From: Alphaproteobacteria bacterium
GTDB taxonomy: Bacteria > Pseudomonadota > Alphaproteobacteria > Bin95
Direction of reading: 5' to 3'
Length of the DNA stretch: 64,000 nt
Assembly (NCBI GenBank): GCA_964291285.2
Contig: OZ219785.1
Coordinates: 576,001 to 640,000, forward strand
Below, piece by piece: positions 1-64,000 of this stretch. The notes beneath the pieces are model-generated. The model was given only the letters and a program-made list of their open reading frames with translations, searched no databases and was not told where the DNA came from. The position numbers were made by a program, and so were the translations under genes. Position 1 is the first letter of the stretch, and the number at the start of each line of letters is the position of its first letter.

Positions 1-2
1 CC

Positions 3-2774
3 GATACGCCGGGAGTGACGGTGTCGACGGCGGCGCTGACGGTGGCGGAAGGCGGCAGCAGGACGTACACGATGCGGCTGAACACGCCGCCGACATCGGA
101 TGTGACGATAACGGTGGGCGGCGCGTCGGGGGACGTGACGGTGACGGGTTCGCCGCTGACCTTCACCCGGACCGACTGGAACCAGCCGCAGACGGTGACG
201 GTGAACGCCGGCACGGACACGGACACGGTGACGGACGCCGACGTGACGCTGACGCACAGCGCGTCTGGCGGCGGTTACGCCTCGGTGAGCATTGCCGATG
301 TGGTGGTGCGCGTGGCGGAGAAGGATGCGGCGCCGTTGAAGCCGGCCGGCCTTGCCGCCGCGGCGGGCAACGCTTCGGCAACGCTGACCTGGACCGACCC
401 GGACAATCCGACCATCACGAAGTGGCAAGTCCGGCGGAAGGCCGGCAGCGGTGAGTGGGGCGAGTGGGAGGACATTCTTGGCTCCGGTGCGGGTACCACC
501 AGTCACGAGGTCAGCGGGCTGACCAACGGCACCGCCTACCAGTTCGAGGTGCGCGCGGTGAACGGGGCCGGCAACGGCGCCGGCCCGGATGCGCCGGTAA
601 CGGCGACGCCTGTGGCGCCGGCGGCTCCCGCGCCGCCGTCCGGCGGAGGCGGCGGCGGAGGCGGCGGCACGACCCCCGCCGCAGACGGAAGCGTGACGGT
701 GACGCCGACCGCGCTGAGGGTGTCGGAGGGCAGCAGTGCGGCCTACACGGTGGTGCTGGATACGGAACCCTCGGGCGATGTCACGGTGACGGTGGGCGGC
801 GCGTCGGGGGACGTGACGGTGGAACCGGCGAGCCTGACCTTCACGACCACCAACTGGGACACGGCGCAGACGGTGACGGTGCGCGCGGCCCGTGACGAGG
901 ACACGGTGGACGACACGGCGACGCTGACCCATGGTGCGAGCGGTGGCGGCTACGGTTCGGTGACCATCGATCCGGTGGCGGTGACAGTGACGGACACGAC
1001 GCTGTTGCCGGTGCTGACGCTGGCGCAGGACCCGGCGGCGGTGACCGAGGGCGACGACATCCGCCTCACGGTGACCGCCGACCGGGCATTGACGGGCAGC
1101 CTGACGGTCAGCCTGACGCTGTCGGCGCGCAATGCCAGCGGCTTCGATGCCGGTGACGTTCCGGGCGGTCCGGGGCCGCGTTCGTTCGATGCGGTATTCG
1201 GCGCCGCGGGGCGCACCACGGGGGTGGTGACGATCCCGACGGCGGCCGATGCGGATACGGAGGGGGCGGAAGCCTACCGCATCACGCTGAACGACGGTGC
1301 GGACTACGCGGTGGGGAGCGACGCGACGGCTGCGGGCGTGCTGCGCGACCGTGCGCCGGGGTCCGTTGCACGGTCGAACCGGGTGAATGCGGCGGTGCTG
1401 CCGCATGTGGCGGCGGCGGCGATGTCGCGGACGCTGGGGGCGGTGACGGGTCGGATCGAGGCGGCGGCGTCCGGCAGGCCGGGCAGTTCGCTGCGGTTCG
1501 GCGCCCTGCCGTCGTCGCCGGTCGGGTATGCCCGGGCCGCCCGGTCCGCGCCGCCGCGCCCTGAGGAGCCCGGCCCGACCCTGAGCGAGATACTGGACGG
1601 GGCGTCCTTCACGCTGGCGGCGGGCGCCGACGGCGAGGCGTCCCCGCCGCCGTTGGCGGTATGGGGCCGGGGCGAGTGGCTGTCGCTGTCGGGTTCGGAG
1701 AAGGATGTCGCCTGGGACGGCGGCCTGTGGTCGGCGCAGCTGGGGGCGGACCTGCGGGTGCGCCCGGACCTTCTGGCCGGGGCGGCGCTCTCCCATGCGC
1801 GGGGCGAACTGGACACGCGGACGACCGGCGCCGCCGGCGGCCGGGTGAAGGGCGTGCACGAGACGACGATCACGTCGGTGCATCCCTATGCGGCGTGGTT
1901 GCTGCCGGACGGCTCGACCCTGTGGGCGAGCCTCGGCTACGGGACCGGCGAGGTGCGGGTTGCCGAGGAGGGCGCGCCTTCGCGCAGTGCGGACCTGACG
2001 CAGTGGAGCGCGTCCGCGGGCGGGCGCAGCGTCCTGGTCGAGGATGCGGAGCTCATGGCGGGCGGGATGACGCGCCTTGCGGTGAAGGGCGAGGGTTCGG
2101 CGTCGCGCCTGCGCACGGGGTCCGATGACGGCCTGGCGGGGCTGACGGCGAGGACGACCCGTCTGCGGCTGCTGCTGGAGGGCTCGTACGAGCACGCGCT
2201 GGCGGGCGGTGCGACGCTGACGCCGGCGCTGGAGGCGGGGGTGCGCCATGACGGCGGCGACGTTGCCGAAGGGGCGGGCCTCGAGGCCGGGGCGGGCGTG
2301 ACCTGGCATGACCCGGCGGCGGGTCTGACGGCGGAGCTGCGCGCGCGGCTTCTGGCGGCGCACGAGGCGGACCGCGACGAATGGGGCGTGAGCGCGCTGG
2401 TGCGCCTCGACCCCGGGGCCGACGGGCGCGGGACGTTCCTCGCCTTCGGTCCCGCGCACGGGCGCACGGAGAGCGGCCTGGACCGGCTGTTCGACCACGG
2501 CCTGCCCGCGGCGGCGGACAGCACGGCGCCGGAAGGGGCGGAGAGCCGCCTGGAGGCGGAGGTGGGCCACGGGTTCGGCCTTGCCGGTCCGGGACCGCTG
2601 GCGGTGCTCACCCCCTGGGCCGGCCTCAGCCTGGCGGAGACGGGCGGGCGCACCCTGCGGCTCGGCGCGCGCTACCGCATGGGCGCGGGGCTCTCCCTCG
2701 GCCTCGAGGGCGCGCACCGGCCGGGCCCGGCCCCCGAAGACAGCCTCATGCTGCGCGGCGCGCTGCGATGGTAG
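3..2774 (+). CDS. Autotransporter-like surface protein, 5'-partial: Ig/Calx-beta-like repeats, an FN3 domain, a Pro/Gly linker and a C-terminal beta-barrel
   Basis: Frame is open from the window edge. Two copies of a VTV..LTV.EG....YT..L...P..DVT.TVGGASGDVTV...LTFT...W...QTVTV module; FN3 motif (LTWTDP...ITKWQ...VSGLTNGTAYQFEVRAVN); C-terminal barrel ending in the aromatic ...LRGALRW. Confidence 0.85.
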   Translation, partial: DTPGVTVSTAALTVAEGGSRTYTMRLNTPPTSDVTITVGGASGDVTVTGSPLTFTRTDWNQPQTVTVNAGTDTDTVTDADVTLTHSASGGGYASVSIADVVVRVAEKDAAPLKPAGLAAAAGNASATLTWTDPDNPTITKWQVRRKAGSGEWGEWEDILGSGAGTTSHEVSGLTNGTAYQFEVRAVNGAGNGAGPDAPVTATPVAPAAPAPPSGGGGGGGGGTTPAADGSVTVTPTALRVSEGSSAAYTVVLDTEPSGDVTVTVGGASGDVTVEPASLTFTTTNWDTAQTVTVRAARDEDTVDDTATLTHGASGGGYGSVTIDPVAVTVTDTTLLPVLTLAQDPAAVTEGDDIRLTVTADRALTGSLTVSLTLSARNASGFDAGDVPGGPGPRSFDAVFGAAGRTTGVVTIPTAADADTEGAEAYRITLNDGADYAVGSDATAAGVLRDRAPGSVARSNRVNAAVLPHVAAAAMSRTLGAVTGRIEAAASGRPGSSLRFGALPSSPVGYARAARSAPPRPEEPGPTLSEILDGASFTLAAGADGEASPPPLAVWGRGEWLSLSGSEKDVAWDGGLWSAQLGADLRVRPDLLAGAALSHARGELDTRTTGAAGGRVKGVHETTITSVHPYAAWLLPDGSTLWASLGYGTGEVRVAEEGAPSRSADLTQWSASAGGRSVLVEDAELMAGGMTRLAVKGEGSASRLRTGSDDGLAGLTARTTRLRLLLEGSYEHALAGGATLTPALEAGVRHDGGDVAEGAGLEAGAGVTWHDPAAGLTAELRARLLAAHEADRDEWGVSALVRLDPGADGRGTFLAFGPAHGRTESGLDRLFDHGLPAAADSTAPEGAESRLEAEVGHGFGLAGPGPLAVLTPWAGLSLAETGGRTLRLGARYRMGAGLSLGLEGAHRPGPAPEDSLMLRGALRW

Positions 2775-2805
2775 GAGAATGCAGGCCCGGCTCGGCTGAG
2801 GGCGT

Positions 2806-3330
2806 ATGGTGATTCATCTCACCGACATTTGGCCGATACGGGAGCCGGCTCTCTACAAGCTGCACTTCGCCCGCTGCAACCAGTCCAACCAACCGCTCGA
2901 CGTTTTCGTTCGCAGCCGGGAAGAATGGCAAGGCTGGCAGGAGCATCGACCGAAAAACAACGATTTCAACCGCCCGTATATCTTCTCGGTGATCGATTTC
3001 CATCGGGAGCCTGACATCTGGTTGTTCGGCGGTGTGTGGGAAGTCGTGGAGCGGCTGCCGGACAGATATGTCGTATCGCTGACCGAACAGGGCCGCGGCT
3101 TCATCGGACGCCTCAAACTGCATTCTCCCTGGCGCCAACGGGGAACCCGCGTGAATTTCGAGAAACGCCTGGACGAATTCACGGTAAGCGAAATTCTCAA
3201 GGAGGAGTATTCCGGGATCGATTTTCCGGGCCATGACCGGATCGACATCGGTTTCGGCGAGCTCGAATCGCTCATCTGCAACGACCGGCCCGATTGGCGC
3301 GGCGCCCTGGAGAACGCAAAGGGCGTTTAT
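2806..3330 (+). pseudogene. GIY-YIG nuclease family protein, truncated by an IS at the start of its nuclease domain
   Basis: N-terminus (YKLHFA...WQGWQ...W.FGGVW.V...IGRLK) resembles uncharacterised GIY-YIG proteins. Translation runs W..AL.N.KGVY and then enters the IS terminal repeat (PKSGS*). Confidence 0.7.
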
Positions 3331-5026
3331 CCTAAATCCGGCAGTTGACAGGCTTGATCGCTGTCTCGGGGTAGTGTGAACGGTCGGATTTGGGCGTGGA
3401 TTTCAGCACGCGGTCGCGGCCCTGGGTGGCGGCAGCCAGGGTTGACGCCCCGGTTCGCGGCCATGGAGGTATTTCCTGAGCGCCTCGGCGAGGATGCGGC
3501 GCCAGCGATCCCCGGCGCTCAACTGCTCCGCAGTTTGCGTCAGCGACCGGAAGAAGCCGGCGATCCGGCGCAGCGCCGCCATCACCGTCTTGCGACGCCC
3601 GTGATGGGAGGTCACCGTCAGCCGGGTCTGGCCGGCGTGGTGGGTCTGGCGGGCAACCCCGTGCAGGAGCAGCGGCCGGCTGGTGATCGCCTCGCGGTGA
3701 TGGTCGGGGTCGGCGAGGCGCACGAACAGGCTCCACCAGTTGTAGATGAGCGCGACCAGCCGGGCCATGTGCCGGCAGCGCGTCAGGTCGCGCGTGGTGA
3801 AGCCGCCCCAGCCCCACTGGTTCTTCAACTCGTTGAAGCCGTTCTCCGCGTCCGCCCGGTCGCGGTAGAGCTGGGCCAGCGAGCGTATCTCCAGGTCCAG
3901 CGAGGTCGCCAGCACCGCGAACTCCCATACCCCGGTGCCGGGCTGCGCCCCGGTCCAGAACAACTCGCCCCGGGCCTTGTCGCCACGCGTCAGCGCCAGC
4001 GTCGCAGGAAGCCGCCGGCGCAGCACCACAACCCGGCGCGTCCGGCTCCAGCCCTGCAGACGCAGATCGGCCCCGATCCCCGACCAGCCCTGGCCCGCAT
4101 CCTCCCAGCCGTCCCGCGCCATCAGACGCTCGGCAAGCCGGCGCGCCCCCTTCGTCAGGCGCAGCTTGAACAGATAGTCCGGACCCGCAGCCTCGCACGA
4201 CGCCATGTTGGCCTCGCTGCCCCAGTCCTTGTCGCCCCGCACCAGACGCGGCCAGCGATCCCGACCGAGACGGTCGAGCAACGCCCACAAGGACGGCGCC
4301 GCGCGCCTCGAATGGTGATGGTTGCCCGGCGCCACCTCGACATCAAGAACAAGCCGCGTCCCCGCCATCAGGAACGCATGGCAGGCATGCGAGGGGCGGC
4401 CCGGCTTCTTCGGGTTGTAGCTCACAACCGCCCCCTCCTGACGACCGTAAAGCGGCTTGATCGTCGTGTCGCAGTCCAGAACCCACGGCTCCCTCAGCAG
4501 CGGACGGACCACCTCGTCCAGATGGCCCTGAAGCCACGATGTGCCGGCCTCCGCACCGATCCGCTCCAGACCGCGCCGCACCGAATCCTCGCTCGCAACC
4601 TTGTCCATTCCCAACAGCGCAGGGTTCACTCCGTCGCCGCGCAACGACGTGATGTGCGCATACCGCGATTGCCCCGCCAGAACCGACAGCAGCACCGTAC
4701 CCAAGACATCCCGCTTCGACGGCGCGTTCGGGCTCGTGTACCGCAGCGGGCAGTCCGCAACCAAAGCGTCAAAGCGACCGCTCACCTTCAGGTATTTCGC
4801 GAAAAACGCCAGATGCCCCAGCGGCGTTACCGCCGCGTCCGGGTCCCATTCCACATGAACCGCGCCGCCGAAGGTGTCCACCTTCACCGACGCTCGGGCG
4901 ACATCCCGCACAGCGCCAGGATAATCACCCAAAGGGTGAGCCTCTTCGGCCCCTGAAAAGCCGCTCATACCCGCAGACTACAAGGGATTCGGCAAGGCCA
5001 AGCCATCCTCAACTGCCGGATTTAGG
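3331..5026 (-). mobile_element. IS1380-family insertion sequence (1696 bp)
   Basis: Perfect 18-bp terminal inverted repeats cctaaatccggcagttga (3331-3348) and tcaactgccggatttagg (5009-5026), enclosing a single DDE transposase. Confidence 0.88.
3403..4968 (-). CDS. IS1380-family DDE transposase (exact start uncertain)
   Basis: Motifs LDCDTTIKPLYGRQEGA, LVRGDKDWG and YRDRADAENGFNELK. Confidence 0.85.
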   Translation of the reverse strand: MSGFSGAEEAHPLGDYPGAVRDVARASVKVDTFGGAVHVEWDPDAAVTPLGHLAFFAKYLKVSGRFDALVADCPLRYTSPNAPSKRDVLGTVLLSVLAGQSRYAHITSLRGDGVNPALLGMDKVASEDSVRRGLERIGAEAGTSWLQGHLDEVVRPLLREPWVLDCDTTIKPLYGRQEGAVVSYNPKKPGRPSHACHAFLMAGTRLVLDVEVAPGNHHHSRRAAPSLWALLDRLGRDRWPRLVRGDKDWGSEANMASCEAAGPDYLFKLRLTKGARRLAERLMARDGWEDAGQGWSGIGADLRLQGWSRTRRVVVLRRRLPATLALTRGDKARGELFWTGAQPGTGVWEFAVLATSLDLEIRSLAQLYRDRADAENGFNELKNQWGWGGFTTRDLTRCRHMARLVALIYNWWSLFVRLADPDHHREAITSRPLLLHGVARQTHHAGQTRLTVTSHHGRRKTVMAALRRIAGFFRSLTQTAEQLSAGDRWRRILAEALRKYLHGREPGRQPWLPPPRAATAC

Positions 5027-5419
5027 GTCATGTTTCCCGTGCCGGACGGTCATGCGCTGCGGCCGTTCCGGGCATAATGGCCGTCGGTTCCGCCGGGGGT
5101 TCCGGGTTTCTCTCCGGGGTCTTCCGTCTCCTGACTCCGGGCATGGCGTTTCTCCTTTTTGCTCCCGTTCGGTTCCCGTCGCCCGCCGGCAGCGGGACCC
5201 TGATTCGCGCGTAATGTGCGCGCGCCGGCGCGCGCGAGCCGGCCGCAGGGCGCACGTCTCCCGTCCGCTCCGAGGGAGGTCTTTACGCACCGACGTGCCT
5301 GCAAGCGGCCTCCGGATGACGCCTGCCGGCACCCTATCTGGCCGCGCACCGACCCTGTGCCAAGACATCACAAAGAATTATTTCAAATATAGCGAACATT
5401 CCTGATTCGGCACCCCGCC

Positions 5420-5707
5420 TCACCGTGTTCGAGCGCGCGTCGGACGCGGCCGATCATTCTGCGCAAGGCGATGCGCGCGCATTTCGGCGGCCGGGGCTAT
5501 GACGACATGCTTGCCCGGCTCAGGCTCCGCCAGGCCTATGGCCGGCCGGTGCGCCGGCGGAACGACAGCGGCGTGTTCGTGCTGCTCGACCCGGGAATGC
5601 CGTCACGCCTCGCCGCCGCCTTTCCCGCATGCGTCGCGCTGGAGCGCGTCGGGCCGGCGGAGGGTTGCGGGGCGGTGCGCGGCTTTGTGGGGAAAGGCGG
5701 GGTGTAG
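5420..5707 (+). pseudogene. Degenerate 3' fragment of a DinG/YoaA-family ATP-dependent helicase
   Basis: AHFGGRGYDDMLARLRLRQAYGRPVRRRNDSGVFVLLD matches DinG helicase motif VI (QA.GRLIR...D.GV..LLD). No upstream coding part is present. Confidence 0.7.
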
Positions 5708-5766
5708 GCGGGCGCAAACTCCTTTCGCCTCCCTGCCCAGAGGCCTCGCGGACGACCGCTCCCCGC

Positions 5767-6273
5767 TTAATCCAGCACCACGGAATCGAAAAGCGGCGTC
5801 AGAATATCCCTGATTCGCGAGGCGCAAACGATGAGAAAATCGCTTCTTCCGTCTGCAACCGCTTTGCCGTCAGAGTCGAATTCTCTTCTGTTTACAACTT
5901 CCTTGCCGTCGAATTCAAATTCATGTTCTCGATAGGTTTCAAATCTTCCCAGCACGATGGTCAATTTGTCTATTTCCCCGGCTTCCCTGTATGCAGTCAG
6001 GGAGAATTCTTCACATGAATAACAATCAACAATAATGTCACGAATGTCGTTGATCGGGAAGGAAATTTTCTCACCGGTGCTAATGTAATCCGTGTCGAGG
6101 TACATTCCGGGCTCCGAATCGCCTTCGTCCACGCAAAGGTGTCCTGGAGAAAACGAGATGCAACAGGCCCGGTTCTCGTTTGCCGCCACGTATTCATAAC
6201 CCCATGCACTGTCCGGGTCGGTCAACTTGTACAGCGTGAACTCGGGCGAAAGGGCAGGGTTTTTCATGGTCAT
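5767..6273 (-). CDS. Hypothetical acidic protein (168 aa)
   Basis: Lower-GC ORF with ordinary amino-acid composition and an upstream GGAG; no recognisable motif. Confidence 0.6.
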   Translation of the reverse strand: MTMKNPALSPEFTLYKLTDPDSAWGYEYVAANENRACCISFSPGHLCVDEGDSEPGMYLDTDYISTGEKISFPINDIRDIIVDCYSCEEFSLTAYREAGEIDKLTIVLGRFETYREHEFEFDGKEVVNRREFDSDGKAVADGRSDFLIVCASRIRDILTPLFDSVVLD

Positions 6274-6399
6274 AACCGCTCCCGGAATTTCTCAGTCGGC
6301 CAAAGATAGTCCTTCAAACGGCTGGATGAATCCGAAATTATGTCGATTGTTGTGCCGAATCAAGTCAGATAACGAAGCGGGGACGGTATTTTCGCAACG

Positions 6400-6548
6400 T
6401 CCCGAACCGCGCTTTCGGTCGAACCCGGGGCTTCAGCTCGCCCCGGATGGACCTCGTGCCGCAGCCGGTCCCTGTCCTTGGGACCGGATGACAGCCGGTG
6501 CCGAGGCTGATACCTTCCGGCCGAAGCGTATCCGGGGCTCGGTCGGGA
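6400..6548. repeat. Nested palindromic (REP-like) stem-loop element
   Basis: Nested pairs 6400-6409/6540-6548, ccccggat 6441-6448/atccgggg 6530-6537, 6452-6461/6496-6506 and ccggtccc 6465-6472/gggaccgg 6480-6487. Confidence 0.55.
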
Positions 6549-6567
6549 GCCGCTGTGAGGGACAGGC

Positions 6568-6798
6568 ATGGACATCAGTTCCGAACTGGTTGCAATCCTT
6601 GGCGTCGGAATCGCTCTGGCCGGGTTGATGCTGGCCGGGCAGCAGAGGACCGACAAGCGCATGGACCGGCTTGAGGACCGCCTGATCGCCGTCGAAAAGG
6701 GCCAGGCGCGAATGGAAGGCAAGCTGGGGTTCATCGAAAACTATATCCTGGGCCGGAACGCCGCCCCGGACGAACGGGCGGAGGCCCCGGCGGAATAA
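6568..6798 (+). CDS. Small membrane-anchored coiled-coil protein (76 aa)
   Basis: N-terminal TM (LVAILGVGIALAGLML) followed by heptads (MDRLEDRLIAVEKGQARMEGKL). Confidence 0.7.
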   Translation: MDISSELVAILGVGIALAGLMLAGQQRTDKRMDRLEDRLIAVEKGQARMEGKLGFIENYILGRNAAPDERAEAPAE

Positions 6799-6862
6799 TT
6801 CTGCTCGAACTCGCTTTCCCACAAACGAAAATGCCTTCCGGGCTTCCGGAGGAGGAATCGCC

Positions 6863-7615
6863 ATGACCGAATCCAACGACCGCACGAAACTGCGCGAGGC
6901 CGGCGCTCGGCTTGCGGAAGAGCTGGGGCTGCCGGTGCCGTCGGGCGCGCCGGGGCTGGACGCCTTTGCGCTGGAGGCGGGCTTCGGCTCGCTGCTGGCG
7001 GACCCGGCGCTGCCGCCGGCCGACCGCATTGTGGCGGTGCTCTCCGCGCTCGCCCAGAAGGACCGGCAGGGAGACATTGCCGCGCACATAAGGCCCGCGG
7101 TGAAGGCGGGGCTGGACGCGCGCGAAATCCGCGAGATTTTCGTGCAGTGCGGGCTCTATGGCGGGCTGCCGATGGCGGCGCATGCGCTGAGCACGCTGAA
7201 CGCGCAGCTGGGCTACCCGGACCGGGAGGAGGAAGACGCGCGCGACCTCGCGGCGCTGGAGGCAGACGGGCGCGCCACGATGCACGGGCTGCACGGCGAG
7301 CGCGCCGAGACGGGCTATGCCGCGCCCGGCAATGCGGGGTCCGCCGGCCTCTACCGCATCGCGATCCTCTACGGCTACGGCGCGATCTGGCACCGGCCTG
7401 GCCTCTCGCACCGGCGGCGGATGATCGTGGCGCTGGCGAGCATGGCGGTGCTGGGCCTGCACGACACGCTGGCGAAATTCGCCGCCTCCGCGCGCGCCAT
7501 GGGCCTCACGCCGGCCGAGATCGCGGCTGCCATCGCCCAGACCGCGCCCTATGCCGGCTTCCCGCCCGCCCTCAACGCGCTCGGCCGCCTCGCCGAGGTG
7601 CTGGCGGAGGATTGA
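6863..7615 (+). CDS. Carboxymuconolactone decarboxylase (CMD/AhpD-like) family protein with two CMD domains
   Basis: Two repeats: EIREIFVQCGLYGGLP and EIAAAIAQTAPYAGFPPALNA; YGYGAIWHRPGL; strong RBS GGAGGAGG. Confidence 0.85.
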   Translation: MTESNDRTKLREAGARLAEELGLPVPSGAPGLDAFALEAGFGSLLADPALPPADRIVAVLSALAQKDRQGDIAAHIRPAVKAGLDAREIREIFVQCGLYGGLPMAAHALSTLNAQLGYPDREEEDARDLAALEADGRATMHGLHGERAETGYAAPGNAGSAGLYRIAILYGYGAIWHRPGLSHRRRMIVALASMAVLGLHDTLAKFAASARAMGLTPAEIAAAIAQTAPYAGFPPALNALGRLAEVLAED

Positions 7616-7668
7616 CGGCGCGGCGAAGATTCAGAAGATTGGCAGGGCAGATAGGAGAGCATCGACGT

Positions 7669-8286
7669 ATGAAAATGCCCATCTGGATCGCAGCCGCAAT
7701 GATGACTGTTGCGCTCGCCGCCTGCGGGCCGGCGGGCAAGACGATAGGCAAGACCACCACCGGACAGCGCACCTACAATACCGAGTGGCGGGAGATCGAC
7801 CCGGGCCGTGTGTTGATCGATTTCGGAAAACTTGACGGCGCTGCCGTTACCTGGACGGAAGAAAGGACCAGGGACAATGCGATCGTGCAGCAGCGCGTGT
7901 ATTTCGACGGCCGGGGCTTTGTCTATCTGGAGCATTTGCTGGGCGCGTTCGCAGTTTACAACGTCCAGGTGACGGACAGGCACAACGACATGTCGAAGCT
8001 GGCGGACAAGTATTTATCCAGATTCAATATCCCGGCGGCGGACATGGAGAAGGGGCGCATCCGCAAATACGGCAGCCGCGGAGGCTGGGTCGGCAGGGCG
8101 ACGGAAAAGGGAACCGGGGCCGACTGCATTGTCTCCAGAGTGGCTTTCCTGAGCAGGGCCGACAAGAACCGGGGAGCGGACGAACGCTACGACACCGTCG
8201 TCTCGTTCCACGATTGCTCAGGCAAGCGGTCGTTGGAAGAGGTCAGGGAGTTCCTGAACGGACTCAGGATCGTTTCACGCGCGTAG
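7669..8286 (+). CDS. Uncharacterised lipoprotein, paralog 1
   Basis: RBS AGGAG; lipobox LAAC; colinear similarity to 9668..10294. Confidence 0.8.
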   Translation: MKMPIWIAAAMMTVALAACGPAGKTIGKTTTGQRTYNTEWREIDPGRVLIDFGKLDGAAVTWTEERTRDNAIVQQRVYFDGRGFVYLEHLLGAFAVYNVQVTDRHNDMSKLADKYLSRFNIPAADMEKGRIRKYGSRGGWVGRATEKGTGADCIVSRVAFLSRADKNRGADERYDTVVSFHDCSGKRSLEEVREFLNGLRIVSRA

Positions 8287-8307
8287 CGCCGCCCCTCTCT
8301 GCCGCGC

Positions 8308-9540
8308 TCAGACCGCCCGCGGGTTGAGGCCGAGGCTGCGGGAGCGCAGGTGGAGCATGGCGATCAGCGTGAAATTCATGGCGTTGAAGGCGACGCCCGA
8401 CAGGAAGGCCGGCGCATAGGAGCCGGTCACGTCGAATATGTATCCGGCAAGCGTGCCGCCGATCGCCATGCCGGCGCCCGCGAACATGTATTGCGCGCCG
8501 ACGCGCCAGCCGATCTCCGAAACCGGGAACCAGAGGCGCAGCAGCAGCGGGTAGCAGGGCATGATGCCGGCGAAACCGAGACCGAACAGGAGCGCGGCGA
8601 CGTAAAGCCCCGTCAGGCTCTCGACCATGGAAAAGACGACCATCATGACAAGCTGGCACAGGGACCCGATCAGGAGCGTCGGCGCCGCGCCGATGCGGTC
8701 CGACAGCATGCCGAAGGCGATCCGGCTGAAGAAGCCCGCCACCATCAGCACCGACAGGATTTCCGCCCCCCGCTCCTCCGCATAGCCGAGGTCGGAGGTG
8801 TGGGCCACCAGATGGACGATGGGCATGGACATCGCCCCGCAGCAGCCGATCACGGCGAGCCAGAGCGCGCCCTGCACCATTTCCGGCGGCCAGTCCAGCA
8901 CCTTGCCGCCCCGGGCGGCCGCGAGGCGGACCGGCCCGGGCGGCGGGGCCGGCGGTTTCGGGCGGATGAGCCAGCAGAGCGGCAGCATCGTCAGCGCCGC
9001 GAAAACGGCGTAGTAGAAATAGGTTTCCTGCCAGCCGACCGTCCGTTCGAGATGGCCGAAGACCGTCGGCCAGACGGCGCCGGCCAGCCCCTGCCCCGAT
9101 GCGATGATGGCGATGGCGAGCCCGCGCCGCCGGTCGAACCAGCGCGTCGCATTGGCGACGAGCGGCGCGATCATGGCCGACTTGCCGAGCAGGCCGATCA
9201 GGAGGCCGTTCGCGATCCAGAACCCCCAGCGGTCGTCCGACTGGCTCGCCACGAGGCTGCCGAGGCAGATCATGACGGAGCCGAACAGGATCGGCTGGAG
9301 GATGCCGCGCCTGTCCATCCACCAGCCCATCGCGACGCCGCCGATGCCGGTGCCGACCATCAGGAGCGAATAGGCGAAGGAGGGCACCCAGCGCTCGCCG
9401 CCGAGATCGGCGGCGATGGGCTTGAGCGCGACGAAGAGCAGTGTCGGCGCGCCGAGCGCGATGGCGTTCAGGATGAGCGACGCCCAGACGACCACCCAGC
9501 CGTAACGTACCTCGACGCTGGAAAACTGATGGTCGGACAT
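8308..9540 (-). CDS. MFS transporter (OFA/MCT-like)
   Basis: About 12 TM segments; motif A (GWWMDRRG, GMLSDRIG); WFDRRRGLAIAI. Confidence 0.9.
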   Translation of the reverse strand: MSDHQFSSVEVRYGWVVVWASLILNAIALGAPTLLFVALKPIAADLGGERWVPSFAYSLLMVGTGIGGVAMGWWMDRRGILQPILFGSVMICLGSLVASQSDDRWGFWIANGLLIGLLGKSAMIAPLVANATRWFDRRRGLAIAIIASGQGLAGAVWPTVFGHLERTVGWQETYFYYAVFAALTMLPLCWLIRPKPPAPPPGPVRLAAARGGKVLDWPPEMVQGALWLAVIGCCGAMSMPIVHLVAHTSDLGYAEERGAEILSVLMVAGFFSRIAFGMLSDRIGAAPTLLIGSLCQLVMMVVFSMVESLTGLYVAALLFGLGFAGIMPCYPLLLRLWFPVSEIGWRVGAQYMFAGAGMAIGGTLAGYIFDVTGSYAPAFLSGVAFNAMNFTLIAMLHLRSRSLGLNPRAV

Positions 9541-9667
9541 GAGGGCTTGGCGCTCCTGCGGGCCGCGGCCGGATACTCGGGGCGGCGGCGGCGCAGGCCG
9601 CGCCGCTTGACTTCGCCGGACCGGCGCACGACGGTTCGCCGCGCGAATTTCGATTGGGAAACAAGAC

Positions 9668-10294
9668 ATGAGAATTCGTATCGTGGCAATGGCCGCCGCG
9701 TTCTGTGCGGTGCTGGCTTCCTGCGGTCCGCAAGGCAAATCCACCGTCGGAAAGACTGTCGCCGGCGCGTCGACGCAATTGTCGCAGTGGCAACATATCC
9801 CGCCAGCCGGCCTCCTCTTCGATCTCGGCGATCTTGGGAACATCGGGAATATCGGCCGCTCGGAGCGCCGTATCAGGGATAACCACATCGTACAGCATCG
9901 AGCGTATTTCGATGGCAGCGGCTACATGTGGGTAGAGCATTTAACCGCCGCGAACAGCGTCTTCAGCCTGCGCACAACCGCCCGCTACAACAAGGCAGAC
10001 TGGACCCTGGAAGCAGCGCGCCGATATTTCGCGGAACGCAAGGAGAAGGTGACGGTCGGCGAGAAACGGCACATCCACGAATACGGAAAGCGCGGCGGCT
10101 GGGTCGTTTCCGTCAGCAACGAGCAAGGGAGCCGGACCTGCCTTTTTGCCAGATTGGGATTTCTCAACGACAGCAGCAGAACCCGGACCTCCGGCGAGCA
10201 TTACGATACCGGCGTCTATTTCCTAGACTGTTCCGGGCGGCGCTCCCTGGACGACACCGCAGCATTCCTCAAGGAATTGAAGCTCGTATCGTAA
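9668..10294 (+). CDS. Uncharacterised lipoprotein, paralog 2
   Basis: Lipobox LASC; shares RDN.IVQ.R.YFDG, YG.RGGWV and YDT.V.F.DCSG.RSL with paralog 1. Confidence 0.8.
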   Translation: MRIRIVAMAAAFCAVLASCGPQGKSTVGKTVAGASTQLSQWQHIPPAGLLFDLGDLGNIGNIGRSERRIRDNHIVQHRAYFDGSGYMWVEHLTAANSVFSLRTTARYNKADWTLEAARRYFAERKEKVTVGEKRHIHEYGKRGGWVVSVSNEQGSRTCLFARLGFLNDSSRTRTSGEHYDTGVYFLDCSGRRSLDDTAAFLKELKLVS

Positions 10295-10303
10295 AGAGCG
10301 GGC

Positions 10304-10873
10304 TCAGGCCCGACCGGCGAAGGAGGAGAGCATGGAGGCGTCCACGCCGAGCTTGGCGATGGCGCGCGACCATTTCGATTCGAGCGCGTCGTCGAACAGG
10401 ATGGCGTCGTCTGCCGGCGCCGTCAGCCAGCCATTGTCCTGGATCTCGCCCTCGAGCTGCCCCGGCGCCCAGCCGGCATAGCCGAGCGCCAGCAGGCGCT
10501 TCTGCGGGCCGTCGCCGACGGCGATGGCCTTCAGAACGTCGATCGTCGCGGTCAGCCGGATATCCTCCGATACGGCAAGCGAGCCGTCCCGGTCGTAGTC
10601 GGAACTGTGGAGCACGAAACCGCGCCCGGTCTCCACCGGCCCGCCGGACAGGATCGACATGTCGGCCTCGCTGTCCTCGACCCCCAGCTGCTCCATCAGG
10701 TCCGTGAAGGAGAGCGATTCTAACGATTTGTTGATGACGAGGCCCATTGCGCCCTCATCGCCGTGGGCGCACATATAGATGACCGTGCGTTCGAAGCGCG
10801 GGTCGCTCATGCTGGGCATGGCGATCAGGAATTGGCCGGTCAGCCAGCCTTCTCCGGGGCGATCCTGCGTCAT
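10304..10873 (-). CDS. algH: YqgE/AlgH family protein
   Basis: LIAMPSM.DPRF.RTVIY.CAH, GGPVE..RGFVLH, LGYAGWAPGQLE.E. Confidence 0.95.
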   Translation of the reverse strand: MTQDRPGEGWLTGQFLIAMPSMSDPRFERTVIYMCAHGDEGAMGLVINKSLESLSFTDLMEQLGVEDSEADMSILSGGPVETGRGFVLHSSDYDRDGSLAVSEDIRLTATIDVLKAIAVGDGPQKRLLALGYAGWAPGQLEGEIQDNGWLTAPADDAILFDDALESKWSRAIAKLGVDASMLSSFAGRA

Positions 10874-10950
10874 GGCTTCGAGTGTAGCACAGCACGGACG
10901 GGTGTGAAGGCGGACGGTGCTCGGATGACAGGCGGCGGACGGAGCGGCGA

Positions 10951-12960
10951 ATGGGCGTGACGGCAGCCGGGCGGACGCTGCGATTCCTCGCCCTGGCTCT
11001 GGCGGTGTTCGCGGTCGCCGGGGAGGCGCGCTCGGCCGCTTCGCCCTGGGCGCGCACGCCGGAGGCCGCGGTGCGGCTCGTGTCGGCGAGCGAGGCCGTG
11101 GGCAGTCTCGACCGGCTGCGCCTCGGGCTCGAATTCGAGCTCGCGCCCGGCTGGAAGACCTACTGGCGCAGCCCCGGAGAGGGAGGCCTGCCGCCGGCGC
11201 TCGACTGGACCGGAAGCGGCAATCTGGGCGAGGCCAGCCTCTACTGGCCGGCGCCGGCGCGCTTCACCATTCTCGGCATAGACAGCGTCGGCTATGAGGA
11301 CGGCCTGCTGCTGCCCATGGATGTGCAGGTCCCCCGGCCGGGAGAGCCGGTGCGGGTCGCGCTCCGGGTGGACTATCTCACCTGTTCGGACATCTGCGTT
11401 CCGCAAAGCGCGGATCTGGCGCTGGCCCTGCCCGCCGGCCCGGCCCGGCCCTCGGCGGAGGCCTTCGCCATCGACCGCTGGCGCGGCCGCGCACCCCGGC
11501 CGGAGCCCGCGGCAGGCCGGGCGGAGCTCGCCCGCGACGGCGACGGAGCGGTCCTGCATGTCCCCCTGCCCGGCCTGGAGGCGGAGGACATATTCATCGA
11601 GGCGGAGGGCTTCGCCGCTTTCGGCCGGCCGACACCCGTTGCAGGCGGGCTGGCGGTGCCGGTGGCCTATGCGAAAGGCGGCCCGGACGCGCTGCTCGGC
11701 CGCGAGCTGGTGGCAACCGTCACCGGCCGCGGCGGGGCGCTGGAGCAACGCCTGCGCGTGGCCCCGGCGGGCGAGGCGGCTTCATACGGCCTCGCAATCA
11801 TCCTGGCGCTGGCGCTTGCCGGCGGCGTCATCCTCAACCTCATGCCCTGCGTTCTGCCGGTGCTCGGCATCAAGCTCATGCATTTCGCGGGGCTCGGCGG
11901 GGCCGGACGGGGCCGGGCGCGGGCAGAGTTCCTGGCCGTCGCCGCGGGCATCGTCTTTTCATTCTGGCTCCTGGCCGGGGCGGCGATTGCGGCGGCGGCG
12001 GCCGGCATGGCGGTCGGCTGGGGCGTCCAGTTCCAGCAGCCGGTTTTCCTGGCGGCGATGCTGTTCCTGCTGCTGCTGTTCGCGGCCAATCTCTGGGGCG
12101 CCTTCGAGATTCCCGCACCCCGCTTCGCCGGCGGGCTGCGCGGCGGCCCGTTCCTCACCGGCATGTTCGCGACGCTGCTGGCGACGCCCTGCTCCGCGCC
12201 TTTCGTGGGGACGGCGGTCGGCTTTGCGCTGACGCGGGGGCCGGTGGAGGTCGCGCTCATCTTCACGGCGCTCGGCCTCGGCCTGGCGCTGCCCTATCTG
12301 GGTGTGGCGGCCTTTCCGGGCCTGGCGGCGGCGCTGCCGAAGCCGGGCCGCTGGATGGCGCGGCTGCGCTTCGTCCTGGGCCTGGCGCTGGTGGGCACGG
12401 CCGTGTGGCTGCTGACGGTGCTCGCAGCGCAACTCGGCTGGGCGGCCGGCCTGGGGGCGCTCCTGGCAGCGGCCTTGCCGGCGGCGCTCGTGGCGGCATG
12501 GGCGCGGCTCCGCGGCCGCCTTCTCGCAGCCGGGGCCATGGCGGCGGCAGCGGCGGGCCTCGCAGCGGTGATCGCCCTTCCGGCGGCGATGGACCAGGCG
12601 GCGCCCGAAGGCCGCTGGCAGGCGTTCGACGAAGCGCGGATCGGGCCGCTGGTGTCCCAGGGGCGCACGGTCTTCGTCGATGTAACCGCCGACTGGTGCA
12701 TCACCTGCAGGTTCAACAAGGCGGCCGTGCTGGACCGGGGCCCGGTCGCGGCCCATCTCGCCGGCGATGTGGTGGCGATGCGCGCCGACTGGACCCGGCC
12801 CGACCCGGCGATCTCGGCCTATCTCGCCCGCTTCGCCCGCTACGGCATCCCCTTCAACGCGGTTTACGGCCCGGGCGCGCCCGCGGGCATCGCGCTGCCG
12901 GAGCTGCTGACGGACGGCGCCGTTCTGGAGGCGATGGACAGGGCCGGACGGAAAGACTGA
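10951..12960 (+). CDS. dsbD: Protein-disulfide reductase DsbD family
   Basis: GWKTYWRSPG, LNLMPCVLPVL, LATPCSAPF and thioredoxin ADWCITC. Confidence 0.92.
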   Translation: MGVTAAGRTLRFLALALAVFAVAGEARSAASPWARTPEAAVRLVSASEAVGSLDRLRLGLEFELAPGWKTYWRSPGEGGLPPALDWTGSGNLGEASLYWPAPARFTILGIDSVGYEDGLLLPMDVQVPRPGEPVRVALRVDYLTCSDICVPQSADLALALPAGPARPSAEAFAIDRWRGRAPRPEPAAGRAELARDGDGAVLHVPLPGLEAEDIFIEAEGFAAFGRPTPVAGGLAVPVAYAKGGPDALLGRELVATVTGRGGALEQRLRVAPAGEAASYGLAIILALALAGGVILNLMPCVLPVLGIKLMHFAGLGGAGRGRARAEFLAVAAGIVFSFWLLAGAAIAAAAAGMAVGWGVQFQQPVFLAAMLFLLLLFAANLWGAFEIPAPRFAGGLRGGPFLTGMFATLLATPCSAPFVGTAVGFALTRGPVEVALIFTALGLGLALPYLGVAAFPGLAAALPKPGRWMARLRFVLGLALVGTAVWLLTVLAAQLGWAAGLGALLAAALPAALVAAWARLRGRLLAAGAMAAAAAGLAAVIALPAAMDQAAPEGRWQAFDEARIGPLVSQGRTVFVDVTADWCITCRFNKAAVLDRGPVAAHLAGDVVAMRADWTRPDPAISAYLARFARYGIPFNAVYGPGAPAGIALPELLTDGAVLEAMDRAGRKD

Positions 12961-13061
12961 TCCCATGACCGGGGTGCGGGGTTCCTTGCAGGGCCGCGCC
13001 CGGCGATGTAACCCTCGCGCAATCCCGCCGGACCGTCTTCCCGGCCGGACGGAGGCAAGCG

Positions 13062-13754
13062 ATGGGCGTCGGCGGTGCGGACCTGGAGACAATCGGGCAG
13101 TTTCCCCTGTTCCAAGGGCTGTCGCCGGACGCGCTACACTCGCTGGTGCGGGGCGCGGACGTCCGGGACTGCGCCAAGCGCACGGTCATCTTCGAGCAGG
13201 GAGAGCCGGTCACCCACTTTTTCGGCGTGCTGTCCGGGTGGGTGAAGCTGTTTCGCCTGCGCCCGGACGGCTCCGAAGTGATTATCGAGGTCTTCGGCCC
13301 CGGCGAATCCTTTGCCGAAGGCGCGATCGGCATGCCGGAAGGCTATCCGGTCTCGGCCGAAGTGGTCGACGACAGCCGCCTGCTCGCGGTGCCGGTCGCC
13401 GACTATGTCGGGCGGTTGCGGGAAGACCCGGATCTGGTTGTCAGGACCTTTTCCTCGCTTGCGGTGAACCTGAAGCGGCTGGTCTCCCGGATCGAGACCG
13501 GCAACAGCCTGAACTCCTCGCAGCGCGTGGGCGCTTTCCTCTTGAATTTCTGCCCGCCGCCAGGGCCTGGCGCAGGCGGCGTCGATGTGCGCCTGCCCTA
13601 TGACAAGAAGCTGATCGCCAACCGGCTCGGCATGAAGCCCGAGACCTTTTCGCGGGCGCTGGCAAGCCTCAGAAAGCATGGGGTGACGGTCCGGGGCGGC
13701 AATGCTCACATCGCCGATCCTGCCCGCCTTTGCCGCCATGTCTCGCCCGAATAG
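13062..13754 (+). CDS. Crp/Fnr family transcriptional regulator
   Basis: cNMP-binding domain (IFEQGE...SGWVKL...GESFAE) and HTH (IANRLGMKPETFSR). Confidence 0.92.
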   Translation: MGVGGADLETIGQFPLFQGLSPDALHSLVRGADVRDCAKRTVIFEQGEPVTHFFGVLSGWVKLFRLRPDGSEVIIEVFGPGESFAEGAIGMPEGYPVSAEVVDDSRLLAVPVADYVGRLREDPDLVVRTFSSLAVNLKRLVSRIETGNSLNSSQRVGAFLLNFCPPPGPGAGGVDVRLPYDKKLIANRLGMKPETFSRALASLRKHGVTVRGGNAHIADPARLCRHVSPE

Positions 13755-13797
13755 CCGGACCGGGCGCCAGACCCGAACGAACGAAGGAGCCGCCCCC

Positions 13798-15162
13798 TTG
13801 CCCGCCGCCATCGATTACGACGCCCTTCTTGCCCCCGGCCTGCCGCCGCCGGCCCCGCGCTGGAACGGCTTTGCGCCCTATAATTTCATCGGCGGCAATG
13901 TCGATGCGGCGAGCATGCCGGTCGAGGACATGATTGCCGCGACCGCCTCGGCGCTCCGCCGGGAGGGGGCGACGCTGGCGACCTACGGGATGGAGAGCGG
14001 GCCGCTCGGCTACCGGCCGCTCCGGGAATTCGTTGCCGCCAAGCTCCGCAAACGCAGCGGCCTCTCGGTCTCGCCCGACAATGTGCTCATCACCTCGGGC
14101 TCGAACCAGGGGCTGGACCTCGTCAACGAGATATTCCTCCGTCCCGGCGATACGGTCCTGGTCGAGCAGTTCAGCTACGGCAGCGCGCTCGCCCGCCTGC
14201 GCAAGCTCGGCGTCAGGCCGGTGGGCATTCCGCTGGACGATGGCGGCATGCGCATGGACCGGCTTGCCGAAAAACTGGCCGCGCTTGCCTCCGAGGGCGT
14301 AAAGCCGAAATTCATCTATGTCATCCCGACGATCCAGAATCCCGGCGGCAGCATCATGCCGGAAGCCAGGCGGGCCGAGCTGCTGCGCCTTTCGGCGGAA
14401 TACGGCGTGCCCGTCTTCGAGGACGAGTGCTACGCGGACCTTCTGTGGACGGGCGAGCGCCCGCCCGCCATCGCGGCAATGGACGAAGGCAACCGGGTGA
14501 TCCATTGCGGATCGTTCTCGAAGACGATCGCGCCGGCGCTGCGTGTCGGATACATCCACGCCGAGCCCGCCCTCATCGCCCGTATGGTCGCTTGCAAGAC
14601 CGACGGCGGCACCGGCGCGCTCGAACAGCTGATGCTGGCGGAATACTGCCGGACCCGCTTCGATGCCCATGTCGATCGTGTAATACCACCGGCCACAGAT
14701 AAGAACCGATTAGCCTCTCTCGGCGGAGATTACCTCTTGCAGTAGGAGGCCTCGGCTCAGGGGGCGAGCTGCGGAGGGAGGATCTGCTATCGGTTCCAAT
14801 CAACGACCGTTGGTATAACGGGGCTGCTCAAGGAGAAGCTCGACGCCATGACCGGGGCGCTGGAGGAGCATTTCGGCACGGCCGCGGAGTTCGTGCCGCC
14901 GGAAGGCGGCATCTTCCTGTGGATTTCCCTGCCCGACGCCGTGGACGCGATGAAGCTCGCCGCCGCCTCGGCGGCTGCCGGCATCGCCATCAATCCCGGC
15001 CCGGAATGGTCCGCCGAGGCCGAGCCCGCCCGGTCGCGCATCCGGCTCTGTTTCGGCAACCCGACCGTGGAGGAAATCCGCGGCGGCGTGGGGAAGCTCG
15101 CCGAGATCTGCCACCGCGAGTTCGGGATTCCGCTCCGGAGCGGCAATATCGAGCGCGCCTGA
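13798..15162 (+). pseudogene. PLP-dependent class I (MocR/LysN-like) aminotransferase interrupted in frame by a MITE that carries one TAG
   Basis: YVIPTIQNPGG, FEDECY and SFSKTIAPALRVG; the C-terminal PEGGIFLW...IRLCF part lies in the same frame after the insert; TTG start with AGGAG RBS. Confidence 0.85.
14684..14815. mobile_element. 132-bp MITE with TACC...GGTA ends and a TAA target duplication
   Basis: Imperfect terminal IRs taccaccggccacagataagaaccgat / atcggttccaatcaacgaccgttggta; TAA at 14681-14683 and 14816-14818; removing it restores VDRVTGLLKEKLDAM. Confidence 0.85.
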
Positions 15163-15181
15163 CCTCGGCCCGGCCGCGCCT

Positions 15182-16282
15182 TCAGGGCCGGCCGGAGCCG
15201 CCTTCGAGGGTGAGTACGCGGGCGGCGAGACGGCGCAGTTGGGTTGCGACGTGGCCCATGCGCGCCAGATGCGCCTGGGCGGCGAGATAGACGGATTTGG
15301 GCCGCGCCGGATAGCCGAGCCAGACCTGGCCCGCCGGCACGGACTTCCAGACCGCCGCAGCACCCCCGACCACCGCGTCGTCACCGATCTCGATATGGTC
15401 GGCGAGCATGGCTGCGCCCCCCAGCACCACCCGGTCGCCGACCCGCGTGCTGCCGGCGATGCCGGTGTTGCCGGAGATCAGGCAGTCCTCGCCGATGGTG
15501 ATGTTGTGGGCGATCTGGCAGAGATTGTCGATCTTGGTGCGCGCGCCGATGCGGGTCGCCCCGATGTTGGAGCGGTCTATGCAGCTGTTGGCGCCGACCT
15601 CCACATCGTCGCAGAGCTCGACCCGGCCGAGCGAGCCGATGCGCCGGACCCGCTCATTGACCACCCCGTGATAGTCCCCGGAGCGCCGCGCCACCTCGAA
15701 GGAGGCCGGCCCGTGCGTCACATAGCTGAAGCCGTCCGCACCGATGACGGCGCCGGCCTGCAGGATCACCCGCGCGCCCAGCACCACGCCTTCGCCGATG
15801 CGCGCGCCTGCATGGATCAGGCAGTCGGGCCCGATGCGCGCGCCCGCCCCGACCGAGGCGTGGGAGAGGATGCGCGCGCCCGCGCCGATCTCCGCGCCCG
15901 GCCCGACCGATACGAACGGCCCCAGCGAAACGCCCGCCCCCAGAACCGCGCCGTCATCGACCGCGGCGGTCGGATGCACGCCCGGCGGCGCATGCGGCTC
16001 CGGCTCGAACAGCGCCACCAGCCCGGCCAGCGCATAGCGCGGCGCCTCCACCTCGACCCAGCCGTCGAGCGCGCCCTCGGGCGGCTCCGCCCCTTCCGGC
16101 AGCACGGCGGCGCGAACGGGCGACTCCGCCAGCATGGCCGCGTGGCGCGCCTCCATCAGGAAGATGAGGTCGTCCGCCCTGCGCGCCTCGGCCGGATGCA
16201 CCAGCCGCTCGACCGTGAGCCCTCCGTCGCCGTGCAAGCGCCCTTCGGTCGCGGCCGCGACCGCTTCGAGCGCAACGGCCAT
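15182..16282 (-). CDS. lpxD: UDP-3-O-(3-hydroxyacyl)glucosamine N-acyltransferase
   Basis: Hexapeptide repeats; IGADGF.Y; GANSCIDR; [12 protein letters not shown]. Confidence 0.93.
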
Positions 16283-18354
16283 CAGGCGGCGCGCACCCAG
16301 ACCGCCGTGTCGTGGAACACGCCGCCGCCGACGGGCGGCGCCGCATCGGCGGAGGTGAGCGCGTTGATGCCGAGCCCTTCCTCGAACGCCTCATGCGGCC
16401 AGATGCTCTCCACCACCACGACGCCCCGCCTCACCCCGTCGAAATGCCGGGCGTGGACGACGACCGACGCCTTGTCGTTGCCGACCCGCGTGCGCCCGCC
16501 GTCCGGAATGCCGAGCGCGTCCGCGTCCTCGGGATGGATCATCACCGTCGGCCGCCCCTCGCGCTGCCGCGAAGTCGGCGTCTCGGTGAAGGAGGAGTTG
16601 AGATAGCCGCGCGCCGGCGAGGTCGCCATGCGGAACGGCTTGTCGTCGGTGGCGTTCTCGATCGCGTCCCAGTGGTCCGGCAGGCGCGGCATCGACCCGG
16701 CGATATTGTGGGCGCGCGGCGCGAAGGCCTCCCAGTCGGGCTTGAAGCGGAACCTGCCGTCGGGCCAAGCGAAGCCGTCCAGGTAATGCGCGGCGCGGAA
16801 GTCCGGCTGGGCGTCGGTCCAGCGCTCGCGCTTGAGCGCCTCGAAGCCCGGATAGCCGGAGCGCCGGAGCGTCTCGTCGGCCACCTCGGCCGCGGTCATG
16901 GCGTAGCCCGGATGGTCCGCCCCGAGCCGCTTTGCGAGCGCCGCCGTCACTTCGTGGTTCGACCGGCATTCGCCCGGCGGCTCGACGATCTTCGGCCCCG
17001 CGATGACATAGCTGTGCCCGCCGCCCTGGTAGATGTCGTCATGCTCGAGGAACATGGTCGCCGGCAGCACGAGGTCGGCCATTTGCGCCGTCGCCGTCAT
17101 GAACTGCTCGTGCACGCAGGTAAACAGGTCCTCGCGCTCGAAGCCGGCGCGGACCAGCAGATGTTCGGGCGCCACCATCATCGGGTTGGTGTTCTGGATC
17201 AGCATGGCGGTCACCGGCGGGCCGCCCTGGAGGTCGGCGGGATTGCCGGTCAGCACCGGGCCGATGCGCGTCTGGTCGAGCAGGCGCACGTCGGGGTCGC
17301 GCACGTCCAGCCCCTCGATCAGCGACTTGTCCCAGCCGTAGATCGCGCCGTTATTGTGGAAGGCGCCGCCGCCCTCATATTGCCAGGCGCCGGTGACCGC
17401 GGCGATGCAGGATGCGGCGTGCATGTTCACCGCCCCGTTGCGCTGGCGCGAGAAGCCGTAACCGAGGCGCAGATAGGTGCGCTTGGTGCGCCCGATCTCG
17501 CCCGCGAGCGCCTCGATCTCGGCCGCCGGCACGCCGCATATCGCCTCCGCCCATTCCGGCGTGCGGTCCGCCAGATGCGCTTCCAGCTCCGCCGGCGCGT
17601 CGGTCATCGCCTCCAGCCAGGCGCGGTCGGCATGGCCGTCGCGGAACAGCACATGCATGATCGCGCAGGCGAGCGCGCCGTCCGTGCCGGGGCGCACGCA
17701 GAGGAAGCGGTCGGCCTGCTTCGCCGTCTCGTTGCGATAGACGTCGATGACGGCGATGCGCGCCCCCCTCTCCTTGCGGGCGCGGACCGCATGGGTCATC
17801 ACGTTCACCTGGGTGGCGGCGGCGTTGGTGCCCCAGATGACCAGCAGGTCGGCCTTCGCCATCTCTCGCGGGTCGGAGCCCGCGAGTTTGCCGGTGCCGG
17901 CGATGAAGCCGTTCCAGGCGAGCGTCGTGCAGATGGTGGCATGGAAGCCGGAATAGCGCTTGGCGTGGCGGAGGCGGTTGATGCCGTCGCGCTGCACGAG
18001 GCCCATCGTGCCCGCATAATAGTAGGGCCAGACGGTCTCCGGCCCGAGCTTCGCCTCGGCTTCCAGGAACTTCTCCGCGCAGAGGTCGAGTGCGGCGTCC
18101 CAGGAAATCCGCTCGAACCTGCCCGAGCCTTTGGGGCCGGTGCGGACCATCGGGTGGAGCAGCCGGTCCGGATGGTGGATGCGCTCGGCGTAGCGCGCGA
18201 CCTTGGCGCAGACCACGCCGGCGGTATAGTCGTTGTCGCGCGCGCCCCGGACGCGGCCGATGCTGCGGGCGTCGAAGCGTTCGACCTCGAGCGCGCAGGT
18301 AGAGGGGCAATCGTGCGGGCACGCGCTGAAATGGATGGTCGGGCTTCCGTCCAT
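16282..18354 (-). CDS. Molybdopterin oxidoreductase family protein (DMSO-reductase superfamily)
   Basis: CPHDCPSTC...CAK Fe-S motif; PGTDGALA; [14 protein letters not shown]; C-terminal MPT-binding domain. Confidence 0.92.
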
Positions 18355-18417
18355 GGTTAGGGCCGCTCCCTGCGGTTGCGGCCGGCGAGTATAGCGAACG
18401 GGAGGGGCGCGCGCGAC

Positions 18418-19347
18418 ATGACGGAACTACGGGAGATCGCAGGCGGGCTCCGCTTTCCCGAGGGGCCGGTGGTCCTGCCCGGCGGCGACATTCTGGTCTG
18501 CGAGATCGCGGCCGGGCGCATCGCGCGCATCGCCCCGGACGGCGCGCGGACGGTCGCGGCCGAGACCGGCGGCGGCCCCAACGGCGCCGCACTCGGCCCC
18601 GACGGCAGGCTCTGGGTCTGCAACAATGGCGGCATGGAGTGGTTCGACCGCGACGGCAGGCTCTTCCCGATCGGCTGCGCGCGCGACTATGAGGGCGGCT
18701 CGATCCAGCGCGTCGATCTCGAAACCGGCGCGGTCGAGACGGTCTGGCGCGACTGCGGGGGCGAGCCGCTCAAGGGGCCGAACGACCTCGTCTTCGACCG
18801 CACGGGCGGCCTCTGGTTCACCGATCATGGCAAGGACCGCGGGCGCTCCCGGGACGTGACCGGCCTCTTCTACGCGCCGGCCGGGGGCGGACCCGTCCGC
18901 GAGGCCGTCTGGCCGCTCCACGCGCCGAACGGCGTCGGCCTCTCGCCGGAGGAGGACCGCGTCTATGTGGCGGAGACCGAGACCGCGCGGCTCATCGCCT
19001 TCGACCTGGAGGCGCCGGGCGTCATCGCCGGTTCGGATGGCAAGCGCGTGCGCGGCCATCGCGGACGCTGCCTCCACGGGGCGCCGGGCCTGCAATTCTT
19101 CGATTCGCTTGCGGTCGATGCCGACGGCCGCATCTGCGTCGCCACCATCCACAATGGCGGCGTCACCGTCATCCCGCCGGACGGCGGCGCGGCGGCGCAT
19201 GTGCCGATGCCGGACCCGGTGACCACCAACATCGCCTTCGGCGGCGAGGGGCTGCGCACCGCCTACATCACGCTGTCCATGTCCGGCCGGCTGGTGTCCG
19301 TCCCCTGGGACCGCCCCGGCCTGCCGCTCAATTTCCTGAACCGGTAG
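18418..19347 (+). CDS. SMP-30/gluconolactonase/LRE family protein
   Basis: GLRFPEGP, GPNG, GPNDLVFD, PNGVGLSP, FDSLAVD, TTNIAFGG. Confidence 0.92.
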   Translation: MTELREIAGGLRFPEGPVVLPGGDILVCEIAAGRIARIAPDGARTVAAETGGGPNGAALGPDGRLWVCNNGGMEWFDRDGRLFPIGCARDYEGGSIQRVDLETGAVETVWRDCGGEPLKGPNDLVFDRTGGLWFTDHGKDRGRSRDVTGLFYAPAGGGPVREAVWPLHAPNGVGLSPEEDRVYVAETETARLIAFDLEAPGVIAGSDGKRVRGHRGRCLHGAPGLQFFDSLAVDADGRICVATIHNGGVTVIPPDGGAAAHVPMPDPVTTNIAFGGEGLRTAYITLSMSGRLVSVPWDRPGLPLNFLNR

Positions 19348-19371
19348 GGCGCGGCCGCATCGGGTCGCGCG

Positions 19372-19911
19372 TTACCGGTTTTTCGCGTGATAGGATTCAG
19401 CTTTATCAGACATTCGCTGGCCTGAATCGGGATTACGGGTGCGGAGGCGGGCAGCGGAACGATTGCGGATTGCGTCGGCTATGGGCCCCAGCCGGGCCGG
19501 ACCGGAAAATGCGCCTTCGTCGAGCATCCTGCTCACCCGGTCGGCATCCGTTGCCGCAAGAAACGTGAATATCTTGGGAATCGCGCCCGTACGGGAAACG
19601 GACTTGCCCGGATCGACGCCATAGACGCGGCAGAATTCCCGAATGTCTGCAACGCTGGGGAGAAAGCTCTTGTCTTCGAAATGCCGGGCGGCGCGTTCCA
19701 ATATCTGGGCCTTGTCCGGAGGAAGGAGCATCCTGCCCACATAGTCGATTGCGGACGGTTTGCTCCTTGCGCTGCCTGCGCGCTTCGCCGGCGAAGATGG
19801 AACGGCCGAATCCGATGCCACTTGCAGGTCGGCGAGACCGTGCAATACCGAACTCATGCCGTGGCGGCGGACCAGTGTCTGCAAGGTTTCCGTCAGGTCA
19901 TGTCGCGGCAT
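19372..19911 (-). CDS. Hypothetical protein translationally coupled to the orphan ParA
   Basis: TAATG stop/start overlap at 19911; same lower-GC composition as the ParA gene. Confidence 0.7.
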   Translation of the reverse strand: MPRHDLTETLQTLVRRHGMSSVLHGLADLQVASDSAVPSSPAKRAGSARSKPSAIDYVGRMLLPPDKAQILERAARHFEDKSFLPSVADIREFCRVYGVDPGKSVSRTGAIPKIFTFLAATDADRVSRMLDEGAFSGPARLGPIADAIRNRSAARLRTRNPDSGQRMSDKAESYHAKNR

Positions 19912-20759
19912 TAGTCTCCTCCCAAGCCGACGCGGTTAAGGAATTCATCAGCAAATAGAAAGAAACGCCATGCATTTCCGCCGTGGCTCAAATCGCCGCG
20001 CATGCGCTTCGGGAAGCCACGCGAATGGGGAATTTCCTCCTCAAAGATATGCCAGCCATGCTTGTCCGCCTCCTCGTGTATCTCCAGCATCGCTCGGCGT
20101 TTTTCAGGGCCCCCATCGTTACCCCCGTGATAGAAACCGTTATTGATGACGACGCCGATGACCTCAATGCGGTGCGAGGGGTTTTCAACCCTGAATGAAT
20201 TGAGCGACTTCGCAAGCAGAGGAAACCCAATAGTCGCAAAATATTCGGGCCGTACCGGCACCAGCACATACCGGGACGCATGATACGCCGCGCGCGTGAA
20301 CACGGACTCGGTCGGCGGGCAGTCGATCAGCACAAGGTCCCTGTCCTGGAAATTGTCCGCAATATAGCGCGCAAGCACCTGCGGATCGGGTTTGGCCGCC
20401 CGCACGAGATTGTCGGAGAAGTCGAAGCGGGACGGTATGTAGGAAAGCGTTCCGTCAGGATACACCTCCCGAACGGCTTCAAGGGGATTGAGCCGAGTGG
20501 GAGACTCATTGTTCCGGGTTGGAGGCCGGTAACCGTCGAACACCTCTACGATGGACGGTTCCTCACTATCGATAAATCGCTTATATGCCTCACGCATATA
20601 GGCTTGGCTCAGGTTCGCTTGCGGGTCCAGATCGACGGCAAGCACACGAAGATCTTCGTAGGCGGCATACCGTCCCAACAGCGCAACGACGGTCGTCTTG
20701 CCGACACCGCCTTTCATATTGATAACCGATATACAAACAGGCCCGCGTTCGCTCGGCAT
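19911..20759 (-). CDS. Orphan ParA/Soj-family ATPase
   Basis: Deviant Walker A NMKGGVGKTT, VDLDPQANLS and LIDCPPT. Confidence 0.88.
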   Translation of the reverse strand: MPSERGPVCISVINMKGGVGKTTVVALLGRYAAYEDLRVLAVDLDPQANLSQAYMREAYKRFIDSEEPSIVEVFDGYRPPTRNNESPTRLNPLEAVREVYPDGTLSYIPSRFDFSDNLVRAAKPDPQVLARYIADNFQDRDLVLIDCPPTESVFTRAAYHASRYVLVPVRPEYFATIGFPLLAKSLNSFRVENPSHRIEVIGVVINNGFYHGGNDGGPEKRRAMLEIHEEADKHGWHIFEEEIPHSRGFPKRMRGDLSHGGNAWRFFLFADEFLNRVGLGGD

Positions 20760-20878
20760 AGACGGCTTCCCACTAGAGCGATGCATCGACCATAGTACTC
20801 AGGCAATATGGCGTCAACAAAACTGGCGGTTTGCGGCACGAAGTGCGAACTGGGCGGACAAACTCTGCGTTGGCCCGG

Positions 20879-21673
20879 TCAAGCAATCCACCAGCCGGGG
20901 TAGTGATTGAGCAGAGCTTCTCTCGCGCAGTCGCGGGCCGCCGCGTCGCCGAAAGCAGCGAAGCAGGTGGCGCCGCTGCCGGACATGCGGGCGAACGATG
21001 CGCCTTCCAGCGCCGCCAGCGCGTCGAGGACATCGCCGACTTCGGGTGCGAGCGAGATGGCGGCTGCCGTCAGGTCGTTCGCGTAGCCGGCGAGGTCCGC
21101 CGCCGTTTCCGGCCAGGGCCGGCTTTCGCGGAACGGGCCGCGCCGCGCGCCGAACACGCCGGGCGTCGGCAGGGCGACGCCGGGATTGGCCAGCAGCAGA
21201 TGCGGGGCGGGCCAGTCGGGCAGCGGCGTCAGCCGCTCGCCGATGCCGGCCATGCCGCAGGTTGCGCCGGCGAGGCAGACCGGCACATCCGCGCCGAGCC
21301 CGGCCGCCAGCGCCGGCAGGTCGGCCTCGACGCCCCACAGCCGCGAGAGCAGCCTCAGCGCCGCCGCCGCGTCGGCCGAGCCGCCGCCGAGGCCCGCCGC
21401 CACCGGCAGGTTCTTCTCCAGCACCAGCCGCGCGCCCTGCCCCGGCGCCAGCGCGTTTGCCGCCCGCAGCACCAGATTGTCCGCCTCGCCCGCCAGCGCG
21501 CCTGCGAACGGCCCGGTGACCTCCAGGCTGAGACGTTCGGCAGGCCCGGCATGGAGCACGTCGCCCGCCTCGGCGAAAGCGACCAGGCTTTCCAGCAGGT
21601 GCAGCCCGTCCGCGCGCCGCCCGACGATATGCAGATAGAGGTTGACCTTCGCCGGCGCCGGCTCGCGCAGCAT
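20879..21673 (-). CDS. ispE: 4-diphosphocytidyl-2-C-methyl-D-erythritol kinase
   Basis: APAKVNLYLH, KNLPVAAGLGGGSADAAA, RMSGSGATCF. Confidence 0.95.
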   Translation of the reverse strand: MLREPAPAKVNLYLHIVGRRADGLHLLESLVAFAEAGDVLHAGPAERLSLEVTGPFAGALAGEADNLVLRAANALAPGQGARLVLEKNLPVAAGLGGGSADAAAALRLLSRLWGVEADLPALAAGLGADVPVCLAGATCGMAGIGERLTPLPDWPAPHLLLANPGVALPTPGVFGARRGPFRESRPWPETAADLAGYANDLTAAAISLAPEVGDVLDALAALEGASFARMSGSGATCFAAFGDAAARDCAREALLNHYPGWWIA

Positions 21674-21678
21674 CGGGG

Positions 21679-23325
21679 TCAGCCGCAATCCAGCCCGCAA
21701 TCGAGCCGTTGGCGCAGGCCTTCGACGCGCTCGGGGTCCGGGTCGAACTCCAGCGCGCGCTGCCACTGGTACCGGGCTTCGATCCGGCGTCCCGTCTTCC
21801 AGTAGGCATCGCCCAGATGTTCGTTCACGACCGGGTCCAGCGGCTCCAGAGCGGCTGCGCGCTCCAATTCCTCGACCGCCTCGTCGTACCGCCCGGTGCG
21901 GAAATACACCCACCCCAGGCTGTCGGCGATATAGCCGTCCCTCGGCCGCAGATTGACGGCCTTGGCCAGCATCTCCTCGGCGCGTTCGTAGCGTTCGCCG
22001 CGATCGACCCAGGAATAGCCGAGATAGTTGAGGACGTAAGCCTGGTCCGGCACGAATTCGAGCGCCTTCAGGAAGTCCTGCTCGGCGCGGCTCCAGCGGC
22101 GGGTGCGCTCGAGCGCAATGCCGCGGCCGTAATAGAGCCGCCAGTGCCGGGCCTCGGCCTGTCCCCCGATCCGGGCAATCGCGCGGTCATAGGCGGCCGC
22201 GGCATCCTCGTACCGCTCCTCGCCGCGCAGCAGATGGCCGAGTTCGCCGAGCGGAAACGGGTCTTCGGGACGCGCGCTCGCCTCCGCTTCCAGAACCGCG
22301 GCCGCATCCTCGAACCGGTCCAGCGAGGCATAGGCCCGGGCGCGCTGCGCCTCGGCGGTCGGCCGCAGGACCGAGTCCACCGGCACGGACCGGTAGGTCG
22401 CCACCGCCTCGTCGAACCGGTCCCGGTCGGCGAGAATGTCCCCGGCCAGCAGCACCGCGGCGCCGTGGTCCGGATTGAGCATGGCCGCGAGCCGGGCATA
22501 GAGGAGGGCGACGGGAACGCGGCGGCGGTTCAGCGCATCGGCCATGCCGAACAGCACTTCGGCGACACCCTCCGACGGCGTCGAAACGAGCGGTTCGAGG
22601 CCGGCCGGCCCCTCGACATGGGGCTGCCCGCTGATGAGGCGGTAGCGCTGCAATTGCTGCCGTGCGGCTTCGACGTCGCCGGCTGCCGCCCGGAACGCCG
22701 CATCCGCCAACACGCCGCGCGCGCCGAAACCGGTTTCGCGGAAGCGCTCGAACGCGCTGCCGGCCTCCTCCATCCGGCCCGAGGCCTGAAGGAGAAGGGC
22801 GCGGTGCAGTTTCGCCCAGCCATCGGCGCCCCGGGTTTTTTCCGCCCCGGACAGCGCCTCTTCGACCCCGGGAGCATCGCCTGCCGCGTGGCGCGCCCAT
22901 GCAAGCGCGAGCAGCCGGACAGCCCCCGGCAACGCCTTGCTCCCGGGCGTTTCGAGCCGATTGACCGCGGCCCGCCAGTTCCCCTTTCTCATGTCGTCCA
23001 TGGCCAGGCGCATCGCCACCAGGGCCTTGTCGAGCAATCGGACTCCGCGGGGCGCGCCGGCCGTCAGGGATGCGTCCATCCGCCGGGCAAGGGCGAGACT
23101 CGCTTCGCCGTCGCCCGCCGCGACCCGTATCCGCAGAAGGTGGCCCTGGACCTTGAGGTTTCCGGGGTCGGCCTCCAATGCGCGCCGGTAGAAGTCTTCG
23201 GCGGCGCTGAGGTCGAACTGCTGTTCCGCATAGCGTGCCGCGAGCCAGTCGGTGAGCGCCGGCGCCGCCTCCGGGCGGCAGGCAGCCGAAAACAGGAGCG
23301 CGAATGCCAGGAGGACGGCGCGCAT
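21679..23325 (-). CDS. Tetratricopeptide-repeat protein with signal peptide
   Basis: TPRs; VLNYLGYSWVD, YIADSLGWVY and EHLGDAYWKTGR, in the conserved position between ETF-QO and ispE. Confidence 0.9.
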   Translation of the reverse strand: MRAVLLAFALLFSAACRPEAAPALTDWLAARYAEQQFDLSAAEDFYRRALEADPGNLKVQGHLLRIRVAAGDGEASLALARRMDASLTAGAPRGVRLLDKALVAMRLAMDDMRKGNWRAAVNRLETPGSKALPGAVRLLALAWARHAAGDAPGVEEALSGAEKTRGADGWAKLHRALLLQASGRMEEAGSAFERFRETGFGARGVLADAAFRAAAGDVEAARQQLQRYRLISGQPHVEGPAGLEPLVSTPSEGVAEVLFGMADALNRRRVPVALLYARLAAMLNPDHGAAVLLAGDILADRDRFDEAVATYRSVPVDSVLRPTAEAQRARAYASLDRFEDAAAVLEAEASARPEDPFPLGELGHLLRGEERYEDAAAAYDRAIARIGGQAEARHWRLYYGRGIALERTRRWSRAEQDFLKALEFVPDQAYVLNYLGYSWVDRGERYERAEEMLAKAVNLRPRDGYIADSLGWVYFRTGRYDEAVEELERAAALEPLDPVVNEHLGDAYWKTGRRIEARYQWQRALEFDPDPERVEGLRQRLDCGLDCG

Positions 23326-23335
23326 TCGCCCACCC

Positions 23336-24979
23336 TCACATGTTCGGATAGTTGGGTCCGCCGCCGCCTTCCGGCACCGTCCAGACGATGTTCTGGGTCG
23401 GGTCCTTGATGTCGCAGGTCTTGCAGTGGACGCAGTTCTGCGCGTTGATCTGAAGGCGCGGCCCGCCGCCGTCCTCGACGATCTCGTAAACCCCGGCCGG
23501 GCAGTAACGCTGCTCGGGCGCATCGAATTCGGCGAGATTGACCCGGATGGGGAGTTCCGCATCCTTCAGCACCAGATGGACCGGCTGGTCCTCTTCGTGG
23601 TTTGTGCCCGAAAGATAGACCGAGGACGGCTTGTCGAAGGACACCACCCCGTCCGGCCTCGGGTATTCGATCGGCTTGTGGTCCTCGCGGCGGCCGGTGG
23701 CGGCGTGGTCCGTGCCGTGGTGGCGCAGCGTCCAGGGCGCCCGGCCGCGCAGCAGCATCTGGTCGAAGCCCGCATGGAGCATCCCGGCCGCAAGGCCCCA
23801 GCGGAAGCCGGGGCGGACATTGCGCGCCCGGTGCAGCTCGTCATGCAGCCAGGACGCGCGGAAGGCCTCCGGATAGGCCGCGAGCTCGTCGCCCCCTTCC
23901 GAGCCTTCCGACAGCCGCCGGAAGGCCGCCTCGGCGGCCAGCATGCCGGTCTTCATGGCGCCGTGGCTGCCCTTGATGCGCGGCACGTTGAGGAACCCCG
24001 CCTCGCAGCCGATCAGCGCGCCGCCCGGAAACACGAGCTTCGGCAGCGCCTGCATCCCGCCCTCGTTCACCGCCCGGGCCCCGTAGGCGACCCGCTGCCC
24101 GCCTTCGAAGAAGGGGCGGATCTTCGGATGGGTCTTGTAGCGCTGGAACTCGTCGAAGGGGCTCAGCCACGGATTGCGGTAGTCGAGAGCGATGACGAAA
24201 CCGACCGCCACCTGCCCGCCCGCCAGATGGTAGAGGAACGACCCGCCATAGGTGCGCCCGTCCATCGGCCAGCCGGCGGTATGGACCACCAGCCCCGGCT
24301 CGTGGACCGCCGGATCGACGTCCCACAGCTCCTTGATGCCGATGCCGTAGGTCTGCGGCAGGCAATCCTGCCGGAGGTCGAAGCGGTCCATGAGCTGCTT
24401 GCCGAGCGAGCCGCGGCAGCCCTCGGCGAACATTGTGTATTTGGCGCGCAGTTCTATGCCGGGCTCGTGCGTCGCCTTGGGGCCGCCGTCGCGCCCGATG
24501 CCCATGTCGCCCGTCGCCACGCCGGCCACCGACCCGTCCTCGCGGTAAAGCACTTCGGCGGCGGCGAAACCCGGATAGATTTCCACCTCCAGCGCCTCGG
24601 CCTGTTCGGCCATCCAGCGGCAGACATTGCCGAGGCTGACGATATGGTTGCCGTGGTTGCGCAATGCCGGGGGCATGAACGGGCCCGGCACCCGAAAGGC
24701 GCGTTTCTCGCCGAGCAGATAGAACCGGTCCTCCGTAACCGGCGTGTCCAGAGGCGCGCCGAGCTCCTGCCAGTCGGGCAGCAATTCGTTGAGCGCACGC
24801 GGATCGAGAACGGCGCCCGACAGGATATGGGCGCCGATCTCGGAGCCCTTCTCGACCAGGCAGACGGCAAGCTCGGACCCGGCCTCGGCCGCAAGCTGTT
24901 TCAGGCGTATCGCGGCAGCCAGCCCTGCCGGGCCGCCACCGACGATGACGACATCGAACTCCATGCTCTCGCGTTCCAT
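23336..24979 (-). CDS. Electron transfer flavoprotein-ubiquinone oxidoreductase
   Basis: [44 protein letters not shown]. Confidence 0.96.
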
Positions 24980-25040
24980 GTCCCGCCCTCTCCACCCGGC
25001 GTATTTTGCGCTAACATAGTCTGGACATTCAGGCTGCGCC

Positions 25041-25811
25041 ATGACCGAACGGGAACCCTTGTTCGCGGCGCTGGAGTGGCAATTGGAGGCGGGTGTGGAC
25101 GAGGTTGTCGGCTTCGAGCCGGTCGACCGGTTCGCCCCGCCGCCGGTAAGCAAGGCGCCGGTCTCCCCGCCCCCTGCTCCCGGGGCGGCGCCGTCGCTCG
25201 TGCGCACGGCGGCGGCGCCCGCCGCGCAGGATGTGGCGGCGGACGGCGATCTGGATGCGCTCCGCGAGCGCCTGCTCGCCTTCGACGGCTGCGCGCTGAA
25301 GAAGACGGCCACCAACACGGTGTTCGGCGAAGGGCCGGCCGGGGCCGGCCTGATGATCGTCGGAGAGGCGCCGGGGGCCGACGAGGACCGGCAGGGCCGC
25401 CCCTTCGTCGGGCCGAGCGGGCGGCTTCTGGAACGGATGCTGGCAGCAATCGGGCTCGCCCGCGAGGAGGTCTATATCGCCAACACCGTCTATTGGCGCC
25501 CGCCGGGCAACCGCACGCCTTCGGCGGAGGAGGTGGAAGCCTGCCGTCCGTTCGTGGACCGGCAGATTGCGCTGGTGGCGCCGAAAGTGCTGATGCTGGC
25601 CGGCGGCGCGGCCGCCAAGACGCTGCTCGGCACGACGGAGGGCATCATGCGCCTGCGCGGGCGCTGGCAGGCCTTCGCGACGCCGGACGGGCCGGTCGAT
25701 GTCATGCCGACCTTCCACCCGGCTTTCCTGCTGCGCTCGCCCGCGCGCAAGCGCGAGGCCTGGCGGGACCTGCTGGCCGTGAAGGCCCGGCTGGAGGCCG
25801 GACGCCCGTGA
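25041..25811 (+). CDS. Uracil-DNA glycosylase, family 4
   Basis: [35 protein letters not shown]. Confidence 0.93.
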
Positions 25812-27526
25812 GAGTCCTTGCGCTCGCCATGCTGACGGTATGGAGCGGCGCCGCCGGGGCCGCCGAGCTCCGGATCCTGTCGCCGGCCGATACGGAGCGT
25901 TACCAGCGCCTCTTCCAGCTGGAGGCGGAGAACCTCTGGGAGGAATCGGACGCGCTGGCGAAGGAGCTGGAGAACCGGCTGCTGATGGGCCATGTGCTTT
26001 ACCAGCGCTACGCCGTCTCGCGCGAGTATGTCACGCCATACGAGGAATTGCGGGCATGGCTGGAGGCCTATGGCGACCATCCGGGAGCGCAGGCAGTGTC
26101 GCGCCTGGCGCTCAAGCGCCGGCCGCCGGGCGCGCTGCCGCCGCCGCCGGAGAGGCATCCGCCCGTGCGCAAGCCGACGCCGGTGTTCCTCGCTGCGCCC
26201 CTGCGGAAACCGCCGACGGCCGTCGGCCGGATCTATGCCCGGATCATCGGGCAGCACCTGAGGAACGAGCGGCCCGATCTTGCACGAAGCCTGTTCCGCG
26301 ACGCGGCCGTGCACCGCGCGCTCGGGCAGGATTACGCAGACAAGCTGCGCGCCGATATCGCGTTCTTCTACTACCTTCTCGGCAAGGATGCGGAAGCCTA
26401 CAGCCTCGCCTCGAGGCGCGCGGAGCTCGCGCAGGGCCGGGTTTCGCTGCTCCACTGGGTCGCCGGGCTGGCGGCGCTCAGGCTCGGCTGGCATGCGGGC
26501 GCGGCGCGGCATTTCGCAGCCCATGCGCGGTCTCCCGCGGCCTCGCCCTGGAACGCGTCCGCCGGCGCCTTCTGGGCGGCAAGGATGCTGCGGCAGATCG
26601 AGCGGCCCGAAGAGGCCGAAATATGGCTCCGGGAAGCGGCGCGCCACAAGCGCACCTTCTACGGCATGCTGGCCCGCGAGATGCTGGGCCTGCCGCATGG
26701 ATTGAATTTCGAGCCGCCGCCGCTCGACGATGCGGACCGCCTGCGGATTCACGCGGAACCGGCGGCAGTCCGCGCGCTGGCGCTGGCCGAAATCGGGCGC
26801 ACGGTCGGGGCGGAGGCCGAAATGCGCAGCGCTCTCGCCGATGCCGATTCCGACACGACGCGCGCCCTGCTCGCCGCTTCCACAGCCGCCAGCCTGCCGC
26901 GCGCGGCGCTGCTGGCCGGACGCCGCCTGCTCGGCCGCGGCGACGCGCCCCGCGACCTCGCGCTCTATCCGCTGGCGCCCTGGGAACCGGAGGGCGGCTA
27001 CGGCCTGGACCGGGCGCTGCTGCTGGGCTTCATGCGCCGCGAGAGCGCCTTCGACACCCGCGCCTTCAGCAAGGCCGGCGCGCGCGGGCTGATGCAGCTC
27101 ATGCCCTCGACCGCGAATGCCGTTTCCGGCGGCGAGCGCTTCGCCGGCAGGAAGCTCAAGCGCCTTCTGGAACCCGAGCTCAACCTGACGCTCGGACGCA
27201 ACTATCTCAGCATGCTGCTGAAGAAGGACGAGGTCTCGGGCGACCTGCTCAACCTCGCCATCGCCTACAATGCCGGCGCCGGCCGGCTGCGCCGCTGGAA
27301 CGCCGCCGTGCGCCACATGGACGACCGGCTGCTGTTCATCGAGAGCCTGCCGGCGAAGGAGACCCGGTTGTTCGTCGAGCATGTGCTCACGAATATCTGG
27401 GCCTATCGCGCGCGTCTGGGCCAGAAGCGGCCGAGCCTGGCCGCGCTGGCGGCCGGCGAGGCGCCGCTCTATAAGTCCCTCGATATCCGTCAGGCGGACG
27501 CGAGCGGCACTCCGCCGAATGTGTGA
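25808..27526 (+). CDS. Soluble lytic transglycosylase (Slt family)
   Basis: RRESAF, GARGLMQLMP.TA, AYNAG, ETRLFV; GTG start overlaps the UDG stop. Confidence 0.9.
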   Translation: MRVLALAMLTVWSGAAGAAELRILSPADTERYQRLFQLEAENLWEESDALAKELENRLLMGHVLYQRYAVSREYVTPYEELRAWLEAYGDHPGAQAVSRLALKRRPPGALPPPPERHPPVRKPTPVFLAAPLRKPPTAVGRIYARIIGQHLRNERPDLARSLFRDAAVHRALGQDYADKLRADIAFFYYLLGKDAEAYSLASRRAELAQGRVSLLHWVAGLAALRLGWHAGAARHFAAHARSPAASPWNASAGAFWAARMLRQIERPEEAEIWLREAARHKRTFYGMLAREMLGLPHGLNFEPPPLDDADRLRIHAEPAAVRALALAEIGRTVGAEAEMRSALADADSDTTRALLAASTAASLPRAALLAGRRLLGRGDAPRDLALYPLAPWEPEGGYGLDRALLLGFMRRESAFDTRAFSKAGARGLMQLMPSTANAVSGGERFAGRKLKRLLEPELNLTLGRNYLSMLLKKDEVSGDLLNLAIAYNAGAGRLRRWNAAVRHMDDRLLFIESLPAKETRLFVEHVLTNIWAYRARLGQKRPSLAALAAGEAPLYKSLDIRQADASGTPPNV

Positions 27527-27555
27527 GGCGTCCTCGCCCGGAAAGCATCTCCGCA

Positions 27556-28107
27556 ATGCCAGGAACGATCGACGAGAGCCGCCCCTTCATCCCCGTGCGC
27601 ATCGCGGTGCTTACCGTCTCGGACACGCGCGGCGCGGCCGACGACCGCTCGGGCGACACGCTGGTCGGGCGGCTGGAGAGCGACGGGCACATACTCGCGG
27701 ACCGCGCCATCGTCCGCGACGAGATCGACGTCATCCGGTCGGCGTTGCGGCGCTGGATCGACGATCCCGAAATCGACTGCGTGATTGCGACCGGCGGCAC
27801 CGGACTTACGGGCCGGGACGTCACGCCCGAAGCCTTCGAGGGCGTCTATGAGAAGCGGATCGACGGCTTCGGCGAGCTGTTCCGCTGGCAGAGCTTCCAG
27901 AAGATCGGCGCCTCGACCATCCAGTCCCGCGCCACGGCCGGCACGGCCGGCGGCACCTACCTGTTCGCCCTGCCCGGCTCGACCGGCGCCTGCCGGGACG
28001 CCTGGGACGACATCCTCCACTGGCAGCTCGACTACCGCTTCCGCCCCTGCAATTTCGTCGAAATCATGCCCCGCCTCCAGGAGCATGTGACGGGCCGGGG
28101 CGGCTGA
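27556..28107 (+). CDS. moaB: Molybdenum cofactor biosynthesis protein B
   Basis: IAVLTVSDTR, TGGTGLTGRDVTPEA, LPGSTGAC.DAWD, RPCNF. Confidence 0.93.
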   Translation: MPGTIDESRPFIPVRIAVLTVSDTRGAADDRSGDTLVGRLESDGHILADRAIVRDEIDVIRSALRRWIDDPEIDCVIATGGTGLTGRDVTPEAFEGVYEKRIDGFGELFRWQSFQKIGASTIQSRATAGTAGGTYLFALPGSTGACRDAWDDILHWQLDYRFRPCNFVEIMPRLQEHVTGRGG

Positions 28108-28122
28108 GCGCCTTCCTGAGAC

Positions 28123-28161
28123 TTGACCGCCCCGACTGCCGGCTCCATGTTACATGTAACA
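28123..28161 (+). promoter_or_regulatory. Putative TA promoter with a 14-bp palindromic operator
   Basis: TTGACC (28123-28128), a 17-bp spacer and CATGTT; perfect palindrome TGTTACATGTAACA at 28148-28161. Confidence 0.65.
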
Positions 28162-28178
28162 ACGGGCCGGGGTGAATC

Positions 28179-28397
28179 ATGCCTTCGTCGAACGCCGAGC
28201 GTGTCCGCAAGCGGAGGGAGGCCCTCCGGGCGCAGGGGCTCCGTCCCGTCCAGCTCTGGGTCCCCGACAGCCGGCGGCCGGGCTTCGAAGAGGAATGCCG
28301 CCGGCAGGCGGCGCTGGCGGCGGCGGCGGACCGGAACGACCCTGAACTTATGGCCTTCTTGGACGCCGCTCTGGAAGACCTGGACGATCCGGAGTGA
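28179..28397 (+). CDS. MazE-like antitoxin (DUF3018 type)
   Basis: RV.K.R..LRAQGLRPVQLWVPD.R.PGF.EECRRQ; lies directly upstream of the toxin. Confidence 0.85.
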   Translation: MPSSNAERVRKRREALRAQGLRPVQLWVPDSRRPGFEEECRRQAALAAAADRNDPELMAFLDAALEDLDDPE

Positions 28398-28720
28398 CGC
28401 GCGGCGACCTTGTAACCGTTGTCGCGCCGGGAGAATTCGGCAAGCCGCGCCCCGCCCTCGTGGTGCAGTCGGACCGGTTCCGGGAAACGGCGACCGTAAC
28501 GGTTCTACCGGTGACATCGACCGAGGCGGAAACGCCGTTGTTCCGGGTTGCAGTCGAACCGTCTCCGGCCAATGGTCTGCGAACGCGATCCTTCGTCATG
28601 GCCGACAAGGCCACAACGGTACGGATCGGCAAATTGGGTCAACCGTTCGGCCGCCTTGAGGAGGACGCCATGCGCGCCGTGAACCGCGCGCTCGCGCTGT
28701 TCCTCGGCATCGTTACCTGA
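28394..28720 (+). CDS. PemK/MazF family toxin
   Basis: RGD.V.V..PG.FGKPRPALVVQ, NGL...S.VM.DK; GTGA overlap with the antitoxin. Confidence 0.9.
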   Translation: MTRGDLVTVVAPGEFGKPRPALVVQSDRFRETATVTVLPVTSTEAETPLFRVAVEPSPANGLRTRSFVMADKATTVRIGKLGQPFGRLEEDAMRAVNRALALFLGIVT

Positions 28721-28766
28721 CGCGCCGGGCGGATTTCTCCGACGCTGAAGCCAGAAGGGACCCGCC

Positions 28767-29324
28767 ATGACTCTCCTCGTTGCCGGACTCGCGCTCTTCA
28801 TCGTCCTGCACCTGGTTCCGAGCGTTCCCCCTCTTCGCGCCGGCCTTGTCGCCGGTATGGGAGAGAAGCGGTATCGCGGGGCGTTCTCGGCCCTCGCGCT
28901 CGCAGGCCTCGTGCTGATCGTATGGGGCTATTCGGCGGCTCCGTTCGAGCCGGTCTATTCGCCTCCGGACTGGGGGCGGCAGGCGGCGATGTGGCTGGCG
29001 CCGGCGGCGTTCGTGCTGTTTGCGGCGGCCAACATGGCGACGCACATCCGGTCCGTCGTCCGGCACCCCATGCTGCTCGGGCTCCTTTTCTGGGCGCTCG
29101 CCCATCTGGCGGCGAACGGCGACCTGCGCTCGCTCATGCTCTTCGGGGGGCTGGCGGGATTCTCCGTGGCGGCGGCGGTGAGCGCCGTGGCGCGCGGCAA
29201 GCGGCCCCCCGCCGACAGGAAGCCGCGCCTCGCGATGGATGCGGCGGCGCTCGCGTCGGGGCTCGTCGCCGCTGCCGTCTTCGCATATTTCCACGCCGCA
29301 TTGTTCGGCGTGCCGGTGCTGTAG
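28767..29324 (+). CDS. NnrU family membrane protein
   Basis: GLALF..LH.VP and RHPMLLG...WALAHL.ANGD. Confidence 0.88.
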   Translation: MTLLVAGLALFIVLHLVPSVPPLRAGLVAGMGEKRYRGAFSALALAGLVLIVWGYSAAPFEPVYSPPDWGRQAAMWLAPAAFVLFAAANMATHIRSVVRHPMLLGLLFWALAHLAANGDLRSLMLFGGLAGFSVAAAVSAVARGKRPPADRKPRLAMDAAALASGLVAAAVFAYFHAALFGVPVL

Positions 29325-29337
29325 AATTCTTCCCGGA

Positions 29338-30402
29338 CTACCGATCTGCCGGACGGGTCTCCGGGCCGGAGACGCCGGCGCCCTCGAAGGTGGCCATGTC
29401 GGCATGGCAACGGGCGGCGGCCCTGAGCAGCGCGAGCGCAAGAGCCGCGCCGGAACCTTCCCCGAGGCGCATGCCCAGGTCGAGCAGCGGCGCCTTGCCC
29501 CAGAGCGCCAGCAGCCGCCCGTGGGCCGGCTCGGCCGAGAGGTGACCGGCCTGGCAGTGGTCGAGGCCGGTCGGGTCGAGCGCATGCAGCACGGCCGCCG
29601 CGGCCGCCGCGCCGTAGCCGTCCAGCAGCACCGGCACGCGGCCCATGCGCGCCGCCACCAGCGCGCCGAACATGGCGGCGGTCTCGAAGCCGCCGAGGCG
29701 GCGCAGCACTTCCAGCGGCGGCTGGCCGCCATGACGCGCGGCCCCGAGGCGCACCGTTTCGACCTTGGCCTCGAGCCGCGCGCCGGAAACCCCCGTGCCG
29801 GGCCCGGTCCAGTCTTCGGCGTCTCCCCCGTGCAGCGCATGGGCGATGGCGGCCGCAGAGGTGGTGTTGGCGATGCCCATTTCGCCGATCGCGAGCGCAT
29901 CGATGCCGGGCTCGACCGCCATCATGCCGTAGGCGACGGCGCGCGCGCATTCCTCGTCCGTCATGGCGGGCGCCTCCGTGAAATCCTCTGTCGGGACCTC
30001 CAGCGAGAGTTCATAAACCCGAAGCTCCGCGTCGAGCGCGCTGCAAATGGCGTTCACCGCTGCGCCGCCGGCGATGAAGTTCTGCACCATTTCCGCGGTC
30101 ACCGAAGCCGGCCAGGCCGAGACACCGCGCCGGGCGACGCCGTGATTGCCGGCGAAAACCGCGACGCGCGCGCGTTCCAGGCGCGGTGGATGGCGCCCCT
30201 GCCATGCGGCGAGCCATTCCGCCAGTTCCTCCAGCCGCCCGAGCGCACCCGGCGGTTTGGTCAACAGGCCGTCCCGCACGCGCGCCGCCTCCCGTGCCGC
30301 TTCGTCGGGGCCGGGCAGATGCGCGAGCGTCTCGGCGATCTCGGCAAGCGAGACAATCGGAGCGGTCTCGCCATGCGAGACAGGGGGGTCGGTTTCGGCC
30401 AT
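29338..30402 (-). CDS. cobT: Nicotinate-nucleotide-dimethylbenzimidazole phosphoribosyltransferase
   Basis: LTKPPGALGRLE, FAGNHGV, GEMGIANTT, LDLGMRLGEGSGA, MATF..AGV. Confidence 0.95.
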   Translation of the reverse strand: MAETDPPVSHGETAPIVSLAEIAETLAHLPGPDEAAREAARVRDGLLTKPPGALGRLEELAEWLAAWQGRHPPRLERARVAVFAGNHGVARRGVSAWPASVTAEMVQNFIAGGAAVNAICSALDAELRVYELSLEVPTEDFTEAPAMTDEECARAVAYGMMAVEPGIDALAIGEMGIANTTSAAAIAHALHGGDAEDWTGPGTGVSGARLEAKVETVRLGAARHGGQPPLEVLRRLGGFETAAMFGALVAARMGRVPVLLDGYGAAAAAAVLHALDPTGLDHCQAGHLSAEPAHGRLLALWGKAPLLDLGMRLGEGSGAALALALLRAAARCHADMATFEGAGVSGPETRPADR

Positions 30403-30438
30403 GCTGGCGGTCTATCGCGGATTCGCCCGGGGAAGTCC

Positions 30439-31146
30439 ATGCGCGCCCTCGACGACATGCGGCAGGCCTTCCAGTTCCTGACCGTGCTGCCCGTCGGCCG
30501 GCCCGATCCCGGGCCGCTCGGCGGGACGGCCTGGTGCTTCCCGCTGGCGGGGCTGGCCGTTGGCGGCTGCGTTGCGCTTGCCTTCCTGGCGGCGCGGGAG
30601 GCCGGCCTGCCAGCGGAATTGGCGGGGTTCCTCGCCGTCGGTGCCGGCATCGCGGTCACCGGCGGGCTGCATGAGGACGGCCTGGCCGACACGGCGGACG
30701 GCCTCGGCGTCCGGGACCGGCGGCGGGCGCTGGAAGCCATGCGCGATTCCCGCACCGGCGCCTTCGGCGTGCTGGCGTTGGCGCTGACCGTGCCGATGCG
30801 GGCGCTGGCGCTGGCTGCCGCAGGGCCCGTCGCGGCCCTTGCCGCGCATGCGCTCTCGCGCGGGGCGATGGCGGGGGCGATGGCCTGGACGCCGCCGGCG
30901 CGCCCGGACGGCCTGGCGGCCGGCGCCGGGCCGACCTCCGCCACCGCCGCGCTTATGCTCGCGGCCGGCATCGGCATCGTGCTCGGCTGGCCGGCGGTTC
31001 CGGCGGCGGCGCTCGCGGCCCTCGCCGCGGCATGGTGGACGGCCCGGCGATTCGGCGGCCATACGGGCGACACGCTCGGCGCCGTCCAGCAGGCGGTGGA
31101 ACTGGCGGTCCTGCTGGCGTTGGCGGGCCGTATGGGAGCCGGCTGA
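30439..31146 (+). CDS. cobS: Adenosylcobinamide-GDP ribazoletransferase
   Basis: FLTVLP, TGGLHEDGLADTADG, MRDSR.GAFG, GG.TGD.LGA. Confidence 0.93.
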   Translation: MRALDDMRQAFQFLTVLPVGRPDPGPLGGTAWCFPLAGLAVGGCVALAFLAAREAGLPAELAGFLAVGAGIAVTGGLHEDGLADTADGLGVRDRRRALEAMRDSRTGAFGVLALALTVPMRALALAAAGPVAALAAHALSRGAMAGAMAWTPPARPDGLAAGAGPTSATAALMLAAGIGIVLGWPAVPAAALAALAAAWWTARRFGGHTGDTLGAVQQAVELAVLLALAGRMGAG

Positions 31147-31154
31147 AACGCGGA

Positions 31155-31170
31155 TGTTTCACGTGAAACA
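31155..31170. promoter_or_regulatory. parS centromere site 1
   Basis: Perfect TGTTTCACGTGAAACA upstream of mnmG. Confidence 0.93.
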
Positions 31171-31230
31171 CAGCGCCGGAAAGGCGCGCCGGACTTGTCT
31201 CCGGCGGCGCATGGGCCTATTGGACCGCCC

Positions 31231-33046
<1,816 letters not shown>

Positions 33047-33069
<23 letters not shown>

Positions 33070-33661
33070 GGACTTCGCGCGCATGACCGGTGTTTCACGT
33101 GAAACATTGGCCCGACTCGCCCGGCACCTGAAATTGCTGGCCCGCTGGCAGAAGCGCATCAATCTGGTCGGAGCGGCGACCCTCGCGGACCCCTGGCGCC
33201 GGCATGTTCTGGACAGCGCCCAGCTCGCGCCGCTCGTTCCTGCCGGCGCGCGGCTGGCGGACCTCGGCTCCGGCGCGGGCTTTCCCGGCCTGGTGCTCGC
33301 CATCATGCGCGGCGGGCCGGTCGATCTCATCGAGAGCGATGCACGCAAGGCCGCCTTTCTCACCGAGGCGGTGCGCGCGACGGGGGCCCCGGCCGCGGTG
33401 CACAACGCGCGCGCCGAGGCCCTCGCCTTCAAGGCCGATGTCGTCGCCGCGCGGGCCTGCGCGCCGCTCGACCGGCTGCTCGGCCTCGCGCTGCCGCTTC
33501 TGGCCCCGGGCGGCGTCTGCCTGTTCCTCAAGGGCGCGCGCGCCGAGGAGGAGATCGAGGCCGCCCGCGCCCGCTGGCGGATCACGGTGCGCCGCCGCCC
33601 GAGCCTGAGTGCGCCCGAGGGCGTGGTCCTCGAACTCGGAGATGTCTCCCATGCCGCCTGA
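33047..33661 (+). CDS. rsmG: 16S rRNA m7G527 methyltransferase RsmG/GidB
   Basis: [28 protein letters not shown]. Confidence 0.95.
33091..33106. promoter_or_regulatory. parS centromere site 2 (inside rsmG, encodes VSRET)
   Basis: Perfect TGTTTCACGTGAAACA. Confidence 0.92.
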
Positions 33662-34442
33662 CGGCGCGCGCATCCACGCTGTCGTCAACCAGAAGGGCGG
33701 CGTCGCCAAGACGACCACCGCCGTCAATCTGGCGACGGCGCTCGCCGCCACCGGCCGCCGGGCGCTCGTGGTCGATCTCGATCCCCAGGGCAATGCCAGC
33801 ACGGGCCTCGGCATCGCTTCGGACCGGCGGCGGCTCGGCGCGTGGGATCTCATGCTGGCGGGCGCCCGCCTCGACGATGCCGCATTGGCGACAGGGCTCG
33901 CCGGTTTCGACATCGTGCCCTCCACGGAGCGGTTGTTCGGGGCGGAAATCGAACTGGCGGATACACCCCGGCGGGAGACGAGGCTGCGCGACGCGCTCGG
34001 GGGCGCGAACGGGCGCTACGACTATGTGCTGATCGACTGCCCGCCCTCGCTCGGTCTGCTCACCGTCAACGCGCTTGCCGCCGCCCGGCGGGTGCTGGTG
34101 CCGCTCCAGACCGAGTTCCTGGCGCTCGAAGGCCTCGTCCTGCTCAGGCAGACCGTCGAGGCGGTGCGCGCCGCGCTCAATCCCGGCCTTTCCTATGCGG
34201 GCATCCTGCTCACCATGTCCGACCGCCGCAACCGCCTCTCCGCCGAGGTCGAGGCCGATGTGCGCGGCCATGCCGAATTCGGCCGCCTGGTTTACGATAC
34301 CGTCATCCCGCGCAATGTGCGCGTGTCGGAGGCGCCCTCGCACGGCAAGCCGGTCATCGTTTACGATATGAGGGCCAGCGGCTCGCAGGCTTATATCCGC
34401 TTTGCAGGCGAGTTCCTGCGCCGGGAGGAGGGCGCGCCATGA
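33651..34442 (+). CDS. parA: Chromosome partitioning ATPase ParA
   Basis: NQKGGVAKTTT, DLDPQGNAS, IDCPPSLG, IPRNVRVSEAPS. Confidence 0.95.
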   Translation: MPPDGARIHAVVNQKGGVAKTTTAVNLATALAATGRRALVVDLDPQGNASTGLGIASDRRRLGAWDLMLAGARLDDAALATGLAGFDIVPSTERLFGAEIELADTPRRETRLRDALGGANGRYDYVLIDCPPSLGLLTVNALAAARRVLVPLQTEFLALEGLVLLRQTVEAVRAALNPGLSYAGILLTMSDRRNRLSAEVEADVRGHAEFGRLVYDTVIPRNVRVSEAPSHGKPVIVYDMRASGSQAYIRFAGEFLRREEGAP

Positions 34443-35290
34443 GCAGCGACAGACCGGCCCGTCTCGGCGGCGGCCTTTCGACGCTGATCCCGGACATTCC
34501 GGTTCCGGAGCGGGACCCGGCGTCCGGCGTCCGCATGGTTGCGAAGGACCAGCTGGAGCCCGGGCGCTTCCAGCCCCGGCGGCGCTTCGGCGAGGAGGCG
34601 CTCAACGCGCTGGCGGTGTCGATCCGCGAGCACGGCATCCTCCAGCCGATCCTGGCGCGGCCCATGGCGGACATGCCCGGCCGTTACGAGATCGTTGCCG
34701 GCGAGCGGCGCTGGCTGGCCGCGAGGCGGGCCGGGCTCGCGGAAGTCCCGGTGACGGTGCGCGAGTTGGACGACCGGACCGCGATGGAGGCCGCGCTCGC
34801 AGAGAACGTCCAACGCAGGAACCTCTCGCCGATCGAGGAGGCCGAAGGCTACCAGCGCCTGCTGGAGGAGTTCGGCTGCACCCAGGAGCGGCTTTCGACC
34901 GTGGTGGGGCGCAGCCGGGCGCATATCGCCAACACGCTCCGGCTGCTTATGCTGCCGGACCCCGTGCGCTATCTGGTCGATGACGGGACGCTGTCCGCCG
35001 GCCATGCCCGCGCCCTGCTCGCGGCCCCGGATCCGGCCTCGCTGGCGGACCGGGTGATCGCCCAGGGCATGAGCGTGCGCAGCGTCGAGCGCCTGGTCAG
35101 GGAGCAGCACGGCGCCCGCCGGAAAGCGGCGGCCGGGAAGGACGAGGACGCGCTGGCGCTCGAACTGGAACTGGGCGAACGGCTCGGCCTCACGGTGTCG
35201 CTGGCGCAACGGGGCGGGGGCGGCAGCCTCACCCTGCATTACCGCAGCCTGGAGCAGCTCGACGACCTGCTGGAGCGCCTGCGAAGCTAG
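34439..35290 (+). CDS. parB: Chromosome partitioning protein ParB
   Basis: QPRR.F, GILQPI, IVAGERRW.AA, ENVQR.NL.PIEEA, GRSRAHIANTLRLL. Confidence 0.95.
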   Translation: MSSDRPARLGGGLSTLIPDIPVPERDPASGVRMVAKDQLEPGRFQPRRRFGEEALNALAVSIREHGILQPILARPMADMPGRYEIVAGERRWLAARRAGLAEVPVTVRELDDRTAMEAALAENVQRRNLSPIEEAEGYQRLLEEFGCTQERLSTVVGRSRAHIANTLRLLMLPDPVRYLVDDGTLSAGHARALLAAPDPASLADRVIAQGMSVRSVERLVREQHGARRKAAAGKDEDALALELELGERLGLTVSLAQRGGGGSLTLHYRSLEQLDDLLERLRS

Positions 35291-35843
35291 CCATCTGGAA
35301 CTGAAGTAGGGTTTCACTTTATATATTCTCTGGACGGCGTTCGGATTGCAGCCGCATCGGGAACAGGCGTTCAAGCTCTCCGGCGGCCCGTTGTTCGTGG
35401 ACAAGGTCCGCGGCATCGTCGGGCTCTACCTCTCGCCGCCGGACCGCGCGCTGGTGCTTTGTGTCGATGAGAAGAGCCGGATCCAGGCGCTCGACCGCAC
35501 GCAGCCTGTCCTGCCGATGCTGCCGGGCACACCCGAGCGACGCACACACGACTACAAGTGCCATGGCACCACCTCGCTGTTTGCCGCCCTCGATGTCGCC
35601 ACCGGCTTCGTCATCGGCAAATGCTACCGGCGCCACCGGGCCAGGGAGTTCCTCGACTTCCTGAAGCGAATCGACCGCCGCGTTCCCGCACGCCTCGACG
35701 TCCACATCGTCATGGACAACTACGCAACCCACAAGACCGCGGCGGTCAGGGCCTGGCTGGCGCGAGGCCCCACTGGCATGTCCACTTCACGCCGACCTCC
35801 GCCTCCTGGATCAATCGGGTCGAGCGATGGTTCGCCGAACTGA
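35291..35843 (+). mobile_element. IS630-family remnant (internal transposase fragment, frameshifted and truncated)
   Basis: FKLS.....DKV..IVGLY..PP..ALVLCVDEK..IQALDR, HIVMDNYATHK, then HFTPTSASWIN.VERWF in another frame. Confidence 0.85.
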
Positions 35844-35966
35844 TGCCGGCGGTCTCCATGTGGGACTCATGTGTTCTTCCGTCATGCCCGGAACAAGTCC
35901 GGGCATGACGGAAGAGGGCAACCGGGCGCCGGTTCCGTCATGGATTTCAGTCAATGACCGTTGGTA
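35844..35966. mobile_element. MITE copy (123 bp) containing an internal GTCATGCCCGG hairpin
   Basis: Ends tgccggcggtc / gaccgttggta; hairpin at 35876-35914; 63 of 67 positions identical to 39526-39592 (inverted) outside a 56-bp insert. Confidence 0.8.
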
Positions 35967-36010
35967 TCAGTTCGCACTTTTGAGGTCATGCATGGTACGG
36001 TTCGGATGTG

Positions 36011-37330
36011 TCAGGTCCTCATCAGGCTTGGCAGCCAGGCAATGATCCCGGGGAAGATCATGCAAAGAGTGAGACCCAGTATCATGAGAAGGACAAACGG
36101 TGTCGTCGATTTGTAGATATCCATCATGGTCACGCCTGGTGGCACAACCGCCTTCATGTAGAACAGATTGAATCCGAAAGGTGGCGTCAGAAAGGCCAAC
36201 TCCATGTTAATCACGAACAGTATCGCAAACCAAAGTGGATCGAAGCCCAGAGAGGTAACGATCGGGAAAAAGAGGGGGGCGGTCAGCAAAACGATGCCCG
36301 CCGGATCGAAGAACATTCCCAACACGAGCAGGATGATCTGCATGGTAATGATCACCATCCATGGATCACCGATACCCGTGATCAAGTCACCTACGAGCGT
36401 AGAGGCACCGGTTACGGCGTAGAGCGCTGTGAACGCCGAGGCGGCGAATACAATCCAGATTACCATCGCGCTCAATCGCAGCGTGATGAATAGCGCCGAG
36501 GTGAAGTTTTCCCAGTTGAACGACCGCTTGATCACCGCACTGACAATCGCGCCGAGGGCGCCGATTGCCGAAGCTTCGCTGGGCGTAGCGAAGCCAAAGA
36601 ACATGGACCCCATCACCGCAAAAACCAGGCTGACGGGAAGCAACAACGCCCGCAGTAGTTTCAAACGCTCAGCCGCCGGAAGTCGATCATCCGGCGGCAC
36701 GCTCGGTCCCATGTCCTTCTGGATGTAACAGCGGATCAGGATATACCCGACAAACAATGAGCTGAGCAGCAACCCGGGAACAATGCCGGCAATGAACATC
36801 TGGCCGACCGACTGTCTCGAGGTCAGAGCGAGGATGATCATCAGCACGCTCGGTGGAATGAGGATTCCAAGTGAACCGCCTGCCGATATGCAACCGAGCG
36901 CTATGTCTTTCTTGTAGCCGCGCCTGAGCATTGAGGGCAGTGCAATCAGGCCCATCGACGTAGTGGCGGCACCGCTGATGCCGACCATCGCTGCAAACAG
37001 CGTGCAGATGAGTACTGTCCCGGCCGCAAGCCCACCGCGGAGCCCGCCCATCCAGTGGTACATCAATTCGTACATTTCTTCGGCGATGCCACATCGCTGC
37101 AGCAAGGCACCCATGAATATGAACATGGGCACGGCCACGAGCAGGAACAGGTCCATGGCCATGTATGTTCGATTTGCGAGGATCGGCAACGCGTGCGGTC
37201 CCCACAAGAAGATGATGAAGAAAGTTGCGACGCCGCCAATCGCGAACACCAGCGGCAGCCCCGAAAGCAGAAGCACAACGAGACTGCCAAACAGGATAAC
37301 TGTTAGCCACTCCGGGCCAAGGCCAAACAT
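36011..37330 (-). CDS. dctM: TRAP transporter large permease
   Basis: LVAVPMFIFMG, GSLGILIPPS, LTPPFGFNLF. Confidence 0.93.
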   Translation of the reverse strand: MFGLGPEWLTVILFGSLVVLLLSGLPLVFAIGGVATFFIIFLWGPHALPILANRTYMAMDLFLLVAVPMFIFMGALLQRCGIAEEMYELMYHWMGGLRGGLAAGTVLICTLFAAMVGISGAATTSMGLIALPSMLRRGYKKDIALGCISAGGSLGILIPPSVLMIILALTSRQSVGQMFIAGIVPGLLLSSLFVGYILIRCYIQKDMGPSVPPDDRLPAAERLKLLRALLLPVSLVFAVMGSMFFGFATPSEASAIGALGAIVSAVIKRSFNWENFTSALFITLRLSAMVIWIVFAASAFTALYAVTGASTLVGDLITGIGDPWMVIITMQIILLVLGMFFDPAGIVLLTAPLFFPIVTSLGFDPLWFAILFVINMELAFLTPPFGFNLFYMKAVVPPGVTMMDIYKSTTPFVLLMILGLTLCMIFPGIIAWLPSLMRT

Positions 37331-37407
37331 GAGCTAACTCCTGCGGGGCTGTCGTCGAGACACAACGGTCGACACGTCAGTGGACATACGGAGCGAGACG
37401 GCGGGGG

Positions 37408-37941
37408 TCAGGGAACCTGCATGCGTACCGGAAAGATATCTTCGCCCTTGATGACGATCATCACGTCGCGGATCAGCTTGGCAAGAACCTGCATCAGGAA
37501 CAGCAAGCATCCCACCGGCAGCGTTGTGCGCAACGGATAATAGATGGGTTTCCAATGTGTCATCGTGGTCTCTCCAAGCCGCCAGGAATTGATGGTGATC
37601 TCCAGCGATACCCAAAACAGCACGCCCAGAAAGAGGAACGTGAAGCCGCTGGTGACGATATCGAGCATCGCACGCCCCCGAGGCGAGAGCTGACCCCAGA
37701 AGATGTCCACATTGACATGGCCGCCGGTCATGTGCGTGTAGGCCCCGCCAAGCACAATGTAGCCGCCGTACAGGAAAAGCGATATTTCATAAGCCCAAAG
37801 CGACGGCGCATTGAAGAAGTACCGCATCACGATTTCCCAGACCATGATGCAGAGCATCGGGACGATCGTGAACGCGACGACCCAGGCAAACCTCGCGTTA
37901 AGCCAGTCCGTAAAATGCAGATAGTACTGGATTGCTTTCAC
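37408..37941 (-). CDS. dctQ: TRAP transporter small permease
   Basis: 4 TM segments; RYFFNAP..WA.E and GGAYT...GGHVNVD. Confidence 0.9.
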   Translation of the reverse strand: MKAIQYYLHFTDWLNARFAWVVAFTIVPMLCIMVWEIVMRYFFNAPSLWAYEISLFLYGGYIVLGGAYTHMTGGHVNVDIFWGQLSPRGRAMLDIVTSGFTFLFLGVLFWVSLEITINSWRLGETTMTHWKPIYYPLRTTLPVGCLLFLMQVLAKLIRDVMIVIKGEDIFPVRMQVP

Positions 37942-38215
37942 CGTCCGTTCCTATCCAGACCGGTCGCGCCAGCGAGGCACTCGGGCCACTGGCAGCCATA
38001 GTGATACCGTCAGCGCGACTTACGCCTCTTTGGCAGCGCCCGAAGCGCGCTGCCATGAATTACCCCGGCCTCGGCCGGCCCCCGAGGTCGGTGCATGCAA
38101 GGATCAAGGATGCACCGACCTTGGGAGCCTCGGGTACGACGCGTCACGGCTGGCGCATCCTGCCCTGCCCGCCGCAAGTCGCGGGGCGTTTCACGCTGGA
38201 ACCGCCAGGCAGGCC
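37942..38215 (-). other. Highly structured dctP-dctQ intergenic region
   Basis: Stems gcgactt/aagtcgc, tggcagcgc/gcgctgcca and aggtcggtgcat/atgcaccgacct. Confidence 0.5.
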
Positions 38216-39379
38216 CTAGACAGGAAGCTGCTTCGGACCGTAGTAGTTCTTGTACAGTTCCCGAGCCGCGCTGTAGATGTCGATCATCTTGTCGATGTGG
38301 GGCATCGTACCCCGTTTGCTGATGAACTTGTCCCAGCACCAGTCGGCTGCTTCCCTCAATTCCTCGTCCGGCATGAGGATCGTTTCCACGCCGCCGTCCG
38401 CCAGTTCCTTGCGGCCGTTGGCATCCGTCGGGATGGTGAGGGCAGTGATATCGAGGTTATAGACGCGGGCAGCTGACAGTAACACTTCCTGCAAGTCCGC
38501 CGGCATCTCGTTGTAGGTCTTCAAGTTCATGATGATCTCGGTGATGTCGTACGGTGCCACCGAGGGATTGATGTAATACTTGCAGACCTCGTGCATCTTC
38601 ATACCGGCCCAGGCATCCGGCGCGCCGAACGCGGCGGCGTCGAGGATCTTGGTCTGGATGGCAGTGTAGATCTCACCGCCCGGTAACACGACGATGGACG
38701 CGCCGTTCTTGACGAGCCATTCGGCCCAGATGCCGAACGCGCGCACCTTCATGCCTTGGAAGTCGGCGTAGCTCTCGACCGGCCGCGTCGACATCATGGC
38801 GCCCCATTCGTCGGAGCAAGTGTAGGACAGGTGCATCACGTTGTGCGGCGCATAAGCCTCGCGCCAGAGCTCCTTGAGCCCCATGAACTGGTACATGGTC
38901 TCATAGAACTCAACGTTCGTGACCGGAAAAAACGGCACGGACCAGAGATACTCACCGACCGGCACGGTGCCGCGGTGGTAGATCGAGGCCGTGACGGCCA
39001 GGTCGGCCACGCCGGTGCCGACACCGTTGAAGGTTTCGCCGATGCCGAGCAGCACTTCGGCATCGAAGTTCGTCACCTCAATGCGGCCGCCGGACAATTT
39101 GTTGATGCGATCGACGAACCGACCCACGGCGCGGTCCTGCGACTCGATGCCGATACCCGTCCAGTTGCTCTGCAGCTTCAGTTTCCACGTCTTGTTCTCT
39201 GCCCTGGCGATCGCGGGCATGGCGAGCGCCGCCGCACCGGCGCCTGCGACGCCCATCGCCGTGGTCTTCAGATAGTCGCGCCGGCTCATTGCCTTCTTTG
39301 GGCCGACCGCTTCGCCAGTGGATGGCGTACTCCTGGCGTCCCCAGGCGCAGCCGGGAACTTGATCTGCTTGTCAGCCAT
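38216..39379 (-). CDS. dctP: TRAP substrate-binding protein with Tat signal (TakP-like)
   Basis: SRRDYLK twin-arginine motif, AMPAIARA, SGGRIEV, D.QGMKVR, LPGGEIY.A. Confidence 0.9.
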   Translation of the reverse strand: MADKQIKFPAAPGDARSTPSTGEAVGPKKAMSRRDYLKTTAMGVAGAGAAALAMPAIARAENKTWKLKLQSNWTGIGIESQDRAVGRFVDRINKLSGGRIEVTNFDAEVLLGIGETFNGVGTGVADLAVTASIYHRGTVPVGEYLWSVPFFPVTNVEFYETMYQFMGLKELWREAYAPHNVMHLSYTCSDEWGAMMSTRPVESYADFQGMKVRAFGIWAEWLVKNGASIVVLPGGEIYTAIQTKILDAAAFGAPDAWAGMKMHEVCKYYINPSVAPYDITEIIMNLKTYNEMPADLQEVLLSAARVYNLDITALTIPTDANGRKELADGGVETILMPDEELREAADWCWDKFISKRGTMPHIDKMIDIYSAARELYKNYYGPKQLPV

Positions 39380-39525
39380 TGCATTTCCTCCAAAAGTCTG
39401 GTTTTCCAAGCGCTTCTAGCGCCGCATTCCCAATGGTTTGCCGGTATCTGCCGGTTTGCCGTTGAGCACCGCCGTGATCGTGCATGATATTTTACAAGGG
39501 TGCAAGGCTCGTATGGCGGGTGTCG

Positions 39526-39592
39526 TACCAACGGTCATTGACTGAAACTCATGACGGAAGAAGACATGAGTCCCACATGGAGACCGCCGGTA
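39526..39592. mobile_element. MITE copy (67 bp), inverted relative to 35844-35966
   Basis: taccaacggtc...gaccgccggta followed by TAA. Confidence 0.8.
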
Positions 39593-39602
39593 TAACCAAT
39601 CG

Positions 39603-39642
39603 ATTGAACTTCCGGTACTACAATTGAACTTCCGGTACTACA
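39603..39642 (+). repeat. Exact 20-bp tandem duplication (attgaacttccggtactaca x2)
   Basis: Read directly from the sequence; overlaps the putative IS701 end. Confidence 0.9.
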
Positions 39643-39870
39643 GTTGTGTGTTTTGTCGATATTTATAGTGGGAGACGGCGACAGAGGCTTGATGCATTCG
39701 TCGCCGGAGGGACCACTGGATGATGTCGGGCGGCCTGTTCGGTGTCTTGAAGACGAGGCGGGCGAGCAGGGTTCGGATTTCGGGAACCGGGGGAACGAGA
39801 GCGGCGAGCAGCATCAAGCGGCGGTTGGCGTTGCGGGACCCGTTTCGTTCCGCTTGCCGGCTGCAGCGGC
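39635..39870 (-). mobile_element. IS701-family 3'-end remnant
   Basis: Minus strand reads VPEIRTLLARL...IIQWSLRRRMHQA....HY...QL* and ends in caactgtagtac, resembling IS701 transposase C-termini. Confidence 0.6.
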
Positions 39871-40251
39871 GGCCACGCGGTGGAAGGCGTCTCTCCCGTC
39901 GACTCCGCGAGCCGCCAGCGCCTTGCAGATGCGATTCGCGGCGATCAGGTTGCGTTCGGTGAGATGCTGGAGCGTCAGCCGGATGTCCTCGGGGTCTTCG
40001 GCGAAAGTCCGCGTCACTGCCGCCAGGAAATCCTCGACCTCGTCCGGATAGTTGAATTTCGGCTCAAGGCCGTAGGAATCGGCGTGAGGCATTTTCCCGC
40101 CCGGCGTCGCGATCGTCACGTCGACGCCGGCCGCCCCGAGAATCTTCAACGGCTTGTATAGTTCCTCCGCCCAGAAGCCCGTTTCGTGTGGCGTGCCGTC
40201 GGCCAGCGCAATCTCGTCGGCGGTCGAAACGATCATCAGAACCCGCGGCAT
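39814..40251 (-). pseudogene. DJ-1/PfpI (type 1 glutamine amidotransferase-like) protein, 3'-truncated
   Basis: RVLMIVS......LADG..H.TGFWAEEL..P......G.DVTIATPGG; the GGHG and catalytic Cys regions are missing. Confidence 0.75.
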
Positions 40252-40482
40252 TCCCTTCTTCTCGAAATTTCGGTCTCCGAAAAGCGTGCGCAAGCAAAAT
40301 CGAGAGTTGGCGACGAAACGGAGTTTATCGCGTCGATATCGGCAACTCTTGCCCAATTTTGTCTAAGACTTGCCCATTCCTGCAAGGCCGCTTCCGAATT
40401 CCGGCGCCCAGGCCGCCGCACGCTCACGAAAACCCGACCGAGGCCCGCCTGGCTTCGCTCGATGGCTGAACCGGACAGCGAT

Positions 40483-40561
40483 GGAACAAGTCCAGGCATG
40501 ACGGAAGCGCAGTCCGGCGCTCCGGGTCGGACCGACACGAACTTCAGAAGCAGGACACTAG
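40483..40561. repeat. Half copy of the GTCATG hairpin plus an IS630-like terminus
   Basis: ggaacaagtccaggcatgacggaag (40483-40507) matches 35890-35914; aacttcagaagcaggacacTAG resembles IS630 ends. Confidence 0.55.
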
Positions 40562-41145
40562 CCCGCGATTCTTGCGCGGAGCTTGAGCAACAGCCCGTCG
40601 AGGCCGCCGGATTCGAGCACGATCGCGGAGAACTCCTCGCGCTGGGAGATGACCATGCTCACGCCCTCGATCACGAGGTCGGTAATTGCGTAGGCGCCGT
40701 CCTTGCGGTCCACCCGCCAGTCCAGCAGGACCGGCGGGCCCTTGGTGCGGGTCGCCGTCGTGTAAACCATCGACCAGCCCTTGAAGTCGCGGACCCCGTC
40801 CACGTTGATCTGCAGACCCGCCAAGTCTTCGAACCGGTTCGCGTAGAGACCGGACAGGTAGTTTTCCAGCAGCCTCCTGAAATCCGCCCGTTGCGCGGGC
40901 TTGGCCCGGCGCCAGTGCCGCCCCAGCACCAGCTTGCCGATCTTGTCCAGATCGAAATCCCGGCTCAGCACCTCGCGGAAGCGGGCCCGCCGCTTGTCGA
41001 TCGGCGTGGCGGGGTCGGTCAGTTGCGGCAGCACATTGGCCGCGAGCTCCCGAATGAAGTCGCCGGCGCCTTCGTCGGCCGTTGCCGGGCCTGCAAAGGC
41101 AAGGACAAGGAAGGGCATGAAAAGCGCGAGGACCCACGGACGCAT
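40558..41145 (-). CDS. mlaC: Phospholipid-binding protein MlaC/Ttg2D
   Basis: FDL..IG..VLGR.W and I.DLVIEGVSM...QR.EF. Confidence 0.88.
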   Translation of the reverse strand: MRPWVLALFMPFLVLAFAGPATADEGAGDFIRELAANVLPQLTDPATPIDKRRARFREVLSRDFDLDKIGKLVLGRHWRRAKPAQRADFRRLLENYLSGLYANRFEDLAGLQINVDGVRDFKGWSMVYTTATRTKGPPVLLDWRVDRKDGAYAITDLVIEGVSMVISQREEFSAIVLESGGLDGLLLKLRARIAG

Positions 41146-41162
41146 GGCGGAAGCTCCCGATG

Positions 41163-41993
41163 TCACTTGGCCGGCCGGGTCCCGGCGGGCGGCTCGCCGC
41201 GGCTGAAGTCGGGCCGGGGCGGCGGATAGGCGTACTCCTCGTCCTCGTCGTCCTTCCCGCCGCGGAGATACCTCTCCTGGCCGCCATCGACCTCGAAGGC
41301 CCGGCGCTGGCGGTAGAGCGTGCGGATGAAGGCGTAGTAGTCGAGCGCGTTCGCCTTGAAATCGTCGAGCGTATCCAGATTGCGGTACCGGAAATCGATC
41401 GTCGCCATACCCGCCCGGACCAGCGGCATATGGTCGATGTCAGTCCTGCGGAAGGCGATATCGACGGGGTCGGCGATACCCTGGACAATGAGACCGGCTC
41501 CGTCGCGCAGGTTGGAAGGGCCTGCGATCGGCAACACCAGGTAAGGCCCTTCGCCGACGCCCCAGGATGCCAGCGTGCTTCCGAAATCCGTGCTGCGGTG
41601 GGGCAGGCCGTAGTCCTCGGCGACATCGATGAGGCCGGCGAACCCGATCATCGTGTTGAGGATGAAGCGCTGCGCGGTGTCGCCGGAGCGGTCCCATTCG
41701 CCCTGGGCGACATCGTTGATGAATGTGAACGGGAGCGACAGGTGGCGGATCACATTGCGCACGCCGCGCTTTGCCGGAGCGGGCATGACCTTGCCATACA
41801 TGACGGCGACGGGGCGGAAAACGATCGTGTCGAGCATCTCGTTGACGGCGAAGACCATCCGGTTCAGCGGCTCCAGCGGGTCGCTGTAGGAAATATCCAC
41901 CGGTTCCTCGCCGGCGCTCGAAGGCAGCGGCGCGGCGATGGCAAGGAGGAAAACCAGAAGGAAAGCCGGCACGGCACGGGGCAACCGGGCCAC
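41163..41993 (-). CDS. mlaA: VacJ/MlaA family protein (start uncertain)
   Basis: DPLEPLNR..FA.N, RFILNT..G.AGL.DVA, DFG.TL..WGV.EGPYLVLP..GPS.LRD. Confidence 0.92.
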   Translation of the reverse strand: MARLPRAVPAFLLVFLLAIAAPLPSSAGEEPVDISYSDPLEPLNRMVFAVNEMLDTIVFRPVAVMYGKVMPAPAKRGVRNVIRHLSLPFTFINDVAQGEWDRSGDTAQRFILNTMIGFAGLIDVAEDYGLPHRSTDFGSTLASWGVGEGPYLVLPIAGPSNLRDGAGLIVQGIADPVDIAFRRTDIDHMPLVRAGMATIDFRYRNLDTLDDFKANALDYYAFIRTLYRQRRAFEVDGGQERYLRGGKDDEDEEYAYPPPRPDFSRGEPPAGTRPAK

Positions 41994-42248
41994 GGCAGCG
42001 GGGCGTCCGCTGGCAACCGGAGGGCAGGCTATGCAGGGTCTGCTCCCGAACCCTTCTCGCATCTGCGTTTCCGCACTCTCCGGGCATGTCCCGCGAGTGG
42101 TTAGCATACAACTCCGGAACCGCAAACACACCGCCTGCGCCTGCAGGTGACAGGGCGGGCAGGCGCCCCTATAAGGAGCCGGCATCATGCCCCAGCCCGA
42201 CGCCATTTCCCTTTCGCCGACCGCCGGGCGCCGCCCGGGGCTCGTCCC

Positions 42249-43127
42249 GTGACGCTCGCCGTTTCCTTCGAATTCTTTCCGCCGAAGACGACGGCGGGGG
42301 AGGGCGGCCTCAGGCGCGCGCTGGATGGCCTGGCGCCGCTCGGGCCCCGTTTCATGTCGGTCACTTGCGGGGCCGGAGGCGGGGCGGGGGAAAGCGCGCG
42401 CGGGCGCACGGCAGCCGTCGCGGCCCGCATCGCGCGCGAAACGGGGCTCGCCGTGGCCGCGCATCTGACCTGCGCCGGCGCGTCGCGGGAGGAGATCGAC
42501 GACACGGCCCGCGCCTACTGGCAGGCGGGGCTGCGCCATATCGTGGCGCTGCGCGGCGACCCGCCTTCCGGCATCGGCGAGCGCTACAGGCCGCATTCCG
42601 GCGGCTATGCCTATGCGCTCGACCTTGTCGCCGGGCTCCGCCGCCTGCACGATTTCGAGATCAGCGTCTCCGCCTATCCGGAGGGCCATCCCGATGCGCC
42701 GGACCCGGCGTTTGAAATCGACTATCTGAAGCGCAAGCTGGACGCCGGGGCGGCGCGCGCGATCACGCAGTTCTTCTTCGAAACCGACTGCTTTCTCCGG
42801 TTCCGGGACAGGTGCCGCAAGGCCGGGATCGATTGCGAGATCGTTCCGGGCATCCTGCCTGTCGGCAATTTCACCCAGGCGAAGCGGTTCGCCGCGCTTT
42901 GCGGAACGCGGGTGCCGGCCTGGCTCGAAGCCCAGTTCGAGGGCCTCGACGACGACCCGGAGACACGGCGCATGGTCGCGGCCACGGTCGCGGTCGAACA
43001 GTGCCGGCGCCTGGAGGCCGAGGGCGTGGGAAGCCTCCATTTCTACACCCTCAACCGGCCGGAGCTCACCCGGGCGGTCTGCCACATGCTGGGCGTGCGT
43101 GCGAATCTGCGCCGGTCGGCGGCCTGA
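42249..43127 (+). CDS. metF: 5,10-methylenetetrahydrofolate reductase
   Basis: SFEFFPPK, AHLTC, VALRGDPP, AYPEGHP, AITQFFF, HFYTLN. Confidence 0.95.
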   Translation: MTLAVSFEFFPPKTTAGEGGLRRALDGLAPLGPRFMSVTCGAGGGAGESARGRTAAVAARIARETGLAVAAHLTCAGASREEIDDTARAYWQAGLRHIVALRGDPPSGIGERYRPHSGGYAYALDLVAGLRRLHDFEISVSAYPEGHPDAPDPAFEIDYLKRKLDAGAARAITQFFFETDCFLRFRDRCRKAGIDCEIVPGILPVGNFTQAKRFAALCGTRVPAWLEAQFEGLDDDPETRRMVAATVAVEQCRRLEAEGVGSLHFYTLNRPELTRAVCHMLGVRANLRRSAA

Positions 43128-43133
43128 GCGCGT

Positions 43134-46100
43134 TCACTTCCGGGTCAGCGAAAACTCGATGCGCCGGTTGCGCCGGTAGGCTTCCCTTGTGTCCGCCGGA
43201 TCGAGCGGGTGGTATTCGCCGAACCCGGTGGCGGCCAGCCGCTCGGCGGGCACGCCGGCCTCCTGCAGCAGCCTGACCACCGCAACCGCCCGCGCGACCG
43301 ACAGTTCCCAATTGGTCTTGTAGGGGGACCGGTCGCGAAGCCGTTGCCGGTCGGTGTGGCCGTCCACGCGCAGCACCCAGTCGAGATCTTCCGGGATCCG
43401 GGCCGCCACATCGGTCAGGGCGCTGCCGATCCGGCGCACACGCTCCTTTCCCTGCCTGTCGAGATCGGCAGAACCGCTCAGGAACAGCACTTCGGCCGGC
43501 AGGTAGAAGCGGTCGTCCTCGGTCCGCACCAATTGCTGGCCCGCCAGCGCCTCGCGCAGCTTGCCGACAAATTCCGAGCGGAAGCGGCGCATCTCGTCGA
43601 TCTTGCGCACGAGCGCGCTGTTGAGCCGCGCGTCGAGAACCAGCGTCTCCGCTCCCTCGGCCTTCGCCTCCGAGGCTTCCAGCGCCGCGTTGAGCCGCTT
43701 CACCTGCTCCTTGAGCGCCCGGATATTGGCGGCCAGCCGGGCGACCTGGGCTTTCGCCAGCCGTGATTCGGCCTCGGCCTTCTCGGCCTGCGTCCTCAGA
43801 TACGCCAACCGGTCGACCTGTTCGGCCTTCTCCGCTTCGAGCTTCTCCCTCGCCGCCTCGAGCGCCCGGCGAAGCGCTTCCAGCCGCTCGATTTCCCCGA
43901 TCTGCTCGTCGATCCGCCGGCGCAGCGAAGCGATGCGGTCCTCGCTGTCCCGCTCGATGGCATCCAGGTCGGCCAGCTGGTCCCGGAGGCGGGTGTTTTC
44001 GACCGCGAGCTGCATCACGCGGGTTTCCGCCGCCTCGTAGAGGGCTCTGTCCACGGCATCCGCCGCGCCGGTCTCGCCGCGCACCGCAACGCCGCGCCGC
44101 AATTGCAGTTCCTCGCGGGCTTCGGCGAGGCGCTTGCGCGCGAGGTCGAGCTGCTGGCGGAGCCGCGCGGCGTTGGCGAGCGCTTCCTCCAGCCTGCCTT
44201 CCCCGACACGCTGGCCCGCGTCGCGTTCCGCGGTTGCTTCGGCAAGCGCTGTCTCCAGCCGGGCGGCTTCGGTGCGCTGCGCGTCCCGCTCGCGTTCCGC
44301 GGCCGCCAGCCGCTCCGCAAGCGACGCTGCGTTCGCTTCCGCCGCCGCGAGCGCTTCCCGGAGCTTCACGGCTTCGGCGGTTTGCGCGTCGCGCTCGGCC
44401 TCCGCGCTTTCGAGCAGCCGGGCGCGGGCGGCTGCCTCCGCCCTCGCTTCCGCGAGCGCCTGCTGCAGCGCGGCAAGCTGCCGGTTCGCCGTTTCCTCGA
44501 ACCGGGCCGTATCCGCTTCCAGCCGCCTGATTTCCTCCCGCCCGGCAGCCTGGCCGGCCTCGGCCTGCTTCAGGCTTTCGGCCAGGGCAACGGCCCTCGC
44601 CTCGGCGGCCGCAAGCGCTTCGGTCAGCGCATCGATCCGCTGCTGCCGGGCAAGGCGGGCGATCTCCGTATCGACGAGCCGGCCGGCAAGGGAGTCGATC
44701 TCCTCCTTCGCCGCCGCCAGCGCATGTTCCAGACCGGCGATAGCCGCGCGGGCGGTTTCCGCGTCCTCGGCAAGCGTCCGCTTCAGGCCCGCGATCTCCC
44801 GCTCGCCGGCTGTCAGCCCGGTTTCGGCTTCGGCGAGGCGCCCGGCAAGGCCCTCCGCCCTTGCCTCGGCCGCCGCAAGCTCCTGTTCCAACGCCGCGAT
44901 GCGCGATGCCGCCGTTTCGGACTCCGCCTCCAGCACCCGTTTGAGGCGGGCGATTTCATCCTCCCCGGCCGCTCGCCGGCTCTCCGTATCCCCCAATCGC
45001 GCGGAGAGCGACGCGGCGTCCGTCCTGGCTTCCGCCAGCGACCGCTCCAGCGACGCCGCCGTCTCGGTTTCCGCCGCCAGCGCCTGCCTCAGCCGCGCAA
45101 TCTCCTCCGCCCCTGCGGCCCTCCGGGTCTCGGTGTCGCCGAGCTGTGCGGAGAGGGACGCCGCTTCCGTCCTCGCTTCGGCCAGCGACCGTTCCAGCAC
45201 CGCCGCCGTTTCCGACGTCTCATCGAGCGCTTGCCTGAGCCTGGCGATGTCTTCCGCCGCAGCCGCCCGCCGGCTTTCCGTATCGGCGAGCCGGGCCGAA
45301 AGGGAGGCGGCGGTCTCCCGTTCCTCCTCCAGCGTCCGTTCCAGCGCCGCAATGTCCGTGCGCGCGGTCTCGGCCTCCGCAGTTCGCGCGGCTTCCAGCC
45401 GGGCGATTTCGTCCCGCGCCGCGAGACGCCGGTCCTCGGTTTCGGCGAGCGCCGCGCCAAGACGGTCGATTTCCTCCAGCGCCCCGGCCAGAGCCTGCTC
45501 CAGGGCCGCAATCCGGGCCCGCGCCTTCTCCGCTTCCCCGGCGCGCGCGGCCTCCAGCCGGGCGATTTCGTCCTGCCCTGCGAGCCGCCGGCCCTCGATA
45601 TCGGCAAGCCGCGCCGCCAGCCGCCCGATCTCCTGCTGCGCGCTTGCCAGCGCCTGTTCCAGAGCCGCGATCCGCGCCCCCGCCGCCCGGGCCTCTCCGG
45701 CGCGCGCCGTTTCCAGTTGCGCAATCTCTTCCCGCCTGGCGTTCAGGTCGGCTTCTGCTTCCGCCAATTGCCGGGAAAGGCGCCCGATTTCGTCCTGGGC
45801 CGCCGCCATCTCTGAGCGTGCGGCATCCGCCTCGGCAAGCCGGCCTGCCTCGGTCTCCTTCAGCCGTTCGGTGAGCCGGTCGATTTCCGCTTCCGCCGCC
45901 GCCAGCGCGCGCTCCAGCCCGGCGATGTCGGATTTCGCCGCATCGGCCTCTTCGGCGCGCGCCGCCTCGAGCCGCGCGATTTCCTCCCGGCCCGCGGCCT
46001 CTCCCGCCTCGGAGTCCGCCAGCCGGGCGGTGAGGCGGCCGATTTCGATTTCCGCCGCCGCCAGCGCCTTCTCCAGTGCGGCGATGTCGGCGGCCGCCGT

Positions 46101-47033
46101 CTCCGTCTTCTCCGCCAGCGCCGTCTTCAGCCGCGCCGCCTCGTCGTTCGCCTGGGCGAGCGCGCGGCGGGCCTCGCCCAGCGCGGCCTTGAGCCGCTCC
46201 GCCTCGGCGGCCTGCGCGTCGCCCTCGGTCCGGAGAGCGGCCAGCTCGTCCTCCAGCGCCGCGCGCGCCGCCAGCAGGCCGCGAACCATCCGGTTGAGCT
46301 CCGCCAGCTTCTCGGCCTGCGCGGCCGTCTCCTCCCGGCTCGCCAGCAGCGCGGCGTCGAGGCGCGCGACCTCGTCGGCGCGGCGGGCGGATTCCTGCTG
46401 CACCGCCTCGATCCGGGCCTTGAGGGCGTCGGCCTCCCGGTCGCGCGCGGCGAGCCGTTCGAGATTGGCGGCGAGCAGGCGCCGCGCCTCGGCAAGCGCC
46501 CTGTCGGCATCGCTTTTCTGCTGCCGGGATTCCGAGAGCGCCGCCTCCAGCGCGTCCCGGCTGCGCTGGAGCGCGATCAGGTTGCGCTCCAGGCGCTCGA
46601 TCTCGCTTTCCTGGATCTGCAGCCTGTCCCGGTCGGCGGCCGCGCTGTCCGTCAGCCGCGCGAAGTCCTCGCGCAGCAGCAGGACGGTGCCGGCGGCCTG
46701 CTCGGCTTCGGCCGTCATCGTCTCCAGCCGGCCGGCATAGTCGTCGCGCGCCTCGGTGACGATGCGCAGCTCGGCCGTCAGCGCCTCGAGGTCGTCGCGC
46801 AGGTCGGCATTGGTCGTCTGCTCGAGCGCCAGCATCTCGGCAAGCTCGGCAAGCTCGCGGTTCAACCGCGACAGCGCCTCGTCGCGCCCGGAGAGCGCCT
46901 CGTTCAGGAAGAACTGCGCCAGAACGAAGACCATGACCAGGAAGACGACGACCATCAGCAGGCTCGCCAGCGCGTCCACGAAGCCCGGCCAGGTGTTGAT
47001 GTCCCGTCTGCGTCTGCTCGTCCTGCCCGCCAT
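43134..47033 (-). CDS. MotB/OmpA-type peptidoglycan-binding membrane protein with a very long repetitive coiled coil (1299 aa)
   Basis: N-terminal WPGFVDAL..LL TM; C-terminal RVDGHTD...NWELS.ARA...GFGEY.P...NRRIE; about 1100 aa of heptads between them. Confidence 0.9.
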   Translation of the reverse strand: MAGRTSRRRRDINTWPGFVDALASLLMVVVFLVMVFVLAQFFLNEALSGRDEALSRLNRELAELAEMLALEQTTNADLRDDLEALTAELRIVTEARDDYAGRLETMTAEAEQAAGTVLLLREDFARLTDSAAADRDRLQIQESEIERLERNLIALQRSRDALEAALSESRQQKSDADRALAEARRLLAANLERLAARDREADALKARIEAVQQESARRADEVARLDAALLASREETAAQAEKLAELNRMVRGLLAARAALEDELAALRTEGDAQAAEAERLKAALGEARRALAQANDEAARLKTALAEKTETAAADIAALEKALAAAEIEIGRLTARLADSEAGEAAGREEIARLEAARAEEADAAKSDIAGLERALAAAEAEIDRLTERLKETEAGRLAEADAARSEMAAAQDEIGRLSRQLAEAEADLNARREEIAQLETARAGEARAAGARIAALEQALASAQQEIGRLAARLADIEGRRLAGQDEIARLEAARAGEAEKARARIAALEQALAGALEEIDRLGAALAETEDRRLAARDEIARLEAARTAEAETARTDIAALERTLEEERETAASLSARLADTESRRAAAAEDIARLRQALDETSETAAVLERSLAEARTEAASLSAQLGDTETRRAAGAEEIARLRQALAAETETAASLERSLAEARTDAASLSARLGDTESRRAAGEDEIARLKRVLEAESETAASRIAALEQELAAAEARAEGLAGRLAEAETGLTAGEREIAGLKRTLAEDAETARAAIAGLEHALAAAKEEIDSLAGRLVDTEIARLARQQRIDALTEALAAAEARAVALAESLKQAEAGQAAGREEIRRLEADTARFEETANRQLAALQQALAEARAEAAARARLLESAEAERDAQTAEAVKLREALAAAEANAASLAERLAAAERERDAQRTEAARLETALAEATAERDAGQRVGEGRLEEALANAARLRQQLDLARKRLAEAREELQLRRGVAVRGETGAADAVDRALYEAAETRVMQLAVENTRLRDQLADLDAIERDSEDRIASLRRRIDEQIGEIERLEALRRALEAAREKLEAEKAEQVDRLAYLRTQAEKAEAESRLAKAQVARLAANIRALKEQVKRLNAALEASEAKAEGAETLVLDARLNSALVRKIDEMRRFRSEFVGKLREALAGQQLVRTEDDRFYLPAEVLFLSGSADLDRQGKERVRRIGSALTDVAARIPEDLDWVLRVDGHTDRQRLRDRSPYKTNWELSVARAVAVVRLLQEAGVPAERLAATGFGEYHPLDPADTREAYRRNRRIEFSLTRK

Positions 47034-47063
47034 GTCTATGCCGGTTGCCGCGGTCCTCCCGGA

Positions 47064-47840
47064 TCAGAGGCCGAGAATGTCGCGCATGGAGTAGAGGCCG
47101 GGGGGCTTGCCCGCCGACCAGCGCACCGCGCGCAGCGCGCCGCGCGCGAACAGCGAGCGGTCCATGCAGCGATGGGTGAATTCGAGCCGCTCGCCCTCGG
47201 CGACGAACATGACCGTGTGCTCGCCCACCACATTGCCGCCGCGCAGGGTGGCGAAGCCGATGTCGCCCGCGCGCCGCGCGCCTGTGTGGCCCTCGCGGCT
47301 CCATTGGGCCACGGCGTCCAGGTCGGTGCCGCGCCCGGATGCGGCGGCCCGGCCGAGGCCGACCGCCGTGCCGGACGGCGCATCCACCTTGTGCTTGTGG
47401 TGGATCTCCATGATCTCGATGTCGTATTCGTCGCCCAGCATCGCGGCCATGCGCTCGACGGTGGCGAACAGCGCGTTCACCGTCACGCTCATATTGGGCG
47501 CATAGACGATGGGCAGGGTCTCCGCCGACTTCGCGAGCGCCGCCTCCTGCCCGGCGTCGAGGCCGGTGGTGCCGATGACATGGCGCGTGCCGGCCGCCGC
47601 CGCCATCGCCGCATGCTCGACGGTCGGGCCGGGCAGGGTGAATTCGATCGCCGCGTCCGCCGCCCCGAACACCGCCGCCGCGTCTTCGCCGATGGCGACG
47701 CCCCCGCCGAGGTCGCGCCCGAGCGCGGGATGGCCCGGCGCCTCGCAGGCCGCGACGAGTTCCAGGTCGTCCGCCGCGCGCACGAGTTCCACCAGCAGCC
47801 CGCCCATGCGCCCGCCGGCTCCGATGATGCCAATCCGCAT
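47064..47840 (-). CDS. dapB: 4-hydroxy-tetrahydrodipicolinate reductase
   Basis: GAGGRMG, VIGTTG, EIHHKHKVDAPSGTA, RGG.VVGEH. Confidence 0.96.
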   Translation of the reverse strand: MRIGIIGAGGRMGGLLVELVRAADDLELVAACEAPGHPALGRDLGGGVAIGEDAAAVFGAADAAIEFTLPGPTVEHAAMAAAAGTRHVIGTTGLDAGQEAALAKSAETLPIVYAPNMSVTVNALFATVERMAAMLGDEYDIEIMEIHHKHKVDAPSGTAVGLGRAAASGRGTDLDAVAQWSREGHTGARRAGDIGFATLRGGNVVGEHTVMFVAEGERLEFTHRCMDRSLFARGALRAVRWSAGKPPGLYSMRDILGL

Positions 47841-47896
47841 TTCTGTCCTCCGGCTCTTGCGGCAACAGGGCTGCATGTAGCATGAAACGGCCCGAA

Positions 47897-48664
47897 ATGA
47901 CCGAAACTCGTATCTATGTCCTCGGCAATGAGAAGGGCGGCACCGGCAAGTCCACGGTGGCGTTCAACCTCGTTGTCGGCCTGCTGCGCGCCGGCAAATC
48001 CGTCGGCTGCATCGACCTCGACCCCCGCCAGGCGACGCTTTCGCGCCAGGTCGAAAACCGCCGCGCCTATGCGGAACGCACCGGAACCGCGCTGCCGCTG
48101 CCGGAGGCCGAAACCGCGGACGGGCCCGAGGCGCTGGGCCGGACGCTGGAAGCGCTGGCGGCGCGGCACGACGCGGTGGTCGTGGACACGCCGGGCCGGC
48201 CCGACGCCGCGTCCCGCGAGGCGCACAGCCATGCCGACGTGCTCATCACGCCGCTGAACGACAGCCATGTCGATCTCGACCTGATCGGCCGGCTGGAGCC
48301 CGGCACGCGCAATGCCGCCCTGCCGGGCGTCTATGCCGAACTGGTCTGGAAGCAGCGGATGATGCGCGCAAAGGCCGGCCGGGAGGCGCTGACCTGGATC
48401 GTGATGCTGAACCGGATGCGCCAGGTCGATGCCCACAACACGCGCGAAGTCCGGAGCCTGCTGCAGAACCTCGCCAAACGCTTCGCCTTCGACATTGCCC
48501 CCGGCTTCGGCGAGCGCATGATCTTCCGCGAGATGTTCCCGGACGGCATCGGGCTGATGGACCTGCGCCAGCCGGGCATCGAACGCACGCTCTCCATGAG
48601 CCACGTCGCGGCGCGCAACGAGGTGCGCCGGCTGCTCGACCTGCTGGGCGTCCCGCCGATCTAG
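47897..48664 (+). CDS. mipZ: Division-plane positioning ATPase MipZ
   Basis: GNEKGGTGKST, VDTPG, TPLNDS.VDLD, ER.IFRE.FP.G, MSHVAAR.EVR.L. Confidence 0.9.
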   Translation: MTETRIYVLGNEKGGTGKSTVAFNLVVGLLRAGKSVGCIDLDPRQATLSRQVENRRAYAERTGTALPLPEAETADGPEALGRTLEALAARHDAVVVDTPGRPDAASREAHSHADVLITPLNDSHVDLDLIGRLEPGTRNAALPGVYAELVWKQRMMRAKAGREALTWIVMLNRMRQVDAHNTREVRSLLQNLAKRFAFDIAPGFGERMIFREMFPDGIGLMDLRQPGIERTLSMSHVAARNEVRRLLDLLGVPPI

Positions 48665-48742
48665 CCGGCTGGGGCCCGCCCTAAACCGTCACCCCCGCGA
48701 AGGAGCGCGTGAAGGAATCGGAGCGGCAGCCGCCCGGCGTCG

Positions 48743-48839
48743 CTCATCCTGAGTAGCGCCGCTTCCGGCGCCAGCCGGGAGCGGCGCGTATCGAAGGACC
48801 GTTCCTCGATACGCGGCTGGCGCCGCTACTCGGGATGAG
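48743..48839. repeat. Alphaproteobacterial REP-like palindrome (CTCATCCTGAG type)
   Basis: Outer IR ctcatcctgagtagc / gctactcgggatgag; inner gcgtatcga / tcgatacgc. Confidence 0.75.
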
Positions 48840-48895
48840 GGGGAGAGGGCGCGGGCGGGCGTTCTTCTGCTACAATCGCGGCAGGGCAGGTTGGC

Positions 48896-50077
48896 ATGGT
48901 GGCGAATCTGGAGATTCCGGCAAGCGGCAGGGCGGTGGATGCGCACTGGCTGCAGCGGGCGCTGGCCGCCGGCGGCGCACCGGACCTCCCGGCGATCCGG
49001 AGTCTCGCCGTCCAGGAGATTGGCGGCGGGTTCGGCCTGCTGGGCGAAATCCTGCGCTGCCGCGTAACCTGGGAGGAGGAGGCCGAAGGGGCGCCCGGCA
49101 GCGTCGTCGTCAAGCTGCCTTCCCCGGATCCGAAAAGCCTGCGCCTGTGCCGGCGCCTGTCGCTCTACAGGCGGGAATACGACTTCTACCGGCATATAGG
49201 CGCACAGGCGCCGATCCGCTCGCCGGCCCTGCTTTACGGCGACTTCGAGCCGGAAAGCCACCGCTTCGTCCTGGTGCTGGAGGACCTGGGCGGGATGGTG
49301 CCGGGGGACCAGATCGCCGGCGCGACCGCCGGGCAGGCAAGGTGCGTTGTCCGCGCGCTGGCGCGGATGCACGGCTTCTACTGGAACAGGACCGACCGGC
49401 CGCCGCTCGCGGGGTTCCACAACTCCTTCAGCCCGAAACGCCTCAGGCTCCTGCAATTCGTCTATCTCGCGAACCTCGCGCCGGCGCTCGACCGCATTGA
49501 GGGCCTCTTCGCGGGCGAAATGCGCCGCGTCGCCAAAGCCTACGGCCTGAGCGTGGCCGACTATCTGGGCAGGATCGCCGCTGCGCCCACCACCCTCGTC
49601 CACGGCGATGTGCGGCTTGACAACATGTTCTTCGACGCCGGCGACGGGGACGCCGCCGCCATGATCGACTGGCAGGTCTGCGGCATCGGCAGCGGCCTCT
49701 ACGACGTCGCCTATTTTCTCGCCGGCAACATATCGACCGAACTGCGCCGCGAAATCGAGCGCGACGCCCTGATGGAATACCGGGACATCGTCGCCGGCAT
49801 GGGCGCGGAAGACTTCACCTTCGAGGATTGCTGGCAGCTTTACCGGCGGAACATGGTTTCGCTGCTGATGGTCGCGGTTCTCGTGTGCGGCGGGCTGGAC
49901 CTCGAGGACGACCGCAAACGGCAGCTGGTGGAAACCGGCGTGCAGCGGACCCTCGCCGCCATCGAGGACCTGGACGCCGCCGAATTCCTGCCGGCGCGCC
50001 GGCCGTTCTTCAGCCTGGCCGGCGGTGTCGCCGCGTTCTTCGGCGCGGCCTACCGGGTGCGCCGGGCGCTGCGCTAG
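48896..50077 (+). CDS. APH/EcKinase-like phosphotransferase
   Basis: SVVVK, RE..FY, LVLEDL, TLVHGDVRLDN, IDWQ, D.AYFL. Confidence 0.88.
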   Translation: MVANLEIPASGRAVDAHWLQRALAAGGAPDLPAIRSLAVQEIGGGFGLLGEILRCRVTWEEEAEGAPGSVVVKLPSPDPKSLRLCRRLSLYRREYDFYRHIGAQAPIRSPALLYGDFEPESHRFVLVLEDLGGMVPGDQIAGATAGQARCVVRALARMHGFYWNRTDRPPLAGFHNSFSPKRLRLLQFVYLANLAPALDRIEGLFAGEMRRVAKAYGLSVADYLGRIAAAPTTLVHGDVRLDNMFFDAGDGDAAAMIDWQVCGIGSGLYDVAYFLAGNISTELRREIERDALMEYRDIVAGMGAEDFTFEDCWQLYRRNMVSLLMVAVLVCGGLDLEDDRKRQLVETGVQRTLAAIEDLDAAEFLPARRPFFSLAGGVAAFFGAAYRVRRALR

Positions 50078-50202
50078 CCCGGCGCCCCGACCGCCTGCTC
50101 CCGCGCCCCTTTCGCCGCCGCCGCGAAGGCGGTGCGCCATGCTGTCTGCGGCGGTCCGCAGGAAAATTGGCGGATTTTATCGAAACGACATCATAAAACC
50201 GC

Positions 50203-50211
50203 TTATCCACA
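50203..50211 (+). promoter_or_regulatory. Consensus DnaA box in an AT-rich intergenic region
   Basis: TTATCCACA; a single copy only. Confidence 0.35.
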
Positions 50212-50393
50212 CACTCATTTAACGAATCATGCCCTATAGAGGGGCGCATTCGGATTTGCCGGCCCGATGACGCGGAATGCTGCGGGCCGGCGGCCGGGGC
50301 GTGCCGCGCCGGACATTGCGCCAGTGCGGCTTCTTTTGGGGGCGGCGGCAGCCGGGGGGCTGGTCGCCGGTTTCGTAATCGAGTGGGATATCC

Positions 50394-53300
50394 ATGTTCG
50401 AAGACAATCCCGGCAACGCGCCGCAGACCGGGGCAACGCCATGCCCGGCATCGTTTCCGAACGCGGCAGGCACGAGTTCGCGCGTTTCGGGAGCGCCGGG
50501 CCGTTCCTGCGCCCTGCCGGACGCAAGGGCCGTGGGCCGGGGCCTGCTGCGCCGCGCGGCGGCCGCCCTGCTGCTCGCCCTGCCCGTGCTCGCCGCGCTC
50601 GCGCCGGCGGCCGAGGCCCGGCCAGGACAGCCCGGCGGCTTCTCGGCGACGGTGATAGACGGGCGCAATGCCATCGATTTCTCATGGACCACGCCCACGA
50701 ACACGGGCGGCACTGCGTTGATCCGCTACGAGATCCAGTGGCGGGAGGACGCGACGGGCAACTGGGTCCAGTTCCCGGAGACCGGGAGCAAGGATATTAA
50801 CAACCCCGCGGCCACCAGCGCCACGCTCACCGACGCCGACGGCCTGCAACCCAATACCGACTACGACTTCCGCATCCGGGTCTTCAACAGCGACAGTACA
50901 CCCAACAGCTACTTTACTGCCGATGTCGAGGAGAGGACCGGAGGCATGGCGTTGACCGCGCCCGGGGTGCCAGTCTTGCGGGCTGCGGGGGGCCACGAAC
51001 TGGTGAACGGCATGTCCGCCGGGATCGAGTTCCGCTGGGGCGCCCCCGTCGACGACGGCGGCCGCGAGGTTACCGGCTACGACTGGCGGTGGCGGAAGCA
51101 GGGCGAGGCCAGCTACAGGGCGCCCATCCGCGTCGGCCCGGGCGCGTCTTACGTGCGCGTCCCGGAGGCCACCGGCGACACCGCCTATCTCTTCCAGGTG
51201 CGGGCGGTGAATGCGTTGGGCGCCGGTTCCTACGATGGTTTGACCGTGCTGGAGCGGCCGGCGGCCCCGCGAAACCTGAGGGTGGCGGTGAACGGGGCGG
51301 GCACGGAGGCGGAGCTGTCATGGACCCAGAACGCCCGCATGCACTGGAGCATCGAGCAGGCCGAAGTGACGGGCAGCGGCTGCGGAAGCTACGGGGCCCC
51401 CCCAAGGTTTCAGGGCGCGGCGTCCTACACCGCGAGCAGCCTTGCCTCCGGCCGGCACTATTGCTTCCGCGTGCAGGCCGTTACCGACTTCCGCCGCAGC
51501 CTGCCCGCCATCGTGCGGACCGACGGGGTCGTGGAACGGCAGCCGGACCCGCCGGCCCCGCCACCCAGCCCGAACCCGCCGCCCAATCCGAACCCGCCGC
51601 CCGATCCGGAGCCGGCGGAGCGGCCGGCGCGGGTGACGGGCGTGACGGTGACGCCGGGCGTCGGCGCGCTGGCGGTGCGCTGGAACGCGGCGGCCGGGGC
51701 GGCCCGCTACCGGGTGCAGTGGAAGTTGGCGTCGCAGTCGAACTACGACGCAAGCCCGCAAGCGGAGACGGCCGGCACGAGCCATACCATCCCCGGCCTG
51801 ATGGCGGGCACCGACTACACGGTGCGGGTGACCGCGACCAACAGCGCCGGGGACGGACCGGCCTCGGCCGACGCCGGCCCGGCGTCGCCGACGGCGGCGC
51901 TGCGGGTCGCGCGGACGGACCCGGCGCGGCTGACGGAGGACAATGTTCACGGCGCGACCGTGACCGTGCGGCTGCTGGGCGCGGCGTGGGAAACCTCGAT
52001 CCCGGCCCGCAGCGTAACGGTAACCGGCCTGCCGGACGGCATGACGGCCAGCGAGCAGCCAGAACGCGTGTCCGACAGCGAGGCGCGGATCACGCTCTCC
52101 TACACGCCGCCCGAGGGGGTGGACGGGCTGGACGGCGACGCGCGGCTGACGGTGACCGCCGCCGCCGCCTCGCATAGCTGGACCGAAGACCTGACGGCGC
52201 GTGTGACGGTCCATGCCCGGCGCGCCCCGGCGGCGCTGGCGGCGGTGCGCTGGCTCTCCCGCTTCGGGCGCACGGTGGCGGACCATGTGATGGCGGCGGT
52301 GGGCGCGCGCCTCTCGGAGCCGGCGGGGCAGGGCGACCGGCTGCGGCTGGCGGGGCATCGGGTGAGCGCCCCTGCCGCCTTGCTTACCCCCCCTCCCGCC
52401 GGGCGGGAGGGGTCGGGGGAGGGCCTCCCGGCGCGACGGACGCCTGACGGGGCTTCGCCCGCCGGCCTGGCGGCCGGCCCCCTCACCCGTCCTCTCCCCG
52501 CAAGCGGGGAGAGGGGAATTGCGGCGGCGCAGACGCTGGCGGCCCGCGACCTGCTGGCGGGGACCTCCTTCCGCGTCTCGGCGGTCGGGGGCGAGGGCAT
52601 GGCGGACATGGGCTGGACGGCCTGGGGGCGGGTGGACCTGTCGGGCTTCGACGGGGACGAAGGCGGCCTCTCGCTCGACGGCGACACGATGACCGCCACG
52701 GTCGGCGCCGACATGCGGCGCGGGCGGCTGCTGGCCGGCGTGGCGGCCGCGCACAGTTCCGGCAGCGGCGAGTACCGGGACGTTGGCGGAACAGCGGGCG
52801 ACCTCGACGCCTCGCTCGCCTCGGTGCATCCCTATGTGCGCATCGAGGCGGCGGGCGGCCTCTCGCTCTGGGGCGTGCTCGGCTGGGGCGGGGGCGACAT
52901 GACGCTCGACCGGCGCGACGGCGACAGGGAGAAGGCCGACCTCGAAATGACGATGGCGGGCGCGGGCGCGCGGGGCCCGTTGCCGTCGCCCTCGGACGGC
53001 ATGGCGCTGGCGTTGCGCGCGGAGGCGTTCGCGTCCCGGATCGAGGCCGACGGCGGCGGCGATGCGCTGAAGGGCGCGGAGGCCGAGGCGTGGCGGATGC
53101 GCCTTGCGCTGGAAGCCTCCTGGGACGAGACGGAGGCGGGTTTGCGCCCGTCGGCGGAACTCGGCCTGCGCCATGACGGCGGCGACGGGGAGACCGGGAC
53201 CGGGGCGGAACTGGGCGGCGGCGTCGCCTGGGCCGGCCCGGACGGCGTGTCGGCCTCGCTGCGTGCCCGCGCGCTGCTGGACGGCGACGGGGTCTCCGAA

Positions 53301-53684
53301 TGGGGCGGCGGGGCGATGCTGGCCTATGCGCCGGGCGCGGACGGGCGCGGGCTGCGGCTGTCGCTCGCGCCGACTGTGGGCGCGCCGGAGGGCGGCGCCG
53401 AGCGGCTGTGGCGCGCGGACGCGGCGGCGCTGGCGGGCGATGAACGAGACGCCGCGCCGCGCCTCGACGCCGAGGCGGGCTGGGGCCTGGCGGCGCTGGG
53501 CGGGCGGGGCCTGCTGACGCCATACGCCGGCCTTGCCCTCTCGGACGCCGACGACCGCCGCTACCGGCTCGGCGCGCGGCTCACGCTGGCCCCCGGCGCG
53601 GATGCCGGCCTCGCCGCCGAACGCTCCGAAACCGCCTCCGGCCCCGAACACGCGCTCACCCTCGACGCCCGCCTGCGCTGGTAG
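50394..53684 (+). CDS. FN3-repeat autotransporter-like surface protein
   Basis: Extended signal peptide, about 4 FN3 domains, PNPP linker, WLSRFGRTVA helix and a barrel ending ...DARLRW. Confidence 0.88.
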   Translation: MFEDNPGNAPQTGATPCPASFPNAAGTSSRVSGAPGRSCALPDARAVGRGLLRRAAAALLLALPVLAALAPAAEARPGQPGGFSATVIDGRNAIDFSWTTPTNTGGTALIRYEIQWREDATGNWVQFPETGSKDINNPAATSATLTDADGLQPNTDYDFRIRVFNSDSTPNSYFTADVEERTGGMALTAPGVPVLRAAGGHELVNGMSAGIEFRWGAPVDDGGREVTGYDWRWRKQGEASYRAPIRVGPGASYVRVPEATGDTAYLFQVRAVNALGAGSYDGLTVLERPAAPRNLRVAVNGAGTEAELSWTQNARMHWSIEQAEVTGSGCGSYGAPPRFQGAASYTASSLASGRHYCFRVQAVTDFRRSLPAIVRTDGVVERQPDPPAPPPSPNPPPNPNPPPDPEPAERPARVTGVTVTPGVGALAVRWNAAAGAARYRVQWKLASQSNYDASPQAETAGTSHTIPGLMAGTDYTVRVTATNSAGDGPASADAGPASPTAALRVARTDPARLTEDNVHGATVTVRLLGAAWETSIPARSVTVTGLPDGMTASEQPERVSDSEARITLSYTPPEGVDGLDGDARLTVTAAAASHSWTEDLTARVTVHARRAPAALAAVRWLSRFGRTVADHVMAAVGARLSEPAGQGDRLRLAGHRVSAPAALLTPPPAGREGSGEGLPARRTPDGASPAGLAAGPLTRPLPASGERGIAAAQTLAARDLLAGTSFRVSAVGGEGMADMGWTAWGRVDLSGFDGDEGGLSLDGDTMTATVGADMRRGRLLAGVAAAHSSGSGEYRDVGGTAGDLDASLASVHPYVRIEAAGGLSLWGVLGWGGGDMTLDRRDGDREKADLEMTMAGAGARGPLPSPSDGMALALRAEAFASRIEADGGGDALKGAEAEAWRMRLALEASWDETEAGLRPSAELGLRHDGGDGETGTGAELGGGVAWAGPDGVSASLRARALLDGDGVSEWGGGAMLAYAPGADGRGLRLSLAPTVGAPEGGAERLWRADAAALAGDERDAAPRLDAEAGWGLAALGGRGLLTPYAGLALSDADDRRYRLGARLTLAPGADAGLAAERSETASGPEHALTLDARLRW
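52387..52516. repeat. REP/RPE-like palindromic element inside the autotransporter CDS
   Basis: cccctcccgcc/ggcgggagggg and cctctccccgc/gcggggagagg hairpins with the typical gggggaggg...cccctcaccc spacer. Confidence 0.75.
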
Positions 53685-53711
53685 GAGCAGCCTCCATCCG
53701 GCGGGCCATGT

Positions 53712-53869
53712 CGTCATCCCGGCCCCCGCCTGTCCTCGCGCACTGGCGGGGAGGCCGGGGTCCAGCCATCGGCCCTCGCGGCAGCTTCGGCGGTGGATCC
53801 CGTTCTCCACCGGCCGCGGCGGCATCGGGAGTCATGGATGGACCCCGGCTCGCGGGGGCCGGGGTGACG
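53712..53869. repeat. REP-like palindrome (CGTCATCCCGG type) between convergent genes
   Basis: cgtcatcccggcccccgc / gcgggggccggggtgacg. Confidence 0.75.
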
Positions 53870-53919
53870 AAAAGGGGGATCGGGGCGGCGAAAGGAGCGC
53901 AGCGGGTGCCGCCGCTGCC

Positions 53920-54804
53920 TCAGCCGCCTTCGCGGTGCCAGGCCTCGCGGTCGAAGGCCACATGGTCGCCGAAGAAATGGACCGCGCGGTCGAGGCCGCG
54001 AAGGTCGGCTGCCGCATAGCTCCGGCTCGGGCCGTCGAGCGCCTCTGCGCCGGCGCGCGCGGCCACCCAGGCGTCGGCCGGTTGCAGGGTGCTCTGCCGC
54101 TGCACCACGTCCCAGATATAGTAGTGGTGCGGGATGACGACCCGGGGCCGGAGCGTGTCGATGATGTGCTCCACCATGGCGAAGCCCATGACATGCTGCG
54201 AGCCGTCCACCGGCAGGAGCGCGATGTCGATGCGCCCGAGCGCCTCCCAGACCTCGGGCGGCGGGTTGTGGCGGTTGTCGCCCCAGTGGAGGATGCGCAG
54301 CCCCCCGGTCTCGACCGTGATCAGGCAGTTGTCCCAGGAGCGGGGGTTGTCCGGCGGCTCGATGTTCGCGCCGCCGAAGGCCGCGTGGATCTTCTTGAAG
54401 TCGTAGAGCGCGGCGCTCGAGTCCGTCGCATGCTTGTCGGCAATGCCGCGAATGGCGACATCGGCGAACTCGTAACGGCCGATGGGCCGGTCGAGCAGCA
54501 CATGCGCATCCAGCCGGTGCAGCGCGTCATGGTCGAAATGCGCGTGCGTGGAGGCGCCGATATCCACCGCCGTCAGCGGGAAGTCGCGGAAATACCAGTC
54601 CCAGCGCCGCGAGGGGTGGTTGCGCCAGGGATCGACCATGACGGTGACCCCCTTCGGCGAGGTGATCCGGAAGGCCGAGCTGCCGAAATAGGCGATCTCG
54701 ACCGGCCCGTCGCGCGCCGGCGAGCGGTCGGCCTGCAGCTCGATCATCCGGTTGTGGTTGCTCGTCATCCGCCAGGCCGTCAGGCCCGTGTCGAGTCCGG
54801 TCAT
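53920..54804 (-). CDS. MBL-fold metallo-hydrolase
   Basis: VMVDPW, THAHFDH, ILHWGD, VIPHHY. Confidence 0.85.
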   Translation of the reverse strand: MTGLDTGLTAWRMTSNHNRMIELQADRSPARDGPVEIAYFGSSAFRITSPKGVTVMVDPWRNHPSRRWDWYFRDFPLTAVDIGASTHAHFDHDALHRLDAHVLLDRPIGRYEFADVAIRGIADKHATDSSAALYDFKKIHAAFGGANIEPPDNPRSWDNCLITVETGGLRILHWGDNRHNPPPEVWEALGRIDIALLPVDGSQHVMGFAMVEHIIDTLRPRVVIPHHYYIWDVVQRQSTLQPADAWVAARAGAEALDGPSRSYAAADLRGLDRAVHFFGDHVAFDREAWHREGG

Positions 54805-54821
54805 CGTCTGTCCCTCTCCCC

Positions 54822-55847
54822 TCAGGCGTTGCCGCGGTCCTCGCGCCAGAGGCCGAGCTTTTCCTGCACGACGCGGTCCGAGAAGCTGAACAGCACGGCG
54901 TCCCCGGCCGCGCTGTGCCGGACCGCATGCCAGCTCGGCACCACGAAAATGTCGCGCGGCCCCCACGAAAAGACCGTCTCACCGCCGATGCGCGTTTCGC
55001 CGCTGCCCTCGACGACCGCGAACACCGCCGCGTCCGTCGCGCGGTAGCTTGCCGTCCCGAAGCCGGCCGGCAGCAGTTGCAGGTGCGCGGCTATCGTGGG
55101 CATGGCGTGGCCGCCGTCCACCGGGTTGGCGTAGCGCAGCTTGAGGCCGTGGCAGGGGTCCCAGGCCTCGCGCCGGCGCATCGCCTCCAGCGCTTCGCGC
55201 GAGCGGGCATAGGGGTAGTTGAACACCGGCGAGGCCAGCGCGCCCGGTTCGTGGTCCACCGGCAGCAGCCCCTGGCCGTAGCGGGCGAGGCTGTCGCCCT
55301 CCGGCCGCGAGAGCGGCTGGCGGTTCTCGCCGAGCCGTTCGGCGAAGGAGGCGTCCAGCATCTGCACCATCGGGATGTCGAGCCCGTCGAGCCAGATCAT
55401 CGGCCGGTCGGAGTCGTTGCCGTGGTCGTGCCAGGTCCAGTGGGGCGTGATGACGAAATCGCCCTCCGCCATGGTGGTGCGCTCGCCTTCCACCGCGGTG
55501 TAGGCGCCTTTGCCCTCGACGACGAAGCGCAGCGCCGACTGGCTGTGGCGGTGCGCGGGCGCGACCTCGCCGGGCAGCACCAATTGCAGGCCGGCATAGA
55601 GCGAGGTGGTGATGCGCGAGGAGCCGCGGAGGCCGGGGTTCTCCAGCACCAGCACGCGGCGCTCGGCCTCCTCGGCGGTGATGACGGCGCCCGACTCCAT
55701 GACGGGGCCGCGCACCTCGTCCCAGCGCCAGTGAGCGGGGCGGCAGGCGCTGGCGGGCTCGGGCGTGATCAGGCGGCCCATGACCTCCCAGAGCGGCGCC
55801 AGGTTCCGCGCCCCGATCTCCTCGTAGAACGCCGCCCTGTCCGTCAT
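54822..55847 (-). CDS. gtdA: Gentisate 1,2-dioxygenase
   Basis: [50 protein letters not shown]. Confidence 0.92.
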
Positions 55848-56015
55848 CGCCGCCTCCGCCCCGATTGCCGTGGCACCTTAGCCCGTCCGGCCCCGAATCC
55901 GAAGGACAGAGCGGGGAGGTTGCGGCATGCGAATCGGATATAATGCGCCCGCTTTTGCATTTCCGGCGGAACGACGGCGGCAGGGTCCGCAAGGGCTTTC
56001 GCGTTGGGAGGAATC

Positions 56016-57437
56016 ATGAAGCGTGCAAAGGAAAGAACCGGTTTTCGCCCGCAACGAAAACTGTCCGCCGCTCCGCCTGTCTCCCTGTCCCGGGTCGCGG
56101 CGGTCTTTGCCGTCCTGGGGGCATCCTTCGCCCTGCTCTGGCCCGATGCCGCGGAGGCGGCCGTCGAGGGGGAGACGAAATTCGTCCTCGACAGCTTCGC
56201 CTTCCTCGTCTGGGGCGCGCTCGTCATGTGGATGTGCGCCGGCTTCACCATGCTCGAATCCGGCTCGGTGCGCACCAAGAACGCCTCGGTCATCTGCCTG
56301 AAGAATATCGGCCTCTACTCGATCGCCGGCCTCGCCTTCTACTTCCTCGGCTACAACCTCATGTATGTGGGCGTGGACGAGGGCGGCTGGATCGGGACCT
56401 TCACCTTCCTCTACGGCACGAGCCCGGACGAGATCGCCCTGCTCGGCGGCGATGCGTCGAAGGCCGAGGCCGTCGTCGGCAACGGCTACGCCGTCATGTC
56501 CGACTGGTTCTTCCAGATGGTCTTCGTGGCGACCACCGCCTCCATCGTCTCCGGCACCCTGGCCGAGCGGGTCAAGCTCACCTCCTTCTTCGTCTTCATC
56601 GCCATCCTGACGGCCGTCGTCTATCCGATCGTCGGCGCCTGGACCTGGGGCGGCGGCTGGCTCGCCGCGATGGGCTTCCAGGATTTCGCCGGCTCCACCA
56701 TCGTCCACTCGACCGGCGGCTGGGCGGCGCTCGCGGGCGCGGTGATCGTCGGGCCCCGGAAGCACAAGTTCCGCGCCGACGGCAGCCCGAGGGCGACGCC
56801 GCCCTCGAACGTCCCGGCCGTGACGCTCGGCGTCTTCATCCTCTGGCTCGGCTGGTTCGGCTTCAACGGCGGCTCGCAGCTGGCGCTCGGCGGTGCGGCG
56901 GACGTGGTCGCGCTCGCCAACATCCTCGCCAACACCAATCTCGCCGCCGCCGCCGGCGTGCTGGCGGCGCTCGCGCTCGCGCGGCCGCTGTTCGGGCGCA
57001 TCGACCTGCTGGCGGGCCTGAACGGCGCCATCGGCGGCCTCGTGGCGATCACCGCCGGACCGGACATCGTCGAACATTACTGGGCCGTCGTGATCGGCCT
57101 GGTCGGCGGCGCGGTCACCACGGCGGGCCTGAAATTCCTCGAGGTCCTCAGGATCGACGACGTGGTCGGCGCGGTCCCGGCGCATCTCTTCGCCGGCGTC
57201 TGGGGCACGATGGCGGTCTGCATCGCGGCGGGCGGCGACGTGCTGGTCCAGCTTACCGGCGTGCTCGCCGTCGGCGCCTTCGTCTTCGGCGCCTCACTGC
57301 TCATCTGGCTCGGCCTCAAATACACGATGGGCGCGCGCGTGTCCGAGACGGTCGAGGAGCTCGGCCAGGACGCCGCCGAGCTCGGCATCGAGGCCTATCC
57401 GGAGTTCGTGCTGATGCCGGAGGTGGACGACGACTGA
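56016..57437 (+). CDS. amtB: Ammonium transporter
   Basis: FFQMVF, SG.LAER, DFAGSTIVH, LWLGWFGFNGGS, IDD..GA..AH. Confidence 0.94.
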   Translation: MKRAKERTGFRPQRKLSAAPPVSLSRVAAVFAVLGASFALLWPDAAEAAVEGETKFVLDSFAFLVWGALVMWMCAGFTMLESGSVRTKNASVICLKNIGLYSIAGLAFYFLGYNLMYVGVDEGGWIGTFTFLYGTSPDEIALLGGDASKAEAVVGNGYAVMSDWFFQMVFVATTASIVSGTLAERVKLTSFFVFIAILTAVVYPIVGAWTWGGGWLAAMGFQDFAGSTIVHSTGGWAALAGAVIVGPRKHKFRADGSPRATPPSNVPAVTLGVFILWLGWFGFNGGSQLALGGAADVVALANILANTNLAAAAGVLAALALARPLFGRIDLLAGLNGAIGGLVAITAGPDIVEHYWAVVIGLVGGAVTTAGLKFLEVLRIDDVVGAVPAHLFAGVWGTMAVCIAAGGDVLVQLTGVLAVGAFVFGASLLIWLGLKYTMGARVSETVEELGQDAAELGIEAYPEFVLMPEVDDD

Positions 57438-57455
57438 GAGGACCGGCGCCCCCCG

Positions 57456-58313
57456 TCAGGCCATGCCGGCTTCGACGCGGGGGTCGGCGCCGGCGCGGTC
57501 CTCGGCCGCATCGGCAAGCGCCGGGTCGGGGTCGCGCGGAAGCTGGATCATCACGCGCAGGATCTGGTCGCCGCGCGGGCCGCCGGCCGGATCGGGCACG
57601 CCCTTGCCCTTCAGCCTCAGCCGCGCGCCGGAACTCGTCATCGGCGCGATCCGCACCGTCACCGGGCCGTCCAAGGTCGGCGCGCGCACCCTGCCGCCCC
57701 GGACGGCCTCGGCGAGCGAGACCGGCAGATCGACCAGGATCGTGCGGCCTTCGCGCTGGAACCAGGGATGCGGCTCGACCGAAATCTCGACCTCCGCATC
57801 GCCGGGCGGCCCGCCGGAGGGGCCCGGCTCGCCGCGCCCGGCAAGCCTGAGCCGCGCGCCGTCCTCCGTCGCAGGCGGCACCTTGAGCGCGATGCTCTGC
57901 CCGGATTTCAGGGTAAGCCGCACCGTGCCGCCCTTCGCCGCGTCGATGAAGGGCACCGGCACCCGGTAGCGCATATCGGCTCCGCGCCTCGGGCGGTTGC
58001 GGAAGCCGGAGAAGATGTCGCCGAACAGGTCTCCCGGATCGAAGCCGCCCTGTCCGCCGAAATTGCCGAACCCGCCGAAGGGCGCGCGCTCGCGGCCCTC
58101 GGCGTCGATCTCGCCGCGGTCGAAGCGGGCGCGCTTGTCCGGGTCGCCCAGCAGGTCCCATGCGGCTGCGGCGTCCTTGAAGCGCGCCTCGGCCTTCGCA
58201 TTGCCCGGATTGCGGTCCGGGTGGTTCTCCTTGACGATACGCCGGTATGCCCGCTTCAGCGTCCCGGCGTCAGCGTCGCGCGGGCAACCGAGAGCCGCAT
58301 AGGGGTCGCGCAT
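57456..58313 (-). CDS. DnaJ class II (CbpA-like) co-chaperone
   Basis: J domain with HPD, G/F-rich linker and DnaJ C-terminal domain; no Zn fingers. Confidence 0.9.
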   Translation of the reverse strand: MRDPYAALGCPRDADAGTLKRAYRRIVKENHPDRNPGNAKAEARFKDAAAAWDLLGDPDKRARFDRGEIDAEGRERAPFGGFGNFGGQGGFDPGDLFGDIFSGFRNRPRRGADMRYRVPVPFIDAAKGGTVRLTLKSGQSIALKVPPATEDGARLRLAGRGEPGPSGGPPGDAEVEISVEPHPWFQREGRTILVDLPVSLAEAVRGGRVRAPTLDGPVTVRIAPMTSSGARLRLKGKGVPDPAGGPRGDQILRVMIQLPRDPDPALADAAEDRAGADPRVEAGMA

Positions 58314-58789
58314 CAGGCCGCGGGCTGGACGATCTTCCAGCTGCCGTCCGGCTGGCGGCAGGCCGTGCCGTAGGCGGTCTGCTCCTCGCCGCCGACGATG
58401 ATGCCGGTCTGGAACTCGCGGCAGTAGCGGCCCGAATCCTCCTGCCAGGTGCGCGTCGGCACGACCCAGCCGGAATTGCCGCTGTCGGGATTTTTCCATT
58501 CCGTCCGGTCGCCGGTGCGCCCGCGTTCCAGCGCGCCCTGCGTCGTCCGCTCGGCCCTGGCGCGATCGGCTTCGTCCAGGTCGCGGCCGATCTGGCTGCC
58601 GAGCAGGCCGCCCAACAGCGCGCCGGTGGCGATCGCCACCTTTCTTCCGCGGCCCTTGCCGACCTCGTTGCCGAGGACCGCGCCGCCGACGCCGCCGATA
58701 ATGGTGCCGAGGGTCTGCTTGGGGCCCGAGTCGGGGCCGCAGGCGGCCAGCAGGAAGACGGCTGCCGCGACGGCGAGTGCTTGTTTCAT
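58313..58789 (-). CDS. 17-kDa surface antigen-like glycine-zipper lipoprotein (RT0821/Lpp0805 family)
   Basis: LAAC lipobox, glycine zipper, W.NPDSGNSG, CREFQ, YGTACRQPDGSW. Confidence 0.9.
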   Translation of the reverse strand: MKQALAVAAAVFLLAACGPDSGPKQTLGTIIGGVGGAVLGNEVGKGRGRKVAIATGALLGGLLGSQIGRDLDEADRARAERTTQGALERGRTGDRTEWKNPDSGNSGWVVPTRTWQEDSGRYCREFQTGIIVGGEEQTAYGTACRQPDGSWKIVQPAA

Positions 58790-58902
58790 CTGAGAACCGC
58801 CCCTTTGTTCCGGCCGCAACCGCGCGCTTGCCTCGGCGGCAGCCCGGCCTATTGTGGATATCCACTCTCCAATAAGGTGCGCCGGGGGCGGTTCGTCAAG
58901 GG

Positions 58903-59505
58903 ATGCGGGAAGCGGAAGAGGGTGAAATCGGGCGCGACCCGGTGCGCGCCGTCCGGCGCTGGATCGAGGAGGCCGAGGCCTGCGAGCCGGTGGACGCCAA
59001 TGCCGCCGCGCTCGCCACGGTGGGCGCGGACGGCATGCCGTCCTGCCGGATCGTGCTGGTGAAGGCGGTCGAGCCGGAGGGGCTCGTCTTCTACACCAAC
59101 TATGAAAGCCGGAAGAGCCGCGAGCTCGCCGCCCGGCCGCTCGCGGCGCTGACCTTCCACTGGCGCGTGCTCGACCGGCAATTGCGGGTCGAGGGGCGGG
59201 TCTCGCGGGTCGAGGACGCGGTCTCCGACGCCTATTTCGCAAGCCGCGACCGGGGAAGCCGGATCGGCGCCTGGGCGTCCCGCCAGTCGGAGCCGGTCGC
59301 CGGCCGCGCGGCGCTCGAGGCGCGCGTGGCGGAGATGGAGGCGCGGTTCGGCCAGGCCGACATTCCCAGGCCGGTCTTCTGGGGCGGGTTCCGGCTCCGG
59401 CCCTCGCGCATCGAGTTCTGGCGCCGGGGCGAGCACCGCCTGCACGACCGCATTGCCTGCCGCGCCGAAGGGGAGGCGTGGACGAGGGAGAGGCTCCAGC
59501 CATAG
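58903..59505 (+). CDS. pdxH: Pyridoxamine 5'-phosphate oxidase
   Basis: FYTNYESRK, RQ.RVEG, SRIGAWASRQS, WGGFR, EFW...HRLHDR, RLQP. Confidence 0.95.
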   Translation: MREAEEGEIGRDPVRAVRRWIEEAEACEPVDANAAALATVGADGMPSCRIVLVKAVEPEGLVFYTNYESRKSRELAARPLAALTFHWRVLDRQLRVEGRVSRVEDAVSDAYFASRDRGSRIGAWASRQSEPVAGRAALEARVAEMEARFGQADIPRPVFWGGFRLRPSRIEFWRRGEHRLHDRIACRAEGEAWTRERLQP

Positions 59506-59875
59506 TTCCCGGCGCGGGCCGGATCGCTGCCGTCCGATGCTCTCCGCCCCGATATGTCGGCGAAACGACGCCCATCAAATAGAATATTTTTTCTCTCTAT
59601 GGACATGTTCCAGGCATTATGTTCTGATTATGCCCATGGTCATGCCTCCACCAGTCCCTCATGCCGCTTCGATACGCGCCTTTGGCACGGCCAATTTCCC
59701 GATCCGATCTCCTGTCCGGCGTCCTTCTTCCGACATCGTCGGCGCCCCGCCTCGCAGGTTGCCGTGTCCTCCGGGTGATCGCGCCCCGGCGCGCACCTCG
59801 TCCTGCGGCCCTTTGCCGGCGTTCCTGCCGCCCGCGACCTCCGGCGATCCTCCGCCGGACCGACAGTGATCCGCA

Positions 59876-60160
59876 ATGGAAACCCCGATTTTGTCATTTC
59901 TTTCAAAGCTCGGGCCGTTGAAGCATCAACTGCTCTTGTACTCCCTCGTCGGCTGCATTGTGCTTCTGTACGCCGCGCACCGTTCCGATGAATGGCACGG
60001 ACTCATTTTGAATATCGGCGCTATATTGGTGCTTTTGTGCGGTTCTGCCTTTTGGCTCCTCGCCTATCTGAAGCTGCCAAACAACGCGCAGGAAAAAGCG
60101 TTTCTGAGCAGCACTGCCACCATGGTCCTGCACGACAGAGCTGAACGAGCCAGTCCATGA
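59876..60160 (+). CDS. Small 2-TM hypothetical protein
   Basis: Two hydrophobic segments; ATGA overlap with the next gene. Confidence 0.55.
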   Translation: METPILSFLSKLGPLKHQLLLYSLVGCIVLLYAAHRSDEWHGLILNIGAILVLLCGSAFWLLAYLKLPNNAQEKAFLSSTATMVLHDRAERASP

Positions 60161-61959
60161 CACCCCCTTCCGCGAATGCACCCACCATCCTCGCGATTTT
60201 AAGCGGAAAGGGAGGCGTCGGGAAAACCATGCTGGCCGCCGCCACTGCCTATGAGCTTTCTCGCGTCCAGCCTACACTAATTCTTGACCTCGACTTCTTC
60301 AATCGTGGTCTCTCCGGCTTGCTTCTCAACAATAGACTTGGAGACGAAGTCTCACCGCCGCTCTTCTTTGTCGACGACTCCGCCGCGCCATGGACGGTTT
60401 CGAAAGTAACCACCAATATTTACACCGTCTCGTTCCCCGATATACCCGACGCCATTTCTTCCCGCCTCTCTTCCATTTCCGTTAATTCTCTCGCTACCCA
60501 GCTCCACGATTGGATACTTGAGATAACACGTGCCACAGGCTGTCGTGCTGTCGTCTTAGACTGTCATGGTGGTCCGGATGCTCTTTCCTTTGCTGCCGCG
60601 ACAATCGCAAATAAATCTTTGCTGGTTTCGGAGCCAGATCGAATCACGATGTACGGAACACTTCACTTTTTACGAAAAATTTCAGAACTTTCCATTGATA
60701 TTACCAATGTTCATCTGGTGCTTAATAAAGTCATAGACTCATTCACGTCCAGATTTCTGTTAAATACCTATGATACTCATCTAAAGGATCGTTTCTGTGG
60801 CAAGCCTCTATTGGCTTTGTTTCCGTTGGAGGGGTACCTTACAAAGCATTTTGAGCATAGACCATTTGTTACGGCGGATTTTCCAGAATCAATACTGGCG
60901 CGCAAAACTCAAATAATGCTGGCTAACCTTCTGGCTAAAGATACATCAGAGCTTGTACCTGAGCGAGCACGGAATATGTATCAGCCAATAGCCTTCTTTT
61001 GGAAATTCTATATGGGGAGAACACCTAAAGTACTGCAGGTAGACTTTGCCATGATAGCAGGGTTTTTGGTTCTTTTGTTGCTTATTGCTGCGGAGATAGC
61101 TGCGAAGTTTGTGGGTATAGACGACGGCAGAAATGCGATATTATTGCCGATGGCAGCGAGCGTCCCTATTTGGGCATTATTCACTGGGCTATTATCTTGG
61201 ACTAAGCAGTTAGACCAGAAGATGACTCTGTTTTCAAGAAGGGGATATCGGATCTATTTTTTATGTTGTGCTGCAGGAATTTTTCTTATGTGGACGGCAC
61301 CTATAGAATTGGCGGCGTATGTGATTGCAAATATAGAGCCGTTAGATGAAGTGTTCAAGCCAATGAAGTATCTTTGGTATGTAATGTTCGTGGTCATGTT
61401 ATTTATCTGGGGAAGGCAGGTGTTTCGTGCCGAGGAGGACACCAAATATTCCTATCGCCAGATGGAACCGACAATTAGATTTGTGCTGGCATTGATTATC
61501 TTGGCCGGTGCGGCGAATGTTACTGTAGATCGGGGATTCCTCACAGATATGCTACTGAAGGATGGCAGCTATCGGAAATATGGATTTATCACATTGACAA
61601 AGAAGGAGGTTGAGGAGGGGGCGAAGAAGGCGGCGGAGTTGCAGATAGATGCCCCGTCCGTTTTCGGGAGGGTGGAAGATGGGACCAAATGGTACACGAT
61701 GAATATCGGGGAGGAGAAGAGGTACCTAATAGCCGTGAAGGCGGAGTTTGGGGACCCCCGGGTGGGATTATTTGGAGCGGACGAGGCCGATTATGAGTAT
61801 ATCGCACAAGATGACGATGGAGGAGTGCGTTTCGATTCGCGGCTTGAGGAGCAGTTGAAGGCGGGGACCTATTACGTAGGTGTTCGGGGGTTTCTTGGAC
61901 AGCCGGTTCGGTACTGGATAGGTATCGTCGGCGGATTGAGGGCGGTAACGGAGCAGTAG
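60157..61959 (+). CDS. ParA/MinD-family ATPase fused to a multi-TM region and a C-terminal PPC-like domain
   Basis: SGKGGVGKT, LDLD, VLDCHGG, VLNK; about 5 TM segments; DP...LF......IAQDDDGG..FDSRL...L.AGTYYV.V. Confidence 0.82.
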   Translation: MTPPSANAPTILAILSGKGGVGKTMLAAATAYELSRVQPTLILDLDFFNRGLSGLLLNNRLGDEVSPPLFFVDDSAAPWTVSKVTTNIYTVSFPDIPDAISSRLSSISVNSLATQLHDWILEITRATGCRAVVLDCHGGPDALSFAAATIANKSLLVSEPDRITMYGTLHFLRKISELSIDITNVHLVLNKVIDSFTSRFLLNTYDTHLKDRFCGKPLLALFPLEGYLTKHFEHRPFVTADFPESILARKTQIMLANLLAKDTSELVPERARNMYQPIAFFWKFYMGRTPKVLQVDFAMIAGFLVLLLLIAAEIAAKFVGIDDGRNAILLPMAASVPIWALFTGLLSWTKQLDQKMTLFSRRGYRIYFLCCAAGIFLMWTAPIELAAYVIANIEPLDEVFKPMKYLWYVMFVVMLFIWGRQVFRAEEDTKYSYRQMEPTIRFVLALIILAGAANVTVDRGFLTDMLLKDGSYRKYGFITLTKKEVEEGAKKAAELQIDAPSVFGRVEDGTKWYTMNIGEEKRYLIAVKAEFGDPRVGLFGADEADYEYIAQDDDGGVRFDSRLEEQLKAGTYYVGVRGFLGQPVRYWIGIVGGLRAVTEQ

Positions 61960-62198
61960 AACGATGTGGAATGTGAAGGGCGCGCTGCAGGAGGGCGTTA
62001 GGGGCCGTCCATAGAGCGACAGTTCGGGTCGTTGCTGCGAGGGGTGCCGGCGGTATAGTTTTGACCAGGTGGGGGCGCAGCGTTGGCTAGGGTAGAATTA
62101 CGGCGGCCCCTGGCGGCAAAGTAAGCGGAAGTCGGAGTGCATCGGGCAAACTTCGGCGGGTGCATGTTCCGGCATCTTCGCGATTGGGAGGTGCCTTA

Positions 62199-63050
62199 GG
62201 CAGAATCGACATTCATCGCATCCAGAGGATAGCAGAAGCGATGTGTATGAAGGCGAGGAAGTATATTGCTTTTCGGTCGTATCGGGTTGCGATGCGGCGG
62301 AAGTGTTTGATCTTGTTGAAGTAGCGCTCGATGCGGTTTCGGTGTTTGTAGATTTCGGCGTCATAGCCGATGAGACGCTTTCGCGTTGGATTGCAGGGGA
62401 TGACGGCCTCGGCCTCGATGTCGGCGATGCGGTTGCGGATGGCATTGGCGTCGTAAGCAGCGTCGGCGAGCACATGGCGGGGCCGAAACCCCTCCATCAA
62501 CGCCAGGGCCTTTGGCGCGTCGCCGGCCTGTCCGGGCGAGAGGATCACGCGGAGCGGTCGTCCGAGAGTGTCGCAGGCGATGTGTATTTTGGTCGTCAGT
62601 CCGCCTCTGGAACGCCCCAGAGCCTGATCCCGGCCCCCCCTTTTCCGGTCGCCGCCTGTTGATGCGCGCGCACGATGGTGCTGTCGAGCATGAGATAGCC
62701 ATTGTCGCGATCCGCCGTCAGGGTATCGAACACCCTCTCCCACACGCCCACTTTGGCCCAGCGTGTGAAACGCTTGTGCACCGACTTCCACTTCCCATAG
62801 CGCGGCGGCAGGTCGTGCCAGTGGGCGCCCGAACGAAGCACCCACAGAACCGCGTTGACGAACAACCGGTTGTCTGCTCCCGAACGCCCCGGATCGCCCG
62901 GCTTGCCCAGAAGCAGACCTTCGATGCGGACCCACTGCGCATCCGTCAGCTCATAGCGCTTCACCATACGCCCAACTCCAACCGAAAATCAGTTGGAGCG
63001 TCATGAATCACATAATGTCTTCCCAGGGAATCCTGTATGTCGATTGAACC
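62199..63050 (-). mobile_element. IS5-family (IS427-like) element, 852 bp, with TA duplication
   Basis: IRs ggcagaatcgacat / atgtcgattgaacc; TA at 62197-62198 and 63051-63052. Confidence 0.85.
62213..62967 (-). CDS. IS5-family transposase (two ORFs joined by a -1 frameshift)
   Basis: OrfA: YELTDAQW...GAHWHDLP.RYG.W...LDSTIVRAHQ. OrfB: LGRSRGGLTTKIH...AD.AYD...Y..RN.IER.F..IK.FRRIATRYD. Slippery AAAAGGGGGGG at 62634-62644. Confidence 0.9.
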
Positions 63051-63144
63051 TAGGGCAGTTCGGTGCGAAAGAAGACGCCGCCTGCACGACCGCATCGTCT
63101 GCCGCGCCGAAGGGGGCGTGGACAAGAGAGAGGCTCCAGCCAAG

Positions 63145-63975
63145 ATGATCCGGGATGATCTCGACCATTACCGCGACAACGGCTTCATCCATCCCAGGCC
63201 CCTTCTGGCGCCTGCCGAGGCCGCCCGCTACCGCAAGGCGTGCGAGGCCTCCTGCGTCGAAGCCGGACGAAAGCCCTCCCGGCGCCAGCAGGACAACCGC
63301 GTCAAGCCCTACCTGCTGTTTCCCTGGGCGGCAGAGCTCGTGCGCCATCCGGGGCTGCTGGACATGGTGGAGGCGCTCATCGGCCCCGACATCCTGGTGT
63401 TCCACACCACGGTCTGGATCAAGGAAGGCGGCAGCGGGTCCTTCGTGCCCTGGCACCAGGACGGCACCTATTTCGGCCTTGAGCCGCTGGAGCAGGTGAC
63501 CGCCTGGGTGGCGCTGACCGAATCGACCAGGGAGATGGGGTGCCTCCGCTTCCTGCCGGGCTCCCACCGCGAGGGCCAGGTGCAGCACCGCGACCGTGAC
63601 GACGAGGCGCTCATGCTGTCGCGCGGCCAGACCGTCCAGCGCGCCGTGGACGAGGACAGCGCCGTCCATCTGGAGTTCGCGCCGGGCGAGGTTTCCTTCC
63701 ACCACACGATGGCCATGCACAGCTCCGGCCCCAACCGCTCGGCCCGGCGGCGCATCGGCATCGGCATCAGCTACATACCGGCCCATGTCCGCCATGTAAC
63801 GCCCGTTCGGCTCTCGGCTTCCCTGGTGCGCGGCCGGGACCGCTACGGCCATTTCGACCCGGAGCCGCGCCCCGAGCGGGACGGCGGGACGGCTGCCGAA
63901 GCCGTCCATGCCGACAGCCTCGACCGCTTCTGGCGCGCCTCGGAATACATCCCGGAGATGCAGGGCATCCACTGA
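63145..63975 (+). CDS. Phytanoyl-CoA dioxygenase (PhyH) family Fe(II)/2-oxoglutarate oxygenase
   Basis: WHQD..YF, GCL.F.PGSH, H.S.PN.S..RR.G. Confidence 0.9.
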   Translation: MIRDDLDHYRDNGFIHPRPLLAPAEAARYRKACEASCVEAGRKPSRRQQDNRVKPYLLFPWAAELVRHPGLLDMVEALIGPDILVFHTTVWIKEGGSGSFVPWHQDGTYFGLEPLEQVTAWVALTESTREMGCLRFLPGSHREGQVQHRDRDDEALMLSRGQTVQRAVDEDSAVHLEFAPGEVSFHHTMAMHSSGPNRSARRRIGIGISYIPAHVRHVTPVRLSASLVRGRDRYGHFDPEPRPERDGGTAAEAVHADSLDRFWRASEYIPEMQGIH

Positions 63976-64000
63976 AGGCCGGGGCGGGCCCGGAACGGTG

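What the first reader, a model, noticed from the sequence alone, without database searches (positions are those of the whole stretch)
35844..39592. Complete TRAP transporter carried between inverted MITEs: a transposase-less composite transposon
Seen: 35844-35966 and 39526-39592 are inverted copies (63 of 67 identical). The longer one has 56 extra bp between ttccgtcatg direct repeats, containing a perfect REP-type hairpin. They tightly bracket an intact, lower-GC dctPQM with its upstream region, and the left copy cuts the IS630 transposase fragment. The outer flanks are TGA and TAA (TNA-like, not identical). Inference: a MITE/REP hybrid family that mobilises nutrient-uptake cassettes in trans.
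Basis: partly seen in the sequence, partly recalled or inferred. Interest (0 to 1): 0.75.

Follow-up and report, generated by a model that had tools for sequence, protein, structure and literature searches.

The report
Two mini-transposons beside imported transporter genes
Two real miniature transposons sit at either edge of a nutrient-transporter operon that was likely acquired from another bacterium, but the right-hand one lies inside the operon's own upstream DNA, so they likely landed there separately and did not carry the operon as one jumping unit.

Summary
In detail: inverted 123-bp and 67-bp copies (63/67 identical) flank an intact, low-GC dctPQM. They belong to a genus-wide family of IS630-ended MITEs carrying CGTC-type REP hairpins. 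The likely transposase donor is a 1,167-bp IS630 with 10 full copies in this genome; the family duplicates TNA targets. The 67-bp copy is likely a deletion derivative.

The composite-transposon reading fails its own test. Two orthologous operons match the window up to the right MITE and carry on, in register, for 23 bp on its far side (18/23 and 14/23), so that MITE is an insertion into the operon's upstream DNA. The outer flanks differ (TGA/TAA), whereas 37 of 41 other family elements keep a TNA duplication. The IS630 gene cut on the left does not resume on the right. No close orthologue of the operon has these ends.

Best reading: a horizontally acquired TRAP operon survives in insertion-sequence debris at the parB-mlaC junction, with two sister MITEs added at its non-coding edges. 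A one-sided role for the left MITE is not excluded. This scan has noted REP-carrying IS630 MITEs on other DNA before.

The parts
35287..35313 (+). Left end of a second, CTAG-type IS630 element, overlapping the parB stop; left edge of the 5.27-kb insertion
   Evidence: 85% over 27 nt to the end of a full IS630 copy at C4; parB and mlaC adjoin in relatives
35328..35843 (+). IS630 transposase gene fragment (5' part deleted, frameshifted, cut at the left MITE)
   Evidence: 84.6% to the full copy; DDE_3 and NF033545 hits
35844..35966 (+). Left MITE, 123 bp, IS630-type 27-bp ends around a CGTC-type REP hairpin; second base of the outer end is G instead of A; flanks TGA/TCA inside an 8-bp perfect inverted flank
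35875..35915 (.). Perfect 18-bp REP-type hairpin; collapsed form of the two-REP core of about 190-200-bp family members
36011..37330 (-). dctM, TRAP large membrane subunit (439 aa)
   Evidence: PF06808 E 1e-81
37408..37941 (-). dctQ, TRAP small membrane subunit (177 aa)
   Evidence: PF04290 E 2e-27
38216..39409 (-). dctP, TRAP solute-binding protein with a TAT-like signal (start possibly 39379); predicted lactate/2-oxoacid type
   Evidence: PF03480; best solved relative 2zzv, E 5e-35, and the next hits are named lactate-binding TTHA0766
39498..39507 (.). 10-bp block conserved upstream of dctP in six orthologous loci; promoter role inferred, not picked up by the sigma-70 scan
39526..39592 (+). 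Right MITE, 67 bp, internal-deletion form with intact ends; inserted into the operon's native upstream DNA with 3 extra bases (TCG/TAA)
39593..39615 (+). Native upstream DNA of the operon lying outside the right MITE
   Evidence: 18/23 and 14/23 in register with L212 and L214
39635..39873 (-). Right-end remnant of an IS701 element; a 20-bp tandem duplication (39603-39642) spans its junction with the native DNA
   Evidence: 89% to L161, whose ORF is IS701; duplication read from the sequence
39973..40356 (-). Truncated DJ-1/PfpI-like gene (weak assignment)
   Evidence: HchA E 1e-3 and ThiJ_like E 6e-3, both below cut-off
40411..40561 (+). REP-mosaic repeat piece ending in an IS630-like end at CTAG on the mlaC stop; right edge of the insertion

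Best explanation
The two repeats are sister copies of an IS630-ended, REP-carrying MITE that were likely inserted separately, likely by the genome's 1,167-bp IS630 transposase acting in trans, into the non-coding edges of a TRAP operon that was likely acquired horizontally and now sits in insertion-sequence debris at the parB-mlaC junction. Shown: family membership, TNA duplications in other copies, an empty parB-mlaC site in relatives, a patchy operon distribution, and native DNA continuing past the right MITE. Inferred: the second copy arose by a short-range hop and then lost 56 bp between 10-bp repeats; the tight bracketing reflects selection to keep the three genes and promoter while IS630 and IS701 events trimmed the flanks; the left junction formed at a 5-bp match (GAACT) shared by the IS630 gene and the operon's native 3' flank.
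For: Right side: with the MITE and 3 bases set aside, the window lines up without gaps with L212 and L214, 24/25 inside and 18/23 and 14/23 outside (binomial p 5e-7 and 7e-4). Left side: the native flank in L091 and L214 runs up to the MITE (19/24 and 17/24 inside) and matches 4 and 6 of the last 7 bases outside. 37 of 41 other single elements keep a TNA duplication; neither MITE nor the pair does. The IS630 gene does not resume on the right. MITE ends share 15-19 of 27 bases with the IS630 ends, as much as the IS's two ends share with each other (16/27). An independent 68-bp deletion twin with a TAA duplication exists in G005. The operon is present over most of its length in 2 of 16 other genus genomes and is 96% identical in G016, whose core DNA is 83% identical. 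The orthologues examined have different flanks.
Against: The right MITE's flanks (TCG/TAA) differ at 2 of 3 positions from a clean duplication, and the left's (TGA/TCA) at 1, so three substitutions must be assumed. Two sister copies of a subfamily found nowhere else lie 3.56 kb apart (about 0.1% if placed uniformly), so a local hop is needed and was not shown for this element. The 8-bp inverted flank of the left MITE (5/5 arm match in 0 of 52 family targets and 0.17% of background TNA sites) is not explained. The control for the 23-bp match found one unrelated 19/23 hit among 1,258,558 positions.
Confidence: 0.65

Rival explanations
1. One-sided mobilisation: the left MITE first inserted in the operon's 3' flank, then its outer end, paired with a family end further right that has since been lost, moved the operon (with the right MITE as a passenger) into the IS630 gene at TGA.
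For: The IS630 homology stops exactly at a TNA next to the left MITE, the inner flank is native operon DNA, and TGA differs from TCA as expected if the outer flank is a new target. The IS701 remnant right of the operon could have removed the partner end.
Against: No partner end scores above threshold between 39593 and 46000. The 4-6 bases outside the left MITE also match the native flank, which this model must treat as coincidence.
Confidence: 0.2
2. One reading: the two MITEs are the ends of a transposase-less composite transposon that inserted as one unit into the IS630 gene.
For: Sister copies in inverted orientation, tight bracketing, homology to G016 ending within 7 and 18 bp of the inner ends, a cognate transposase in the genome. 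IMU-bounded composites also lacked flanking repeats yet were mobilised (PMC13367494, passages).
Against: Native upstream DNA continues past the right MITE. No outer duplication. The target gene does not resume. No family ends near any close orthologue. No joint of the outer ends in 8 runs of contigs.
Confidence: 0.06
3. Pure chance: two unrelated insertions of an abundant family.
For: At family level, 3 pairs within 4.5 kb among 46 elements is ordinary (expected 1.5, P of 3 or more = 0.19), and TNA sites are twice as dense in the operon region.
Against: The two copies are each other's closest relatives and no third full copy of the subfamily was found.
Confidence: 0.07

Closest known systems
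IS630-derived bacterial MITEs, e.g. RUP of Streptococcus pneumoniae with IS630-Spn1 (PMC2229807, passages)
   Same: Gene-less element with ends like a co-resident IS630; RUP is also reported to hit and inactivate other IS genes, as the left copy does here.
   Different: The duplication here is 3 bp TNA beside ends that begin with TA, not a TA dinucleotide; the interior is a CGTC-type REP hairpin.
MITE-bounded composite elements: TIME-COMPs and IMU (PMC13367494, passages; PMC4133298, abstract and outline)
   Same: Two inverted MITE copies around 1-10 kb of cargo, with the transposase supplied in trans.
   Different: Those are Tn3-derived, and past movement is inferred from repeats flanking the outermost ends or from several insertion sites. 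Here there is no such repeat, only one site, and donor DNA continues outside one MITE.
CGTC-tagged REPs of Alphaproteobacteria (PMC3733652, passages)
   Same: CGTC tag, 8-9-bp stem, 4-5-nt loop, head-to-head dimers; one family was reported inside a fixed 41-bp palindrome.
   Different: [quoted passage not shown]
DctPQM TRAP transporters of the lactate/2-oxoacid-binding group (2zzv; 7ug8 ketoacid-binding protein)
   Same: Three-gene layout and best structural-database hits.
   Different: Substrate untested; the matches are distant.

Membership tests
IS630-derived MITE | Short, non-coding, terminal inverted repeats | tested here: met
   67 and 123 bp with imperfect 27-bp ends
IS630-derived MITE | Ends shared with a co-resident IS630 element | tested here: met
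   15-19 of 27 bases shared with the 1,167-bp element; NF033545 hits for both its frames
IS630-derived MITE | Target duplication shared with that element | tested here: met
   Family level: TNA in 37 of 41 other elements and in members from relatives; degraded at these two copies
IS630-derived MITE | Canonical TA dinucleotide target | tested here: not met
   All duplications seen are TNA; the cut position cannot be fixed from sequence alone
IS630-derived MITE | Mobilisation in trans by the transposase | not testable with these tools
   Inferred from end similarity only; a second related IS630 in the genome could also serve
MITE-bounded composite transposon | Two copies of one MITE around cargo | tested here: met
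MITE-bounded composite transposon | Direct repeat flanking the outermost ends | tested here: not met
   TGA versus TAA
MITE-bounded composite transposon | Cargo homology stops at the MITEs and the target resumes beyond them | tested here: not met
   Operon DNA continues 23 bp past the right MITE; IS630 gene does not resume
MITE-bounded composite transposon | Same unit at more than one site or in other genomes | tested here: not met
   One copy in this genome; no family end near close orthologues; subfamily pattern not found in the genome collection
MITE-bounded composite transposon | Excision or circular junction | tested here: inconclusive
   None in 8 runs, but these are contigs, which drop rare variants
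CGTC REP | CGTC tag plus 8-9-bp stem and 4-5-nt loop | tested here: met
   35880-35910, both strands
TRAP transporter | dctP, dctQ and dctM together | tested here: met

The most novel reading that the evidence does not exclude
The REP-carrying, TNA-targeting IS630 MITE family can move host DNA: the left copy helped bring the TRAP operon to this site, and the pair is now a latent composite that the intact 1,167-bp IS630 could still mobilise, giving sponge-associated Alphaproteobacteria a gene-less vehicle for nutrient-uptake operons and for CGTC REPs.
Probability: 0.15. Interest if true: 0.5.

Novelty: new member of a known kind. Interest (0 to 1): 0.2.

Why it matters
As read here it is ordinary: a likely imported transporter operon with MITEs at its edges in an IS-rich genome. 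It is a useful caution that inverted MITEs around a gene do not by themselves make a composite transposon. Two side points have modest value: an IS630 lineage that duplicates TNA rather than TA, and a transposase-driven vehicle for some CGTC REPs, which were described as lacking a dedicated transposase (PMC3733652, passages). If the pair could be mobilised, it would extend MITE-bounded composites from Tn3-type to IS630-type ends and from resistance genes to nutrient uptake.

Tried and rejected
1. Looking for the parent element at C2:1297854 and C2:780538: both are MITEs with an unrelated IS inserted (best hits IS1182-like and IS1380-like, both below cut-off).
2. Homology to G016 ending 7 and 18 bp from the inner ends first looked like support for the composite. 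Closer-flanked orthologues L212 and L214 showed that this is G016's own divergence.
3. Inversion between the two MITEs: predicts inner flanks TTA and TCA and reversed IS630 sequence beside the right copy. The 18 bp there are native operon DNA instead. Rejected.
4. Capture of a circle by the inner ends (TCA/TCG as a duplication): rejected because both flanks of the right MITE are contiguous native DNA.
5. The 5.27-kb insertion as one transposed IS630 shell: both edges are CTAG with IS630-like ends, but the right end belongs to a separate REP-mosaic repeat. Left open.
6. Palindromic target preference to explain the left MITE's inverted flank: not seen (mean 1.6 of 5 arm matches in 52 targets).
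7. Viral contigs: 38 pattern matches, none with paired ends.
8. Contigs of 8 runs: no joint of the outer ends; joints at 35910 have sides under 30 nt and fall in the REP. Listed operon contigs in X5, X6, X10 and X11 stop at 36005 and 39388 with no listed piece on a MITE, but the tables were cut, so this is not counted as evidence.
10. Paper searches gave no description of a TNA-duplicating IS630 or of an IS630-MITE composite with a transporter. The library lacks most subscription journals, ISfinder could not be searched and no supplements were read, so absence from print is not shown.

Full report
Observation. They differ at 4 of 67 shared positions, and the longer one has 56 more bases between TTCCGTCATG repeats, including a perfect 18-bp hairpin. 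Between them lie open dctM, dctQ and dctP genes with GC 55-61% against about 68% for the genome. The best solved relative of DctP is 2zzv, followed by proteins named lactate-binding TTHA0766, so a monocarboxylate substrate is a prediction only.

The repeat family. All 30 genomic matches to the 10-mer ACCAACGGTC are preceded by T, which led to a family of 27-bp ends. A matrix scan gave 99 hits above 20 bits against 1 in the reversed-genome control. The family includes 29 copies of a 129-132-bp MITE (one at window 14684-14815) and a 1,167-bp insertion sequence with 10 full-length copies at 98.5-100% identity, whose two frames hit the IS630 model. Of 45 rows examined for flanks, 41 are other single elements and 37 of these have an exact TNA duplication; the four rows set apart are the two MITEs, the pair, and one 10-kb span that is probably not one element. 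The two MITEs share 15-19 of 27 end bases with this IS, whose own ends share 16. It is the likely source of transposase; a second related IS630 is also present. In relatives the same ends enclose elements of 68 to about 820 bp with TNA duplications, most of those printed in full showing REP-type hairpins, and an end pattern is found in 12 of 16 other genus genomes. The left copy aligns end to end with a 193-bp member from which the loop between two REP halves is missing. The right copy has the same layout as a 68-bp element in G005 with its own TAA duplication. Both are therefore likely deletion derivatives.

Is the pairing chance? At family level yes: 3 pairs within 4.5 kb among 46 elements, 1.5 expected. 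At subfamily level no: the two are each other's closest relatives, no third full copy was found in this genome or in 36 other genomes of the family (best 82% over 61 bp), and a subfamily pattern had no match in the genome collection. A short-range hop is the simplest account and is inferred.

The site. parB and mlaC lie within 263 bp of each other in 10 of 14 genus loci examined, 4 of them with overlapping stops; the other 4 have other DNA there, and a 15th locus was left out because its contig ends. So all of 35290-40557 is inserted, not just the MITE-bounded part. It also holds an IS630 fragment of a second, CTAG-ended type, an IS701 right end, a truncated DJ-1/PfpI-like gene (weak) and a REP-mosaic piece.

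The cargo. The operon is present over most of its length in 2 of 16 other genus genomes and was not found in the three closest by core DNA that were searched (G006, G007, G014; 90-91%). G016 is 83% identical at gidA-parB but 96% over the operon, which points to horizontal transfer. Orthologues sit beside tRNA-Ser in G016, beside a relaxase-like remnant in G001 (label from my reading of the ORF), between two repeated IS-like elements in L090, L092 and L093, and among host genes in L091. None of 14 loci has a family end. Of 79 loci (some redundant), 5 had a hit above 13 bits, all in distant relatives (73-74% DctP identity), and only one had a pair, on one side of the operon.

The decisive test. 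L212 and L214 (about 90% identical operons from records titled Thalassobaculaceae) match the window up to 39522-39523. Setting aside the right MITE and three bases, the alignment continues without gaps on its far side: 18 of 23 for L212 and 14 of 23 for L214 (binomial p 5e-7 and 7e-4). Among 1,258,558 control positions only 6 reached 16 of 23; one is this in-register site and one is an unrelated 19. The match ends where the IS701 end begins. The right MITE is therefore an insertion into the operon's upstream DNA, 18 bp from a conserved 10-bp block, and its outer end is still attached to donor sequence. In agreement, the outer flanks are TGA and TAA, and the IS630 gene cut on the left does not resume on the right.

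The left side is less clear. Native 3' flank runs up to the MITE in L091 and L214 (19/24, 17/24) and matches 4 and 6 of the last 7 bases outside it, but those bases also belong to the IS630 gene. Either the IS630 fragment was fused to the operon's flank at this short match, or the left MITE's outer end made the join. An 8-bp perfect inverted flank around the left MITE is unusual (0 of 52 family targets; 0.17% background) and unexplained; fold-back copying is a guess.

Mechanism. Most likely the operon arrived on a larger piece of foreign DNA at an insertion-prone junction. IS630 and IS701 events trimmed its flanks while selection kept the genes and promoter. A REP-carrying MITE landed at one edge and a sister copy at the other, then both decayed. 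Family, target, empty site, patchy distribution and the read-through on the right are shown. Order of events, local hop, trans-acting enzyme and selection are inferred.

Known systems. The elements are new members of the IS630-derived MITE class (RUP-like; PMC2229807, passages). They differ in a TNA duplication and a CGTC REP core; CGTC REPs were described as apparently lacking a dedicated transposase (PMC3733652, passages), but only 3 of 22 REP loci here lie inside these ends. MITE-bounded composites are known from Tn3-derived TIMEs and IMU (PMC13367494, passages; PMC4133298, abstract and outline); this locus fails three of their defining tests. PMC11602168 (passages) added nothing. Earlier notes of this scan describe the 132-bp MITE of this genome and REP-carrying IS630 MITEs in other genomes; I had reached both points beforehand and did not use the notes as evidence.

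Verdict. Real features, ordinary explanation. Interest 0.2; new member of a known kind.

Noticed in passing
window 14684-14815: An intact copy of the 132-bp IS630-ended MITE with a TAA duplication.
   Followed up: partly
G000 C3:88415-89581 (and 9 more full copies): 1,167-bp IS630 in two frames with an A-run at the overlap (likely frameshift site); it duplicates TNA and its ends begin with TA, unlike the TA target given for IS630-Spn1/RUP.
   Followed up: partly
L036-L050, parB-mlaC junction: The convergent stops are an insertion hotspot across the genus: a different palindromic element in L037 and L038, other inserts in L039, L040 and L045, and what look like a transporter gene end (L046) and an autotransporter-type gene end (L047); these last labels are from my reading, not tested.
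   Followed up: partly
window 35836-35974: The left MITE sits in a perfect 8-bp inverted flank, not seen at any of 52 other family targets; unexplained.
   Followed up: partly
L001:2778-4854: Nested elements: a 132-bp MITE carries a 1.9-kb IS1182-like element with a 9-bp duplication and no obvious inverted ends, and itself sits just upstream of another transposase-like gene.
   Followed up: no
L002:1516-3539: A REP-carrying family MITE with an intact TCA duplication holds an IS1380-like element inserted in its REP region.
   Followed up: no
G000 C3:378330-379496, 462833-463999, 1417415-1418581: Two IS630 copies without duplications share flanks with other copies, suggesting recombination between copies.
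   Followed up: no
window 28394-28720: PemK/MazF-like toxin-antitoxin toxin gene near the moaB-like gene; partner not looked for.
   Followed up: no
window 43134-47033: 1,299-aa coiled-coil-rich protein ending in what looks like an OmpA/MotB-type domain (label recalled, not tested).
   Followed up: no
runs X4-X20: The stretch is held mainly by sponge, coral and marine metagenomes; operon contigs in X5, X6, X10 and X11 differ at 76-91 of about 3,380 positions.
   Followed up: partly

Follow-up and report, generated by a model that had tools for sequence, protein, structure and literature searches.

A gene pair acquired at the 3′ end of pdxH encodes a ParA/MinD-type ATPase fused to a five-helix membrane region and a PPC-fold domain, with a small 2-TM partner: a putative conflict module of the PCTM kind

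The closest described counterpart of the locus analysed here is the PCTM system, a ParA with a C-terminal TM domain, which was put forward by Li, Burroughs and Aravind as part of a computational prediction of immune systems (bioRxiv 10.64898/2026.10.19.760177, 22 Oct 2026). In a PCTM system the ParA lies in the cytoplasm and is joined to a C-terminal TM domain and an extracellular domain, and the effector is encoded by a gene upstream. The main text of the preprint names SLATT, a putative 2TM effector, caspase and CPPC-4h as effectors, and pentapeptide repeats, TPR and SPOR-like domains as ectodomains. The logic proposed there is that a disturbance of the membrane or periplasm is sensed and that the effector is then switched on via the ParA. 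The same preprint describes a receptor-like TIR-ParA subtype, which is single-pass, has peptidoglycan-binding ectodomains and is preceded by a TIR gene, and it lists as marks of the ConB2 assemblage, in which it places the PCTM ParA domains, an Arg in place of the Walker A Lys and a PG after the DxD (10.64898/2026.10.19.760177). These marks are given for the assemblage as a whole and may not hold in every clade. In a 64,000-nucleotide stretch of an alphaproteobacterial contig (the window), the initial annotation had pointed out a gene pair encoding a fusion of this kind and had considered its architecture undescribed. Its layout matches the PCTM system as presented in the main text of the preprint, so the claim of novelty is largely lost, to a family that is itself predicted by computation.

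The pair occupies about 2.1 kb of the plus strand. A small ORF encoding 94 aa with two TM segments (59876..60160) runs into a large ORF encoding 600 aa (60157..61959) through an ATGA overlap (60157-60160), and the ORF listing bears out these positions and the overlap. The 600-aa protein begins with a MinD/ParA-type ATPase, continues through five TM helices and ends in a PPC-fold beta-sandwich. Each of the motifs reported earlier (KGGVGKT, DLDF.N.G, DCHGG and DDDGG) could be located in its translation, as SGKGGVGKT at residues 16-24, DLDFFNRG at 44-51, DCHGG at 135-139 and DDDGG at 552-556. The two frames are not chance ORFs, because the large one has hundreds of representative homologues, the pair recurs at three other loci and the dN/dS ratios point to constraint on both genes.

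The ATPase domain comprises residues 1-270 (60157..60966, plus strand), with the Walker A motif SGKGGVGKT at 60202-60228, the DLD switch at residues 44-46 and the Walker B motif DCHGG at 60559-60573. Its assignment is based on weak Pfam and NCBIfam matches (CbiA, ParA, ArsA, minD_arch and AAA_KGGVGR), on the conserved residues and on structure comparison by Foldseek, in which the best matches were MinD 4v02 (target TM 0.67-0.71), ParA 3ea0 and FlhG 4rz3. The signature Lys K18, the Walker A residues K23 and T24, D44 and D46 of the switch and D135 are invariant in 45 aligned homologues, and the window ATPase has all the features of the deviant Walker A group, namely xKGGxxK[ST], the DxD switch and the Walker B Asp. 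The switch region reads DLDFFNRGLSGL and lacks the PG. The equivalog models that we considered were rejected on their scores: BcsQ (TIGR03371) gave 21.6 bits against a cut-off of 157.85, MinD (minD_bact) 20.2 against 212.9 and the partition ParA (ParA_partition) 19.5 against 180. The true ParA partition proteins of the host genome have only the P-loop in common with the window ATPase (1e-6 level). When the single sequence was searched against solved structures, its N-terminal part matched in the P-loop only and its C-terminal part had no significant match; nothing usable for the 600-aa protein came from the ESM Atlas, and in PADLOC-DB 2.0 that protein matched only PDC-M28B (1.4e-4, over the P-loop at residues 7-59) and the small protein matched nothing. 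BY-kinases have the opposite domain order, and an arrangement like theirs was set aside on that ground.

The ATPase is followed by a TM region at about residues 288-460 (61018..61536, plus strand), for which hydropathy gives segments at about 288-310, 325-347, 364-391, 403-421 and 438-460. The AlphaFold2 model of the 600-aa protein (pLDDT 80.1, pTM 0.67) places helices at 295-319, 325-361, 365-393, 398-431 and 436-466, so that hydropathy and model agree on the roughly five TM helices and the terminal beta-sandwich noted earlier. At least four TM segments are predicted after the ATPase in 148 of the 177 homologues in which the ATPase is complete. The beta-sandwich itself spans residues 493-592 (61633..61932, plus strand) and contains the acidic DDDGG cluster; modelled in isolation it reached a pLDDT of 87.3, and Foldseek matched it to the ColG collagen-binding domain (1nqj/1nqd/2o8o, target TM 0.72-0.83) and to a collagenase PPC domain (5sv5, target TM 0.73). 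It also aligns with the repeats of three relatives (P0002-P0004) that are annotated as PF04151. On the window copy, PF04151 had no match at E ≤ 1 and the NCBIfam model FDP_fam scored 17.5 bits against a cut-off of 29; the PPC identity thus rests on the fold and the homologues, not on a match of the Pfam model itself. Since the number of TM segments is odd, the loop charges are compatible with an N-in/C-out topology and the ATPase is cytoplasmic, the PPC domain is predicted to face outside the cytoplasm, as the initial annotation had proposed. The domain is probably stabilised by Ca2+. In relatives this position is exchanged for other modules: some have one to four copies of the PPC domain, others pentapeptide repeats or a chagasin-like domain, and others again an insert behind TM1 or no ectodomain at all. 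Up to four PPC copies occur in P0002, and PPC arrays are also found in large secreted-type proteins such as P0173.

For the 94-aa protein we recognised two TM segments by inspection, of which a threshold scan flagged only the second, at residues 40-68. Both of its ends are predicted to be cytoplasmic, and the protein is predicted to be an effector or an adaptor. The proposed coupling of this upstream membrane ORF to the ATPase gene holds up across loci, in that at all four of the readable ones (window, L001, L052 and L004) a 2-TM gene immediately precedes it, either with an overlap or at a distance of no more than 8 nt. No family in Pfam, NCBIfam or PADLOC reaches its cut-off for the protein, and SLATT was rejected as an identity, being absent from its Pfam matches at E ≤ 1. 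Its sequence relatives number four, comprising its own record, the L001 and L052 partners, which had themselves been part of the query alignment, and P0222 as the one addition; the ESM Atlas gave leads under 0.9 only (archaeal hypotheticals and TraQ), and no longer fused form of the small partner was found among proteins of 446-2000 aa. Three relatives of the large protein (P0174, P0177 and P0188) have two predicted TM helices N-terminal to the ATPase on one chain, the homology of these helices to the small partner being judged by eye. A TM pair on the same chain as the ATPase fixes both ends of the module in the cytoplasm, and this arrangement hints at a physical coupling of the 2-TM module and the ATPase. 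A complex prediction for the 94-aa protein with residues 1-470 of the 600-aa protein gave a median score of 0.28, where the mark is 0.32, and we count it neither for nor against a contact. The window copy is also without a recognisable enzymatic effector, an observation that we count against an immune reading.

Horizontal transfer brought the pair in, on a low-GC islet that is inserted at the 3′ end of pdxH. This target gene, encoding pyridoxamine 5′-phosphate oxidase (58903..59505, plus strand; PNPOx_N 9.9e-27, PNP_phzG_C 4.5e-16 in Pfam), ends in a left direct repeat formed by its last ~70 nt (59436-59505), and a second copy of the pdxH end lies at 63078..63145 on the same strand, where it marks the islet's right edge; the PhyH gene begins at 63145, and this was originally its junction with pdxH. 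The two copies belong to repeat family D1, in which 59436-59490 pairs with 63078-63132 at 82% identity, and the right copy is 92% identical to the pdxH end of the syntenic relative L001. In a genome of the same genus (G312) the site is empty, the pdxH stop overlapping the PhyH start with nothing between them. The low GC content noted earlier is evident: 60001-62000 has 0.485-0.489, where the flanks have about 0.68-0.73. Between pdxH and the small gene lies a leader or intergenic segment (59506..59875, plus strand), in which homology to L001 ends at 59552. A promoter scan gave five sites, where 2.6 ± 2.0 would be expected; every one of them is on the minus strand, no convincing plus-strand promoter was seen, and the combined promoter and terminator scan found nothing above chance on the plus strand. 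Neither an integrase nor ParB was found in the islet, and centromere-like repeats and further genes of such elements are missing too. Downstream of the pair lies an IS5-family insertion sequence on the minus strand (62192..63057), with two overlapping transposase frames (DUF4096 1.2e-27, DDE_Tnp_1 3.5e-18) and 24-nt inverted repeats at 62192-62215 and 63034-63057. In contigs from two sequencing runs (X2 and X3) it is missing, 62196 being joined directly to 63051, and its read depth is about tenfold that of the flanks; the element is a later, strain-specific passenger outside the system. The cassette is nearly unchanged in three sequencing runs carrying the same organism label. Its neighbours in the window are pdxH, PhyH, an ammonium transporter and a DnaJ-like gene, and the check for a defence island came out negative for both the window and L001.

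The gene pair is intact and under purifying selection. Both frames are intact in the window and in L001, and against this closest relative the large gene has a dN/dS of 0.11 and the small gene one of 0.34. The allele at the same chromosomal site in the related genome is 64% identical, and identity falls from the inside outwards, from 73% in the ATPase through 58.5% in the TM region to 53.7% in the ectodomain. Values of dS are 1.1-2.4 in the cassette and 0.21-0.40 in the flanks, a difference that may stem from allele replacement at this position or from amelioration, the cassette being AT-rich DNA in surroundings rich in GC.

When the fusion was looked for in other genomes it was found, and the 600-aa protein has 800 homologues (E ≤ 1e-3), counted as representatives at 50% identity. 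The initial annotation had rightly noted the DCHGG motif and had called it atypical; it is typical of the family, of which it is a signature, being present in 183 of the 217 proteins retrieved. Lys stands in all 189 Walker A motifs found and Arg in none. The family is rare and scattered nonetheless in the collections that we sampled: members occurred in none of 400 other genomes of the class, in one of 400 other genomes in a sample of the phylum and in one of 56 genomes in the class of G468. None was found in 72,556 plasmid records or in 50,697 phage records, and the 14 places in viral contigs that matched a back-translated DCHGGPD pattern encode no family member (hmmsearch E < 1e-5, 1219 ORFs). 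A scan of a genome collection with the single protein gave one true relative (L001) and one match confined to the P-loop (L002). The metagenome scan used a generic GKGGVGKT pattern that brings in many unrelated matches, and one of its 45 confirmed loci (L004) was a family member, the others matching in the P-loop region only at 23-62% identity. JGI pipelines label many of the homologues "cellulose biosynthesis protein BcsQ".

Effector domains are linked to the family in several relatives. At L004 the partner consists of a TIR_2 domain (1.1e-26) followed by a 2-TM tail; P0183 has an N-terminal SIR2_2 domain (2e-17; LmuA/ThsA 4e-10), and P0188 an N-terminal CBASS-type (Cap4-type) endonuclease (PADLOC PDLC00744, 7.3e-68). 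Such fusions are rare, being present in two of the 25 variant proteins in the Pfam/PADLOC scan and in one of the four gene neighbourhoods inspected (window, L001, L052 and L004). The L052 member sits in an islet of 0.29-0.40 GC and adjoins a HigB/HigA-like pair.

We favour, with somewhat better than even confidence, the interpretation that the pair is a membrane-embedded conflict module of the PCTM type, directed against phages or mobile elements and acquired horizontally; an immune function is predicted and likely. In its favour we count the architecture with its invariant catalytic residues, the recurring 2-TM gene, the effector domains of relatives, the accessory and mobile character of the cassette, the purifying selection with its outward rise in divergence and its swapped ectodomains, the agreement with the layout in the preprint and the clade shared with pentapeptide-repeat forms. 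The initial annotation had guessed at a transmembrane sensor coupled to ATPase dimerisation or a membrane-acting defence system, and this was partly supported, the anatomy, the invariant residues and the effector domains of relatives fitting it and the function being a prediction. In the mechanism that we infer, the 600-aa protein would be a sensor-switch, whose periplasm-facing PPC beta-sandwich would report a ligand or a disturbance of the envelope, whose five-helix bundle would relay the signal across the membrane and whose cytoplasmic MinD-like ATPase would answer by forming dimers or multimers when ATP is bound. The output would come from the 94-aa protein, translationally coupled to the larger one and presumably in contact with the ATPase, either as a membrane-permeabilising effector or as a membrane adaptor, which in other members of the family would carry an enzymatic killer domain (TIR), and defence would be the outcome. 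A bolder version, which we hold tentatively and consider rather doubtful, is that the DCHGG proteins form a distinct, Lys-type class of "outside-in" immune receptors. In that version a swappable and fast-diverging ectodomain, here a Ca2+-dependent PPC domain and in relatives two to four PPC copies, pentapeptide repeats or a chagasin-like domain, would detect a phage or a breach of the envelope in the periplasm, before or at genome entry, and the MinD-like ATP switch would then set free a minimal pore-former of two TM helices. The cytoplasmic tail of this pore-former would act on the dimer of the ATPase in the way of MinE and ParB peptides, and the forms with TIR, SIR2 or a nuclease would have been elaborated from this core. 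Further features that we count against the immune reading are that the ConB2 hallmarks are absent, that the neighbours in the window and L001 are not defence genes, that the partner matches no family and has few sequence relatives, that effector fusions are rare, that PADLOC gave no match beyond the P-loop and that the plasmid and phage records searched yielded no member.

An alternative to the conflict module is a housekeeping or niche function in the envelope, with the ATPase positioning or regulating a surface structure or secretion complex (compare BcsQ, FlhG and MinD) and the PPC domain binding an extracellular polymer. The closest folds are indeed MinD, FlhG and BcsQ-type ATPases, pipelines often name the homologues after BcsQ, PPC domains are typical of secreted polymer-binding enzymes and neither the window nor the L001 cassette is flanked by defence genes; however, scores on the BcsQ and MinD models fall well short of the cut-offs, the pair is not accompanied by genes for biosynthesis or secretion, the two-gene islet is missing from the same-genus genome and very patchy in distribution, and the TIR, SIR2 and nuclease domains of relatives are ill-suited to a positioning role. 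We therefore regard an envelope function as improbable. It is quite unlikely that the pair is a one-component environmental sensor outside immunity, in which the PPC domain would sense a ligand or Ca2+ and ATPase dimerisation would bring about a physiological response. The anatomy used for that idea is identical to that used for the immune one, and the lack of an enzymatic effector in the window copy speaks for it, but the proteins have no DNA-binding or signalling output domain, the pair is distributed like accessory genes that move horizontally, and effector domains are fused to relatives.

The context of insertion bears on two other explanations. ParA-type ATPases are common on mobile elements, and the bracketing of the islet by a duplicated end of its target gene, as integrative elements leave behind, together with the low GC, the toxin-antitoxin pair next to the L052 copy and a cassette dS so far above that of the flanks that the cassette must have its own history, could mean that the module serves a mobile element, as an addiction or exclusion device or as the remnant partition ATPase of a decayed integrative element whose target was once the pdxH 3′ end. 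Yet such an element has left neither integrase nor ParB nor centromere-like repeats in the islet, no relative appeared in the plasmid or phage records searched, DNA partition has no use for a five-TM bundle that carries a domain on the outside, and the true partition ParAs of the host resemble the protein in the P-loop only; we hold this origin to be unlikely. That the pair is a decaying, non-functional remnant of foreign DNA, as the small size of the islet and the adjoining IS might suggest, is very improbable given that both frames are intact here and in the L001 counterparts, that the dN/dS ratios are low, that the catalytic residues are all conserved and that the cassette is nearly constant across the three runs of one organism label.

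To our knowledge, almost all characterised bacterial immune sensors are intracellular. If the conflict-module interpretation is true, a receptor that links an outward binding domain to a MinD-type ATP switch would detect attack in a different manner, and this two-gene version of about 2.1 kb, with no enzymatic effector, would come near to the minimal PCTM form that can be put to the test. The family offers experimental handles in its natural series of ectodomain swaps, in its TIR, SIR2 and nuclease variants and in the 64%-identical allele at the same site. If the pair proved inactive against phages and plasmids, that would call for caution about guilt-by-association predictions for ParA-based systems.

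Compared with MinD, FlhG and ParA, SIMIBI ATPases with a deviant Walker A, the window protein agrees in fold (target TM of 0.63-0.77 in Foldseek to MinD, FlhG, Soj and SegA) and in the signature Lys, Walker A and B motifs and DxD switch, and with the MinD-side branch that the preprint calls "PriB2" it shares, as far as the main text describes that branch, a Ser before the Walker A motif and the lack of a Gln after the DxD. In contrast to these ATPases it is anchored by a covalently fused five-helix bundle instead of an amphipathic helix, scores far under the model cut-offs and comes without MinC/MinE or ParB as partner. Among immune-type ParA lineages the nearest is that of the KGGVGR-motif AAA ATPases (NCBIfam NF047398), a model on which the window protein scores 26.5 bits and its relatives up to 52 bits over all 190 positions. 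All scores of the window family nevertheless lie below the 90-bit cut-off, the family has Lys where that lineage has Arg, and the C-terminal TM bundle is present in no protein of the 20 KGGVGR loci inspected. In a quick IQ-TREE phylogeny of 50 ParA domains, a set that leaves aside the preprint's PCTM/ConB2 reference sequences, the TM-bearing forms, comprising the window protein and those with pentapeptide repeats, make up one clade (SH-aLRT 96), which joins the KGGVGR proteins apart from MinD (SH-aLRT 90) at a fork that amounts to a three-way split with a long-branch chromosomal ParA. With the PPC and collagen-binding domains (PF04151; ColG s3b 1nqj; 5sv5) the C-terminal domain has in common the beta-sandwich fold, a conserved acidic cluster and, in relatives, tandem repeats; it differs in being attached to a membrane ATPase where those domains are attached to a protease.

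The comparison with the systems of the preprint is drawn on its main text. Like the receptor-like TIR-ParA subtype, the window protein combines an N-terminal cytoplasmic ParA, a membrane anchor and a variable, predicted extracellular sensor, and L004 even has an upstream TIR gene; the window partner, however, has no TIR by Pfam, and the TIR of L004 is fused to a 2-TM module. The agreement with PCTM is broader. The N-terminal cytoplasmic ParA-family domain (by Pfam/NCBIfam and Foldseek), the C-terminal TM domain of five helices (by hydropathy and AlphaFold2), the binding domain predicted to lie outside after TM5 and the upstream 2-TM gene all have counterparts there, the kinship of the last to the "2TM effector" of the preprint being one of description alone, and the pentapeptide-repeat forms that share the clade of the window protein are a listed type of PCTM ectodomain. 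Against this stand an ectodomain of the PPC type, a word that occurs nowhere in the main text, five TM helices in place of the single-pass type emphasised there, a Walker A motif that keeps its Lys (KGGVGKT) with no PG after the DxD, a partner that is bare 2-TM, and TIR, SIR2 and Cap4-type nuclease partners in the wider family that are not among the PCTM effectors of the main text. As far as that text allows the comparison, the window pair is a further member of the predicted PCTM kind, set apart by its PPC ectodomain, its Lys-type Walker A motif and its bare 2-TM partner.

The cassette comprises a small gene (59876-60160, + strand), listed as a 94-aa ORF, and a large gene (60157-61959, + strand), listed as a 600-aa ORF, whose frames share the four bases ATGA at their adjoining ends. 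The GC content is 0.485-0.489 across 60001-62000, as against 0.68-0.73 in both flanks. The initial annotation was correct about the fusion anatomy, the ATGA-coupled 2-TM gene and the low GC. Residues ~10-260 of the large protein form a P-loop domain of the ParA/MinD class, assigned from weak sequence-model matches (CbiA 2.5e-5, ArsA 8.2e-6, minD_arch 1.1e-6 and AAA_KGGVGR 7.1e-6, all far below the curated cut-offs) and from AlphaFold2 modelling combined with a fold search. The model of the large protein, built from a 12-row alignment, had a pLDDT of 80.1 and a pTM of 0.67, and its ATPase superposed best on Aquifex aeolicus MinD (4v02, target TM 0.67-0.71), followed by Chlorobium ParA (3ea0) and then FlhG (4rz3). 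Hydropathy and the same model place five hydrophobic helices at residues ~288-466, and an N-in/C-out topology is predicted, since the loop charges obey the positive-inside rule. The beta-sandwich at residues 493-592, which folded alone with a pLDDT of 87.3, resembles the Ca2+-binding collagen-binding domain of ColG (1nqj, 1nqd and 2o8o, target TM 0.72-0.83) and the pre-peptidase C-terminal (PPC) domain of Bacillus collagenase 5sv5 (target TM 0.73). The Pfam PPC model did not match the large protein at E <= 1; the sandwich can be aligned with the PF04151-annotated repeats of the homologues P0002-P0004. Topology, folds and an intact ATPase are established at the computational level. A separate record in the protein collections, P0121 (223 aa), is 100% identical to residues 378-600 and is probably a truncated gene call.

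The ATPase-TM protein is no isolated case but a family member: HMMER, run in full over 1.84 billion cluster representatives, returned 800 homologues at E <= 1e-3, of which 123 reached E <= 1e-30. Among 217 retrieved proteins the exact DCHGG motif occurs in 183, and all 189 recognisable Walker A motifs have Lys at the second position; at least four TM segments are predicted after the ATPase in 148 of the 177 proteins in which that domain is complete. Invariant across 45 aligned members are S16, K18, K23, T24, D44, D46, D135 and the subsequent CHGGPD. What varies is the outside region: the majority of members stop directly after TM5, some have a ~150-aa insert behind TM1, 13 of the 177 have a tail 100 aa or longer (with a DDDGG-type cluster in 6 of these), and P0002 has four PPC copies. 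Remoter three-TM relatives bear pentapeptide repeats (P0201, P0209, P0211, P0216, P0217) or a chagasin-like domain (P0135).

In the small protein two TM segments are recognised, and it matched no family in Pfam, NCBIfam or PADLOC. A 2-TM gene lies immediately upstream of the ATPase gene in all four readable loci, namely the window, L001 (a related alphaproteobacterial MAG), L052 (genome G468) and L004 (a 2-kb metagenome contig), and the four partners can be mutually aligned; the partner is both conserved and translationally coupled. In P0174 and P0177 two predicted TM helices are fused ahead of the ATPase. In L004 the 2-TM module of the partner is fused to a TIR_2 domain (1.1e-26), P0188 runs from a CBASS-type endonuclease (PADLOC PDLC00744, 7.3e-68) through the 2-TM module to the ATPase, and P0183 has SIR2 at its N-terminus (Pfam 2e-17). 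From these fusions both ends of the 2-TM module are predicted to be cytoplasmic. They also link the family with three effector domains that are classic in abortive infection, an association that is rare (2/25 scanned variant proteins and 1/4 neighbourhoods). The architecture, the coupled partner and the effector-domain relatives make the sensor-or-defence role first guessed for the locus the best-supported reading, with the function itself a prediction. In such a system the PPC domain would bind something outside the cell, Ca2+ being a likely ligand given the acidic cluster and a fold like that of ColG, and the five-helix bundle would pass the signal on. The ATPase, by analogy with MinD-class proteins, might then dimerise or multimerise on ATP, after which the 2-TM protein would harm the membrane or, in other members, dock enzymatic effectors.

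The last ~70 nt of pdxH (59436-59505) are imperfectly repeated at 63078-63145, immediately ahead of the PhyH start, and in the cassette-free genome G312 of the same genus (L053 1006-2912) the pdxH stop and PhyH start overlap (ATGA) with nothing intervening, so ~3.6 kb was inserted in the window. The duplicated pdxH end and the empty site are the mark that site-specific integration leaves at the end of a gene; the islet retains no integrase. The 866-bp IS5-family element within it (62192-63057, DUF4096 and DDE frames) has about tenfold the flank read depth, and it is missing from contigs of two other same-label runs, in which 62196 is joined to 63051, which marks it as a later passenger. L001 carries both genes at that same site and lacks this IS. 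It has an IS5-family element of its own (L001 2643-3403) in the interval from the DnaJ-like gene to the ammonium-transporter side, where the window has none. The L052 pair likewise sits in a low-GC islet (0.29-0.40 versus 0.50-0.55; G468:C10 4595-9773), together with a Gp49/HigB-like and HI1420-type antidote (HigB/HigA-like) pair, DUF433 and DUF2442. Three small genes there encode signal-peptide-like hydrophobic N-terminal stretches and have no family match.

Between the window and L001, flanking proteins are 89-92% identical, as against 64% for the large protein (ATPase domain 73%, TM region 58.5%, ectodomain 53.7%) and 56% for the small one. The cassette dS is saturated at 1.1-2.4 (window 59876-61959 versus L001 5720-7794), far above the 0.21-0.40 of the pdxH, DnaJ-like, lipoprotein and PhyH genes, and the two genes have dN/dS of 0.11 (large) and 0.34 (small), values which together indicate purifying selection and a separate history of the cassette. 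Cassette GC3 is also unequal between the two genomes (0.52 versus 0.61, and 0.63 versus 0.79). That separate history may stem from amelioration of AT-rich DNA or from the replacement of alleles at a hotspot; the cassette was acquired horizontally and has been kept under purifying selection. The large gene is single-copy in its own genome, where the remaining ParA-class proteins, partition ParAs and ApbC, have only the P-loop in common with it. Family members were found in 0/400 other genomes class-wide and in 1/400 of a phylum-wide sample, G468, which is also the only positive among 56 genomes of its class; plasmid records (0/72,556), phage records (0/50,697) and viral-contig pattern matches (0/14) yielded none. 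Low-depth contigs (~3-5x) of a sponge metagenome, run X4, cover parts of window 59625-62087 at ~95% identity, so a close variant is present in another sample type.

When 50 ParA domains were placed in a tree, the TM-bearing forms, among them those with pentapeptide repeats, made up a single clade (SH-aLRT 96). Its grouping with the KGGVGR-type proteins to the exclusion of MinD (SH-aLRT 90) is tentative, the fork being perturbed by the very long branch (3.68) of a chromosomal ParA-like gene in the window (19911-20798, - strand). That gene has RepA/ParA partition-type matches below cut-off. KGGVGR-type ATPases (NF047398) score above cut-off in 42/301 sampled genomes, the window's own having none; the positives are almost all in one small class, often with 2-5 copies per genome. 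At 20 such loci (L071-L090, in genomes of the class of G468) the proteins are ~430-830 aa long, lack a TM bundle and are extended at the N-terminus by 130-230 aa.

A literature search found no description of a ParA-TM-PPC protein. The initial annotation's view that the architecture was undescribed nevertheless gives way to a preprint that, in its main text, defines the PCTM system, a ParA with a C-terminal TM domain (Li, Burroughs & Aravind, bioRxiv 10.64898/2026.10.19.760177, 22 Oct 2026). As presented there, an extracellular domain (pentapeptide repeats, TPR or SPOR-like) often follows, and the gene upstream codes for SLATT, 'a putative 2TM effector', caspase or CPPC-4h. Its authors propose, as a prediction without reported experiments, that membrane or periplasmic perturbation is sensed and that ParA is the switch. 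All four architectural features of that layout are found in the window cassette. The parent assemblage, ConB2, is marked in the same text by Arg in Walker A and PG behind DxD, whereas the large protein has neither. The ectodomain also differs, being PPC, a term absent from the preprint's main text. Judged by the preprint's main text, then, the cassette belongs to the PCTM kind and has an ectodomain new to it. What is still novel is this PPC ectodomain, together with the minimal 2-TM partner, the Lys-type DCHGG lineage and the TIR/SIR2/nuclease variants.
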